A stretch of DNA of 64,000 nucleotides from positions 806,001 through 870,000 of the forward strand of contig NC_087251.1 in the NCBI RefSeq assembly GCF_037042905.1, in the 5' to 3' direction. Numbering within the stretch: the stretch's first letter is position 1; the number at the start of each line of letters is the position of its first letter. The position numbers and the translations under genes were made by a program. The notes under the pieces are model-generated. The model saw nothing but the letters and a program-made list of their open reading frames with translations, had not been told where the DNA came from and made no database searches. Source of the DNA: Lytechinus pictus (Eukaryota). Below are positions 1-64,000 of this stretch, one piece after another.

Positions 1-53
1 TGTCTCTTCATATTGCAGATAAATTATTTTTGGTTGGTGCTGCTTCTCCCCCT

Positions 54-441
54 AAATACCAGTTGTGGTAATGATCCCAAAATGAGTTTGAACAGAATCC
101 AATGAAACTACCACCAAAGTGTTTGAATGTATAAATTAAAAAAAGTTATGTGCCAAATAGCTCTGGAAGAAAATGAGTAATTGCTGAGAAATAAGCAACA
201 TAAGCACGGAATTCCATCAAATGTCAGGTATTTTTCGAAGCAATATTAATAAACTGTCCCACATATGCTTTTCTGTGTTAGTGATCATGAGAATTATCAA
301 TTTTAAACTAAGATTTCATGAGTTTACAAAGATAAGTTTACATTGATGTATCAGATCTAGATGTATAATATTTCGACAATTAACCTAAATTTAAATACTT
401 TCTCATGAAATCATTGTTTGTTGCAACTGTTGTCTTTATCT
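54..441 (+). mobile_element. Degenerate TTAA-flanked MITE, same family as 52142-52542
   Basis: Colinear similarity with the 52-kb copy (AGTTGTGGTAA.GATC.CAAAATGA...CAGAATCCAATGAAA); ends CT-TTAA. Confidence 0.65.
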
Positions 442-1261
442 TTAAATAATACTTTGCATTCCTCTAGAATCTAAGGGTTTGTATTATCATCTCTACCTCT
501 AAAATGCTGATGTGGGTCTGTATATTGGATCCTGACCCCCTTGATCTTGAAGCTAACAGGTGACATTGAGTAATAGTCAACCATTCAAAACAATAAGTCA
601 CTCAGCTATACAACACAATCATAAATCATAAAACACTTTCCCACTGCTGATACTAGCATCTCTTCCAGCATCCTTATCCATGTGTTCCACATTTAAAAGA
701 CAAGACTTAGTCTACTATATTTCAGCAATGAGAAGTTAATTGACACATAGATAAGATCCCTTTTTCCGAGTCTGGTACAAGTAAAATATGGAATCTCAGG
801 TATTTATGAGAATTTCCTGGTGTGCTTTTCTCAAATAAGAAGAGAGCAGAACTAAGAGAGTAACTGAAGGTTAGTATTTCAATTTCTTGACAACTTACAC
901 TGTATAGGCTCAAAAGCAAACATTATACCAACAGGGAGATTTTGATAAGTTCTGAATTATGAGGGCATATTTGATAGTCTAAATAAAATGAAAGTCAAAA
1001 CAAAGGTAATATGGGCTATGATTTGAGATAATGACATTTATGAATTCGTTATGTTTAATTTCAAACAATTTCCTTTGTTTCGTATATCCAACTTTCTCTT
1101 TCTCATCCCTATTCCTAATCCTATATTTAGAACTTTTTAAGACTCTGTGAATGTGATGCCCATTTAAGCATCTTCTTTCCCCATTATTTCGCATTATTTA
1201 TTTTCAGAATTTACAAGATCTACATCTCTGATGATATGGTAATGACTAACCCTTATTTTAA

Positions 1262-1430
1262 AGGGGAAGTTCACCCTGACAAAAATTTTATTGTAAATAT
1301 AGCAACAACAAAAATTAATTTTGGTGAAGGTTTCAGGAAAATCCGTCAAATATTTAAAAAAGTTTTTTTTTTGTGACGTCATGAAGAAGAGCAGCCCCAA
1401 TTATGTTGTGTAATATAAAATGCATAACAC
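1262..1430 (+). mobile_element. 5' fragment of AGGGGAAGTTCACCCTGA MITE family
   Basis: TTAA-AGGGGAAGTTCACCCTGA start. Full copy at 33785-34274; degenerate pieces near 23540-24000 and 61530-61990. Confidence 0.6.
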
Positions 1431-3580
1431 TTAAAGACAGGCTTTACATATAGGCTTTAAAGTTTTAGCACAAACTTTGTGTATGAACAGGGTGTGTAGA
1501 TCTAGGCTAAGTGCAATGTTGAGAGTTTGCTCAGGCAATCCAAGCAAACAATATCGGTTTCAAACTCTTCTACTCAGAATTTAAATTTACTTCAAATCTC
1601 GTTCCTTGTTCCACTTCCATTTGAACTCTCTGGATATCAGTTTATCAGGTGTCCTATTCATACTTACATCTACAACATATTTTAAATCAATAAACTTTTA
1701 TTATCTCATAATTCATTTTCAGATTTAACTGATAGACTACACATCAACAGAAATATTCAAATAGATGTAAAAGAATGGTTTATTCAGTAGCTTTACAATA
1801 CAATACGCAAATCAGGGTTCTACTTTTAAAATTTATTGAATCGAAAAACAGTTTCATCCCAAATACTAAATCTGAATAGCATACTGCTTGATGTCTAGCT
1901 GCTGATATTTATCTGAACAAGTTTTGTTTCAGTAATGAGTGCTATTTATCAACATCACACCATTTTCAAGAAACTCATCTTGTCACCAATGTTTCTACAT
2001 GATGAAATGCATTTACATATAATCCAATACTTCTCCACACAGTATTTCTCAAGCATTTTGAGATGTTGTTGGGATACGGTTTTCATTTCATCAGTATAGC
2101 ATACACAAATGGAGCATTTGGTTGATGTGGACTTGAAATTCACTCAAAGAATTTATAATTATCAGGGAAATAAAATTTTGGAAATAGCCCTTGAAATACC
2201 TTGGGGTTTCTACTATTTATCACAGGATTAATAATTTTTAACATCACTGTTGAAAATGCCAAGAATGAACTATGCACAGCGATCCATTAGGGACTTGTAG
2301 GTTATAGTCAGTACATGTACATGAGGTTGTCAATTCAAGACATGCATACTCCAGCAATTTGATCTGAGTGTAATAATAGCAAGTCCTTACCTGAACACCA
2401 AAACCTCAATGGTAATATTGACTCAGCAAATACACATGCAGTCCATGTTTTCATTGGGTTCTGTGAAGGTGGCCAAGACTGGCCCTATGGGGCAAGCAGT
2501 GCTTAACCAGCAAGGCAGTGGGATGGGATGAACATGTAGTCAGACCCAGCCAAATTACACAAAGCAATGTTGACATTTTACAGGCAAACAATTTGCTAAG
2601 TTTCTGCCAGGGTCTTTTCTTTGCAGTTCATTTGACCGATTTCTAAAGGTCTGTGTTTTTTCTTCATCCTTCCCATCACTCCCTTTCTCCTCAAATTTAT
2701 TGTACCTCTTATCCCCTTTTTACGTCAAGCAAGTAGACAGATTTTCAACAATCGCATACCCATTAATTACAGCCAATCTATCAAATAGTTGACTAGAAAA
2801 AAGTTGGAACATTTTGCCAATTTTGGGTCATAGCTCATGAGGCAGATGGGACCTTGCAGTGATGTTTATTACTATGATATTCTTTTTAAATGAAAACATT
2901 TTTATTTTAAGAGCTTGAGAGCTAACAATGATTGTTTTCATCTTCCTAACTGCAGTTTCCTTCTTAGACTGGTATAAACCATCAATCAAATGCTTGTTAC
3001 TTTCTTCTGTTCATTGTTTAATAACATTTTGTATATAGAACCCAAGACCAATGTACAAGGGGTCTTTTGCAACTTAGTAAAGGCTTTTTTGGACCTACTG
3101 GGGAAGAATCTTTCTTACCCTTTTGCTTGTTCATGACCATTAAAAGAAACATGTAAAAGAAAGGAAAATTTCTTAATTAGATAAAACGGGAAAAATCTTT
3201 AAAACCATTTACGAATATAGTAAGATTAGTAAAGAATGTACAAAATCAACAACACCTTTAATACCATTACTCATCATTCAAACATTCTCCATTACACATC
3301 ATGTAGGATCTATGAAGCGAAATAAATTAGAAGCAAACACTTCTAATGCCCCATTCTTCATATCATCCTTGTGTTCAGTATTTCTTTCTTGCTGAACACA
3401 ATGTACTCTGGCATACCTACAAGATGCCTGGAAAGATTTGACAAGAATTTCTTTCAATCATCCAAGAATTAAGGAACTTCATCATTATAACTTTCCCTTA
3501 ATGTTTCACAAATTCTCATAGATTTCACATCAGCAACATTAAATTTAAACAAGATGCTTCAATATGTATTCATTGACTAG

Positions 3581-4480
3581 GACACCGTTCTCAATATACT
3601 TTCTAAAACTGGTTTACTGGAAACCGGTTCAGGAAACCACTTTGGAAGATTGCTTTGCTAGCGTTCCCATTTGATCACCCGAAAGTGGTTTTCAAAACCA
3701 CTTCACGTAAAGCGGTCCTATTGCTATGGGAACACTCTCAGTGGGGCGACATGTTTTGCATGAAATTTGAAACCGCAGCGTAGGCATTCCACACACAGCG
3801 TGTGGAGTAGCACGCTTGAAATGTGTGAAGATCACTTCCTGAAGTGTCCTCACTAGGTGGTTTCAGACCGCCTCGAAGTTCGTCAGTTCCAGGTATTCTC
3901 TGATCGGGAGAGTTACCCCGATCAGAAAATACCAGGTATTTTGGTAATGTGAAAGCAAACTACGCGTAATTTCCCCGAAAGAAAATACCCGCTAAATAGT
4001 AGGTACTTGGCGAAATTACGAGAACTTTCGCGGGGATTTTTCCAAGGTCGCAGGTATTTTGGCAATGTGAAAGCAATTTACGGGAACTTTTAGCCCAGCG
4101 TGTCGTTGGGCGCGGGCGCCGTGGGTGGCTGCTGGGCTAGTGGTTTTGAATCTCGCGCCTTGCCTGCTTATTAGACCATACTGCGCATGCTCCTAACTTC
4201 AGGAATTTATCCCGAAGGGTATGTTTCGGGGCGGTGTGAATGCAGGAATAATTAATGGGTATTTTTTAGCCTAAAAATGTTCTAGTAATTTAACGGAGAT
4301 TCTTGTGATCGAGGCGGTTTGAAACCGCCTACGTACGCTAAAACCAGTTTAACGTGGCAAAGCGATCTCCAAAACTACATCGCGATGTGGTTTTCTGAAC
4401 CGGTTTGATGGATCGCTTCCAAGACTGCTTCGACCGTTCTCATTACACTTTAAACTAGTTTTCACTATGAGAACGGCGTC
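3581..4480. mobile_element. MITE (outer) carrying a nested MITE
   Basis: TIR GACACCGTTCTCA / TGAGAACGGCGTC; interrupted at 3856-4329. Confidence 0.7.
3856..4329 (+). mobile_element. TA-flanked MITE, copy 1
   Basis: TIR GGTGGTTTCAGACCGCCTCGA / TCGAGGCGGTTTGAAACCGCC with TA on both sides; near-identical inverted copy at 7268-7740. Confidence 0.85.
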
Positions 4481-5365
4481 TAAGAGAGTATTAGAATCAG
4501 AATTGCATTTGCCAAATGTCATATGTACTAACGGTCCCATTGCCAGCACTGCCCCCATGCAGAAAAATAACTGCATGGACAATTTTGTTTTAGGCAGCTC
4601 CTTCTTGAGACTAGTAAACGATGGTAAAAGATGGACGTAAAGATGTCTAAGATGTTTAAGATATTTAAATTAGGCTCTTGTTTATTGCAACCTGTGATGA
4701 GCTGCTGAAACCATGGAATATGACTGACTGAGGAAGATCTTACATTGTAATAATTAGTTTTGATGACAATTTTTGTAAAGATTCTGCTGATAATGAATCC
4801 TTAAGTTAAAACAATGCACCTGAGCTCCCGTTTCACGCTCTCTCTCCCCCTCTCTCTCTGTCTTTCTCTCTCTTGCTTCTTTCTAAACATTGTTGCCAAG
4901 GTAACAAGATACACGGAGGAAACTTCCAAGTGATTGCAGTGGCTCAGCCAGAGTTCATCTTGCCGAGAAGGATTCTTTAGATCTATTCCAGTTGGGAATG
5001 TTAATTGAAAGCTGCACAATACCAATCAGGGAGACACAATGATTAATTTCCAAAGTCCCCACAGAGAAGCTGGGGTTAGGTTCTCATTACTGACAATACC
5101 AAATTCATGAATCACTGTATATATCTGTATCTGTCTTCCATCATTCAGCTTGCCATATCATTCACATTGTGGTAAGTATTGCTGTAAGTGCATATAAAGA
5201 CTTGTCAAAGGGCTTCTTCAAACCGTAAAGAAACATAATGTGATTGGAGAAGCTTATATCATTAAACAGGCAAAGTAATATTTGTACTCACCGAGAAGCT
5301 TATACCGGTAATTCACATTCTGAATATTGAAATAAATGCAATGTACATGTATTTACAACCTGAGG

Positions 5366-5437
5366 AAAAATTCCCATATTTCAATAGGATCATTTCATGA
5401 AAATTCCCATATTTCAATAGGATCATTTCATGAAAAT
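5366..5437 (+). repeat. Tandem duplication of about 33 bp
   Basis: AAAATTCCCATATTTCAATAGGATCATTTCATG x2. Confidence 0.9.
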
Positions 5438-7267
5438 CCTGAAGTTTAAATTCAGCTTTATAATCCTACTCTGCTCAACTTTCATTCATCCTATCTCCTT
5501 CCTTCCTGCCACCCCCCCCCCCCCCCAAACACACACACATACACACCTTCTGACTATATGCACTGTTCTTGGTACTGAAAGGTTGCATGACTGCACTGGA
5601 ATGAAAATGAAGAAGGGAAATGGGCCATTTAAATTAGCCTTATTACCTGGTAGTAACCTTTCCATCAATCATACAATAGTCATAACACCTGGACTATCAT
5701 AATGACCCCTGCATCCTTTTTGCCTTCTTGTTTCTATTCAGGGTACACATATCTACATGAATCATTTCAAGCACAAAAATATTAAAAATAAGATTTATAA
5801 TCTACCATTAACAATCAGCTTTGATAGCTGATTAGTCTTCTGGTCATATACTCAGTCCTGGCGGTCATACATGTAGTCATGGTTATGATGACCATGAAAA
5901 CAACAGCAAAATAACAGCAAAACAACAATATCAATCATCATAATCATAACAAATTGAAAAATGTATGAAAATATCAGTACCGGTATTCAATATAAATGTA
6001 AATCCTGAAGTGTTGGGGTTCAACACTATTCTGTTTGTCTTAAAATGTTCACATATTGTAATCGTTTTTTTTTTTACAGTATATCTGTTCCATATTGAGA
6101 TGGGGGCATCACAATGTGCTTTCGTAATTGTTATTTTGGTTAAAGGGAAGACATAATTCATAATTTAAATCTGTGATAGAAGAAATGATGGACTAAATCA
6201 GTAACAAAACACAGCTTAATTTCACCATTTAGGATAAATATTTTCTAGTATCTGAATGTAGTTCTCTCATAATAAACCTAACAAATAACGATAAAATCAT
6301 TCTACAAAAGTGTATTAAATAAATGTGATATTAAAATTTTGATAAATTGCTCTACATGTAATTACAAGCATAAAATGAATAGCACTGCAACCCCCTCCCC
6401 CACTCATTCATAATCAATGCTAGTACATGTATGCATATTACAGACATTGTGAATAGACCGGAAGCTACTTGGTCGCAAAACTAATTCAGAATATTTAAGA
6501 ACATAATTATATACAGGTACATGTATTGTTACATACTGACAGCACCAATAATTCACATTTGAGTGGGTGATTCCTGTTTAAATTAGTTTTACCTCATGTA
6601 AAGCAAATTATCTCACCCGAATCATGCAAATTTCTTCAATTTCTTGCTGTTTTTCTAAACAATTTGACAATGAATTTAAAGAGGTACACTACTATTAAAG
6701 AAACTACTGAAAACAACTTGGTCTCCCTTATGACAGCAACACAGGTGTCAGGTGCATGAAAATGACCTGAAAATCCAATCAGTTTATTAATCTCAACTCC
6801 TACCTAATGTGTCAGACATATGCAACAGTGAGCTTCTTCACATGAGTTTTTTTTTATATAAGCAATATGCATATTGAAGTATAAAGAAAATATATACTTG
6901 TATTTTGCTGATAAAAATTCTGATAGTGCATGTGAACAGAAATACAATGTAATTTAAAATTTGGAATTAATAATCAGAGATCTGAAACACTTTCAGCAAA
7001 ATACCATCATTTGCCTGTCTTGATCAAATCTACAAATATTTAATTACCATGGTATCCTTACAGGAAACATAGCTCATCACTTTATTATAATTAGAGTTAT
7101 GTACGTTAAGAACTACAACCTGCAATACAAGTGTCAACATTTCAAACTGTTCTTCAGAAAGGAATTAAATTCTTGTGTGAAAGCTTCCCATAACAGAAGT
7201 CTGTGGTTGTTCAAATGAAACTAATTCCCATCTGGTCTCTCCCTACAATCCAGAAAAAGTGACAATA

Positions 7268-7740
7268 GGCGGTTTCAAACCGCCTCGATCACAAGAATCC
7301 CCGTTAAATTACGAGAACATTTTTAGGCTAAAAAATACCCATTAATTATTCCTGCATTCACACCGCCCCGAAACATACCCTTCGGGATAAATTCCTGAAG
7401 TTAGGAGCATGCGCAGTATGGTTTAATAAGCAGGCAAGGCGCGAGATTCAAAACCACTAGCCCAGCAGCCACCCACGGCGCCTGCGCCCAACGACACACT
7501 GGGCTAAAAGTTCCCGTAAATTGCTTTCACATTGCCAAAATACCTGCGACCTTGGAAAAATCCCCGCGAAAGTTCTCGTAATTTCGCCAAGTACCTACTA
7601 TTTAGCGGGTATTTTCTTTCGGGAAATTACGCGTAGTTTGCTTTCACATTACCAAAATACCTGGTATTTTCTGATCGGGGTAACTTTCCCGATCAGAGAA
7701 TACCTGGAACTGACGAACTTCGAGGCGGTCTGAAACCACC
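7268..7740 (-). mobile_element. TA-flanked MITE, copy 2 (inverted relative to copy 1)
   Basis: Reverse complement of 3856-4329 with only about 7 differences seen by eye; TA flanks. Confidence 0.85.
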
Positions 7741-8480
7741 TAATGTCAGTGACTTGGAAGGATTGTGGTACATGTACATGGAGATAAAGTGACCATGCCA
7801 GTGTGCGCTAGGTCATAAGTTAGCATAGTTTAGCAATGTTGAACTCTAATATGGTTTCTTTTTATAGAAAAAAATGATGTACAAATATCATTTGAAATTG
7901 AATTAATTAATGACAATTTTAATTTTGAACAAGAACATTTCTTTGAAGATGAATTGCACAAGTCCTTTCACAGTCCCATTGCAGTACTATTGATAAATAC
8001 ATGTAGCTGAGGAATAGGGACAAACAAATGTTTACATCAGGTTCACAGAAAACAAGGTATTGTGAAATGTTTTGTTTTTCAATTTGTTCAAATGAGAAGT
8101 AACCTGGCATGACCTTAGAGCAGGATGCCAAGAGAGCCAGATGGTATACCCCAGCAGGGGGTGTGGCCATCCAATCTATGCTCCTCCTACCTCCAAAAGC
8201 ACATACTCCCTCATTGCATGAGAATTATATCTACTGTATGGACACACACAGAGAATAGAATCATACAAACTATTTGTCTGGTTCTTTTATCGAATTTACG
8301 ATGAATTCTGAAGTTGTAATATGTTTGAATAAAAAAGATAATACATATATAACTTAAATTTAAAACAAAACATTAAATAAACTTCATGTATACATACAGT
8401 TAATACACCAGGGGATAAACTATCTGATTAGACATGCATGTACATAACTTGCATGAAATGTTACCATTTTTCAGCCTTCC

Positions 8481-8901
8481 TTAAATGACGTCCTTCACTC
8501 ACTATTTCTTATGTTTTTTATTGTTTGAATTATACAATATTTTATTTTTTACAGATATATGACAATAAGGTCCAACTTGACTGAACCATATAGTATTAAA
8601 ACAATGCCAATTCCACAGGTTCAGCGAGGAATAATTTGTTGTTTCACTTGACAATGAGGAGAAAATTAGAATATTTCATAAAATAAAATACAAAAGAAAT
8701 AGTGAGTGGATGATGTCATCAGTCTCCTTATTTGCATACCTACCGGACTGTGCATATAACTGTTTTGTTAAATTAAGCAAAACTCTAAAATGTCATAACT
8801 TTCTTATTTTACAACCGATTTTGATGAAATTTTCAGTGTTATACTTGTTGGATTTTTCTCTTTTCATTAGAATTAACTTTTTGTTGGAGTGGACTTGTCC
8901 T
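8481..8901 (-). mobile_element. Partial AGGACAAGTCCAC Kolobok-like MITE
   Basis: Ends GTGGACTTGTCCT-TTAA; homologous to 20387-20994 and 26171-26773. Confidence 0.75.
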
Positions 8902-11900
8902 TTAAATACGTGAATTCTACACCCCCCCCCCCCCCCCCCAAAAAAATGAATTAGCTTGGGGCTGTATCAAAACAATGGCAAATATGTGTTCCACATGCTT
9001 GTTGAGATGATTCTTCTACTGATTTTCATTAGAAAGACTTTTCCAACTAATCTTTACTGGTGAAAAATGTGCATCTGTAATTCTGTATTTCAGGTTATTA
9101 CACCCACAACCACTATTTACAATGCAAAGCTGATCAGCTTTACAATCATAGACCAAGATCAAAGAAGATATTATATTCCCTTTACAATAGTGAAGGATAA
9201 TGGTTTTTCCTGCTTCTCTCAAAGAGAAAATGAAGTGCCTTTCAACCAACTCCAAAGGTGAAAGTCTTAATTTGAGATTAGTCGGTCAGTGATACCCCTA
9301 GATTAAAAGTCAAGAGGGCTTTCCTAAAGAACATGGATAAAGAATGGGTTAAGGGGATTATCTTGATCTTTGAACTTGGACCTAAAAGAGACAAAGACCT
9401 CCAAAAGTGTTTGATCTTTTGTTTGGTCTGCCACTCTGCCTATATTTTGACATAGGGCTGGGATAAGCATTCAAAGACCTGGTTATTTCATGGATGATTT
9501 TTATACCTGAACATGTATTACCTGTATAAATGCATTTGGACAGAGTTGGTCCTTCTACATGTATAGCACATCCCTGTGAAATAAAAACTTGGTTTGTATC
9601 AATTCCCTCCTAATCTATTAAGAAATGCAAAGACTATATTTCTTTCTCATCAAAACGTAATAAAGATATATTCTTTCTACACATTTCAATACTTTTCTTC
9701 ATTTTGTTCTTATCTTTTTAGCGCGCTTTTGTATTATATGCGCGAGTAATACATTTACGCGCTCAGCATAGGATGTTTAGCAAGATAAGAAAAAGATAAG
9801 AACAAAAGATAAGAAAAAGATAAGAACGTTTTTAGAATACCAATTTGAGATCGTGACGTAGATAAGAACACAATTAAGATAAGAACGTTTTCAGAATACC
9901 CCCCCAGGTATCTTTCCTTGCATGCACACACCAGTTAGTAGCTCCATGCACACACCAAATCCCATCTCCCTGGTATACACATGATACATGTAATGATAAG
10001 CATGATGAGAGAGAATTGAGAGGAATGAGGGAAATTGTTCTCTGACCATCGCGATCATTGTGAATGTAGGCCTAAAAAGCATGCGAACTGACTACGGGAC
10101 CAACCAGCCAGTACCAGTTAAATTAGTCACCGTTTCCCCCTTTTCTGCACTTAACAGTCATTATAAAGCCGAAGGAAAAATAAGGGATATTATGATTCAT
10201 GTGATATTGGACAAGTCATGTAAGTTTTATAATTTCATCATGTTCATCTGTTTTGTAATTGATGATCCTGATAATTCCTTCACTGTGTCAGTGAACTGCA
10301 TCAAGGACTCCTCATTTTTATATAGTTTTTACTGGTTTTTATTGTACATGTCAATCTTAGACTCCCGTTGCTATATCACCTCTGAATATTAAAACTAACT
10401 CAAATAACCTTCAATATCACTGTAGAAGTACGACGTTGTGTGCATACCAGTACACTACGTGTAGAATGAAAGTTCACATATCGGATACAAAAGTGAAACG
10501 TGAATTAAGGCTGTCATAAACGCCTACCAGTCGTTTTATTCAGCTTGGCAAAACTGATGTACATGTACATGTTCTTTTTCTAATTTATAACAAAATGGCA
10601 CGGTAAAAATCTAATCGGCATGGATAGATCGGATGCTAATAAATTTGAAAAACAAAGTATCGTAGTTTGCGGAAATCCTTTTGTTTTGGGGCAAATCGCC
10701 GGGAAGGGAAAGAAGGGGGAAGAGCTCGTGGAATCGTTCGCTCTCGCTTGTTTCTCATAGGTTTGCGTGCAAATCTCTGTGAACCGTTGGCAATGTGCAG
10801 CGCTCTCGCTGTTATCGATTCACTGTGGTGACCTCATTTTATTACATGTTTGCGTAATGACGATTTCGGGTGATTTTACTACACTGATACATGTAGAATG
10901 TTATCAGTTATAAACTCTTTTTGATAGAAATTGTGTTTTACTGCCAGATTTGCCATGTTGATCATTATCAAATTTTTAGATATAGCCTAGGCCTATACTT
11001 TATTGGTTTAGTGGATGATGTTGAATTTCAAAACACTTTATGTACATCTCACCTGGCAAATGGCTGGAGCCTTCCCCCAAAAGAGTTTAGAGGGACACTA
11101 GAGGTGCATTATTTTAGGGATGGAATCAAACATGTACATGTATTAGGTACATCCAAGGCAACAAGTCACTAGAAGATAATAACTCATGCATCTACATTTT
11201 CACCCCTCTAACAATTTTAACTTATAAACCACAAAATTGGGAATGATTGTTATGGAATTGTAGTAAAAATTAATGATGTTTTTCGTTCTTGCATGTGACT
11301 ATCTCTTCCTCTTCCTCAGTCTCCCCATTTCCCTCTCTCGCCCCCCCCCCCCCCCTTCTCTCTCTCTCTCTCTGTCTAATCCTCATTTTGAATGGGTGCC
11401 ACTCTGCCTGCTACATCATCAGTTTATTGTTGCGCTGCTCCTCCCATCTTGAAAATAAAATACAGATGTCCTGATGATAATGGATATCCCTAGCAACCGA
11501 GGATGACAGGACCAGAGTCGTCTGCAGAAACGTAACTAAGTGTGCATATTATATGGTCCCATAAGCTTGAAATATTATATTCACATATAAATGAGCAAAA
11601 TATCCAAAAATTATCTCTCACATTCAAGTCATAAACAAACCATCGATGCAACTGTTAGTGACAAGGCAATAGTGAACAAAATTTGTAACTTCCCCTGCGG
11701 TTTGGGTCCTTCCTCTATCATAATGACAGAAAACCACTGCAGTTTGGGAAATGCAGTATAAGATGGTATTGATGCTACTATGGTATTTATTGGCAATGGC
11801 ATGGAATAATGACCTAAATTTGTTCAACAATTTCCTGTCCTTACGGATTATTCGCAAAAATTTTGGTTTTGGAGGTGTTTATACACTGAACTATACCTAT

Positions 11901-13860
11901 TAGAATTTACACACAGGCCTATATATGTAATTGATCTAGTCTTTGGCCAGTCATCCTAAATAAAATAACTTTGAAAGAACTGTGATGGAACTATGGACTG
12001 ATTGAGCATAACTAATACACGGACCTTGCTTTTGTGTCTAGTACAACTCATTAATTAAGGGATTGTGTTTCATTGATGAGCCATGCAAAGTTGTTTTAGA
12101 CTTAGCATACCACACAATTGGGAAGACAATGGGTGTATCCCAGGGATCTTTTCATCCACCATTGATCTTCAATTGGTGTAATCCATGAGCATGAGTGCAG
12201 CTCATTGAAGATGTATTGACAGATAAGCATCATGGACATACCACTTCCTGTCAAAATGATCTCTATTTGACTTGGGTACCTAATAACTACTTCTTATGAT
12301 ACACATATATCCTTCCAACTTGCACATCACAACAAATAACCACCTGTGATGTTCATTAACAAACAATCATTTAATTACTGCCAGGGTTAGATTTGGAGTA
12401 CTTCCTACACACCAGCCACATTTGTTATAAAGCAACCATCAAATTATTGTCCTGAAGCAATACCCCAAAAGTGTTCCATGCAAAATTAAAGATAGGGTTA
12501 ATACTGCATTTTGAATTCTTGTTGCACTGCAAACAATAGGTGCATGTACATGTAGATAATGAATTTATGATCAATTCTGGTAACCAATCTAATTGTATAC
12601 AATGGCTATTTGTTACAAATTTACAACAACAAAATTGACCTCCCGGTCATTGTTTTGGGACAACTAAAGAAAATCACATCATTATCACCAATAAAAACGA
12701 GCCCCAAATATAGTATTCTGCCTTTTTGAAAAGGCATTCAAAAGAAGGACATTGTCCCCGGGCAAAAATACAATGGAATGTCAACAAATGGGTGGGACAG
12801 TTGTTCTCTGCTTCATTCAAATGTCCCTGCTATCAAACCATTTATGAAGTAATAAAGGAAATAACTGAAGAAGCCTACATGAGAAACAATTCAAGAAAAA
12901 GGTACATCATGTTACACTAATAAACATTTCTTCATGAGATATCTTTCAAGGGATACTTTCTGAATTGCAATTATTTTTTTATATCAAAGAGAGCATCTTT
13001 ATAAAGAATTTCACAATGCATAATTATAAATGATGATCCTGAGATCTTTTCATCCACAATGGTAGACTGAATACCCACTGTTTGGTGGAGTTTTTAAAAC
13101 ATTTTCTGATTTCTCTGAGTTCTCTACGTATTGAGGGAGGAGATGCTGCAAGAAGTATCTGCTGAGCATATCCTGCAGAGCATATCCTGACAAAAATAGA
13201 CTGATTTTTCAGTCTACCACAATGGTAGCAACATAACAAGACCAGATAAGACTTCCTTGGCTGTGTTCCAGGACTATGCTGGAACCATCTACATTCTGTA
13301 GGTCACCTGAGCTGTGAGAACTCTCTGTTACTAGTCTACAGGCACACACCCTCACATGGATCTTCAAACAAGACACAAAACTTGCTGTAAAACAAAAAGT
13401 TAGACCACTGCCAGGCACTTTAGGCTGCATACTCAGACCAGTTATTTTAGTGAAGGGTTTGCAAAGCAAACTACTCTCATGCCTACCATCATGCAAGAGA
13501 AGAGCAGTGCCTATATGTATGAGATCATATTTTGATTTGATGTAGCCAAGATTCTAGAGTATTAAAAAGGCCTAATTGTACCATACTGATACTGTGATGT
13601 ACCTAGATGATGGCCAGAATAGAAGTTTTTAAACCCTAAACACCCTGGCTCTCCGGATTCTGTATTTCAATTTTATGTGATTCCCAAATTTAATCAGACA
13701 ATGTATTTTACTTTAGAGTTTGCAAAATCCTATCTTGTTGTGACAAAAAAACACTTGTATTATCACAAACATTCAAATGGGTTTTGTTGTTTTTTCACAT
13801 TCAAAGCAGAGACCTGCTCCCATCCTAGCACTCTATTCTAAAGAATGTCATAAACCTTAC

Positions 13861-14088
13861 CTGGTGTAATGGATCCATTTAGGAGACGCATCTCTTGATG
13901 ACACTCATCTAAGTTGTTAAACTGGAAGGGATTGATACAGGTTTGGATATCCTCACTGCAAGCACACTTTCCATTGACTAAGTTACAACCTGAGAAGGAT
14001 TTGATCTCACAATCCATGATGTAAATAGAATCCTCACTATCCTGAGAAGATTCTCCATATGACCCAATCGCATCAGGGTCTCTTTTCT
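13861..14088 (-). CDS. CRIM1: CRIM1-like coding exon 2
   Basis: Acceptor ttcctaatacag| and donor |GTAAGG; 228 nt, phase 1-1, in frame with exon 1. GCNLVNGKCACSEDIQTCINPFQF resembles the vertebrate CRIM1 segment GCNIINGKCEC..TCSNPFEF (recalled, not aligned by tool). No further exon was recognised in 1-13860. Confidence 0.88.
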
Positions 14089-14409
14089 CTGTATTAGGAA
14101 ACAAACATAAAAGGGCTCATTAATAAATGAGAAAAGGGAAACAAGACCAACTAATTTAGTTGTAACACTTCATCTTTGAAGCCAAATAGGTCTCATGATT
14201 CAAGGAATTTACAATATTTCTTGTTAATATCTAGGCCTAGGCCTCAGCAAAATAACAGCTCACAAGAATTTTCCAAAATCTGAATTCGTAAAATTGTTAT
14301 GATGTCCCCTATTCTATCTCTGACATGGCCACTATTGTTTCATAAACCAACCATTATCAAAATTTTATAAAGGTTAACCAAATAGAAGCATCTCTTCTGA
14401 AATATAATT

Positions 14410-14468
14410 TGCCTCCGACGAAGATTCTGCTAGGATCGAAAGCTTAGGCCCCTTTTTTACTTTCTTTT
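14410..14468 (+). ncRNA. Minimal hammerhead-ribozyme-like motif (Penelope-type) as a 59-bp insertion
   Basis: GCCT-CCGACGA-A-GATTCT/gct/AGGATC-GAAA-GCTT-AGGC, flanked by the 12-bp direct repeat TGAAATATAATT (14398-14409, 14469-14480). Confidence 0.6.
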
Positions 14469-14543
14469 TGAAATATAATTAAGCGCATTGTTGACATGAG
14501 ATGTGATTACCCTTGCACCCTGGATGCTTATGCTTGTGTGCTA

Positions 14544-15628
14544 CAGTTAGACCGCAGGTCCCTAGCCTAATGCATGAGCAAAAAGGCCAGATTCATCCAA
14601 ATCATCTCGTGGCTGAATCATCCTTCTTGCAAAATCTCGTGATTCTTGAGACTTTCTTTCTCTAAGAATTTACCTGTTTTAACCTCAAGTTAAATGAAAT
14701 ATTATTGCACCATCAGATAGAGTAAATGTTACTCTTTCATATTGGTAATTTATTTTGTATACAATATTTTGATAAATAAGTACATTTCTGGCCTGAAAAT
14801 GTGCCTCAAAACTGAATTTTCTTCCTCTGTTTTCTTTTGCAAATTGTGCGAAACTTTTTATTTTGAGCCTCAATGATATCTTTATCACCATAAAGCTGAA
14901 CTTCTGTACTTTCTCACAATGCCACTCTTGATATGCGGCACCTTTTAATCGGGTCAAGATCACACTTTTCCCACCAAGGTAAAAGACAAGATTTCTGAAA
15001 TTTTGTACTTGCATGAAATCCAGAGTTCTGATTGGCTGGATAAGGTTCACAGAACAACAGGCGCGGGGTATTTGAGATTACCACATGGGAAGTGTGACCT
15101 TCCCATGAACCCAGGCACTGGAACCGTTGGAATTCGCCAGTGTGTGGTCTCTTTGACCAATCAGAGTGCAGTATTCTTGTTTTCAAGCTGCTTTATGTAC
15201 TTGGCCAATGAAAAGTGTGATCTTGACCCGATTAAACCAATTCTTATTTTGAAACCTATACCATTTTAAAGCATACATATTCAGCTTTATCATGATCCAA
15301 AAATCATTTGGGCTCAAACAAAAATAAAGTGTGAAAATAGCAGCTTTTGTCAGGTGAAAATAATTATTTTGTAGCATATTTTATATCAAAATTTTAACCT
15401 ATATTACAAAATCTTTGAATAAATTCAAACACATGACCTGAAAGAATGATTCTTCTTCTTTACAATGATACCAAATTCATGAAATTCGATGCACAATTAG
15501 AGCAGCAATGACCGAATGAAAAGAGGTGTTTTGGTCCGCATCAAGCTCATTAAATATACAAAACATCTCAAGTCATGAATATCACTTGGATGAAAGAAGC
15601 CACTTTCTTGCGACCTGCCGTCTGACTG
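14544..15628. mobile_element. Non-autonomous DNA transposon with CAG..CTG termini and 4-bp TSD (superfamily unassigned)
   Basis: TIR CAGTTAGACCGCAGGTC / GACCTGCCGTCTGACTG; GCTA on both flanks; perfect internal 27-bp IR at 14944-14970 / 15210-15236. Confidence 0.65.
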
Positions 15629-17495
15629 GCTACTGTGCTAAAACATGAGGCTGTTCTCCCAGTAATATATATTTTTTAAGATTCATCATTAAAATGAGAT
15701 GCTAAAAAGTCTGCCAATCTGTCTCTGTATGTATTTGGAATGCATTCTTTCATAAAACAATGTTCTTAAGGGATCCAGCAAAATATTATTATTATTGAAA
15801 AACTATTAGAGACTGCATTACAATGGTATGACTGAGAAAGAAGTCAAAACAGGCAAAAGGGCATGAAGTTTATAGCCAGAGGCAACCACTGACATGACCA
15901 AGCTGGCAACTTGTGGCATGTGTACTAAAATATGAACACAGCTATTTGCAATAGATCAGTTAACAAGAAGAACCTAATCAATACTTGATGATAGCCATGA
16001 GGATAATAATAACCAGTTTCTTTGCAATCGATCCCTTTGAAATGTGGATGAACAACGGTGCAGTAATTTGCAAATTATAAGGTATATAAACAGACAAATG
16101 AGCACCACATTAAATGAGGCATTCTTAAAAACGAGGAAAATCATACAATGGATTCCATCAATAACAACTTCTGATCAATAAATGGGAATAAATGATCAAG
16201 GCTATCTCTCTCTCCTCTTCTAAAATGAATTATCTGATCAGCAATTTAAACTCAAGCCCCAACTCTCATTTATCAACTTACAGAATAATGAATGTTTCTT
16301 TTCAAATTCTTAGGTCTCACAACCTCCTTATAACTGGTTTGTGATTAGTCTATGTGTGCTTAATAATGATAGATCTTTTACAACCAAAACAATTTAGGCC
16401 TATACAGAAAGTATTAATGCTTAAAATTCCTGATATATGTGTACGTACAAAAGTTTTTACATACTAATTGACACTATAATTTAACAATCAACGTAAACAA
16501 AAAGTATGTTCCCCCTAATACAAAATGAAGTTACTTTTTAAAAGAACCTACAACAAAGTTATTCCAAAGAAAATAACTTGACAGATGTTCTCATACTTTA
16601 CATAGGATCGACTCTTCTGCGTAAAAATTAAATTGATTGTACAAGTTAGCATGCATGAATGAGCATATTAGAGACAAAATTGTTGCTATTTAAATTCAAA
16701 AGAGACAAATGAATTTCAGAATATCTTGCTATTAATATGCTGTGTCAACTATGTTGTTATGTATGTACATTGCATTATAATTATTTTGTAATAATAAATG
16801 AAGGAACATATTACCAACTATAGATAGCAAACATAATTTTTTTTTTTTTTTTTTATGTTTGCATTATCTACATACTGAATGTACATGTAGGCTACACCTG
16901 CTTTCAGCTCACACCTATTTAAGCCACAGCAATTACAAAATGACTCATGCTCTTTATTTAATCAATAACTGATTTGCTAGCACTGTACTTCACTTTTATA
17001 AAAGTTATTTCATGGCGTATGTATATAAAAACCAAACTTAACTCTTTTGGGGGGCTTTGTTGTTCACAAATACCAATTTATCTGCTAAATACAATGCATA
17101 AACTCTTAGATGTCGGTATTAACTATTGATCTTTTATTCATAAGGGTACCAGAATAACAAATGTAAATGTGACCCATTGTGATCGATCAATTTTCCCTAA
17201 TTACAGTCACATAATCAATACTAATATCCCCATCACTAGAATTAATTGCCAATTCTTTGAAGCAGTGATGACTAAAATAAATTTTAATAGTACTTGGTCT
17301 GTGGTATACTTTTTGTATGTGGTAAAATGTTTGATATGTACATACACATGCACATTGTACATTGTGTACATTGAGAGATGATCATAAAATTAAAAATACA
17401 TGTACTTTACAATGTATTTGTAGGCTACTACTACCAGACATTACATTCTGGTAAAAGTATTTGATTAACATTCACTACCAGTCAGCTGTCTTTTA

Positions 17496-17869
17496 CCCCT
17501 TTCATAAACCCATCCTCCAATTATCCGCCTTAGAGTAATGCGGATAGTTCAATAAAAATTGCATTCACAAACTCCGAAAATAATCCGCACTTTTTTTACT
17601 AGCGCCTGACCTGAAAAGGCGGATAATTGTCATGGCAACTGCACACACCCCCACCGATGGGGTTGTGTTGGAAAAGGGTGACCTTGTGACCGCACCATGG
17701 CAATTATCCGCATTACTTTGGAAATGCGTTCATAAAGTCAAAATCTGGTCCCGATGCCGCTATTATGCGGATAATTGCAGCATCGAAATAATGCGGATAA
17801 CTCTGGTCCCGCTGCAATTTTATGACCAAATTATGCGATATTATCCGCATAATTGGGTTTATGAAAGGG
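17496..17869. mobile_element. TA-flanked MITE with TTATCCGC/GCGGATAA internal repeats
   Basis: TIR CCCTTTCATAAACCCA / TGGGTTTATGAAAGGG. Confidence 0.8.
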
Positions 17870-17916
17870 TATTTAACTCACTATACCTGTAAAAATCAGA
17901 GAACATTAGACTTATA

Positions 17917-18421
17917 TGCTTTTCACACTGCACTTTTTGTCCTAAATTGGTGGGGCTAAGGGGGGGTCTTAGCCCCATCAATTTCCCGGGGTTAAGCTTA
18001 GCCCACTTCGTTTTCACACTACGTTTTAGCAAAGTGGGCTAGCACGGTAAATAGTACGGTACTATCTGGCCCTGCAAAAAAGCAGGGTTAGCCGGCTTAT
18101 TGTGGTGCTAGCACCACAATTGCAGTGCTAAGAGATGCAGTGTGAAACGAAACAGGGCTAAGCAAAAGTGGGGCTAAGCATTTAATAGCCAATCACAGAA
18201 GTCGAAATTGCACCGTTAATCGCGCTCTCTTAATAGCTCCATGGTAAAATCATCAATATCTATGAGCTGTGTGATTGCCCAGGGTTAAGGCGTTAACCCC
18301 GGCTAAGCAAATAGTATGGGGTTAAGAAAGACAGTGCGAATCAAAAAAAAGATAGTATGGGGTTAAGGATAGTCCGGGGTTAAGGATAGTATGGGGTTAA
18401 GGAAATGCAGTGTGAAAAGCA
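17917..18421. mobile_element. TA-flanked MITE with GGGGTTAAG internal repeats
   Basis: TIR TGCTTTTCACACTGCA / TGCAGTGTGAAAAGCA; internally related to 34418-34966. Confidence 0.8.
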
Positions 18422-18957
18422 TATCAGTGGACCAAATCTATTATTCTCTGGTTTTTACAGGTAATGTATCTGACTGGTATACTGATCATTCTGATAATAT
18501 CACAGGTGAAGTTTGGTGATAATTCAAAATGACATTTTAAAGACATTTTTTAAGAGCAAAAGTCAGCTCAAAACAATATTAAAACTTGATCACAAGTCAC
18601 AACAAAATTTTACTCTACATCAAGCAATAAGAGAGTAAGAATATTTTATAATGATCAACATTTCGTTCAATCTAGAGTTGCTTTCACTAGTCAGAATGCA
18701 GTCTTCAGCAAATGACAGGTAAAGTATTTTTTACCATTGATTCAATATTTTTAGTATGACTGGATGATGATCAACCTATCATCAAAATCAGATAATTATT
18801 AAAAAAATAAAATAAAAATAAAAAATAAAAAAAATCAGATACATATGAAAGCTTAAATGACATTTTAAAATTTGTTTTATTTTTCCCAAAACTTTGGAAG
18901 CTTAAGAGTGCCATCCAGATATATTCAGATTTCTATTAATGTCTACAATCCTTTGAA

Positions 18958-19275
18958 AAGATGATAAAATGACAAGATCTTGGATCTCGTCATGTCTACA
19001 TCCTTTGGGAGAGATGATCAGATGACAAGATCTTGGATCTCGTCATGTCTACATCCCATATAGGAAAGATGATCAGATGGCGTGATCTTGTATCTCATCA
19101 TGTCTACCGCTACATATTTCAGAAGAGATGATCAGCTGACATTCATGGATCAAAGATCTTGTCATCTGATCATCTCTCCCAAAGAATAAAGACATGACGA
19201 GATCCAAGATCTTGTCATCTTCATCTCTCCAAAAGGAAGTAGACATGACAAGATCTGAGATCTCGTCATCATCTG
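18958..19275. repeat. About 55-bp tandem units: three direct copies followed by about two inverted copies
   Basis: GATGACAAGATCTTGGATCTCGTCATGTCTAC recurs, then its reverse complement GACATGACGAGATCCAAGATCTTGTCATC. Confidence 0.8.
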
Positions 19276-20386
19276 GTCATTTTTTTCTAAGGGATGTAGA
19301 AATAACCATATGATTATCTGAACATCTGGGTGGCACTTTTAAGCTTCCGTACAAAACAGTTAAAAACTTACATGCACAATACAGTGATGCAAATGAGAGA
19401 CTCAATATTGTCACACACTCACTATTTCTATAGCATTTCATTTTTTGTAGATTTGATACCAAGTCTTCATTAAATCACAATATGCTACAATGGCAAATCC
19501 ACATGTTCAGGGTTGAATCAAACTTTGTTTCGCATTGTGATGAAAAATACAAAAAAAAAATATTTCATATTGCAGTACATTTTATAATTAACACTGAAAG
19601 AAACAGTGAGTGGGTGATGTTATCGGTTTCCTCATAATTACCAACCAGAATAGAATTATAGGCCTACCTGTGACTGCTTTGTGAAATTAAGTGAAACTTC
19701 AGATTATAACTTTCATATTTTTAACATTGAAATTATCTGTGTTATGCAAGTGTGATTAATTCAAACCAACTTCTTGTTGTACTTCCCCTATATTCAGAAG
19801 CCATATACCTTCTTCAACTTGTTTGATTTTTGTACTTAAAGGCCTGTACATGTATGCAAACATCCTCACACCCACTTTATCATCAATCCTGTGCTTTAAT
19901 CTCAAGACATTGTTACAACATGGATGATGAAACCCAATGAATGAAGAAAAACAAACTTGAAGTGAAGAAAAACAAACTTGAAGTGAAGAAGAACAGACAG
20001 TGAGTAACCATTGTAGTGATCAACAAATGACGTTCTTTCCTAACATAACGTTTGAAAGTTTCATCAGGTGAAAGTAAGTAATTGGTAAAGAATTTGAAGA
20101 TAGAACTTTTTACTCTAAGAAAATTAAAACTCTACAAAAAAAGACCATGAAACCATCATGCTATTTGCAGATAATTTCATGGTACACTTTGTATCTATTG
20201 TTTACCCTGACTGGTTCCTCACGAAGACTGCCAGTTAATACAGCAGATACATGTACCTGTACTGTAGTTCTTCTATAATGTATGGGCATGGAAAAAAAAA
20301 GGGGGAATCATTCTACCTGCCAGGGTTAAAGATAGGATTAGGATTTAGAATAAGCATCAGGATTATGGTTGGTTTTACATAGTTAA

Positions 20387-20994
20387 AGGACAAGTCCACT
20401 CCAGCAAAAAAAAATATTTGAATAAAATGAGAAAAATCCAACAAGCATAACACTGAAAATTTCATCAAAATCGGAGGTAAAATAAGAAAGTTATGACATT
20501 TTAAAGTTTTGTTTAATTTCACAAAACAGTTTATGCACATCCTGGCTGGTATGCAAATGAGGAGACTGATGACGTCATCCACTCACTATTTCTTTTGTAT
20601 TTTATTATATGATATACTATGAAATATTCTAATTTTCTCCTCATTGTCAAGTGAAACAGTGATTAATTCCTCACTATACATTTGGAAATTGGAATTAGCA
20701 TTGTTTAATACTATAAAGTCGAGTTGGTCCCTTTGGTCAAATCTGTAAAAAAATGAAATATTGTATAATTCAAACAATAAAAAACAAAAGAAATAGTGAG
20801 TGATGGACATCATCGACTGACTCATTTGCATGTCATTGAGTTGTGCATATCTCTGTTTTGTGAAAAATAAGCTAAACTTTAAAATGGCATAACTTTCTTA
20901 TTTTACATCCGATTTTGATGAAATTTTCAGTGTTATGCTAGTTTGATTTTTCTCTATTTATTCAAATCAACATTTTGCTTGGGTGGACTTACCT
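20387..20994 (+). mobile_element. Kolobok-like MITE (AGGACAAGTCCAC family)
   Basis: TTAA TSD on both sides; TIR AGGACAAGTCCAC / GTGGACTTACCT; long internal inverted arms. Confidence 0.85.
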
Positions 20995-23587
20995 TTAAGT
21001 AGAATTTTACATTAGGAATAAGATTAGAACTTCCAGCAGTGTGCTACATTACAACAGCACTGGCATGACTAAAAACAACATACATGGATTAACCATAATG
21101 CAATCTTTATTTCTCATTAAACTTACACAAACTGTTCATGAATTTGGGAAATTTAATGATGAAAAAGATTCCCTGATGTGATGGAGACTAGATGGGTCCC
21201 AGATACTCATTAACTTTGTCCTCGATACCATGGGCTTGTGTTTGCTTGTCTTACACCATTTTCTAGGTCAGACGAAGGGTTCCTCTAATTATCTTGTTAC
21301 ATACCCGCTCCTGGGTTCTGCCATACATCCTTGGCATAATTAATAACTTCTAACAGCCATGAGTGCATGCATTCTTGACACTGGCTGATCTCATTTTAAA
21401 TTTGTTTTCCTTTCATGTTTGTTTGATTAATCTTGTCACTTTCAATGTATATGCAATGGCCTGGAAAAACGATGAATCATTGTCTTACATACTGTACAAC
21501 GAAAAGAGCACAAACTTGCAGGTTTGTATATACATGTGTATAGTGTGAAATAATTGTAAAGCTATGTTCTTAATAAAAGAAATGAAAAGTGATCAATGTT
21601 TACAAATGTAGCATTTACACATACTTGAAGGGTTCAACATTCATTCTTCAAAACTACACACTTCTATTTTCAAAGGAGTTTCTCTACAGGTGTATTATGT
21701 AATCAGTTGTTGGAGAGGGAGAAATTAATCTTGCTTTACTTAAAAACACAGTACCATAGGCCTATTCACACTGGAAATGCTGACATAATTCTAGATTCAT
21801 TAGGAAACTTGCAAGAGCCCTGTTCTTTAATAATAATCAGTCGTATTTCAATTCAAATTTCAATAATACATCACAAACTGCTTCAAAACTTTGATGTCAG
21901 TGCTTTCTATGACCTCGCACTATTATACTATCCAATTAAATCTTGCCATACAATATCAACTCTACTCATTTAGAATTGGTGTTTTTTTTTTTATTTCTAT
22001 CCTAGACAGGCCTACCAGCATGTTTACTGTATATATTCACATCATTTTTATTAGATTACACAACTGTGCGTGCACGTAGCCTATATTTTAAAAAATTATT
22101 ATGGAGTAGACAGTGCAGTACAAAACAGAAATTACTAAAGGTGGATAGATACTTTTGTAATATGTTTACAAGACCAATGGCCGCCAACAGGAAATGCATG
22201 ACTACAAAGCTATAAACCAAATTAGGCCTGAGCTTTCTAAAGAGCAAAACATTTCTTGAATAATCATGAATCCAAGATATGTATCAGTATAGGCTCTAGC
22301 ACTCTGTATTCAATATAATCTTATTAGGTCTGAATAAGGAATTCAGGAACGTCCACAGATTTAATCTTATTCATCAATCGATGTCATGATGCGTAGTGTA
22401 GAAGTGGCCATGTGAAGTTCATAATTTATATACCTAAATATACATATTGGCCATAAAATAAACCAATCTAGCACATTCCTGAGGATTAACACTAGATGAA
22501 TTCACTGATGTATTTTACATCCATGCATTACTACTGTGTAGCTCACAAGTTACTTGAACATATTTCTTTAAAAAATCAGTCATGAGTATATTTTGACAAT
22601 ACACACTGGAGTGAAACCAGCCAGATTGCCTGACAATTACTTTGAACGCATTCCTCAATCTTAAATTGATTGCTAGGCCTACAAAGCCATGTGAGCACTC
22701 AGGCTTCACCCAGTCAAAGTAAGCCAATAGACAAGCATGTAAATGGAGTAAATGCCCTTTGCCCCTTCTGATTATCAACATTCTATTCACAAACTGGTTG
22801 TGGTACTATTCACCAATATTCACGTCTTTGTGTTAAGTACATGCTGTGCTCCAAAGTAAAATCACCTCTCTAAAACTTCCAAGGTAAATCTGTGGATGCA
22901 TGGGTTCCATGAGATTTACAGACTACCAGCAAGCAAGATTTTACAATCCAAGGATAAAAATTAATTACACACGTTGTTGTACAAGTGTGATGAATTTCTG
23001 TTATCAACAATGAAAGACTAAACATGTACCTCAGTTGGAGTTTTATGGAAAAATGGCTAATATTAAAAACTTGTGTCACAGCCAAATGTTGAATAAAACA
23101 TGTATACAAATTGAATGGATATACTGTACATGTAACAGTATTAAAATGAAATGAAACTTACATTACACACATAAAGTCACATATTTCTGATTGTACAAGG
23201 CAATGAACTGTTGATTCAACAAACACTCTACATTGTAAAGAGCATTGAGGAACATAAAGGTCACAAGACTCACAAATTATAATCATTACTTTATTAAAAA
23301 AAAGTATAGAAATCCAAACGCCTTTTCATCTGTATATGTACAGGCCTTCATACTAATAGACAGGGTTTGAATAAATTGAATGTGTTGAAATTAATTCATA
23401 ATTCAATTTACACCAAAATCATGAACAAATTTAGAAAAATAATATCATAAATTTACAAAATCTCATCCACATGTAGGTCATCCCATTAAACAAACAATAA
23501 GTAATAAACATAGTTGAATCTGTTCTCTTGCTTCTTAAGGGAATGATTTTATTTTGTGATGTCACAGACGAGCAGCTCCTCCCTATG

Positions 23588-23755
23588 GGCATTGTTGTGG
23601 CGTGCACCTGTAATCCAAGCTGTGGGGAAGTTACAAATTGATGCAGAGGTTCGAGCCCTGGTCACCTCTTTCGGATGGTGACGTTCTTAAAGGTCGGTCC
23701 CAGACGTAAATAATCATATCTGATTGATACACGTCTGACAAAACTCAAACTCAAA
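23588..23755 (+). mobile_element. SINE with 7SL(SRP RNA)-like head, B box, 3' stem-loop and (AAACTC)n tail
   Basis: GTGGCGTGCACCTGTAATCCAAGCT at 23597-23621; B box GGTTCGAGCCC at 23648; hairpin CAGACGT..ACGTCTG at 23701-23737; short TAT(G) flanking repeat; sits inside a degenerate MITE. Confidence 0.65.
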
Positions 23756-25116
23756 TATGAATGTGATATGTTATTTCCCAAAATGACATTTTCTATTAAA
23801 AAAATGAAAGTGATTTTATTTGTGCAGGGGATACCGGTATATTAAGAGACACATCATTTCTTCCCTCCCCCCCCCCCCCCTTGTAAAAGAAATATAGTTT
23901 TCTTAATCACATCCCATTAAAAGAGTTAAACTTATGAAATAAATACTGAACATACATGTACGCTCGTCTGTGACATCAAACATTAATTTTCATAACATTA
24001 CCACTTATTGCTTTCCATGACTTGATTAAAAGTTATTTTAATTGAAAGCCACACTTAATTGTTACTGATCCAGATTTTTATATCATCCAAAGTTCATTAA
24101 ACTTGACAAAAACATTTCATTTGAGATTTTAAACTCATGTCATGTAGGCCTGAAGAAAACAAATCCCTAACTCTGTTATTCTACAAAAAAAATTTATTTA
24201 AACTTCACCACTATTTTCGCTCTGTTTCATGCTTTTATTAAAACCACCTTATCGTCAGGTTTAACTTCCACTATAATGCAGGTCGCAGCAATTCTCTGTC
24301 AAATTATTTTAAAGAAGTTGAAAAAATAAGGTTGAAAACAATCAAAGTTTTAATGTTCAATATAGGTCTAAAGACTCAACTTTTTATTCACTTGATTAGA
24401 GCAACTTTATGAAATAACAAATGCAATGAACTCTGATTGGTATATGATTGGAGTTTACTGCAATAAAAACTATCAAAATACAATCACAAGCAGTCCAAAG
24501 ACTGAAATATGTGACTGTTTACAAAATAGAGTCATAATAAAAATATGAAGAAAACATTACAAGTAAATATTCAAATACACCAATTCATACATGTACAAAT
24601 GAAAAAAAAAGGATCATAAATACATAAACTGAAGGAACTGGAAATGAGACCCAAAGAGAAAAAGGAAATTGGGGATTGGGGGGCAAAACTGTCCAATAAC
24701 AAGAGCCCCAAAATCAATGTAAAGGAACCCAAAACCACACACATATCCTAAATCTCAGAGGGTCTCAGTCCTGTTTACAGTTATGTACATGCAGAGGGGC
24801 AAATAAAGTAGACAAATGGAAAGAAAGATATAGGATGAAAGAGAGCAAGTGGATGAGAGCCAGAAATTAGTTAAAATAAAAAGGAAGACAAAAGATGAGA
24901 AGAGAAATAGAGGCAACCTTCAGAAAAGAAAACTAATCATAAAATACAAGATATTTAGCAATGATAACTAAAGAAGGGGGAATATATTAAACAATGCATT
25001 TACATAGCAACCGGAACAGGCACAAAAAGGGATAATGGAGATCGAGATAGAAGCTCCCATTTTAACATTCTCATGATGTGGTGATGTTTTACTAAAAACA
25101 AAAATAATTTACTAAC

Positions 25117-25387
25117 CTCGACATAATCCATGTGCATCAGGATTCAACGAATCTCCGACTGCAACAATAAGTTCACATACAAATCCATTATCACACTGCC
25201 CATACTTTTTAAATCGTCCTCCACAAGATTGCCCATCAAGTTTGGCACACTCCTTGCAACATTGGCAAACATCTTCAACAACGCCACCTTGACAAGACAG
25301 TGTCGGGCACTTCTCCCGTTCGCAGGTGCCGCACGACAGGGCAGCTCCAGTTGCTACCAGAGAAAGAAATAACACCAAGAACTTCAT
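25117..25387 (-). CDS. CRIM1: CRIM1-like (cysteine-rich motor neuron 1) coding exon 1: signal peptide plus IGFBP N-terminal domain
   Basis: ATG at 25387 in GCCAAGATG context. MKFLVLFLSLVATGAA is a hydrophobic signal, followed by a 12-Cys IGFBP domain (CQCCKECA...CGG...GQCD...C). Phase-1 donor G|GTTAGT at 25116. Confidence 0.88.
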
Positions 25388-25739
25388 CTTGGCATGTAAT
25401 GGTTCATCTGAAATTTGTTGCAAAATACAAGAATAGGCCGTATATAAAATTATCCAAATTGATTCCACGGGAGTAGGCCTTCAACACGGATATCCAATAA
25501 GTACACTACAGTAGATTAAATTATCTTCCTCTCACTCTCTATCAACTCAATCTTCCAGAGATCCTGATCGCATCATCATCAAGAACCTCTTCATCCAATT
25601 GATGCATTTTGCGACTCTTGCCTCCGTGCTACAAGATAACGTTAGTGCTCCTCCTGAGAGGTCCAACCTCCACTCTCGATTTTTATCTTAGCTGGGTGGC
25701 AGTCCTAGACCAGCGTCGCGTTTTCTTTGGATAACAGTC

Positions 25740-26005
25740 AACAGTCCAAATTACTTTGATAAATCTATATAGACGATGAATCTTCATGTAGACCATGTAG
25801 ACGTTATGGAGCAGCGGTACGGTACGGCGAGGAGGAGCGAGCGAGCGCTTCAGTTGTGTGTGATGCCTAGCCTAGACATACAAAGCAAGCTCATTAGCTC
25901 GCTGCGCTGGCTCATGGCATGGCCTCGACGATCCTCTGTGCGCGCCGCACATGCGCGCCGTCGCCGCACGGGCTATCCCCCCACGCCCCCCCCCCCCCCC
26001 CCCCT
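25740..26005 (-). promoter_or_regulatory. Probable CRIM1 promoter / CpG-rich 5' region
   Basis: Sharp rise in CpG and GC upstream of exon 1; NRF1-like CGCACATGCGC near 25946; TCTATATAGA at 25764. TSS not defined. Confidence 0.45.
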
Positions 26006-26170
26006 AGTCATAGAGATTGATGTAGATACCCACCTCTATGGCTCTTTCTTTTCAACTGACAACTTGACTCAGATTTTACGTCCTCATCGGCATGATCGGG
26101 AGAGAATTGAGATTTATTCTTTTTCAAACTAAAATTCACAACTTTTTCTGCCTCTATTTAGAGCCCTTAA

Positions 26171-26773
26171 AGGACAAGTCCACCCCAACAAAAAGTTGAT
26201 TTGAAAAAAAGGAGAAAAATCCAACAAGCAAAACACTGAAAATTTCATCAAAATCGGATGTAAAATAAGAAAGTTATGACATTTTAAAGTTTTGCTTAAT
26301 TTCACAAAACAGTTATATGCACATCCTGGTCGGTATGCAAATTGGCAGACTGATGACGTCACCCACTCACTATTTCTTTTGTATTTTATTATATGAAATA
26401 TGAAATATTCTAATTTTCTCCTCCTTGTCAAGTGAAACAATTTTTTTTTCTCCTTGAACATGTGGAATTACCATTATTTTAACAGTATATGGTTAAGTTA
26501 AGTTGGTCCTTATTGTCAAATCCGTAAAAATTGAAATATTGTATTATTCAAACAATAAAAAACAAAAAAAATAGTGAGTGATGGACATCATCGACTCTCT
26601 CATTTGCATATCGCTGAGTTGTGCATTTAACTGTTATGTGAAAAATAAGCGAAACTTTAAAATGTCATAACATTCTTATTTTACATCCGATTTCGATGAA
26701 ATTTGCAGCGTTATGTTTGTTTGATTTTTCTCTATCGATTCTAATCAACAATTTTCTGGGGTGGACTTGACCT
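26171..26773 (+). mobile_element. Kolobok-like MITE (AGGACAAGTCCAC family)
   Basis: TTAA TSD; TIR AGGACAAGTCCACCCCA / TGGGGTGGACTTGACCT; colinear with 20387-20994. Confidence 0.85.
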
Positions 26774-26841
26774 TTAAAGTCACCTAATTTTGGCATTCAA
26801 GTTTTGGACCTCACTTTTGGGGCCTTTTCGACAGTATAGGC

Positions 26842-29987
<3,146 letters not shown>

Positions 29988-31282
29988 GTATTGGCCTATT
30001 CGACAGGATCATCATCAATCAAGTTTAGTGATGGGATGTCGGGGCTCGAATTCATTTTAGGGGCATAAAAGAGCTTCATATAGGCCGTAGGAAGGGAGGG
30101 GGCAGGGGTAGTTTTTTGCTGGAAACTTTCACCGAATTCACCAAAAGTATGCACGAAATCCTTTAATTTCATTTTAGAAAACGCTAAAGCGCCCCTATAA
30201 CAATCTTTGTCTCTACGCTCCGTTCAATAAAAGCAGGCCTGCCCCCCCCCCCTCAAGGAAAAAAAATGTGTGCTTATGGTCATGCATAGGCAGATCCAGG
30301 GGCGAAACACAGGAAAGAAAAAAAAGGGGGGGGGGGAGATGAAAAAAAATAAGTGGAGGAATAAAAGTGAATAAAAAAAAAGAGGGAAAGGGGAATAATA
30401 TTATTAGCTACCAAAAATTCAGGTCACTTTATATAAGTTAAAATTCACTCGCACGCACAGCACATTATAATATATTATTAACTATAGCACTATATATTTC
30501 ACGTCGAAATATCACAAAATTTTATCTCGCATTTTGCGCTCACACTAGATATTTATCCTCGTTGCAAATCCTGCAGACGCCTTTAAAATGTCTCTTATTA
30601 GGCCGGTATGTATGAAAACATGTCAGCTCGCGCTTCGCGCTCGCATTGCTTCGTGTGATACTCTACCTGATGTTTAAAAAAAAAAATCATTCTTAAAGTA
30701 TCCAGTTTTCTCGAATTGTCAAAAAGGACAACTCTCATCATTATAGTGAGATGTATCATTGTCAAGTGCGCGTGCAAACTCGTTTGAAATGTCCCCTTTT
30801 CAGTTCTGTATATCAACAACAGAAAATCAACTCGCGCTTCGCGCTCGCAATGCTAACGAGTTACTCTTGTCGTTCTTTACCTTGAAATATACTTTTCAAA
30901 TTTCTTGTTTTCAGGTCGAACTATAAAACAAAACTTTCAGCTCGCATTTGATTAGTAAGATATGTATTCTCATGATGAATCCCTGTAATTGTTTTGGTAT
31001 GAATGAATGAACCATGATGCGGACGTTCTACCACTGAGCCACATTTACGGTCAAATGCAAAAACGAATTGAGAAGCATACATTTTTTAAGAAAAGCAATC
31101 AGCAAATAAAAGAGTTATTTTTGGAATGTCCCCATTGGCGTAAATATGTTACGAGCGCGGGAGGGGGGTGATGGCAATTATTGACCTGAAAATGAAAAAT
31201 GGGGGGGGGGGACACCCCCACACGAAGGGCTATGTGTACGGGGATATATAACCGTATAATAATACTTACATCTTTTAGTTAA

Positions 31283-31812
31283 ATTGATACTCCAGGCTGA
31301 AAGTAATACCATTTGAACAGATAGAGAAAATCAGACAGTCAAAACACTGAAAATTTGCTAAAACAAATTGACAAAAAATAACAAGGTTATGGCATTTTAA
31401 AGATTTTTTGTTGTTTTACATTAATTTTCATTCTTTTTTATCCTCCAACAAATACAAAAAAGGATTGACAACTGATTTAGTGCATTAGATATTCATTGCT
31501 GCAATTAATTTCATAATAAGGGAGACCGACCACTCACACATATAAAAAAAAAAAAGAAACAATAATGATTTTCATGTAATAAAATAAGAAAAGAGAAGAG
31601 AAAAGTGGGGACGTGACATCATCAGCCCACCTAATTGATTTTCATGACGACAAACTTAACTGCTTTCACAATATATATTGCTAAACTTTAAAACTTTAAA
31701 ATTTAATAACTTCACTATTTATTATCAAATTTTGATGAAATTTTCAGCCTTTTACTGTGTGAATTTTACTTTATTTATTTAGATATAAATATATTCAGTC
31801 CGGAGTACCACT
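31283..31812 (-). mobile_element. Degenerate copy of the 56722-57302 MITE family
   Basis: TTAA flanks; TACTCCAGGCTGAA / TTCAGTCCGGAGTA; internal similarity in reverse orientation. Confidence 0.7.
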
Positions 31813-31827
31813 TTAAAGGCCTCTCAC

Positions 31828-32245
31828 GATTTTTTTTTTTTTTTTTTGGGGGGGGGGGGGATGGCTATATTTTTGCTGTTATGGATTTTGGTGTGATACA
31901 TATTAATGAACTACAGTTAATATCCAAATGCGAGCGAGTGAAGCGAACAAGCAAATTTTCAGTAGTTGGAAGACATGGTGACCAAAATCGTCTTTTAAGT
32001 GGTGTGTAATTATCTTATCACGGGCCATACTATGTACATGCACAGGGGTATATAGCTACGTATACTACAATCTTTCACTTGAAGGACTATCATGATTTTT
32101 TTTTTTTGGGGGGGGGGGGGGGGTTGATGGCTATATTGTCATGGATTTGATGCGACGTAAAGTACTGAATTACAGTTAATATCCAAATGCGAGCGAGCAA
32201 ATTTTACATTGTTGGAAGACAGAATGATAACAAAATCGTATTTCA
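31828..32245 (+). repeat. Diverged tandem duplication (period about 265 bp)
   Basis: polyT-polyG-ATGGCTATATT...TACAGTTAATATCCAAATGCGAGCGAG occurs twice. Confidence 0.7.
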
Positions 32246-32727
32246 AGGGGGTTTGATTACGGGAGAAATTGGGACAAGTGAGCGTAGTGAGCGAGACTTG
32301 AAAAAAATGCTTTAGTCGTTTAAAGTAATATGCATAACAGATGGTGATAAGAGTACATTATCAATAACGTAACTTTAGAGGAAAAGGAACAAGAAATATA
32401 ATTATAAAAGAGCAAATAGATTGGTTGGTTGGTTGAGCAAATAGAGAATAAATTGTCGAAATTTGTTCAATGAAAACTCATTTGCTCTCTGGTTACAGGT
32501 GAGATGAGAATGGAAAAAGAATAGAATCATGATGATCATAGCCCATCACATGCCACAATATAAACTTCCAAAGACGTGAAAATATCACAATGATGCATAA
32601 TCATGAAAAGGACATATTTTGAATCTTATATTGGGAGATGATGCAACATTCCAGATTTAAAATATACATGTATATTACATTGTTGTGTTAATTAGTGTGA
32701 TTTAAAGTCCCTATTATGTGCATGCGT

Positions 32728-32850
32728 GGAGCGTTGTGGCCCAGTGGATAAGTATCCGGCCCTTGAAACAGAGGGCCGTGGGTTCAAAGCCCAGCCATGG
32801 CGTAGTTTTCTTCAGCAAGTGATTCATCCACATTGTGCTGCACTCAACCC
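32728..32850 (+). mobile_element. tRNA-derived SINE, 3'-truncated
   Basis: A box TGGCCCAGTGG and B box GGTTCAAAGCC in a tRNA-like head, followed by a CTTCAGCAAG...CACTCAACCC SINE body. Confidence 0.7.
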
Positions 32851-33784
32851 AATTGATACGAGCGTGAAGTGCAAGGGAAAAAAATATGATTTTCTAACCT
32901 AAAATGTATTGTTTTACTTCCAAAAGGGTATTCTATTTTGAAAAAGGGCACGTATAATTTAGAAAGAAAAAAAACTTTCCATTTTGAAAAAGGGATTTTT
33001 GGCGGGGGGCAAGTGCCCCCCTCCCGTCCCCCGGTTCCTCCGCCCCTACTTTGTGACTTCCAACAAACGGTCCTTACAATTTACTTTTCAGCCTTAGCTG
33101 GGGGTTCGCAATAGGGCGTACAGATGGGGTGGGGCTTGGGCCGCGGGCATGCATGGCCCCAAAATAATTTTCGACCAAGAGAAAAAAAGAGGGGGGGGGG
33201 GCGAAGAAAGGGAGAAATGTGATATCCTTCTCTGGATGTTGATATATGTGAAAATATAATATGAAATGGTAAAAATTTTCCCCTATACATTACGTCTGAC
33301 CACCTTAATTTTTTCTTTTGCTCATTACCCTTCTTATCAAAATGTCCCTTTTTAGGTCAGAATATAAAGAAAATCACCATCAAACCCTTGCAATGAGAAG
33401 CAGCAATGTTCAATTTTATTCAATAAAAAATTGGTATATTAAACAATGTATATCGCAGCATCCATGAATTATAGACCTTTATATGTTCAAACTTCAAATA
33501 CATCAATTTACCAAGAATACAAATCTTACCATTATTAAGTTACAGATGTTTGTAAATATTTAGAAAAACAAACAAACAAAAAGCGAAAATGCATTTACAG
33601 GTGAACTTCTGGGTGTAGGCCTATATACCGATGGTGCCATGCCTATTCCCCCAAGTTAAGTTTTTAGACCCGGATATGGCATTAAAATATTGATTATATA
33701 AACTGGTCATGCAAACCATGAACCAGTTTTATATTAGGAAAAGCACAAAAAGGGTAAGTGATAATTTTTAAGAATTTCAGTTAA

Positions 33785-34274
33785 AGGAGAAGTTCACCTG
33801 ATCAAGTTTAATGTAAAAATAGAAAAAAAAATGTTGCTGAAGGTTTGAGAAAAATGAAAGAAAAATAAAAGTTATTAGAATTTTAATTATTTGATTTGTG
33901 AGGTCATATGCGAGCAGCTTTCCTACATATCGTACGGGTAAAAGTCAATAAAATGTCATTTTCTCAAAAAATTGAAAATGTTTTTATTTTGTATATTCAA
34001 TATAAATATATATATAGACAAATCATTTCGCATCTGTTCCTAAAAAGAAAACAAAAATCAGTCATCACGAACCATTAAAAAAATGAAATTTATGCATATT
34101 ATGTTACATGACATATGGGGCAGCTGCACGTTTATGACGTCACAAATCCAAAACTTAAAATTCTCATAACTTTCTTAAGTTTAATGGATTTTCCTCAAAC
34201 CTTCACCAACATTTTTTTAATGATTTTTTTCTGCTATTTTTACAACAAACTTTTCTTCAGGGTGAACTTCCCCT
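33785..34274. mobile_element. Kolobok-like palindromic MITE
   Basis: TTAA-AGGAGAAGTTCACCTGA ... TCAGGGTGAACTTCCCCT; the two arms are long imperfect inverted repeats. Confidence 0.75.
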
Positions 34275-34417
34275 TTCAGATGAAAGATGAACGGATTCAA
34301 ATTTGTGGATCCAAATAATCAAATAATTTCTCTCCTGAATAATCTGTAATTATTCAATCTTTTTTTGTCGAAACTTCAATTTGACATCCCATTTTTCACT
34401 CCCGGTTTTCACTTTTA

Positions 34418-34966
34418 CCCTTTTTACACACGCTAAAATTTCCTTAACCCCGTACTATAGGTGGGGCTAAATTGCCATTTAGCCCCACCTATAGTACGGG
34501 GTTAAGCTTAGCCCACTTTCTTTTTACACAGCATTTTTGCAAAGTGGGCTAACCCCACCTTTAGTACGGGATTATTTGGCCCTGCAAAAAAGCAGGGTTA
34601 TCCCAGCAATTGCGGTGCTAAGAGCGATAGTACGGGGTTAAGATCGCTAGTGTAAAACGAAAGTGGGCTAAGCTTAACCCCGTACTATAGGTGGGGCTAA
34701 ATGGCAATTTGGCCCCACCTATAGTACGGGGTTAAGGAAATTGTAGCGTGTGTAAAATGGTACGAGTGAAGTACTTGTACTACGAATGATCGACAAAAAT
34801 CACTAGTCCGGGGTTAGCGAGTTTCGTGTGTGAAAAGCAAGCATTCCTTATCCGGGGTTAGCAATAACAATTTGGCATGTGTAAAAAGGAAAAAAAATAG
34901 TACGGGGTTAAGGATAGTACGGGGTTAGCGATAGTCCGGGGTTAAGAAAATCCTGTGTAAAAAGGG
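34418..34966. mobile_element. TA-flanked MITE with two long internal palindromes
   Basis: TIR CCCTTTTTACACA / TGTGTAAAAAGGG; hairpins of about 60 bp near 34444-34505 and 34674-34735. Confidence 0.8.
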
Positions 34967-36567
34967 TATTTGATTCTCGCGGTCCGCTGGCCCGATCTGG
35001 CTAGAGTTCGAGAGAGCCCGGAAATTTCCGTGAGAGAGGGAGAGAGCTACAGAGATACATTACATGATTGACAGTAGATGGCGCACGACTTCTGGCTTCA
35101 GCTTATTTTATTATCGCTGTGGTGTTGACTATCGTCTCCGTACGTGCGTACGGACCAGAAGAGAAGTATTTTGAATTTATTGGTAAATATTGTGTTCGTT
35201 TTGTAGTCAATGTGTTTGTATTTTCTGTGAAAAATGCAGGTAGCTGTAGAGCAAAATGCGAATGTAGCAATGCAACTTCTAAATTAATATGAGTAAATAA
35301 CGTAGTGTTGGACTTGGGTTAAGTATGTCCCACACGTTCAGTTTCGTGTAGGCCTTACTGCGGCAGCCCGAACACGTACTACTGACTGTGTTCGGGCTGC
35401 GTTGTGATCCAACCCGGCTCACCAGATCAAACCAGATGAGCATCGGGAATCACAGGAAAAGGAATAAAATTGGACAAAGTTGTAATAAAGGAAATCAATA
35501 CATACTTACAACTTAAGCCGGAATGTGGGCGGTCCTCAAAACGAAGAAATAATGCCCCATAACTAGGCAAAAACGGAGGAAAAATTTGCCGGTGTGCATT
35601 AAAAGTCGTTCGTACAGGAAGCTTCTTCTTCTTCTTCTTCTTCTTTCCTTGGTTGGCAACCAGTCAGGATTGACTATTTTTGCCACAGCTTTTGTTCATT
35701 TTCAACAGCTTGTTATTCTTGTTATTTTTCTTTTCTTTTCTTCTGTTTTCTTTTCTTTTCTTGTTATTTTTCTTTTTTTCTTCCTTCCTCTTATTTATTT
35801 ATTTATTTTTTTCTTTTTTCTCTTTTTTTCCTATTCTTTTTCTTTTCTTTTCTCTTTTTTCTTTTCATTTCTTTTTTTTTTTTCTTTTCTTTTGTTCTCT
35901 TTTTTCTTTTCTTGTTTCATTTTTTCTCTTTTGCCTTTTCTTTTCTTCTTATATAGACATATTGTATTTTTTGTCCTTTTAAAATAATAATTTTCCTTTT
36001 TTTCTTTTTTTTTATGCGTTCTGTTTCTTGCAGCACGGTATTTTCTTCTGCTACAGTAAGCTGCAATAGAGAAAACAAAAGTAAACTGGATTTGTGGCCT
36101 GATAAAACTTCAGGTTTCGGGACACCGAAAACTAAAGTATGGGATGAAAGTGCAAAAAAAATAAAAAATAAAAATAAAAATAAAAACTTGAAAACAAAAC
36201 AAAACAAACCAACAAACAAACAACAAAAATTCTCTCTTCATTCTTAACTCCTTTCTGTCCCCCCTGACAAATCACCAAATTAAAGAACTCGGATAATTTG
36301 CAAAGGGTAAGGAATTAAGGGAAAAAAGAATAAGGAAAAGAAAAAAAAGAGAGAAAAACAGGATCCACGACGATCGCTGAGCTCCGCGTTACGGGATATT
36401 TGTTGTCGATGTAGTAAAATGACATATAATCAAAATGTATAGGACCATAGGAAAGTGAGTAAAAATCGACCATGTGTCTGCATCTTCTTCTGCTTTGTGT
36501 CTCCCTTTCATAGATTTAACGCTTGTAGAAAAAAAGAATTAATAATAATAATGAATAAATTCAGACT

Positions 36568-39500
36568 TTATAATCGTTTCGTTCTGAGAACGAAACGGAC
36601 CAATGCAGATTGGGTTTCTACCTTAGTACTCTTTAAGAGATCCATCATTTTTTGGGGGGTTGATAGATTTGTTTCTGTAAGTAGCATGGCTCTCTCTATT
36701 ATATATTTGGGACACTCGATTAAAAAATGCTCAACTGTTTCTAATTTGTTGGGCCTACATGTATCACAAAGTCCCGTGGGGTGTATATTAAGTCTTTTTA
36801 AATCGTAGTTCAATCCTATTACACCAAAACGGAGTCTGTGGACAATGGTTTCGTGGAATCTACTTAGGGAACAAAAAAAGGGAGAGTTAACAGTGGGATG
36901 GTATAGTTTAAGTAGGCGGTGGGATTCATTCCATCTTTTTTGCCATTCTAGAGTGTATCTTTTGAAAATGAGATGTTTTATTTCTGTTAAAGATAATTTG
37001 TTGTTGACTTCAATTTTTTTCTGCAATGCATTTTTTGCTTTCGTGTCCGCCATCTCGTTTCCACTAATACCGCAGTGGCTGGGGATCCATTCAAAGTTTA
37101 TGTCTATGCCTAAAAATGTTAAATTTGTTAGTAGGGTAAGAATTTCTGAGACAAAAGGTATTTCTTTTTGTTCTGATATTGCTACTAGGGAGCTTAATGA
37201 GTCACTAAAGATTACTACTCCTACGTATACATCAAGAGTTTCTAACCAGTTGAGGGCTAAGATGATTGCTGCTAATTGAGCTCTATATGATGAAGTATAA
37301 TCAGTGAGGCATTTAGACTGGGAGTAATGGAAAGCTGGAACGTAAAAGGAGGCAGCACATGCTCCAGTGACGGGTTCTTTGGATCCATCTGTGTAAATAT
37401 GGAGTTGATTTGACCATTTTGAATTAATAAGATCGAGGCTCGTTTGTTTTTTATATAAAGGATGGTCATATTTATTTAGTTCCTTGTTCAGTTCTATTGA
37501 AATCTTCGGGTGTTGAAAAAGCCATGGAGGAAAAGCGTACCTATATGATTCTACAGAGTAGTTTAGTTTCTCTGCTCTGATTCCAAAAGGTTTATTATTT
37601 TTTTGAGTTTTGGATAAATCGAATTGCCAGCACGATTTTATATTAAGCAAAATTGGATGGTCTTCATGTGTTTCAATCTTTGTTCTGAACTTATCTGTAA
37701 GTGCTTTTCTTCTCAGGTCGAGGGGCATTTCCCCGAGTTCAGCCTGCAGGGCTTCTAGTGAGGTAAGAGGGAGCCCTCCAACGCAAATCCTTAATGCTTG
37801 ATATTGAACTGCATCTAATTTTGCTTTCATTGTTTGGGATGCACTATCATAAGCCTCGCATCCATAATCCATTAGCGATCGTATTAATGCCCTTTAAACA
37901 ATGAGGAGGGATTTGGAGAAGCTTCCAAATGAAGTTCCAGTAAGGCTTCTGAGAATGTTAAGTTTCCTTTTACACCTTGTCACTATATCCTCGATATGGG
38001 CATGCCATGTAAGTCGATGATCAAAAGTGACACCTAAAAACTTTTTAACAGAGTTGAAAGTTAGACGATTTTCTCCTAGTTTTATCTCAGGGCAATTATA
38101 TTTTTGGGCTTTTGTAAATAAAACCAGAGCGGTTTTATCAGAGGAAAGACGGAAACCCCATTTATTAAACCAAACGTGTAATTTGTTAAGATATTCTTGA
38201 ATTTTTTTGGAGGTTACATCTAATTGATTACCGGACATCCAAACTGCTATATCATCTGCATAAATGGATGTGGTGACTGGGTTGATGATAGGGATGTCCC
38301 TCATCATGATATTATATAATATGGGACTAAGTGTACTTCCTTGTGGGAGTCCGTTTTGCATTACATATATTTTTGATTCACTCTTTCCAATTGTAACTTG
38401 GAATGTTCTATTTGAAAGGTAGTTGTAGAGAAAAGTTAGCATTTTACCTTTGATACCACACTGCAAAAGTTTGTAAATTAGACCTTTTATCCATAATCTA
38501 TCGTATGCCTTTTCGACGTCTAAAAATAGAGCCAAAGTATGTTCTCCATTGTTGATAGTTTTTTGTCTCACCTGCATAGCAGAGTGAGACTATAGGCGCC
38601 GCTTTTCCGACGGCGACGGCGGCGGCGGCGGCGACGGCGGCGTCAACACCAAATCTTAACCTGAGGTTAAGTTTTTGAAATGACAGCATAACTTAGAAAG
38701 TATATGGACCTAGTTCATGAAACTTGGCCATAAGGTTAATCAAGTATTACTGAACATCCTGCCTGAGTTTCATGTCACATGACCAAGGTCAAAGGTCATT
38801 TAGGGTCAATGAACTTAGACCATGTTGGGGGAATCAACATCAAAATCTTAACCTAAGGTTAAGTTTTTGAAATGTCATCATAACTTAGAAAATATATGGA
38901 CCTAGTTCATGAAACTTATACATAAGGTTGATCAAGTATCACTGAACATCCTGCATGAGTTTCACATCACATGACCAAGGTCAAAGGTCATTTAGGGTCA
39001 ATGAACTTTGGCCGAATTGGGAGTATCTGTTGAATTACCATCATAACTTTGAAAGTTTATGGATCTGATTCATGAAACTTGGACATAATAGTAATCAAGT
39101 ATTACTGAACATCCTGTGCAAGTTTCAGGTCACATGATCAAGGTCAAAGGTCATTTAGGGTCAATGAACTTTGGCCAAATTGGGGTATTTGTTGAATTAC
39201 AGCCATAAATTTGAAAGTGTGTTGGTCTAGTTCATAAAACTTGGACATAATAGTAATCAAGTATCACTGAACATCCTGTGCGAGTTTCAGGTCACATGAT
39301 CAAGGTCAAAGGTCATGTAAGGTCAAAGAACTTTGGCCACGTTGGGGGTATTTGTTGAATTGCCATCATATCTCTATAAGTGTATTGGTCTAGTTCATAA
39401 AACATGGAAATAAAAGTAACCAAGTATCACTGAACATCTTGTGCGAGTTATAGTAGTTTTCAAAATCAGCACTGCTGCTATATTGAATCGCGTGATGCAG

Positions 39501-41257
39501 GTGAGACGGCCAGAGGCATTCCACTTGTTTAATAGTGTTTTCCAAATCAACAATACTATCAGTGGTGTTGTGGTTTTTTCGGAAGCCGCTGATTATGGGA
39601 GGCAAAATATTTTGTTTTTCAATGTACCATTCAAGTCTTCCTTTAATCATACGTTCAAATATTTTGGAAAAGCATGAAGAAAGAGCTATAGGTCTATATG
39701 AAGAGACAAGTTTAGGATCTTTCTTTTTCTTAAGAATCGGAACGAGAGTAGAATGTTTCATTTCATGGGGTATATCTCCCGAGTTCCAAATTTTGTTCAT
39801 TATTTTCAACATTACTTTTTTAGGTTTAAGAGGAAGATTTTGATAAACGATATAAGGGATGTTGTCTTTACCTGGGGCTGAATTTTTGCAGGTTTTTAGA
39901 ACCTTTTCTAGTTCCAAAATTGTGAAAGATTAATTTATTACATGATGTAAACCTTCAGATTGTGCCTGAGAAATCTCCAATTCAAGGTTGGGTAATTGTT
40001 TTTTTGTTGGAAAGGTAGATGAGCCCATTTCCTGAAAATGAGTACCTAATAATTCTGATTTGTCTGAATCTTTTGTTATTACCTTATCATTTTCAATAAG
40101 TGCCGACATTCTGTTAGATTCTTGCTACTCAAGCCGTTCATCCGTTTGATTGTTGCCCATAGTTTGCCTTCGGGGACGAAACGGTTGAGTTTTTTGCAGA
40201 ATGAATCCCAATATTCCTTTTTCGTTTTACGTAGAATTTTTTGTGCTTCTGCCTTTTTTTCCTGGAAAGAGGCAAGATTTTCTACAGATATATGTCTTGT
40301 TAATTTATTTTTAGCTCTATTCCTCACTTTGATGCTTTTGGTACATTCAGGAGTCCACCAAGGTATAGGATTATGCTGTCTTTTTGTGTTAGAAGGAACT
40401 GTCTTAAGGATAGTATCTGTAAGACTTTTGATGAAAAAAGTATAAAATTCTTGAGAACTCTCAAAATTAATGAATTCATCCATCAATACTTCACATTTCT
40501 TTGCGAAATCAGCCCATTTTGTATTTTTGAAAGACCAAAATTTCATATGACTAGAATTTTCTTTTTGAGGTGTGGTGTCTTTAGAGATATCCATAAAAAG
40601 CTCTATCGATATAGGGAAATGATCACTGCCAAAAGAATTGTTGAGGACCTCCCAGGAACATCGGTTCGATAAAGCTGGGGAAGTAAAACTAAGATCCAAA
40701 TTGGACATTTTTCCAGAGAGAGGATCGAGTCTTGTTCCTGAAAGATCGTTTAATATAACTAAATGGTGTTTATTAATGAAATCTTCTATGATAAGTCCGT
40801 TATGATCATTTTTTTCACTGCCCCAAAGGCTGTTATGGGAATTAAAATCTCCTAGTATGAGAAACCTATCAGTACCACAGGCTACAGTTAGTAATTTATT
40901 TAAAATATTTTCGTCTAATTTTTGACAAGGATTATAAAAGTTGACTATGCCAATATGTGACTCACCAAAATACACTTTTATATGTTGGATTTCATATTCT
41001 TCATCAAAATGAGGGGTTAAATAGTCGACCGTGTTGTGGATGTAAAATGCTCACCCTCCTCTACTTTGATTTATACGGTTCCTGGGTATACATGTATAAT
41101 TGGGAATGTTAAAAATATGATCTTCCCCAAACCAAGTTTCTTGTATGCAAATAATGTGATGGAATAAGTTGTGAGGGTTGCTTAGGTATCTTGTAAGTTC
41201 ACTGCCATGGCAGTGTAGGCCCTGTGCGTTCCACTGCAATATTGCTAGGGACGCCAT
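36568..41257 (-). pseudogene. LINE ORF2 (endonuclease-reverse transcriptase-RNase H), disrupted
   Basis: EN motifs QWNAQG, QETW, GDFN, SDH; RT motifs FLDVEKAYD, PQGS, YADD; RNaseH YTDGS, SDS, GNEMAD; terminal CDTC...HFLIEC. Lesions: in-frame stops at 41051-53, 39930-32 and 37894-96, a frameshift near 40115, the insertion at 38565-39527, and RNaseH catalytic AEL reading AQL. Confidence 0.92.
38565..39527 (+). mobile_element. Non-autonomous Helentron/DINE-1-like (HINE) element inserted in the LINE RT
   Basis: 13-bp subterminal IRs GTCTCACCTGCAT (38565) / ATGCAGGTGAGAC (39495); 5' partial IR GTGAGAC at 38584; (GGC)n microsatellite; about five internal tandem units of 162-191 bp; small 3' hairpin GCC-AGA-GGC; inserted in a T run. 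Confidence 0.8.
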
Positions 41258-41270
41258 GATAAGAAAAAAA

Positions 41271-42626
41271 CTAGCTACCTCCTTCTGCCTGTGGGGTAGT
41301 GGTAGATCCACTTCTAAGCAATCGTCCAGTTACCGATTCGACCAGAGCTAAAACTTCTTTCTTTGTTTTTCCTTCCACAAAAATGAATATAAGATAAGTA
41401 ATAAAATTTATAATCTGTTCATTGTCTGCTGTTGTTAAAAAATTACTTTTCGTTTGAGGCTCGTATCTATGTTCTTCTTTTCTTGTTTGTTCATAATTAA
41501 AATCCATTGGAACTTCTGTTTGTGGTGCCGTCTTTTTGGGGAGGGGTTCTTTTGGACGGACCACCGGAGGGGCGGATTTAGTTTGAGCTACAAGGGGATC
41601 AATTTGGTGCTTGTTGGTTGAGTCTACATTATGAGGCGTGGTCAAGTTATTGTCTGCTGTGTTTTCTTCGTTAGCGAGCATTTTTGCGGCGTTAGCATAG
41701 GTTGTGTTCTTTGTTACTTTTATGTGCTGTATTTTCTGTGCCTTTTTAGCCACGGCACAGCCATCGTATGCTGCAGAATGTCTGCCCCCGCAATTGATAC
41801 ATTTCCTATCTTCTTTCTTTTGACATTCCTCAAAGGTATGTGCTTCTCCGCACCTAACACAACGTATATTTGCTCTGCATTGAGCTATGCCGTGGCCAAA
41901 CCGTTGACATTTGAAGCATCTTGAAGCATGGGGTACAAAGATCTTAACTGGGAAAATTTGAAAACACAAGTTTACTTGTTGGGGGAGATTTGTTTTATTG
42001 AATGTTAGAATTACACTTTTGAGGGGCACCTCTTCGATGGGACCATTTTCATTTTGTTTTGTTTTCTTAGTAATTCTCTTTGCAAAAGAAACTCCCTGGG
42101 TCTTAAGCTCCTGCTTGATTTCCTCTTCTGAGATAGCTGTAGAGACCCCATAAATAACACCCTTTACGCCGGCTCGCTTTTCTTCTATTTTTACTGGGAT
42201 GTTGCCAATTTGGGTTATTTGTTGAAGAGCGGTCATTTGCTTTTGGTTTTTGCACTTGACAATAATGCTGTGAGGGAGAGAGATAATATTGTCAATTGGA
42301 TTGGGACAAGTGCGTTTAATTGCTCTTGCTATTTCTATGGGATTTACGTTATTGAAATTCTTGTTTTTTTCTATTGGGCTAATATACAGAGTAAAATTGG
42401 CCCTTGTGTTTGTGGATGGGGTGCTGTGTATCGTAAAAGTTGTGTTGCTTGTACTATCTGACGAAGAGTCCGCCCTGGGCGTGATATTTTCCACGTCCAA
42501 GCTTCCTTCACGTCTTCGTTTGCCGCGAAATTTGATTTTAGGTGATCGTGCGTACGTGACAGTCCGGAATTCATCGTCAGTGGTATCTTGCAATGGCGGT
42601 CCCGTTTTCGCGTGACCCTCTGTCAT
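41271..42626 (-). CDS. LINE ORF1 gag-like nucleic-acid-binding protein (451 aa)
   Basis: Open frame from ATG 42626. RRM-like KGVIYGV segment and three Cys/His knuckles: CFKCQRFGHGIAQC, CVRCGEAHTFEEC, CINCGGRHSAAYDGC. Confidence 0.88.
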   Translation of the reverse strand: MTEGHAKTGPPLQDTTDDEFRTVTYARSPKIKFRGKRRREGSLDVENITPRADSSSDSTSNTTFTIHSTPSTNTRANFTLYISPIEKNKNFNNVNPIEIARAIKRTCPNPIDNIISLPHSIIVKCKNQKQMTALQQITQIGNIPVKIEEKRAGVKGVIYGVSTAISEEEIKQELKTQGVSFAKRITKKTKQNENGPIEEVPLKSVILTFNKTNLPQQVNLCFQIFPVKIFVPHASRCFKCQRFGHGIAQCRANIRCVRCGEAHTFEECQKKEDRKCINCGGRHSAAYDGCAVAKKAQKIQHIKVTKNTTYANAAKMLANEENTADNNLTTPHNVDSTNKHQIDPLVAQTKSAPPVVRPKEPLPKKTAPQTEVPMDFNYEQTRKEEHRYEPQTKSNFLTTADNEQIINFITYLIFIFVEGKTKKEVLALVESVTGRLLRSGSTTTPQAEGGS

Positions 42627-45115
42627 GATTGGTCCGCCACTACAGGGCGGGGTTTTTGAAAACACGTGTTAGCCTAGATGCGTTAGTGTGTGCGGAATGG
42701 AAATTAGTTAAAGGCCAACAAATCCTGCTTACCTTTGCTTTCTCTTTGCAGAAGAAATCCAAATATTGGTCCGAAAAGATCCGTAAAAGATGCGGCTTGA
42801 TGAAAATTAACAATTCTGATAAAGAAAACCAAAAAAAGGGAGGAAAGAAAGAGCTCCGCGAGAACCCTTCCTCTTCCCCACATGGCTTCAAAGCAATGGA
42901 GGATCGATATAGCCTTTTGACGAGGCAACGATATAAATTTATTTTTATCACCAAACGGGCAAAAAAACAAAAACAAACGATAAAAGAGAAAAAAATACTT
43001 TAAAAATAAATAATAATTGAATATGCGATTTTAGTAAGTTCGTATTATCATCAGATCCTGCCAATACCACTAAAGTCCATATAGAAAATACAACAGAAGG
43101 CCCAGACAAAAGGCTATCATTTGATGCGTCGGAGAGATTGTTATGAATATTCATGAGTCTAGTTCCGTAAATTCTTGCTTCTTTTGCCTGGCGACTATTT
43201 TAGCTACGGCTTTGGTTTTTTCTTTGAAAGAAATAACATTTTCGTTTGAATTATTTGTTTTTCTTTCTCCTCCATTCTTTTCTTTTGTTCTGTTTTATTT
43301 TCTTTTCCCCCTTTTTTATTCTACTTATTTTGTTCCTCTACCTTCTTTTCATTTTTTGGGGGTCTGTTTTCTTTTTCTTTCTTCCCTTTTTTATTCTTCT
43401 CTTTTGCCTTTTGCTCTTTTCCTTTTTTTCTTCTTCGTCATTTTTCTTTTTTTTTTGTCTCTAATTTTTTCTTGTCTTTATCCTCTCTTTTTCTTCTTTG
43501 TTTCTTCATTGTTTTCGAGAGATTATGCACATGGTATCGTACTACAAGTTTTTTTATTATTATTATTATTGGAAACTGTATAGATATATGTAAATAAACA
43601 AGTGAAGAAATAAATGATCACTCATAGGAATATATTCGTTGATCAAAATTATTGAGTGATCAGCAAACCATCTCTTTAAGATATTGATTCCTATTTTCTG
43701 GAACCCAGCCTCTGACAGGCCTTTGCTGGCTTAGCCTAGAGGACTCCGTGATGTAAAATGATTTTAAAAATATCATCACGGAGTCCAATGCTGGCTCCCA
43801 CATATTTTTATTTTTTTTCTCTCTCTTGTTATGTTTTCCATTTTGTTTATTTTGTATACTGTGCATGTATCCTTAGTTTTAATTTGAAATGTATGTTGTA
43901 TGTTTTAATGAGAATTTAAAATAAATAAATGAAATGAAAATATATGCAAATCTCATTATCACCCAACAACCATTTTCATACAATATTGATGTATTAATTT
44001 GTATTATGTTTGAACGGAGATCGTAAGGTAGAGTATAGAATCATGAAATGTGATTATAATTTATATGTTTGTTTATAGATTAATATGTTATCTTTCATCT
44101 TGTTGGCATTTTTTAAGCTTCAATCATTGAGTATATAAATCTCTGCGGGATAAGTATAGTCCTATAATTACTAAGAATTGAGTTGCTCATTATAGGACGC
44201 ATAATCATGCTTGTCTGATTGTTTTCCTGGCGTCCAAGAGGTTTTTTTTTTCTAAAGACATTCCATTCTTTATATTGTCTTTGCTTAGGAATTAATGAAT
44301 AATCATAGTGACACTAAATCAGCTTATCTATACTTCTACTACTATACAATTGAAGAATTGACGCAGAAATCAAATTTTGTGATAGATTTTGTCATAACAT
44401 CCCAATACAAGTTAGGCCTTTATCATGCACCTTTTCCTTTTTTTCTATAACAAGTATGTAGCAAGGAGGCGGTTGGATGATCTTCCCCACCCTAACGCCC
44501 CCCCCCAAAAAAAAAAAGGAGAAACGGTGATAGCGAAGGGGGAAACAATGGCGAAAAAGATAGCTTTGCAGGATTTTCTTTCTCATTCTCTCTAAACATT
44601 TGCTTCCGCGCATGTTTGCGAGAAAATCATTGTTTTTCTCATTTGTTTACCTTTCTATACTACTCCGTTTTTTCATCTCGGCTATATTGCTAGTGTGTTT
44701 CGTGGCGGCATCAAGTTTTAAAGAATAATATTTGGGAACGGAATTAGCATTAAGATTATAGGTCAAAGTATATGAAGTCATATTGTCTTCAAATTGATCA
44801 CACAACATTTCCGATCCTTATAGGTCAGGGTGGTAAACTCTATAATACTAATGCCGTCAATTACCCACAAAGGCTACTTCTTCCGTTTTTAGCTCTTTAC
44901 TAGTCAGTCATAATTTATTTGGGGACCGCGGACGGCCTGTTCCTCATTTAAAAGGGGCAGTTATAAAAATTGTGCCGTACCTTGTATATAAAAAAAGAAA
45001 GTACAATTTTACTATAGAATTATATGGAAGTTCATGTCATCAATCTCCTGTCGCCTATTTTTGCGCCATTAATTTGATATTTAGCATGTCACTTAAGTTC
45101 CTAATCATCCAAATG

Positions 45116-45363
45116 CACTGTTGAAATGAATTTAAAAACGCTGTTTACGATGAGAATCACACAGTAATTGTTTAAACAGTTTAAAATCTTAAAAAACACA
45201 GTTCAAATTCAAATATTTAATCATCAATAATTAAATTCAAATGTTAAATTATCAATAATTAAAACATGATTGTTTAAGATTTTGAACACTTGTTTAAAAT
45301 GTTTAAACAACTACTGTGCAATTCTCACAGTAAACAGCGTTGTTTGAATTATTTTTGACAGTG
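45116..45363. mobile_element. CACTG-terminated palindromic MITE
   Basis: CACTG...CAGTG termini with imperfect inverted arms of more than 60 bp (AACGCTGTTTAC / GTAAACAGCGTT). Confidence 0.7.
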
Positions 45364-45402
45364 TAGAACTAGAAGCGCTTCATAAAAAATAATGAGTTCA
45401 AT

Positions 45403-45677
45403 CAGGGGCGGATCCATGACTCCAAAAGGGGGGCACATTTTTCCAATGAAAAATTTGACAAGCAAAAAAAAAAGTTTTCAACCAAAAATTAAGGATATTT
45501 CATCCCCGAAAAAAATCGAGAATAAAAAAGAAAAGAAAAAGTCTTCACTGTCAAATGGAAGGGGGCACAGTTCGGTTGTAACACAATTTTTACATCACAA
45601 ATTTTCATTTTGTTCTCAAAGGGGGGGGGGGGGCACGAGCCGGCTTTGCCCCCCCCCCCCCCCTGGATCCGGCAGTG
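45403..45677. mobile_element. hAT-type MITE
   Basis: CAGGGGCGGATCCA / TGGATCCGGCAGTG; perfect 8-bp TSD AGTTCAAT. Confidence 0.85.
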
Positions 45678-46639
45678 AGTTCAATGTTTTGAATTTGACA
45701 AGCAAAAAAAAGGTCTTTAACACAAAATTAGAGGTCGTTTCGTACCAATTTTGTTTAGAGGGGGGGGGGGGCAGGTGAGGGGTTGATTATGCTACTGCCT
45801 TGCGGTGAATTAAACAACAAATGGTGATTGGAGATTATCAAAGCGGCAGAATTTTTTTTTAATTACAATTATTTATTCTTAACATTATCTTGATATTTCT
45901 TTTTAAAGCAGGCAAAATTGTTTTTAAGTATTTTCTTTTGTTTAAAAAAATCATATTCATTCCTTCCTCATTGTTATAACATGTGAAAAAGATAAATAAC
46001 ATGAAATCATTTACATTATTGAATCAGAATTCATAATTAAGAAAATTGTAAATTGGTTATTCTAAATTTAAAATTAGAATCCATTTGTAAATATTTCTTT
46101 GATATTTCATAATCACAAAGGGAATAATAATAATACAGACTAAAAATTTCTGATCTAGAAATCTCTGAATATAATGCACAAGCACACTATTTATAAATAT
46201 TTTGTTCATTTTTAGTATCATTAAATCAAAATAATTTTAGGAAGTTATATAAAAAAAACACACACCAAGCAAACAGTCACGCTTTACCCCCCCCCCCTTT
46301 CCCATAAACAAAGCATAAAAAGAATGAAAAGAAGGAGAAAGAAAGAATATAACAAATGACAAAATAAAACAAAACTTATCATAAAAAACACAAAATGTAA
46401 CAAAATAAAAATATATATGAAATAAATATTTTTTCATAAATATATATCTTTTTTTTTTTTCATTTTAATAATTATTTTTTCATGAATATAGATCAATTTT
46501 TTCCAAATTATAATGAAAAAATGGTATTGAATTATATGCCTAAATCACGATTTAATTGAATCGAGACGACTTGCCGAAAGTTTTCACTCTTCTGACATGC
46601 ATATTCATTAAACTGTGCTGTAAAGGCATGCAGTGACGA

Positions 46640-46815
46640 CATCTTATAAATATTCATATGCGCATGCGCAGAATCTTCTTTCACGTTACCTCAAACATGG
46701 CGACCTCGCGATTGGGACAAAAGTCCGAAAATTGATGCTCTTTTGAAGAATTTAGTGGAATTATATACATCATGTATATTTCCAAGATATCCTGGCTTAG
46801 GAACAGTTTGTTTAG
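46640..46815 (+). promoter_or_regulatory. SLC46-family gene promoter and probable non-coding first exon
   Basis: Perfect NRF1 palindrome TGCGCATGCGCA at 46659-46670, YY1-like AACATGGCG near 46694, CpG-rich. Strong donor TTTAG|GTAAGA at 46815/46816; next acceptor at 48880. Confidence 0.6.
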
Positions 46816-48076
46816 GTAAGATTTATCCTAATCGTTAGATTTTTAATTGATTATGATCATCGGTTTTCTAATGCCAAACATCGCGAAGTTTTGTACTCTG
46901 GTGATAATGAGTGGTTGCATTCAGGACTTCGACACTGTCTAAAGACGTCGTGTCGAGGTTCCCGGGGCAAGTGTAGGCCTAGCCCTAGGCCCTAGCAGTA
47001 GCAATCATGCCTAACTGTTAGCCTTGCCCTTGGGCTTGACAGCTGGCGCTGGCAGCCGTCTGTTTCGAGGAGTTTTTTAACATTTTAATTTTTTTTTAAA
47101 TTTCTCCTCGTACACAGACGGCTCGCTATCGTGCAGCCACCATAAGGGGGTTAATGCAAAATCCCCCCGACAGGGCTCATCGTCATCGATTTTTGTCTTT
47201 AAATTTATTTCATCATGTTCATAAAAAAAATATATAATTAAAAGAACTGTACCAAAATAAAGATTATTATTCCGTTTTGGCCTGAAATAAACTTAAAAGG
47301 GGAAAAAATAGTGACTTACTTCGGCTGTCGCGCAACTTCATTTCCCTTTTTTATCCGAACTTAATTAATACATAAACATATGGCCAAAGGCATTGCGTCC
47401 CTGTACAGATCGAGCTAGAACTTCGGTCTCTGTATGTGGTGAGTGGAGCCAACGGAGTTCAGCGGAACAGCCAACATAACAGAGACCGAAGCTTTTGGTC
47501 TAGCCTAGCTTAGCCTAGGGATTATCTACGTACCACTCATTCTATGAACAAGGTTATGATATAACCTTGTTCTCTGTTACTACTCCCTCACTCACACGTA
47601 TTGCGAGGTTAGTATTACTATACTAACTACTATAGCTACTCCCTGTGTGTTGAAATAAGGTTGGCAATGTTTGGCTTATTTTCTCTTTTTCTTTGGGACA
47701 AATGCTTGATTTTTTGACACTGTCAGTTTCCATTACAGCTATTAATTATGTAACTTGGCTCTTAAGTAAATTCGATTCTTTAAATTATTTTTTCTTAATT
47801 AAAAATAGCGATTGAAAAATGACAATTGTCTTGCCATATTACTTTCCACCAATAGAGGGTGTACACAAAAATATGCCCAAAATTCAAGTTTTTGAGCGCT
47901 CTGGTGAATACAAAAATTATTACCAAGTTACTAACGAAAAATAAATTGCAACTGTATGGAAATTAGTATTTTGGGTCACAAAAGTGATATTTTAATGATT
48001 TTTTAAATTGTGTGCTGTGTATAGCATTGGCATACCATAGTCCTATCTGTAGATTCCCCACAGGCAGGATGGTAAT

Positions 48077-48564
48077 TAACCCAGGGAGCTCCGGCCCGCT
48101 TTGCGGGCCGGAGCTCTCTAACATGGGTTAGAATGGGGTCGCAATAGCACTCCAAATAAAAGGGGAAAAATAAATTATGCTCTTACCTCGATTATTAATG
48201 ACAGGTCTATCGTGAGACACAGAATCCTAACATAGAGGCACAAACTGGACCCTCAAAGAAAAGGAAAAGTTTGACCTCTGTCGCGTTCATTCTCGGTATC
48301 AATCGGCCATTTTGTTTTCAATTTTGACAGAAGGACAACGAATGAGACAGAACTTTTCCTTTTTTGGAGGGTCCAGTTTGTGCCTCGATGTCAGGATTCT
48401 GTGTCTCACGATAGACCTTCACCTCATATAATCAAGGTAAGTGCATAATTTATATTTTCCCCTTTTATTTTGAGTGCTATTGGCTTGCGACCCCATTCTA
48501 CCCCATTTTGGAGAGCATATGTCCGCCTAGTATTACATGGACGAGTCCTGGGCTCCCTGGGTTA
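48077..48564. mobile_element. Foldback / MULE-like element
   Basis: TAACCCAGGGAGC / GCTCCCTGGGTTA; arms inverted over about 200 bp each; 9-bp flanks GATGGTAAT / GATGGTAAG. Confidence 0.8.
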
Positions 48565-48910
48565 GATGGTAAGGAACCCTTGAGTGTGCGGTTAGGGCAC
48601 TCCTAGTACCAATCATGCCAATGAGGTCCAAACATTAATATGTATGGACCTCATAGGCCTACACCAACACAAATGTTTATATGAAATTGTGCCTCATGTA
48701 GCCTTCCAATGAAATGTCCACCCACAGCCAATATTTGACCTCATTCCAGCCTTGGTCTTGGCCATGGACAAGCCAACCATGTCCTTTGCCTTGCACCTGA
48801 TGGACCGGATAGCACTGGACACAAGAGTGCAAAATTATGAAATTTTAACTCAATGTTGTCTTTTGGTTTTCTTTCATCAGATCCAGTCTGGTGGGTATAA
48901 AGATAGCAAC

Positions 48911-49832
48911 ATGAATTGGCTACGGAGGAACCTGACTGTTGAGCCAGTCTTATTTTTCTATATGCTTGGATCCTTCCTGCAGTACCTTGCCTTGCAACAG
49001 CTCCTCCTGGAGAAGGTGTGCTTTCAAGAAGTCAATGACACTGTCATTTGTGCCAATTTATCTGCATACAAAGATGAAGAGGAGACTGTTCAAAAAAGGA
49101 CTTCATACTGGCTGATAGTGCTGAACTTGGCTCTGACTGTGCCATCAGTGATATCTACTCTAGTACTTGGGGCCTGGACAGACAGAGTTGGAAGAAGAGT
49201 AGCCATGGTGTTGCCTTCTTTAGGAGCAGTTATAAATGGTGTATGCTTGATTTTCAGTGCCATCTATCTGGAGCTTTCAGTAGGAATCATGATCTTAGGG
49301 TCAGTGATAATGGGTGTACTTGGAGCATATGGAACAATACTAGCAGCAGTGTTTAGTTACCTGGGCGATATCACCAAAGAAAGGACACGCACAAGAAGGT
49401 TTGGATTCCTTGAGGCGATGACATTTACAGGAAGCTTTGTGGGGTTGCTGACATGTGGTATAGTCATTGACAACCTTGGCTATGTTGCAGCGTTCATCTA
49501 CTACATCTGCTGTAATACTGTTGTTGTCCTCTATACCTTGTTATGGTTAAGAGAATCTAGCAGTTATGCTGTAAGTCAAGGTTTATATACCTCCAAACCA
49601 ACCAACGATGCACTCCAGTCAGGGGAAACAGACCCTGGTGGAACTAATGAAGTTTTTCCCAAGCTCGATGAGGAAAGGGGATGGTCCTGCAAAATATCAT
49701 GTCTACAATTATGTCAGTTACAAAGTTTAGGGAAATCATTTATAACTGTGGGTAGAGAGAGACCCAATAAACAAAGAGTACAACTCATTCTACTGCTGAT
49801 CTGCCTCTTTACTTTCCAGCTTGTTGGTACTG
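48911..49832 (+). CDS. SLC46 (proton-coupled folate transporter / SLC46A3-like) MFS transporter, first coding exon
   Basis: Acceptor ctttcatcag| at 48880, ATG at 48911. Motifs VEPVLF (TM1), luminal loop with two Cys and sequons NDT/NLS, MFS motif A GAWTDRVGRR, YLGDIT and LEAM. Phase-1 donor G|GTAAGT. Confidence 0.92.
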
Positions 49833-49929
49833 GTAAGTACGTCAAACCACTTTTCAATAGATTTGTGTAGTGTCGACTCCTAAAGACTGTAACATCTATA
49901 AACTTTTTACAAGGATCAACCTGTTCTGG

Positions 49930-51526
49930 CCCGGGGGTCACTGCCATTGAATATTGGACAGCATCCACAAAAATCATCCCGAAAAAACCCTAAATAAGGA
50001 TTCAAGGATCTATATAGGCTGCTACATGTAGGACACTAAATACAGATTTTGTTATGCCAGATTTACACACTCTAAACTGATTTTTGTCCAGATCAGACAT
50101 TCCATGTAACTAGACACCCTAGGCTTCAAATTTGAAGCTAAACCAATCAATAAAGAATATTTATTTTTGGCTAGGTACATCTCCAAATGGTATTTTTTCA
50201 CTGCCTTTCACTCACAAATGACCGAGTTACACGATCCTAAAAAATGTCTAATTGCATAAAAAAGTATGTCTTTTTGTAACTTTTTTAATTACACTAATAA
50301 ATATGTGTTCTGTTGTTTGTAAATACATAATATTTTGTATTCTGCCTAATCTTATAGCCATTTTAACTTCTGACTTTGTTTTCACACCTTTTTAAATAAG
50401 CTTGGTAATATTTCAAGTTAAAAACACCTTGGAAATGTGTCACGTGAGTCACAAAAATACATTTATATTTCAGTTTACTTATAAAGTATTAAGTAGTTTA
50501 ATTTGTAGTTGATAAAAAGAAAAGAGTATAAGGTCCTTAAACAAACCAGCAAAGAAGATTGTCAACTGTAAACCCCTTCATTATGAAAATACACCCTTAA
50601 GAGCTGTCACGTGAGTCATATTAAGGTTTTTTTAGGGTATGTCACGCGAGTCATATCACAAAACAAGCAATATTTTTAGAAAAGGGATAATGATTGGGAT
50701 TTTTTAGCAGATGTCAGTTCTTTATGCCTGAATGATTATTTTTATTTAGAAAAACGTTAATATGTTATTAACACTTGTATATGGGACTACAATATGTGGT
50801 CCCACATGTAAACTTTGATGTAAGTAGATGTATCAGAGCTTGACGTTGAAAATTCCTGTTTTAAAGATAAATGGGATACAAATGACCATAAATGAAATGT
50901 GGCCCATTTTAATGTATAAAATCATGATAATTTATTCAATTTACATGTATAGTCCAAAATGATACTTGTCTCGCGAGTCACATTTTCAAATGGCCCTCGA
51001 CTCAATACAAAAAGTCAGACGCTAATGAATTTTTAGCATAATATTTCCAGATGTTTCAAAATACCCACCAGAAGATTTTTTCAAAATCTGGTGAGTATCT
51101 TATGAAATGACAAACAAAGACAGTAAGGTCAGGAATCTTCAATAGTGTCGCATCACGCGAGTCACAATAAACAAATTGAAATATCTCCTTTAAAAAAAGG
51201 ACTGTAAATTCAAAAGTTTTGTTGGAAAATGTGTATTATTAATACTTTGATTGAAATAAATAGGAAAAAACAAGTCTGCATTTATGATTTTCAAGTAATT
51301 TACCTTAAGAAGTTGAAGTTTTGTGTAAATGTCACGTGAGTCACAATGGAATGGCTGAGATGTCCAAGATGTGCAACTCCATTTGTGATTAAGGCCATTG
51401 TGATTTAAGGGACTTTTTTTCAATTTTTTGTCATTTTGTACACTCTATTCTTGTTCTACCCACAAAATCATCCCCTTTTCTGTCATGGATGCTGTCCAAT
51501 GTCCAATGGCATTGACCACCCCCAAG
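49930..51526. mobile_element. CCCGGGG-terminated non-autonomous element, probably composite
   Basis: IR of about 30 bp, GGTCACTGCCATTGAATATTGGACAGCATCCA / TGGATGCTGTCCAATGTCCAATGGCATTGACC; six internal GTCACGYGAGTCA-type motifs. Confidence 0.6.
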
Positions 51527-52141
51527 GTTCTAAACTATGGGTCAATATCAGAATTGTAGGCCTACATTTCGAATAATAAGTGGATGTTTATATGTGCACA
51601 AATGTGCTCACATGGAATATTAGAACTGGATTGTAAAATGTAAGGAAATCTGTTGCTGTTTTACATGTGTCACAATGCTTTTAATGCTGTTAGAGAATCT
51701 CATCTCTTTTTTAAACATTGTAATGCATTCATTTGAATATGACACAACTTTTTTCTAAGATGGGCCCATGCCTATAGGCCTATGTATCCACTTCATAAGT
51801 TTCATAAAAAACTATTGCTTGAAATTTGTTTATGTTTATAGTTTACTTGTAAAAAGCAAAAATGAAACAGTTTTTGTTTGTAAAATATTGTCTCTGTTTT
51901 CTGTTTTGCCTCTTCATTAAAACTTCTTACCCCGACCCTGTTTTCCACTCCACTCCAACCTATTTACTTTGGCATTTAGGAAGATTACCATGGAGTGTTT
52001 TGTATAACTCCTGGAAGTGTAGCGCCATGCATGTCAATGTTCACTAACTTGAAATTGCGCGAAATCTTGACTGTATGTACATGTACATGTTGTTTTGGTA
52101 TTCAATTTATACTTGTACGTTGCCATCATGGGTCCGTTTAA

Positions 52142-52542
52142 AGATAAATGCCAGTTGTGGTAACGATCTCAAAATGACTTTTTACAGAATCCAATGAAAT
52201 GACCACCCAAGTGTCTGTTTGTATGAATAAAAATATGTGCCAAAGGATTCTGGAAGAAATTGTGTAATTGCTGAGAAATAAGCAAAATGAGCGCGGATTC
52301 GGGCACTTCCGTTGGGTCTTTATTCCAGCAATGATAAAATACACCGTCCCACGTGTGCCTATCTGTGTTGGCGATCTTCAGTGTGATCGTTTTTCAGCTT
52401 AGATTTTATGATTTCACAAAGTTCAGTTTATGTAACTGTACATACCAGATCTAGATCCACGATGATATAGTAATACTTAACCTTGGTTCTTCAGACTTTC
52501 TCAAGAAATCAGTGTTTTACTGCAACTACTTTCATTTTAGCT
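52142..52542 (+). mobile_element. TTAA-flanked MITE (Kolobok-like AG..CT termini)
   Basis: TTAA at 52138 and 52543; imperfect TIR; second copy at 54-441. Confidence 0.7.
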
Positions 52543-53689
52543 TTAAGCTCCAAAGTTTGTTCCTCTTTGAGTAGAAGTGTAAATCTAAACATATGTCCAT
52601 GCATGCTGGTACTTTCACACAAATGTGAACATCGTGATTTAACGCTGGGAGGTTTACCAAGGTCATAAGGTCACAGATACTTCTGCGCTGCCAAGTGACT
52701 TATAGTGACAAACTACCATTTTTACGGATACTGTAGATCTATGCGGATTAATTAAATTGAATATTTGAGTGAATTAGGCCTACCATTGGAATTGTAACTG
52801 TAACAAGTTATTCCTTAAATATACATGTAAGAATTAATGGAAATTATTGCTTTAGGAGGAGTAATAATGAAATTGTAGATTCCCTCAATTCGCCTCTGTT
52901 ATATTTGTTCAGTACCACAGAATTGTTTGTTATGATTTTGGTTTGAAAATGGAACTACATTATTAGAGAAATGCATGAATACCGATGTTTTGGTGACATG
53001 TCGGGCAACACCCCACGCTATACATTAATTGGCACACTAGTAATAGATGTCTGGTCACTACATGTATGTACGTACGTTTGTGTTGGCATAGCCAAGTTTT
53101 TGACTGTTTAAATAATATCGGTATGCTGACATGGCTTTAATGAACTCCATGGTTAGGGCGTGACTTTATAATGGAGCTGAAATAGCTTAAATACATCACC
53201 TAGGGGATATCTTATATACCATTAAATAAACGACTTCATTGCTAGCCACCGTCGTCACGACTCCAGATTTGTTGGCTTCTAACAGGGGTGTCGATAGCGA
53301 CAATGAAGACTTGTCTGAATGGGAGTTTACTATACTCCCAAGAAAAATCAGGAGTATCTTGGTCGAAGTTAGGGGTAGGAGTAAGTTCCTCCGACCAGAG
53401 AAACTAAGTCTGACTTTGTCCAGATGGGTGACGGTGTGTTCCTCCTAAATTACCCCTACCAAATTTCTTCTAACACGAGTTACTCCTGATCGGTTAACAG
53501 CTTTTAATGTCCAACCTACATGTACAGACTTATCAAGTTAAGAGATCATCTGGATAGAAGAAAACCATCAGTTATTTTGGTCAGACTCAAAACAATGGTG
53601 AGAAAAATGTATCTACAGTATTTAAGGCTTTAATTTTATTGTTTACCAGATCAACTGGAAGGGAGTATATTGAGGATTTCAACTACATG

Positions 53690-54022
53690 CATGGGCGCAA
53701 ATCCCAGGGGGGACAGGGGACGTGTCCCCCCTACTCAAAATAGTAGGGGGGACACAATATCAAATGTCCCCCCTACTATTTCTGGTCTTTTATGATGGTA
53801 AGAAATTCATCATTCAAAATCGAAATAAAACATGTATTTTAGGAGGAGATGACCTTACTTTTCGGATGATACCCTTTTTTTTTTTTTTTGCTTGTCAAAT
53901 TTATTTTCGTCGAAATGACCTGAAATTTGGGGTGATAACCTTTTTTTTTTTTTTGCTTGTCAAATTTTCCAGCCCCTTAATTGTCCCCCCCCCCTACCTT
54001 TTGGGAGAGATTTCCGCCCCTG
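53690..54022. mobile_element. hAT-type MITE
   Basis: CATGGGCGCAAATC / GATTTCCGCCCCTG; perfect 8-bp TSD ACTACATG. Confidence 0.85.
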
Positions 54023-54843
54023 ACTACATGTAGATCAGTTTTATATGTCAGGCTCTGTAAGGGGTCACACTCTCAGCACTGTCTTGAATGAAAGACCCAA
54101 CAACACCAATGACCATCCTATCTTCCTTTGAACAGACTTTGTGAATGTCATCTTGTTTATGCCCTTGAAAAAGGTCAAGTTAAGAGTTGTTTTTAGCAGA
54201 GGTCAGTTCTGGAAACAGAATACGCCAGGCCTCTATGTCACTCCTTGTGTTCTATTATCTTAATGCTGACCAAAGCTCTGTTCAATGGGTGTCCGATTAT
54301 GAAACGTGATCATCCTAAAATAATAATTTTAGACAATTGTTATGCACCTACTATGCAGATGGCTCACACACAGAGTCAGGTATATTTGTTTTTTAGAGAT
54401 AGATCTGTCCGAAGGAATTATTTTCCAAAACATTAAAATTGAAGATTGTACAATGCATTGTTTCCTGGTAACACAGTACTACCGGTATACATTTAGGTCT
54501 AATGAACTTGCATACATGTACATGTAGATTGCTTGTTTTAGGATTAAATTATATCTACATGTATGTCAGAACACTTCCTGAGTGTCAAAAAAAAACCATA
54601 AAAAATTAACAGTTATTTCATGGGAAAGACAGGAACTTCTGTCATTTTATCACAACATGAGAATGTTGTCATATTTCCACCTGCAATCCATTCATTGACT
54701 TTTAAATGCATTTTACATGTACATGTACACACCAGTTTTATGTATCAAGTCTAAAGCTTCTGAATTTTTCCTGGAGTAGACAGTAGATCCACAAAAGGAG
54801 CGAAACTGTTGAGGAAACTGCCTCCTTTATTTGGTAAATTGCA

Positions 54844-55187
54844 GGATAAATTGCCAATTCATTTACTGCCAACTCATCCACTCACCACGTGGTCTACTTT
54901 AATTTAGTCTAATGCCATTCTGTCCAACATTTCGTCTAAAAAACATTTGGTCCAATCACCACTTCGTCTCATAACCAGTTGGTCTAACATCCATTTTATT
55001 TTCATTCATTTTGCAAAAGTAACACTTAGTCCAATTAGACCAAATGGTATATGGAATAAATGGCTATCCGACCAACTGGTTATTAGACGAAAAGGTGAGT
55101 GGACGAATTGGCAATTAGACCATGTGGATAGTGGACGAACTGATGGTAGACCAAATGGTAGTGCATTAGATGAATTGGAAATAAACC
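54844..55187. mobile_element. Foldback-like repeat of short TAGACCAA/TTGGTCTA units
   Basis: Left half carries GGTCTA/GTCCAA units and right half their reverse complements; imperfect terminal IR. Confidence 0.6.
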
Positions 55188-55533
55188 CTTTATTTGACCA
55201 GACTGGATGCAATTTGTTATGAATAGACAATTTGCATTTGTATTATGACATAATCAATCGCAACATTTTAGACAGGTCTAGAGATGATTGAAAATATGAT
55301 CTCAATTTTAAGTATAGTGAAATCAATGTGATAAAAGACTTGAGCGGTTCACAGATTTCAAAGATTGATTTTAGCTGTTAGTGAAGCCAATCCCAGGTAA
55401 ATTGATGACGGTTTTTAGAGGAACATTTGAGAGCATTGAACCTGATAGGATCACACATGAGGTCAAAGCTGTCATTGTTTTCTTCTACTGCTTTAGTTTT
55501 GATTACCATCTCTCTTTGCCTTTCTCTCAACAG

Positions 55534-55599
55534 GTGAAAATGATACTACAGTCCTGTACCTTAAGAAAGCTCCGCTATCATTTACATCTTCCCAAATCT
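55534..55599 (+). CDS. SLC46-family exon (GENDTTVLYLKKAPLSFTSSQI)
   Basis: ctcaacag| ... |GTAAGT; 66 nt, phase 1-1. Matches the D..LY....PL segment of SLC46 proteins. Confidence 0.85.
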
Positions 55600-55935
55600 G
55601 TAAGTATCACATCAAATCAAAAGTGAAATATAATCCCAGTGATAGCAAGGGACTGTAACTATTTGTTTTGTGGGCTAAATCAAGAGGTCATGATCAAGTT
55701 GAAAAAGTGAATGAATGAAGGAGAGAGATATAGAGAGATAAAGAGAGAGGGGGAGAAAAAAAAGAAAGAGCGATAGAGAGAGAGAGGGAGGGAGAAAGAG
55801 AGCAAGGTTTTCTGGATTTACTCTGCTCAAGTACTTTAGTCCGTTTTTAACAGCTGCTTGTTTAAAATCAAATTTCTAGGAGAGGCCAAACCTTTTATTT
55901 TGACAAACAAAAATAGATTATTATTATGGGTTTTA

Positions 55936-56455
55936 GGGGGGGGGGGCACTCAGTATATAATGCATAGTGGGTATGTGCTGCGGAGGGGACCCCCATTTTT
56001 ACACTCAATTTTCCATTCCAAGGCATAGTATTTTTGTCTTATTGAGAAAAAGAACAAAGAAAGCCGCTCCAAAGCATAACATTTTCTTCTTATCGAGAAA
56101 AAAGAAGAAAGAAATCCGCTCCAAAGCTTTGCATATTTTCCGTCACGGTCGCATTGATCGGCTACAATGAGCCGCAATTTTGGTGAAAAGCGGCCGCAGA
56201 GCGCTGTCCGACCATCGCCTCTGCGCTAGCGCGCCCGTGCCGCCGGGCTAGCTGCATGTACGTTCCATAGGGATGCATACGCATTCACACGCAGGCGACC
56301 CGTTCCAAGGACCCCCGTTTCACAAACATTTGTAGTTCCGAAGCCCGTTCCGAGGACTCTCCTTTTTACAATAAGCCCGCTCCAAGGCCCCCGTTTTTTG
56401 TCTCGCCCGCGGCACAGACCTACTACTTTTTTGGTCGAGTACCCCCCCCCCCGGG
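55936..56455. mobile_element. Poly-G/poly-C-terminated MITE
   Basis: G-run GCACTC ... GAGTAC C-run GGG; GGTTTTA on both flanks; internal CCGCTCCAA(A/G)G repeats. Confidence 0.65.
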
Positions 56456-56721
56456 GGTTTTACCATATTATTTTGTATGATTTGATGCTTGCAAACATCT
56501 AGAAGTTCGGGGATTCATATCTAATGATGATTAATACTAGCCTGATATTAAAGATGAAGTTTCGCTCATAGTTTAGCATGTCAGTACTCTGTACAAACAA
56601 CTATTCCTAGAGTATTAAAACACTTTTACTCGCCAACATTTTAAATTTTTCAGGATGAAACAGTGTATCCAACGAGACCAATTGCAGTCCTTTGATCTAG
56701 AGTCGGATATTATGTACTTAA

Positions 56722-57302
56722 AGGGGTGGTCCAGGCTGAAAATATTTATATCTTAATACATAGAGTAGAATTCACTGAGCAAAATGCAGAAAATTTCATC
56801 AAAATCGGATTACAAGTAATAAAGTTATTGAAGTTTAAAGTTTAGAAATATTTTGTGAAAACAGTCGTCATGAATATTCATTAGGTGGGCTGATGATGTC
56901 ACATCCCCACTTTCCGTTTTCTTATGTTATTACACAAAATCATAATTTTTTCATTATTTCATACTTGTGTGAATAATATGTCTCCCTTATAATGAAATAA
57001 GTTGCAGCAATAAATATCTAATGCACTAAATCAGTTGTCAACCAAATTTTTTAGTTCTTGGAGGAAAAAATTTAAATAAACCTTATTTCATATAATAAAA
57101 TACAAAAGAACAAGTGGAGATGTGACATCATCAGTCAACCTAATGAATATTCATGACGACTGTTATCACAAAATATTGCTAAACTTTAAAATTCAATAAC
57201 TTTGTTATTTGTCATCCGATTTTGATGAAATTTTCGGCATTTTGCTCAGTGAATTCTACTCTATTTATTAAGCTATAAACACTTTCAGCCCGGACCATCC
57301 CT
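56722..57302 (+). mobile_element. Kolobok-like palindromic MITE
   Basis: TTAA TSD; TIR AGGGGTGGTCCAGGCTGAAA / TTTCAGCCCGGACCATCCCT; older inverted copy at 31283-31812. Confidence 0.85.
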
Positions 57303-57715
57303 TTAATGAAAAAACAATCCAAACTGATTTTCCTTTATATTCATTGACTATCATTTGGATTGAAACACACCTATAGTGGAGTGGATGAACCCACCAAAGA
57401 TGATGCCAATGGCATTGTCGACATGTAGGTCCCTCCAATATTATGTGCAACTTTCAGTGGAAATTAACAAATTTGATTTTTATTAACATGGAGGGATAAA
57501 ATAAGGGGTTTAAAGTGGTCAAATATTACAAAGTCTGATCTTGTGTTGACACTTTCTTGAATTTTATTAATAATTCAGAAAAAAGGACTCCACTCCATTT
57601 CAGGGCAAATCTTAGATAATGCAGCCCCAGATGTTACAAAATCATCATGTAAATTATCAATCAAATTATTCTACATGTATATGGTATTTTTTATTTTTGT
57701 TTTTTGCTTATTTAA

Positions 57716-58444
57716 CCCTTATTAAACTGGGGGGGGGGGTCAATTTGACCCCCCTCAACAAATTTTGTCACTACGCCATCGCACAAATTTTTTTGATTGC
57801 GCCGCTCACTGACTTTTTACTCTCAAGTCTTGCGCATCTTTTGAGACCAAATTTGCGACGCCCAGGTACGCGGTTCCAAAATTACGCAACGTTTTGTAAG
57901 TGCATGTCAGACCAGAAATTGCTCAAAAACGTGATTCCGTGTAAAAAGTCAATGCAAATTTTGTTTTTCAACCAAAAATCATAAATGTATGATTATTTTT
58001 AGTTTTGTTGGTTTAAATGGATTTATTTTATGCTATTTATGATCGCAAAAGGGTCCTCGGCAAAGTTCATCAGGAAAAACAATAAAAAACAAAGATTTTA
58101 AAAAATTAAGAAATACATAAGAATTTAAAAAACAATAAAATACATAAGAAATTAATCATATTTTTCTATTTTTTTGTAGATATTTGTTAGAAATGTAATA
58201 ATTGATACTCCCACCAAAAATTAGCATTCTACTAGCTATATAAATTGAGTTAAAGTTAAATACATACACATAATTAATAACAAATATTAAAAAACTTTTT
58301 ACTATACACTCTTGTAGTTTAAATCCGGCTCTATGCGCTTGCAAATTTTCGCGGCGATTGCGCAATCAGCGGCCGAGATCTGAGGGGGGTCAAATTGACC
58401 CCCCCCCGTATATACTGGTCCGAAATAGCCCAGTTAAGATAGGG
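57716..58444. mobile_element. piggyBac-like non-autonomous element
   Basis: TTAA-CCCT ... AGGG-TTAA; subterminal palindromes GGGGGGTCAAWTTGACCCCCC near both ends. Confidence 0.8.
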
Positions 58445-58529
58445 TTAATGATATGTTCAATTCTATCATACTTTGGTGAAACAAATAGGGCTCATATTCT
58501 GATTATCAAAGCATTGTTATTTTCTATAG

Positions 58530-58703
58530 CGTACTACTCTGGTTCTAAGAGTGGTCTTCAGAGCTTGATGCTGTTTACATTGATGCCTCTTCTTCATCTA
58601 TGTGGTGTCCATGATTGCTTTATAGCATTAGGTGGTCTATGCTTCAGAATGAGTGGTTATGTAGTCTTTGGTTTAGCAAGGACACTATGGCAAGTATTCA
58701 CAG
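58530..58703 (+). CDS. SLC46-family exon (SYYSGSKSGLQSLMLF...WQVFT)
   Basis: tttctatag| ... |GTGAGT; 174 nt, phase 1-1; two hydrophobic helices. Confidence 0.85.
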
Positions 58704-59428
58704 GTGAGTTACTTATCCCCACCCCTCTCCCATCATAATTGCCCTTTTTTGGGGGGGTCTGTTTTACCTCGACACACACCTGCTTATTTAAATAATATTA
58801 CTTGTTAAATACATACTTGTGATATGTTTCTAAGTATGGCTTTACATGATATTGAAATCGTTGTGAAACATCAGTTTCTAGATTGATTTTGTCAGTGTCT
58901 GTTTGGTAGAATTCAGGGAGTATATCAAACTTTGGATTAGCCTAAGAAGTTTAGCAATACACAGAGAAATATAATATTGTTGGAAAACTTTGGCCACCTA
59001 GGCAGAAAGCAGGTCTCCACCCACCATGCAAGTATGGTAACATACTTCTAATATCATTCAATACCTGCTATAATTAGGATGATAACATATAATTCAAACA
59101 TTGTCTCCTATAACATTGCTTTGTCATGGGGTGCATCATGGGAATGAGGTCAAAGGTCAAATAATGCATATTTGTTCAGCCTTTTCAAGATGTTGATTCT
59201 ATGCCTCCCAGGTATGCTGTAATGTTATGGTTAGCATCTTTGTTCTCTCTTCAGAGTGAGATATGTGTTATTTAGAATGAGAAGAGGAGGCAGGGGCAAA
59301 AGTCCCAATTGGGAAAGGGCAATGCGCCCTCCAAATATCTAAATTTACTATTGTAAATTGTAAAATAATCCCCAATAATTGTTTGTCCTTTGCAAAGTTT
59401 TACTTGGAGTGGACATAAGTAGGACAAA

Positions 59429-60278
59429 CAGTAGGGGAAGGTGGGGTAAGTTGAGCCACCACCCCCTGGCCAATAATGAATGAGTCAGATATTGTGGGGG
59501 TGTCATGTATTGATGACCTATTGCATAACCCCTAACCCCACCACATTGTTTTCAACTTTGAAACAAAAAATACCTTTTTTAGAGGGAAAGATACAAATTT
59601 CAGCCAAAAAATAAAAGAGTAAAAAAGGATGTGAAACAGATAAGTGCTTTTTACATGCACACGTCTTTAAATGTAATAAAGACATAAGAACAACATTGTT
59701 AGTCCAGGTATTCTTGTCATAGTTTTTTACATGATGGATGCATAAGAAATGTGTGAATGCGAAATTGTCGCATTAAGTTCGGACTGGGGTAAGTTGAACC
59801 AGCCACCGTGGGGCAAGTTGAGCCATGGTAATTCTCATGGTAATGTATATAAAAAACAAACAAACCTTAAAAAGCCATGGTTTATGCAGGCAGAAAGGAG
59901 CAAATTTACATGCCTGTTCTTTTCCTTTTAGAGGATGTTGGTATTTATAGAGAATTAGCAAGTGAAAAGACTTTAAATTACAAAAATTGACATGCTGGTT
60001 CTTCCCCCTACATGTACATTTTGTACATAGTTTTTGTGGCGCAAATTACACCAGAAGGTGGCTCAACTTACTCCACAGATGGGGCAAGTTGAGCCATTTG
60101 ACATCTCTTTTTTCAAAGGTGACAGTGACTTTCAGTGTGGGGGTAGAAAGTTATATCTAGGTGAAAAATATTTCAGAAAACTTAAATTTTAAGGCAAGTT
60201 ACTTATTTCTACATGATCATTAATCATAACAATGCATACATGCAAAAGGTGTCACAACTTACCCCGCCTTCCCCTCCC
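59429..60278. mobile_element. pogo/Tigger-like MITE
   Basis: CAGTAGGGGAAGGTGGGGTAAGTTG / CAACTTACCCCGCCTTCCCCT; internal GGGYAAGTTGAGCCA repeats. Confidence 0.75.
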
Positions 60279-60833
60279 TATTCAGGACCTGTTGCATAAA
60301 AGTTACTAACTTTGCCTTTCTATTGTACATTTAATGGAATATTTGATTTTGAGTGGTTGTTGAGCATTGTTTCCATAATAATTAGCAAATGGCAAAGTTA
60401 ACAAGTGCTTTCAGGCAATGGGGCCCAGAATTTCTGGGGGGGGGGGGGTGAACAATGTATTTGGTTTAAACATATCTGTGTCATGAGTTATTTAAATTCT
60501 GAAAGATTGAATTATTTGCAAGAGTATTTCAGCTGGCTTTGTTATAATTATTTAGAATGTGTGGGCATCCGCTTAATGATCATTTGCAGTTCACCTTTTT
60601 TTACTATTGTACATGTACACCCTTGAAAGGAGTACAAAGCTCACAATAATTAGGTTCAATTTCCCACAACATTCTTTTACCTTTAAATGTCAATGTCCTT
60701 ATAAGTTTCAGCTGTAGAGTGTGATTTTTAATTTCCTTCTTAATACCATTTACTTTAATACCCATATGCACCCACCCATCGGACATAGAAGTAGCTTTAA
60801 TTTGATGTGAAACTGTTTTTGTTTTTGTTTCAG

Positions 60834-60917
60834 TTCCATTTTTGTTATCCCCAGCTGGTTTGCCTGCTGCTACTACTCGTGCTATGATGTCAAAGATAGT
60901 AGTCTCATCTGAACAAG
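60834..60917 (+). CDS. SLC46-family exon (VPFLLSPAGLPAATTRAMMSKIVVSSEQ)
   Basis: gtttcag| ... |GTGTGC; 84 nt, phase 1-1; conserved R..MSK.V...EQG motif. Confidence 0.88.
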
Positions 60918-63368
60918 GTGTGCATTGCCATTTCGAGTTAAGAAAGTGAATTATATGTAGCCTTGTTTGATTAGTGTACACTCTTCAAATTGGCAAAATG
61001 TGTAGTTTTTTTACATTACCACATGTACATGTATACTGTACATTTTCTCTTTACATTTAATGCCTTAAGAGTGAAAGATAGATTGATACGATACAGATCT
61101 CAAGAATGTCTTTCAAGTTAAATCTTGCAAATTTCCATGTGAAAACATGTTGAAGTGTTGATAGAGTTGAAAATTAGGGATATCATGAATTATTTTATTT
61201 CTTTACCATTGCATGAGAGATACTGTCGCATTGAAATAAGTATGATCCTGAATGGGATACATGATATGTAACTTCATAGTGAAAGCTATTCTCTCAGTAT
61301 TAAATGAATTGCAAGTCCTTTGACCTTCTTACTATTTACTCCTCGGGTCAAGAAATGGCATTATCGGTGATTTAAATAGATATTACCGGTAATAAAAAAA
61401 ATGGTGAGAAGAATTTGAGAAAGTCTCATTGATCAGAATGGTGGGATGATATTATAATGAAGGTAATTTTGATGGCATTGATAGTATTGGTGATTTAAAT
61501 AATGATTAAAATGATTAGTATTGATGATTATAGGAGAAATTCACCCTGGGGATCAAGTTGGCTTGAATGAAACCAACAAAAAATTCTTAGAGAAAAATAT
61601 TGGCGAAGGTTTGATGAAAATCCATAAATGAATAGAAGAGTAATGGATTTTTTACATTTCCTAATTGGTAAAGCTATATGCAAGCAGCTCCCCTATATAT
61701 CATGTAATATATATTTCATATATTCCATTTTGTAACAGAACAAAATGAAAAAAATGTTTTACTAATATAGAAGGAGGTATGAAATGATGTGTCTGATCAT
61801 ATACTGTATCCACAGCTCAAATAAAATAAGTAACATTTTTGAGATGGCATTTAAAAAAAAATTTATAACACAACATACATGTATGAAGGAGCTGCTCGTT
61901 TGAGACATCACAGAGTAAAAAAATCATCAAACATTCATAACAACCTTATTCCCTTTATATAGCAGATTTTTATCAAACCTTCACAGATATTAGAACTCCT
62001 TTAAATTGATAGTATTGATTAGAGTGATACATGATACCATGTGATGGCATCTGTTAACAGTATTCTTGAAGAATATGATGAGTGTGAACACTCCTTAGGC
62101 TTATCAGATAATCTCTGATGCACAGTCATTGTCCTACTATCATAACCTATACATATTGTGACATCTCTGCCGACCTGTTTTGACATAAAACATTCCCAGC
62201 AGTGGGGGTAGTAGCCAGTGAAACTGAAAATAAACACTTTTATGAGATCTCAAACACCTGAATGAATTGAAGACATTAACCATGATAGTAGACTTGATGA
62301 ATGGTTATAGTGAGAGTGTTTACTTGTTCCTTCTGCCCACACATTGAGTGATATTATATTGCACAATCTTATGAGAACTGTCATGTTTGTGATAATGGAT
62401 TATACATAGCTAAACATTCAAACTTCTATCTCCTATAAATCACTTTATATCTAAAAATATACATTGATGGAATGCTTTGTTTTACTTCTCTCTTCTCTCT
62501 CATTTCATTTCACTGTTTGATTTTTTTAGGGGCGGCAAATAAATGCAAACTGTACATACATATATGTAAAGAACATTCTTTTAAACAGATAAAATTTTCC
62601 TTCCTTAGAGGAAACGAAAATCCAAGAATGTTTAATCAATCTTAGAAGAAAGAATAAAATAAGAGAACTGAAATATACATGTAAAAGTATTGTATGTAGT
62701 TTTATCAAAATCAGTTAAAAAAAAAAGAGAGGAATATGAATGTTTAAAAAGTCTTGTACTTTCCATGGGATCCTCAAATTTGAAAAATTGTTTAAATTGG
62801 CTGATTTTGTAGACAACTCTCCATATGTTTTTTAACAACTTTAAGACCTTTTCCCATTATCTTTCAAATTGCATTTTGCCTTCTTCCGAGCAAAACTTAT
62901 ATCATGGGGAAATACAATTCACACCACATGCATGTATGTCAAGTTCAGAAAGAGAAAATATGAAATTTGTAAAATAATTAATGTGTACAAAATGTTTGTC
63001 TAAAACAAATAAAGTCAGCCATTATGATGTATGTTTGCCAATTTGAGGATCCCTGTAGAAAGTGTTGCAAGACTTTCTAACTTCCTTTATTATCTAAGTT
63101 TATAACTGATTTTGATGGAGTTTGTTTTGAATTAATCCTTCCATTTTATTAAAAAAAATGAAATTCTCTCGTTGGGTTTAGTTACATTTGATTAAAAAGA
63201 AAACAGTATTGTATCTTTGATTCTGGTTATTATCATATTTTAAAGAAAGAAAGGAAAAAATTGAATGGTAATATTGTAATGACACTGAATTTTTTTTAAA
63301 TTGTCAATTAAAATCCTTAATTGATAATTGAGGTTATATATATATTTTTTTTGCTGTTCTCCTAACAG

Positions 63369-63528
63369 GAAGCTTGTTTGCCCTGACTGCATCCCTTGAA
63401 ATGATCACTGGTCTGCTAGCATCACTTATATTTAATGCTCTATACCCAGCTACTATAGACATTATTGGAGGTGGATTAGTCTTTATTCTCATGGCAGCTA
63501 TTCTTATACTTCCAGCTTTGCTGCTTAT
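63369..63528 (+). CDS. SLC46-family penultimate coding exon (GSLFALTASLE...IFNALYPAT...LPALLL)
   Basis: cctaacag| ... |GTAAGT, phase 1-2; FN.LYPAT motif typical of PCFT. Final exon lies beyond the window. Confidence 0.88.
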
Positions 63529-63760
63529 GTAAGTTTATTTGATTAATTTGATGGATAGATGACATTATTTTGAAAGTGATGGAAGAGAGAGAGATGGAGA
63601 GTTGTGAAGTAGAATCTGACTGACATGGAACTTGTGATAGGATAACAATGCAAGCAAAATTGACTGACAAAGTTTAGGATGATGGAGAGTTTGTCAAAAG
63701 TGGTGAAGAGACTATGTGACAATTTGTGCATGCTTGCAAAAATTGAAAGATGCTGTAAAA

Positions 63761-63892
63761 GATGATAATAATAATGAATATGTTATTAATGGTGATGATC
63801 GTGAAGATGGTGGTGGTGGTAGGAATGATGATTATTATAATGGTGGTGATGATGATGTTTATGATGATGATAATGATCACTTCGATGATGGT
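63761..63892 (+). repeat. Degenerate (GAT/GGT/AAT)n trinucleotide tract
   Basis: Direct inspection; it explains several low-complexity ORFs. Confidence 0.85.
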
Positions 63893-63961
63893 GCTTAAGT
63901 CTAAATTTAGGATTAGTACACAATTTACACATTCGACATGTGATAATAATGCAAGGTTTTT

Positions 63962-64000
63962 GTCTCGGCTGCATAGCAGAGTGAGACTATAGGCGCCACT
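63962..64000 (+). mobile_element. 5' end of a second copy of the same HINE family (runs off window)
   Basis: tttttGTCTCggCTGCATAGCAGAGTGAGACTATAGGCGCC nearly identical to 38560-38600. Confidence 0.8.

Follow-up and report, generated by a model that had tools for sequence, protein, structure and literature searches.

Insertion site and host gene

The locus raises the question of how a 59 bp insert made up of a hammerhead motif and a short tail came to lie beside an exon of the opposite strand, and whether cleavage by the motif had any part in its origin. It was examined within a window of 64,000 nucleotides from Lytechinus pictus, to which all coordinates refer (Table 1). Direct reading placed the insert between two copies of TGAAATATAATT. 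The perfect 12 bp target-site duplication (TSD) proposed in the first-pass annotation was borne out by these letters and by an empty site in a related organism, B, whose contigs join 14397 to 14469 with 71 nt skipped and 12 letters ambiguous. Three DNA runs supplied these contigs, two of them (X9 and X11) from a single sample of organism B and the third (X12) from another study, and the Penelope-like family described below is present elsewhere in that organism at high depth. It is the empty site that proves the TSD, since 12-mer repeats at such spacing are not rare by themselves (80 positions within the window). The last TT of the left copy also matches the TTTT of the element, giving microhomology at the 5′ junction, and in alignment to a full-length copy the element match begins at 14408.

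The insert lies 321 bp from the acceptor of the host exon at 14089, in agreement with the distance of about 320 bp first given, and contains the three CpGs that had been remarked on in CpG-poor surroundings (observed/expected ratio 0.35 locally and 0.55 for the window). We tentatively take the host gene to be CRIM1 and the exon to be its exon 2. A minus-strand ORF with an IGFBP domain at 25115–25480, upstream of the host exon on the same strand, fits a CRIM1-like host gene; an atlas search with the host exon returned no usable match. This ORF opens with what resembles a signal peptide and carries a complete IGFBP domain (E 5.9e-8); of the host gene's coding exons it is probably the first. As the motif lies antisense to the host gene, the insert cannot fold as a hammerhead on the host pre-mRNA, and cleavage of that pre-mRNA was ruled out. 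The copy in the window is most likely an inert passenger.

An abundant repeat of ~1.1 kb (14545–15627) starts 65 bp after the TSD. It is 95 % identical to part of one of the retrieved loci (L030), is very deep in all runs examined and contains internal inverted repeats, including a perfect 27 nt pair (14944–14970 and 15210–15236). It is probably a non-autonomous DNA element, such as a MITE.

Table 1. Positions of the insert, its hammerhead parts and the flanking features in the window
Feature	Position	Strand	Basis or remark
Host exon, Cys-rich, putatively CRIM1-like	13861..14088	-	Run X2 contig covers 13861–14090
Left TSD copy, 12 bp	14398..14409	+	Direct reading; empty site in related organism
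Stub of Penelope-like element, hammerhead and short tail	14410..14465	+	100 % over query 11–68 to many genomic copies; matches both end repeats of full-length copy
Minimal hammerhead motif of type I, with 4 bp in helix I, 6 bp in helix II and palindromic AGCU as helix III	14411..14449	+	Sequence, fold, paired changes across families; putative ribozyme
Helix I, 5′ strand GCCT	14411..14414		
Core CCGACGA, U4C at 14416	14415..14421	+	Sequence; copy counts
Extra A directly after core	14422		
Helix II, 5′ strand GATTCT	14423..14428		One G-U pair in helix II
Helix II, 3′ strand AGGATC	14432..14437		
GAAA	14438..14441		
AGCT	14441..14444		
Predicted cleavage site, after CUU (after 14445)	14445..14446	+	Not an insertion end-point
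Helix I, 3′ strand AGGC	14446..14449		
Element-templated short tail, to first 3′-end cluster, ~20 nt beyond predicted cut	14450..14465	+	Sister copies
Three extra T absent from element	14466..14468	+	Comparison with element
Right TSD copy	14469..14480	+	Direct reading; empty site in related organism

The parent element

The insert was used to search its own genome. Among 157 candidates, 40 were scored and gave 43 matches, mostly 100 % identical over 58 bp, and a 19-mer from the motif had 1,678 exact copies in the genome against none for the control. Copies reach upstream to variable lengths, through a 3′ UTR of ~0.9 kb and into an ORF encoding a GIY-YIG domain. In a search with the GIY-YIG peptide, the best 150 of 899 candidates were 97–100 % identical, several with open frames of ~909 codons. 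Twenty loci were retrieved from the peptide matches, picked mostly for long frames; all 20 carry the motif downstream, ~0.9–1.9 kb past the ORF, and seven also carry it before the ORF. The insert is thus the end stub of a young autonomous Penelope-like element (PLE) of ~4 kb with ~1,700 copies. The earlier reading as a young Penelope-type product with a minimal hammerhead, antisense to the host gene, was upheld.

The element protein has 907 aa in a single ORF, with a reverse transcriptase (RVT_1, E 8.9e-9) plus, at the C terminus, a GIY-YIG domain, which scored below the cut-off in the full protein (E 0.0014) and above it in a fragment (E 8.9e-5). Other features of the protein are a linker of the form CX4CxxC, a DKG motif and, inside the GIY-YIG motif, two Cys. 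The linker, read as CTSNRCIIC in the translation before GIY-YIG, falls under the CX2-5CxxC form common to Neptune and Nematis (10.1101/2021.04.23.441226). The element is putatively of the Neptune/Nematis type, as assigned by protein motifs and not by a tree. Among the 120 homologs listed, the most identical named ones were sea-urchin proteins, at 83–88 % identity over parts of the protein. None of the 120 was a reference labelled by clade.

The organization of the copies was that of an endonuclease-bearing (EN+) PLE: the RT/GIY-YIG ORF is linked to the motif, pseudo-LTRs occur as partial tandems and inverted 5′-truncated copies, an optional tail is found at one end, and the TSD varies, mostly 9–15 bp where found. 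Head-to-head inverted pairs are common, usually with the long tail on one arm only. In the available part of the Neptune/Nematis account (10.1101/2021.04.23.441226) the same order of a single ORF with RT and then C-terminal GIY-YIG, the DKG motif, the CX4CxxC linker, the two Cys in GIY-YIG, partial tandems, inverted pairs and a tail at one end are described. Unlike the targets reported there, those of the present family are AT-rich with 9–15 bp TSDs and mostly not (TA)n microsatellites.

Several features of individual loci were also recorded. The end repeats share a private long-tail variant in L051 and L057 and differ in L061, which bears on pseudo-LTR copying. In L065, L098 and L132 the 5′ strand of helix I and the core are deleted, apparently between short T-G-C repeats, with the rest of the element retained. 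In the 5′ UTR of one copy (L051:3700-4030) there is a tandem duplication of ~140–160 bp whose pyrimidine tracts end in AG and may represent splice acceptors present in duplicate. A spliceosomal intron retained in the 5′ region is among the traits of EN+ PLEs; over the 5′ region of a full-length copy, contigs of four runs, in which variants are dropped, showed no GT..AG joint. L026 and L027 (G000:C3, ~5.7 kb apart), and likewise L030 and L033, are near-identical including their flanks and represent local segmental duplications, so that some family copies are not independent insertions.

The hammerhead motif and its core

Direct reading confirmed the type-I hammerhead parts in the order first described. 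The pairing features of minimal hammerheads (min-HHRs) are present, namely helices I and II, an extra base after A9, the G10.1-C11.1 pair and a palindromic helix III. The minimum-energy fold includes helices I and II; the folding stability of 14410–14452 was no better than that of shuffled sequences (z -0.5), and an Rfam scan gave no hammerhead family at E<=10. When helices I and II were compared across hammerhead families, 49 of 56 cells paired and five of eight pairs changed on both sides, in a small set of seven sequences from about five families picked by core pattern. The first-pass annotation had suggested looking for stem covariation among copies; within the Penelope-like family, which is too young, the changes were scattered single substitutions.

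Other min-HHR families in the same genome have a canonical CUGA core (L230, L235, L252, L257-L266), and many of these end in (TA)n. Two of them, L263 and L264, apparently also begin just upstream of helix I.

In place of the canonical CUGANGA, the core of the insert is the variant CCGACGA. The U-to-C change had been correctly read, although it is not peculiar to this copy: position 4 was C in all 62 intact copies sampled. Genome-wide, 25 matches had another base at this position, of which 20 had T, the change expected from CpG decay. A hand count of the first 100 of 1,902 relaxed-pattern matches assigned 83 to this family with CCGA, two to this family with CTGA, and 15 to other families, all with CTGA. 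U4C is a nearly fixed, family-wide trait, and the other hammerhead families of the genome keep CUGA.

In the sections of Cervera & De la Pena 2014 available (PMC4209133), the min-HHRs of metazoan PLE pseudo-LTRs are likewise of type I, with a 4 bp helix I, a long helix II with G10.1-C11.1, an extra nucleotide between 9 and 10.1, and a palindromic 15.2-16.2. The core variant named there is U3-A8, whereas nearly all copies here have U4C. Most min-HHR copies are described as solitary remains of truncated PLEs, as they are here, and the present family is homogeneous as in the D. virilis case (PMC4209133). Solitary min-HHRs from truncated PLEs are already known.

3′ ends and the predicted cleavage site

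The ends of the copies were recorded for the first 70 listed on contig C1, which were consecutive and unselected. The 3′ ends fell into two clusters, ~20 and ~80 nt beyond the predicted cut (52 short, 17 long and one continuing). The ‘pyrimidine tail’ of the first-pass annotation exists, and has two parts: a stretch templated by the element up to the first 3′ end, and three extra T, for which slippage or untemplated addition is inferred. CTAAT near the short 3′ end was considered as a branch point and dropped, as many full-length copies have ATAAT.

A base other than A followed the predicted cut in only 14 copies, about two of which resemble true ends near the cut. Eight long-tail copies had a base other than T before it, and two of these start there. 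These searches required exact matches, and they overlook true ends where the next base is A or the preceding one T. The ends of the copies avoid the predicted cut site, and the insert spans it intact. With the ends off the cut, nothing shows that self-cleavage, dimeric or other, made the insert.

In one alternative, close to the first-pass annotation, self-cleavage of a hammerhead dimer would set free a unit of retrozyme type, perhaps circularized, which would then be inserted. The motif has the make-up described for min-HHRs, a circular-RNA model has been put forward (PMC4209133), and a dimer co-fold is possible at -27.0 kcal/mol, a value that has no control. Animal non-LTR retrozymes are similarly non-coding, of hammerhead type I and related to PLEs (10.64898/2026.07.22.740005; PMC7229834). 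They are tandem units (10.64898/2026.07.22.740005), whereas the insert is a single stub of the end of an autonomous element; tandem hammerhead units without an ORF, or a free-standing family, do not describe sister copies that pass gradually into an element with an ORF. In the loci examined the unit formed no tandem arrays, except for one short tandem (L147). U4C reduces hammerhead activity in vitro, yet leaves enough for a viroid in vivo (PMC3088659), and catalytic mutants left insertion by Poseidon in vitro unimpaired (PMC11167929). Together with the intact cut site, these observations make release by self-cleavage extremely unlikely.

In Poseidon, from Anolis carolinensis (Frangieh et al. 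2024, PMC11167929), 3′ ends likewise fall at two points downstream of the hammerhead, separated by an optional tail; the targets are AT-rich, and no ends lie at the cut site. In vitro, two internal start sites of reverse transcription, AT-rich nicking and an uncleaved RNA substrate were reported (PMC11167929). The two systems differ in the tail (~60 nt here and 30–40 in Poseidon), in the position of the hammerhead (~550–600 nt upstream of the ORF here, overlapping the ORF start in Poseidon) and in the CX2-5CxxC linker, which is found here, unlike in Poseidon (PMC11167929).

5′ ends and the extra G

Of the 70 consecutive copies, 21 have their 5′ ends just upstream of helix I, 24–32 nt before the search pattern (a 9 nt bin). 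The density of 5′ ends there was 0.044 per nt, compared with ~0.003 in the vicinity (p 8e-14), and none fell at 32 to 38. The pile-up has a sharp upstream edge at GTCATTTT, and its ends spread over ~7 nt. Such stubs make up ~30 % of the sampled copies. Where the base preceding GTCATTTT was not the T of the element, it was G in 72, A in 20 and C in eight (first 100 of 144, counted by hand); a control three bases further in gave G 14, A 51 and T 35 (first 100 of 104, also by hand). The excess of G over A relative to the control was strong (p 1.6e-12), in counts that include both arms of inverted pairs and are not all independent events. A subfamily with G replacing T was rejected, as none of 30 inspected loci continues into element sequence before GTCATTTT.

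An extra G of this kind is established for other retroelements as the reverse-transcribed cap. The junctions suggest that a capped RNA probably starts at GTCATTTT, 8 nt before helix I, and that reverse transcription ran off there. L051, L058 and L066 are among the copies that begin at this point and continue into the 5′ UTR, and some copies bearing the ORF begin there too. Against a capped run-off, 41 of the 70 copies extend through the putative start into upstream sequence, and would need a template jump or a read-through RNA. The copy in the window itself is without the extra G and ends ~5–7 nt short of the start of GTCATTTT; in at least three of 20 G cases inspected, the G doubles as the last base of the TSD; and short inserts would be expected from ordinary 5′ truncation too. 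A strong pause, or a base added without template where the end had no cap, could also account for the G.

Ordinary 5′ truncation would require no RNA start: the insert would come from truncated copying of a long RNA at its 3′ end, with reverse transcription stalling past the hammerhead fold or a U-tract and the cDNA joined by T microhomology. Such truncation is typical of PLEs (10.1101/2021.04.23.441226), and the T-microhomology junction of the window copy, its lack of the G and the ~7 nt spread of ends agree with it. The sharp edge at GTCATTTT, the excess of a non-element G exactly there and the ORF-bearing copies that begin at the same point argue against it, and we consider this explanation unlikely.

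TCATTT and GGATC near GTCATTTT resemble the Inr and DPE consensus sequences, with GGATC at +28 to +32 from the A of GTCATTTT. This spacing suits that A and not the G marked by the junctions, so the likeness lends weak support to a promoter. An internal Inr/DPE promoter is reported for D. virilis Penelope (PMC2377424) and an Inr-like sequence for rotifer pLTRs (PMC3846280). Stubs that start at GTCATTTT retain both elements, and given their share of the sample they might form a self-propagating non-autonomous micro-family, transcribed from the internal promoter into flanking DNA and recopied by the element protein. This is improbable, more so than simple truncation: the DPE spacing counts against it here as well, the T6-ACT tail variant of the insert is also found in ORF-bearing copies (L016, L021, L100), and an informal look revealed no stub-only lineage.

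Proposed origin of the insert

We consider it likely that reverse transcription began within an RNA that was uncleaved and probably capped, at a point ~20 nt beyond the hammerhead, and that it ran off near the 5′ end. The element protein would nick an AT-rich target by its GIY-YIG domain and begin reverse transcription internally on the uncleaved RNA, both steps by analogy to Poseidon (PMC11167929). The cDNA would run to near the 5′ end just upstream of helix I, where the junctions point to a cap, and would be joined via T microhomology, with the 12 bp TSD as the outcome of the insertion.

The portion of PMC11167929 available mentions no defined 5′ start marked by an extra G for Poseidon. A literature search found neither a cap-marked class of stubs nor a PLE family with fixed U4C; its coverage was partial, and supplements may list such variants.

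On its own the insert is unremarkable. Its family is of use because the sources available leave open how Penelope transposition proceeds in its late steps and what the hammerhead contributes (PMC11167929; 10.1101/2021.04.23.441226), and a young family of ~1,700 near-identical copies records junctions in bulk. These junctions suggest that the template is uncleaved and that its 5′ end, probably capped, lies at a defined position 8 nt before helix I, in a family that spreads well with a core change that lowers hammerhead activity. A broader scheme is possible, although we hold it tentatively and think it rather doubtful: about a third of the family insertions may be ‘strong-stop-like’ cDNAs, primed internally just beyond the hammerhead at the 5′ end of a capped RNA and copied as far as the cap, which would normally then jump to the matching 3′ repeat as in retroviral first-strand transfer. 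The U4C hammerhead would be retained chiefly as a promoter or as a fold that binds protein, and not as a cutter. Such a strand jump, if true, would account for the pseudo-LTRs, tails and partial tandems of the family.

Follow-up and report, generated by a model that had tools for sequence, protein, structure and literature searches.

In the literature to 2026, as far as the available portions of PMC7245038 and PMC13023118 report, SINEs derived from 7SL RNA occur only in vertebrates (Euarchontoglires, hagfish and shrew mole), and all of them keep both ends of 7SL RNA around a central deletion. The same portions take this retention of both ends as a need for the whole Alu domain. In Alu, B1 and Tu of Euarchontoglires and in Urop of the shrew mole, the 5' Alu subdomain stands at the 5' end of the RNA, with its U-turn and loop-loop partners, a central deletion of ~183 nt keeps both 7SL ends, the tails are poly(A) and the LINE is L1 (PMC13023118, text available in part). 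The hagfish element SINE1-1_EBu (Ebu1-1) is an independent 7SL-headed chimera with an older SINE (Kojima 2020, PMC7245038). According to the accessible part of that paper it is young, numbers 2,363 copies and ends in a microsatellite; its partner is not L1 but an RTE LINE, its target duplications are ~17 bp long, and it holds 7SL nt 1-96 together with the 7SL 3' end, with the full Alu domain and the A and B boxes of 7SL.

A smaller piece of 7SL has been studied in an engineered system. The consulted sections of a preprint (Moldovan et al., PMC11760393) describe SA46/AY46, a synthetic minimal Alu domain of 46 nt expressed as a polymerase II construct with L1 ORF2p in human HeLa cells and not a natural family, and report SRP9/14 binding by this 46-nt 5' Alu domain together with 86% of the retrotransposition activity of Alu. 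Two further groups bear comparison in the excerpts available of PMC4758252 and PMC4824008: the Deu/Nin SINEs (AmnSINE1, SINE2-3_SP and the mollusc Nin SINEs), whose Nin domain starts with a block of ~34 nt that a block of the element described here resembles, and the composite 5S-tRNA heads, in which the head of Deu-SINEs has likewise been replaced by another polymerase III RNA, 5S rRNA (PMC4824008).

The element described here, from the sea urchin Lytechinus pictus, is a SINE with a 7SL-derived head, and it is not of the Alu, B1, Urop or Ebu1-1 type, from which its 3' end and B box differ. It has no central deletion that keeps both 7SL ends, and no poly(A) tail or L1 partner; instead, (AC)n follows a stem-loop of the type found in RNase H-bearing LINEs. 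It resembles Ebu1-1 in its independent, chimeric make-up with a probable older SINE, its likely non-L1 partner, microsatellite tail, youth and copy number, but has only 47 nt of 7SL, a foreign B box, a Nin/Deu-like block, an I/Nimb-type stem-loop and target duplications of 4-13 nt. Its 7SL piece is nearly that of SA46/AY46 (47 versus 46 nt). Compared with the Deu/Nin SINEs, it shows no more of the domain than a block like its beginning, and its replacement head is 7SL. Its head tracks the urchin's own 7SL, and the element does not share descent with Alu, B1, Tu or Urop. An earlier note on this DNA had named Euarchontoglires and hagfish as the known cases; Urop now joins that list (PMC13023118, relevant part).

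Structure and insertion site of the window copy

The window is the whole stretch of DNA that was analysed, 64,000 nucleotides in length. At 23588-23755 it contains a 168-bp insert flanked on both sides by TATG (Table 1). Without the insert, the two flanks form an uninterrupted alignment with three homologues of an older AT-rich repeat (L118, L119 and a copy at 61.6-62.0 kb of the window), L119 giving the best alignment across the empty-site junction. The insert had been read as splitting an older MITE: the TATG pair and the empty-site alignment bear out insertion into an older repeat, but the MITE nature of that repeat is unproven, its 17-nt inverted pair being perfect while the wider inverted alignment was matched or beaten by 14 of 300 shuffles. 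The host repeat is dispersed (40 matches from the best 40 of 49 candidates) and, judged from the 68-92% identity of the 39 non-self matches, it is old.

Table 1. Features of the window copy and its insertion site (window coordinates).
Feature	Position	Strand	Basis or remarks
Left target-site duplication TATG	23584..23587	+	Empty-site alignment with L118, L119 and window 61.6-62.0 kb; last 2 nt overlap the element start
7SL-derived head, 5' Alu subdomain (7SL nt 1-~45)	23586..23631	+	Closing helix, helix 3, U-turn 23609-13, helix 4
Linker and tRNA-type T-arm/B box	23632..23664	+	GGTTCGA at 23648-54; not from the 7SL body
Block like the 5' start of the Nin/Deu SINE domain	23665..23701	+	L047 versus L131, 28/34
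Two-tier 3' stem-loop	23701..23737	+	Outer stem 23702-07/23731-36, inner stem 23711-16/23721-26, 3x4 internal loop
Terminal A/C-rich stretch	23738..23755	+	CTCAAA duplicated in the window copy; T(AC)n follows in the family
Right target-site duplication TATG	23756..23759	+	Empty-site alignment
Older AT-rich dispersed repeat hosting the insertion	23547..23979 (approximate)		17-nt inverted pair 23557-73 / about 23963-79

The window copy is slightly decayed: helix 3 of the head and the body have each acquired a 3-nt insertion and a single substitution. When 801 bases around the copy were scanned with Rfam, neither an SRP nor a tRNA match came up at E≤10. Direct comparison of its head with host 7SL gave 26 identities in 28 columns (score 44, reached by 0 of 2000 dinucleotide shuffles), which agrees with the 7SL-like head proposed in the earlier note. 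The UGUNR U-turn motif reported there is present, as are the B-box motif, which begins 27 nt past the 25-mer quoted as the head, and the terminal stem-loop (23701-07/23731-37). Two other points in that description do not extend to the family. The GTCACC/GGTGAC hairpin exists in the window copy, but its 6 bp require a base that deviates from the family majority, and the AAACTC repeat that had been taken for the SINE tail is private to this copy. The B-box spacing is similar to that of a 7SL-internal motif (27 versus 25 nt), but this reflects no homology, SINE sequence beyond nt 45 having no significant match in the rest of host 7SL.

Family size, age and retroposition marks

A search of the host genome (812 Mb, 368 contigs) with the element gave at least 47 matches, mostly at 91-97% identity, when the best 40 of 1,500 candidates were scored. 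Motif searches of the whole genome found a head 30-mer 1,295 times and a tail 30-mer 1,430 times (≤3 mismatches each) and a core 24-mer 1,597 times (≤2 mismatches); every reversed-pattern control gave 0. The window copy belongs to a young family of about 1,300-1,600 copies, and the copy-number check that the earlier note had suggested thus finds a multi-copy element. Copies are scattered over many large contigs, mostly full length and nearly identical; the element is about 160-190 nt long and its family terminus is T(AC)n. Thirty loci selected by the core comprised 25 with a full 7SL head, five that were 5'-truncated and none with a tRNA head, and their median substitution from a young copy was 1.2%, a value biased low because the loci had been picked for an exact core match. 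When 15 loci were selected by the head, 14 ran into the same body and tail and one stopped after the B box, a uniform chimeric structure unlike that of 7SL retrocopies. An older subfamily (L121/L123, one insertion seen twice) has a head without the extra A of the young form.

Target duplications are short (4-13 nt). Among 91 distinct copies, 79 are solo and 12 lie at tandem junctions; with the latter and AC-only matches left out, duplications of at least 5 nt flank 28 of the 79 solo copies (7.4% in control pairs), of at least 6 nt 18 (1.7%) and of at least 7 nt eight (0.4%), and 40 of the 79 have none. A first count (23/78 against 18% in the control) was discarded as confounded by tandem junctions and AC runs. 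The general marks of a SINE are all seen, namely target duplications, a simple-repeat tail, 5' truncations and a LINE-like 3' end, and the element is short (<1 kb), interspersed and well represented against the SINEBase threshold of ≥100 copies.

Some copies form head-to-tail tandem arrays of 2-6 units (L007, L010, L039, L041-L044 and L098). In L010 a 9-nt duplication brackets the whole six-copy array, as if it were one insertion event. A truncated SINE tail also sits in every one of the 12 or more units of a 1.7-kb tandem repeat at G000:C18:3.15-3.17 Mb. In a screen of 24 sequencing runs, 14, all from one organism, held 87-93% of the words searched; six mixed-sample RNA runs held fewer than five words, and these six are no evidence on range or expression.

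A family so young and abundant would be collected by automatic repeat finders, and Repbase does hold sea-urchin SINE2 families (PMC3747384, as far as its available text goes); it might therefore already be catalogued in Repbase, Dfam or SINEBase, either under SINE1 or as a sea-urchin SINE that went unrecognised or was labelled tRNA. This appears improbable. The sea-urchin SINEs listed in the part of PMC3747384 at hand are all tRNA-labelled, and SINE2-1_SP and SINE2-2_SP have ordinary tRNA heads in the portion of the published supplement that we consulted. A 2026 review records, in its accessible sections, no 7SL-derived SINE outside supraprimates and hagfish before Urop (PMC13023118). Our search, confined to papers and mostly to openly accessible ones, found no report of such a family or of any echinoderm 7SL-headed SINE.

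Origin of the 7SL-derived head

The Rfam SRP model identified seven full 7SL genes in the genome (272-283 bits) and 18 weak hits; all 13 of the weak hits that were cut out proved to be copies of the SINE. SINE copy L047 is identical to 7SL gene L031 in 38 of 41 columns, a score reached by 0 of 2000 dinucleotide shuffles. Another 7SL gene, L037, is a divergent full-length paralogue on the minus strand at G000:C12:4895279-4895577. The SINE head matches it in 42 of 47 columns (89%), the first 30 nt being identical. L037 differs from the other six genes at nt 3 and at the closing-helix pairing partner of that nucleotide, and the SINE carries both changes of this compensatory pair, that at nt 3 in 92 of 96 copies; local scores fail to separate L037 from the other 7SL genes (65 versus 65). 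Past this head the likeness ends: from nt 45 on, the SINE aligns with 7SL nt 45-300 no better than shuffled sequence does (458/500 and 463/500 shuffles reach the score). These comparisons of sequence show that nt 1-47 of the SINE derive from the 5' end of a host 7SL RNA gene and end at the edge of the 5' Alu subdomain. The donor was likely a gene of the L037 type, as the paired changes suggest; alternatively, L037 might itself have been converted by the SINE.

The head is nearer to host 7SL than to tRNA, as the earlier note had held, with a local score of 67 against 10-14 for 16 tRNA-Lys genes, the only tRNA type compared, for which the scores are at shuffle level. ARAGORN at -ps95 found no tRNA among 101 sequences, and relaxed settings (-ps80 and -ps85) gave a weak tRNA-Pro fold in one of 11 and one of seven sequences. 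Over these 101 sequences and the tRNA-Lys comparison, the tRNA-derived 5' head with a D arm that marks SINE2 elements is absent, and the 5' part derives from 7SL RNA, as in SINE1 in Kojima's sense. The available text of PMC3531059 gives the SINEBase rule as at least 60% identity over at least 60 nt of tRNA, 5S or 7SL; the overlap here is 47 nt at 89%, shorter than that rule asks.

That the Rfam SRP model misses the window copy on its own, and that relaxed ARAGORN occasionally draws a tRNA-Pro fold, could suggest a tRNA-derived head, a chance lookalike of 7SL or contamination with vertebrate Alu or B1. Such a reading is extremely improbable, and is effectively refuted by the identity of the first 30 nt with the host gene L037 and by the shuffle test (0/2000). 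The copies moreover lie on many large contigs, with target duplications and inside host repeats, and in body and tail they match parts of SINEs and LINEs of the host.

At G000:C10:7.91-7.92 Mb (L099/L100), each gene in a cluster of three 7SL genes has a SINE copy about 35-45 nt upstream, apparently one insertion that was duplicated along with the 7SL gene.

The B box and the middle block

The B box of the SINE was not inherited from the 7SL body, in which the GRTTCRA motif is absent and which does not align with the B-box region of the SINE. In six of the seven 7SL genes (L031-L036), GGTTCGA lies 16-40 nt past the gene end; L037 has no such motif within about 300 nt. This tRNA-like B box, located beyond the terminator of the six genes, may be a downstream extragenic promoter; we found nothing on a downstream B box of 7SL genes in the literature searched. 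A plain 7SL retrocopy would be without a B box in the urchin, and we infer that only a chimera gaining one could spread.

The acquired segment may have come from a tRNA or tRNA-headed SINE or from the 3' flank of the 7SL genes themselves. It resembles a tRNA variable loop plus T arm (against tRNA-Lys, 1-12 of 2000 shuffles do as well) and, with the B box unscored, is about equally like the 7SL 3' flanks. By the route through the 7SL locus, a deletion in a read-through transcript or gene copy would have joined nt 1-47 to the 3' flank before the Nin and LINE tail was gained. The presence of GGTTCGA beyond six of the seven genes speaks for it, and the flanks of L035 and L036 score 17-19 (0-1/300 shuffles) against 10-18 (3-30/300) for tRNA-Lys genes, which make up the whole tRNA side of this comparison. 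We nevertheless regard this route as rather unlikely: L037, the paralogue closest to the SINE head, lacks the motif, and the older subfamily L121/L123 is nearer to the tRNA variable loop plus T arm (14; 4/300) than to the flanks (7; 44-48/300).

The middle block (SINE nt 81-114) matches L131 from the same genome in 28 of 34 columns, 15 of which were fixed by the search pattern. L131 (G000:C10:20595480-20595960) is a tRNA-headed SINE with a Nin/Deu-type block that has lost its 3' part. Compared by eye with the alignments in the supplementary figures at hand (PMC7245038 Fig. S4; PMC4758252 Figs S7-S9), the block resembles the start of the Deu/Nin domain. Of the Nin (about 120 nt) or Deu central domain the element shows only this 34-nt start-like block, again by eye against the published consensus. 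An origin in the Meta domain was rejected, as in BivaMD-SINE1 the block lies past the Meta domain and its visual alignment is with the beginning of Deu/Nin. No parent combining a tRNA head with this body was matched by a search with one A-box variant or by a second genome search; a third gave 18 matches against 12 in the control, which resolved into the older subfamily and one tRNA-headed Nin-type SINE. A tandem cluster at G000:C4:9.70-9.74 Mb contains about 40 tRNA matches, and all 11 that were sampled are tRNA-Lys.

The 3' end and its LINE partner

The window also carries a broken LINE on the minus strand at about 35.5-42.7 kb. It has an ORF1, where zinc-knuckle-like motifs can be made out by eye, and domains for endonuclease, reverse transcriptase and RNase H. 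Its relatives in the genome number 138 matches, several with open frames of 1,230-1,300 aa, and close relatives have open frames of 1,264 aa. This LINE shows no significant match to the SINE tail (20/200 shuffles) and has no stem-loop motif. The 3' ends of 14 representative LINEs were compared over 350-430 nt past the stop codon, the whole extent covered in each. Two of the 14 families (L145 and L146/L074) end in a two-tier stem-loop, in which an outer and an inner stem of 6 bp each are separated by a 3x4 internal loop and capped by a loop of 3-4 nt. The SINE tail folds in the same way, with eight of 12 pairs identical and four changed on both sides.

A descriptor for which only the two LINE ends were used matches the SINE tail and none of 200,000 shuffles; the corresponding chance of 3e-7 after allowing for 14 families overstates the case somewhat, the descriptor having been written after the likeness was seen. 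In 721 kb of genome DNA it matches only 94 SINE and two LINE ends. The LINE-type form of the stem-loop occurs 180 times genome-wide (control 0), at least 11 of them directly 3' of ORF2 matches. Plain local alignment of the SINE tail with the 14 LINE 3' UTRs was mostly non-significant (56/300 and 36/300 shuffles for L145), and the top score by sequence alone belongs to another family, L148 (0/300). Genome searches found no LINE with the exact tail of the SINE. A tail-only search gave 71 matches against eight in the control, by eye mostly truncated or indel-bearing SINE copies, with no LINE among five inspected; two apparently LINE-like tail variants turned out to be SINE copies. The search for a LINE sharing the 3' end, as the earlier note had advised, has thus produced the stem-loop, in two RNase H-bearing families, but not the exact tail.

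The two stem-loop families are 38-39% identical to the window LINE in their C-terminal part, and the window LINE contains APE, RT and RNase H domains. On Pfam domain content we provisionally label them as I/Nimb-type. Nimb occurs in sea urchins according to the part of PMC4758252 available, and the accessible text of PMC11481361 places it among SINE partners in bivalves. In L074 (positions 1400-1565), a 5'-truncated SINE copy begins about 11 nt after the 3' end of an RNase H-bearing LINE; this junction could be a template switch, but a 5-nt duplication, noted by eye, is consistent with a separate insertion.

Retroposition model and fold of the head

The element comprises four modules: the 5' end of 7SL, a tRNA-type B box, a short Nin/Deu-like block, and a LINE-mimicking 3' stem-loop followed by (AC)n. 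We consider it highly probable that this anatomy is that of a non-autonomous retroposon (SINE) with a LINE-dependent mechanism. The head, copy-number and LINE-end results favour the independent 7SL-headed SINE with a gained B box and a LINE-derived tail that the earlier note had proposed; what changes in its picture is that the head is limited to the 5' Alu subdomain, the B-box segment came from outside the 7SL body, the middle is Nin/Deu-like and the tail repeat is (AC)n. RNA polymerase III would in good likelihood transcribe the SINE from the 7SL-derived A-box region and the acquired B box. It is very likely that an I/Nimb-type LINE would bind the stem-loop and, starting from the (AC)n end, would copy the RNA by target-primed reverse transcription. 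At its birth, the 5' end of a 7SL RNA, probably of the L037 type, may with reasonable probability have replaced the front of an older SINE with B box, Nin block and LINE tail by template switching.

The elements of the 5' Alu subdomain are recognisable in the primary sequence: among 86 independent copies the closing helix is intact in 80, helix 3 in 81 and helix 4 in 77, the G4/U23/G24 triad is kept in 78 and the loop-loop pairing in 82. The triad and the loop pairing are described for human Alu RNAs in the available part of PMC12265939. Recurrent length variants of the head sit in the helix-4 loop, which is shorter by 2 nt in the commonest young variant (38/86). The lowest-energy fold given by ViennaRNA, which cannot model the pseudoknot, is not the Alu fold for whole copies or for the commonest head variant, in which an alternative helix forms. 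Conservation of the head among young copies is due to a few master copies and not to selection on each copy.

By analogy with the model for Alu, the head might, with slightly better than even probability, fold as an Alu 5' domain, bind SRP9/14 and bring the RNA to ribosomes making LINE protein. An exon-like match to SRP14 in the host genome scores 30.6 bits, over the cut-off, with one stop inside. The head could instead be retained only as part of the promoter, for its A-box region and start site, with SRP9/14 playing no role and the LINE finding the RNA by its tail; the 47-nt boundary would then mark a template switch of the reverse transcriptase at the edge of a folded domain. This is a serious contender, if somewhat short of an even chance. 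The tail does bear a LINE-type recognition stem-loop, and recognition of that kind suffices for ordinary tRNA-headed SINEs; the shortened loop and non-Alu predicted fold of the commonest young variant, and the damaged helix 3 of the window copy, point the same way. Against it, all recurrent variants except one (two copies, with a changed loop triplet) retain the loop-loop partners, most also retain the closing helix and the triad, and the piece kept coincides with the experimentally minimal 46-nt domain (PMC11760393, sections consulted).

Returning to the SRP9/14 model, we tentatively suggest, at a little under even likelihood, that this family, as a 7SL-headed SINE, has no precedent outside vertebrates and amounts to a natural 'minimal Alu'. 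In it, exactly the SRP9/14-binding 47 nt would have been kept, ribosome targeting would give access to a stem-loop-recognising I/Nimb LINE, and only by acquiring a B box could it have become a SINE, the B boxes of the host 7SL genes lying outside the transcript. The advantage of SRP9/14 would in that case be general and independent of L1 or poly(A). A fourth origin of 7SL SINEs, in an invertebrate and with the 5' subdomain only, supports the cell-culture result that 46 nt suffice (PMC11760393, as reported in the part consulted). It also makes a standing question testable, namely whether a SINE gains from SRP9/14 binding when a LINE-specific stem-loop already secures its recognition. Such a test is practical because the family is young and the host is an experimental sea urchin whose genome has intact-looking LINE open frames.

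Other features of the window

The SINE copy alters no gene function in the window. An exon of an IGFBP-domain protein lies at 25112-25480 on the minus strand, and an exon of an SLC46/proton-coupled folate transporter-like MFS protein at 48713-49870 on the plus strand; the transporter exon is 100% identical to a database protein of L. pictus, and after it the nearest named matches belong to further echinoderms and to a hemichordate. At 8.5, 20.4, 26.1, 31.4 and 56.7 kb several MITE-like families recur. Long inverted repeats at 3851-4331 and 7266-7745 (361 nt at 98% and 134 nt at 96%), about 2.9 kb apart, resemble a young DNA transposon.
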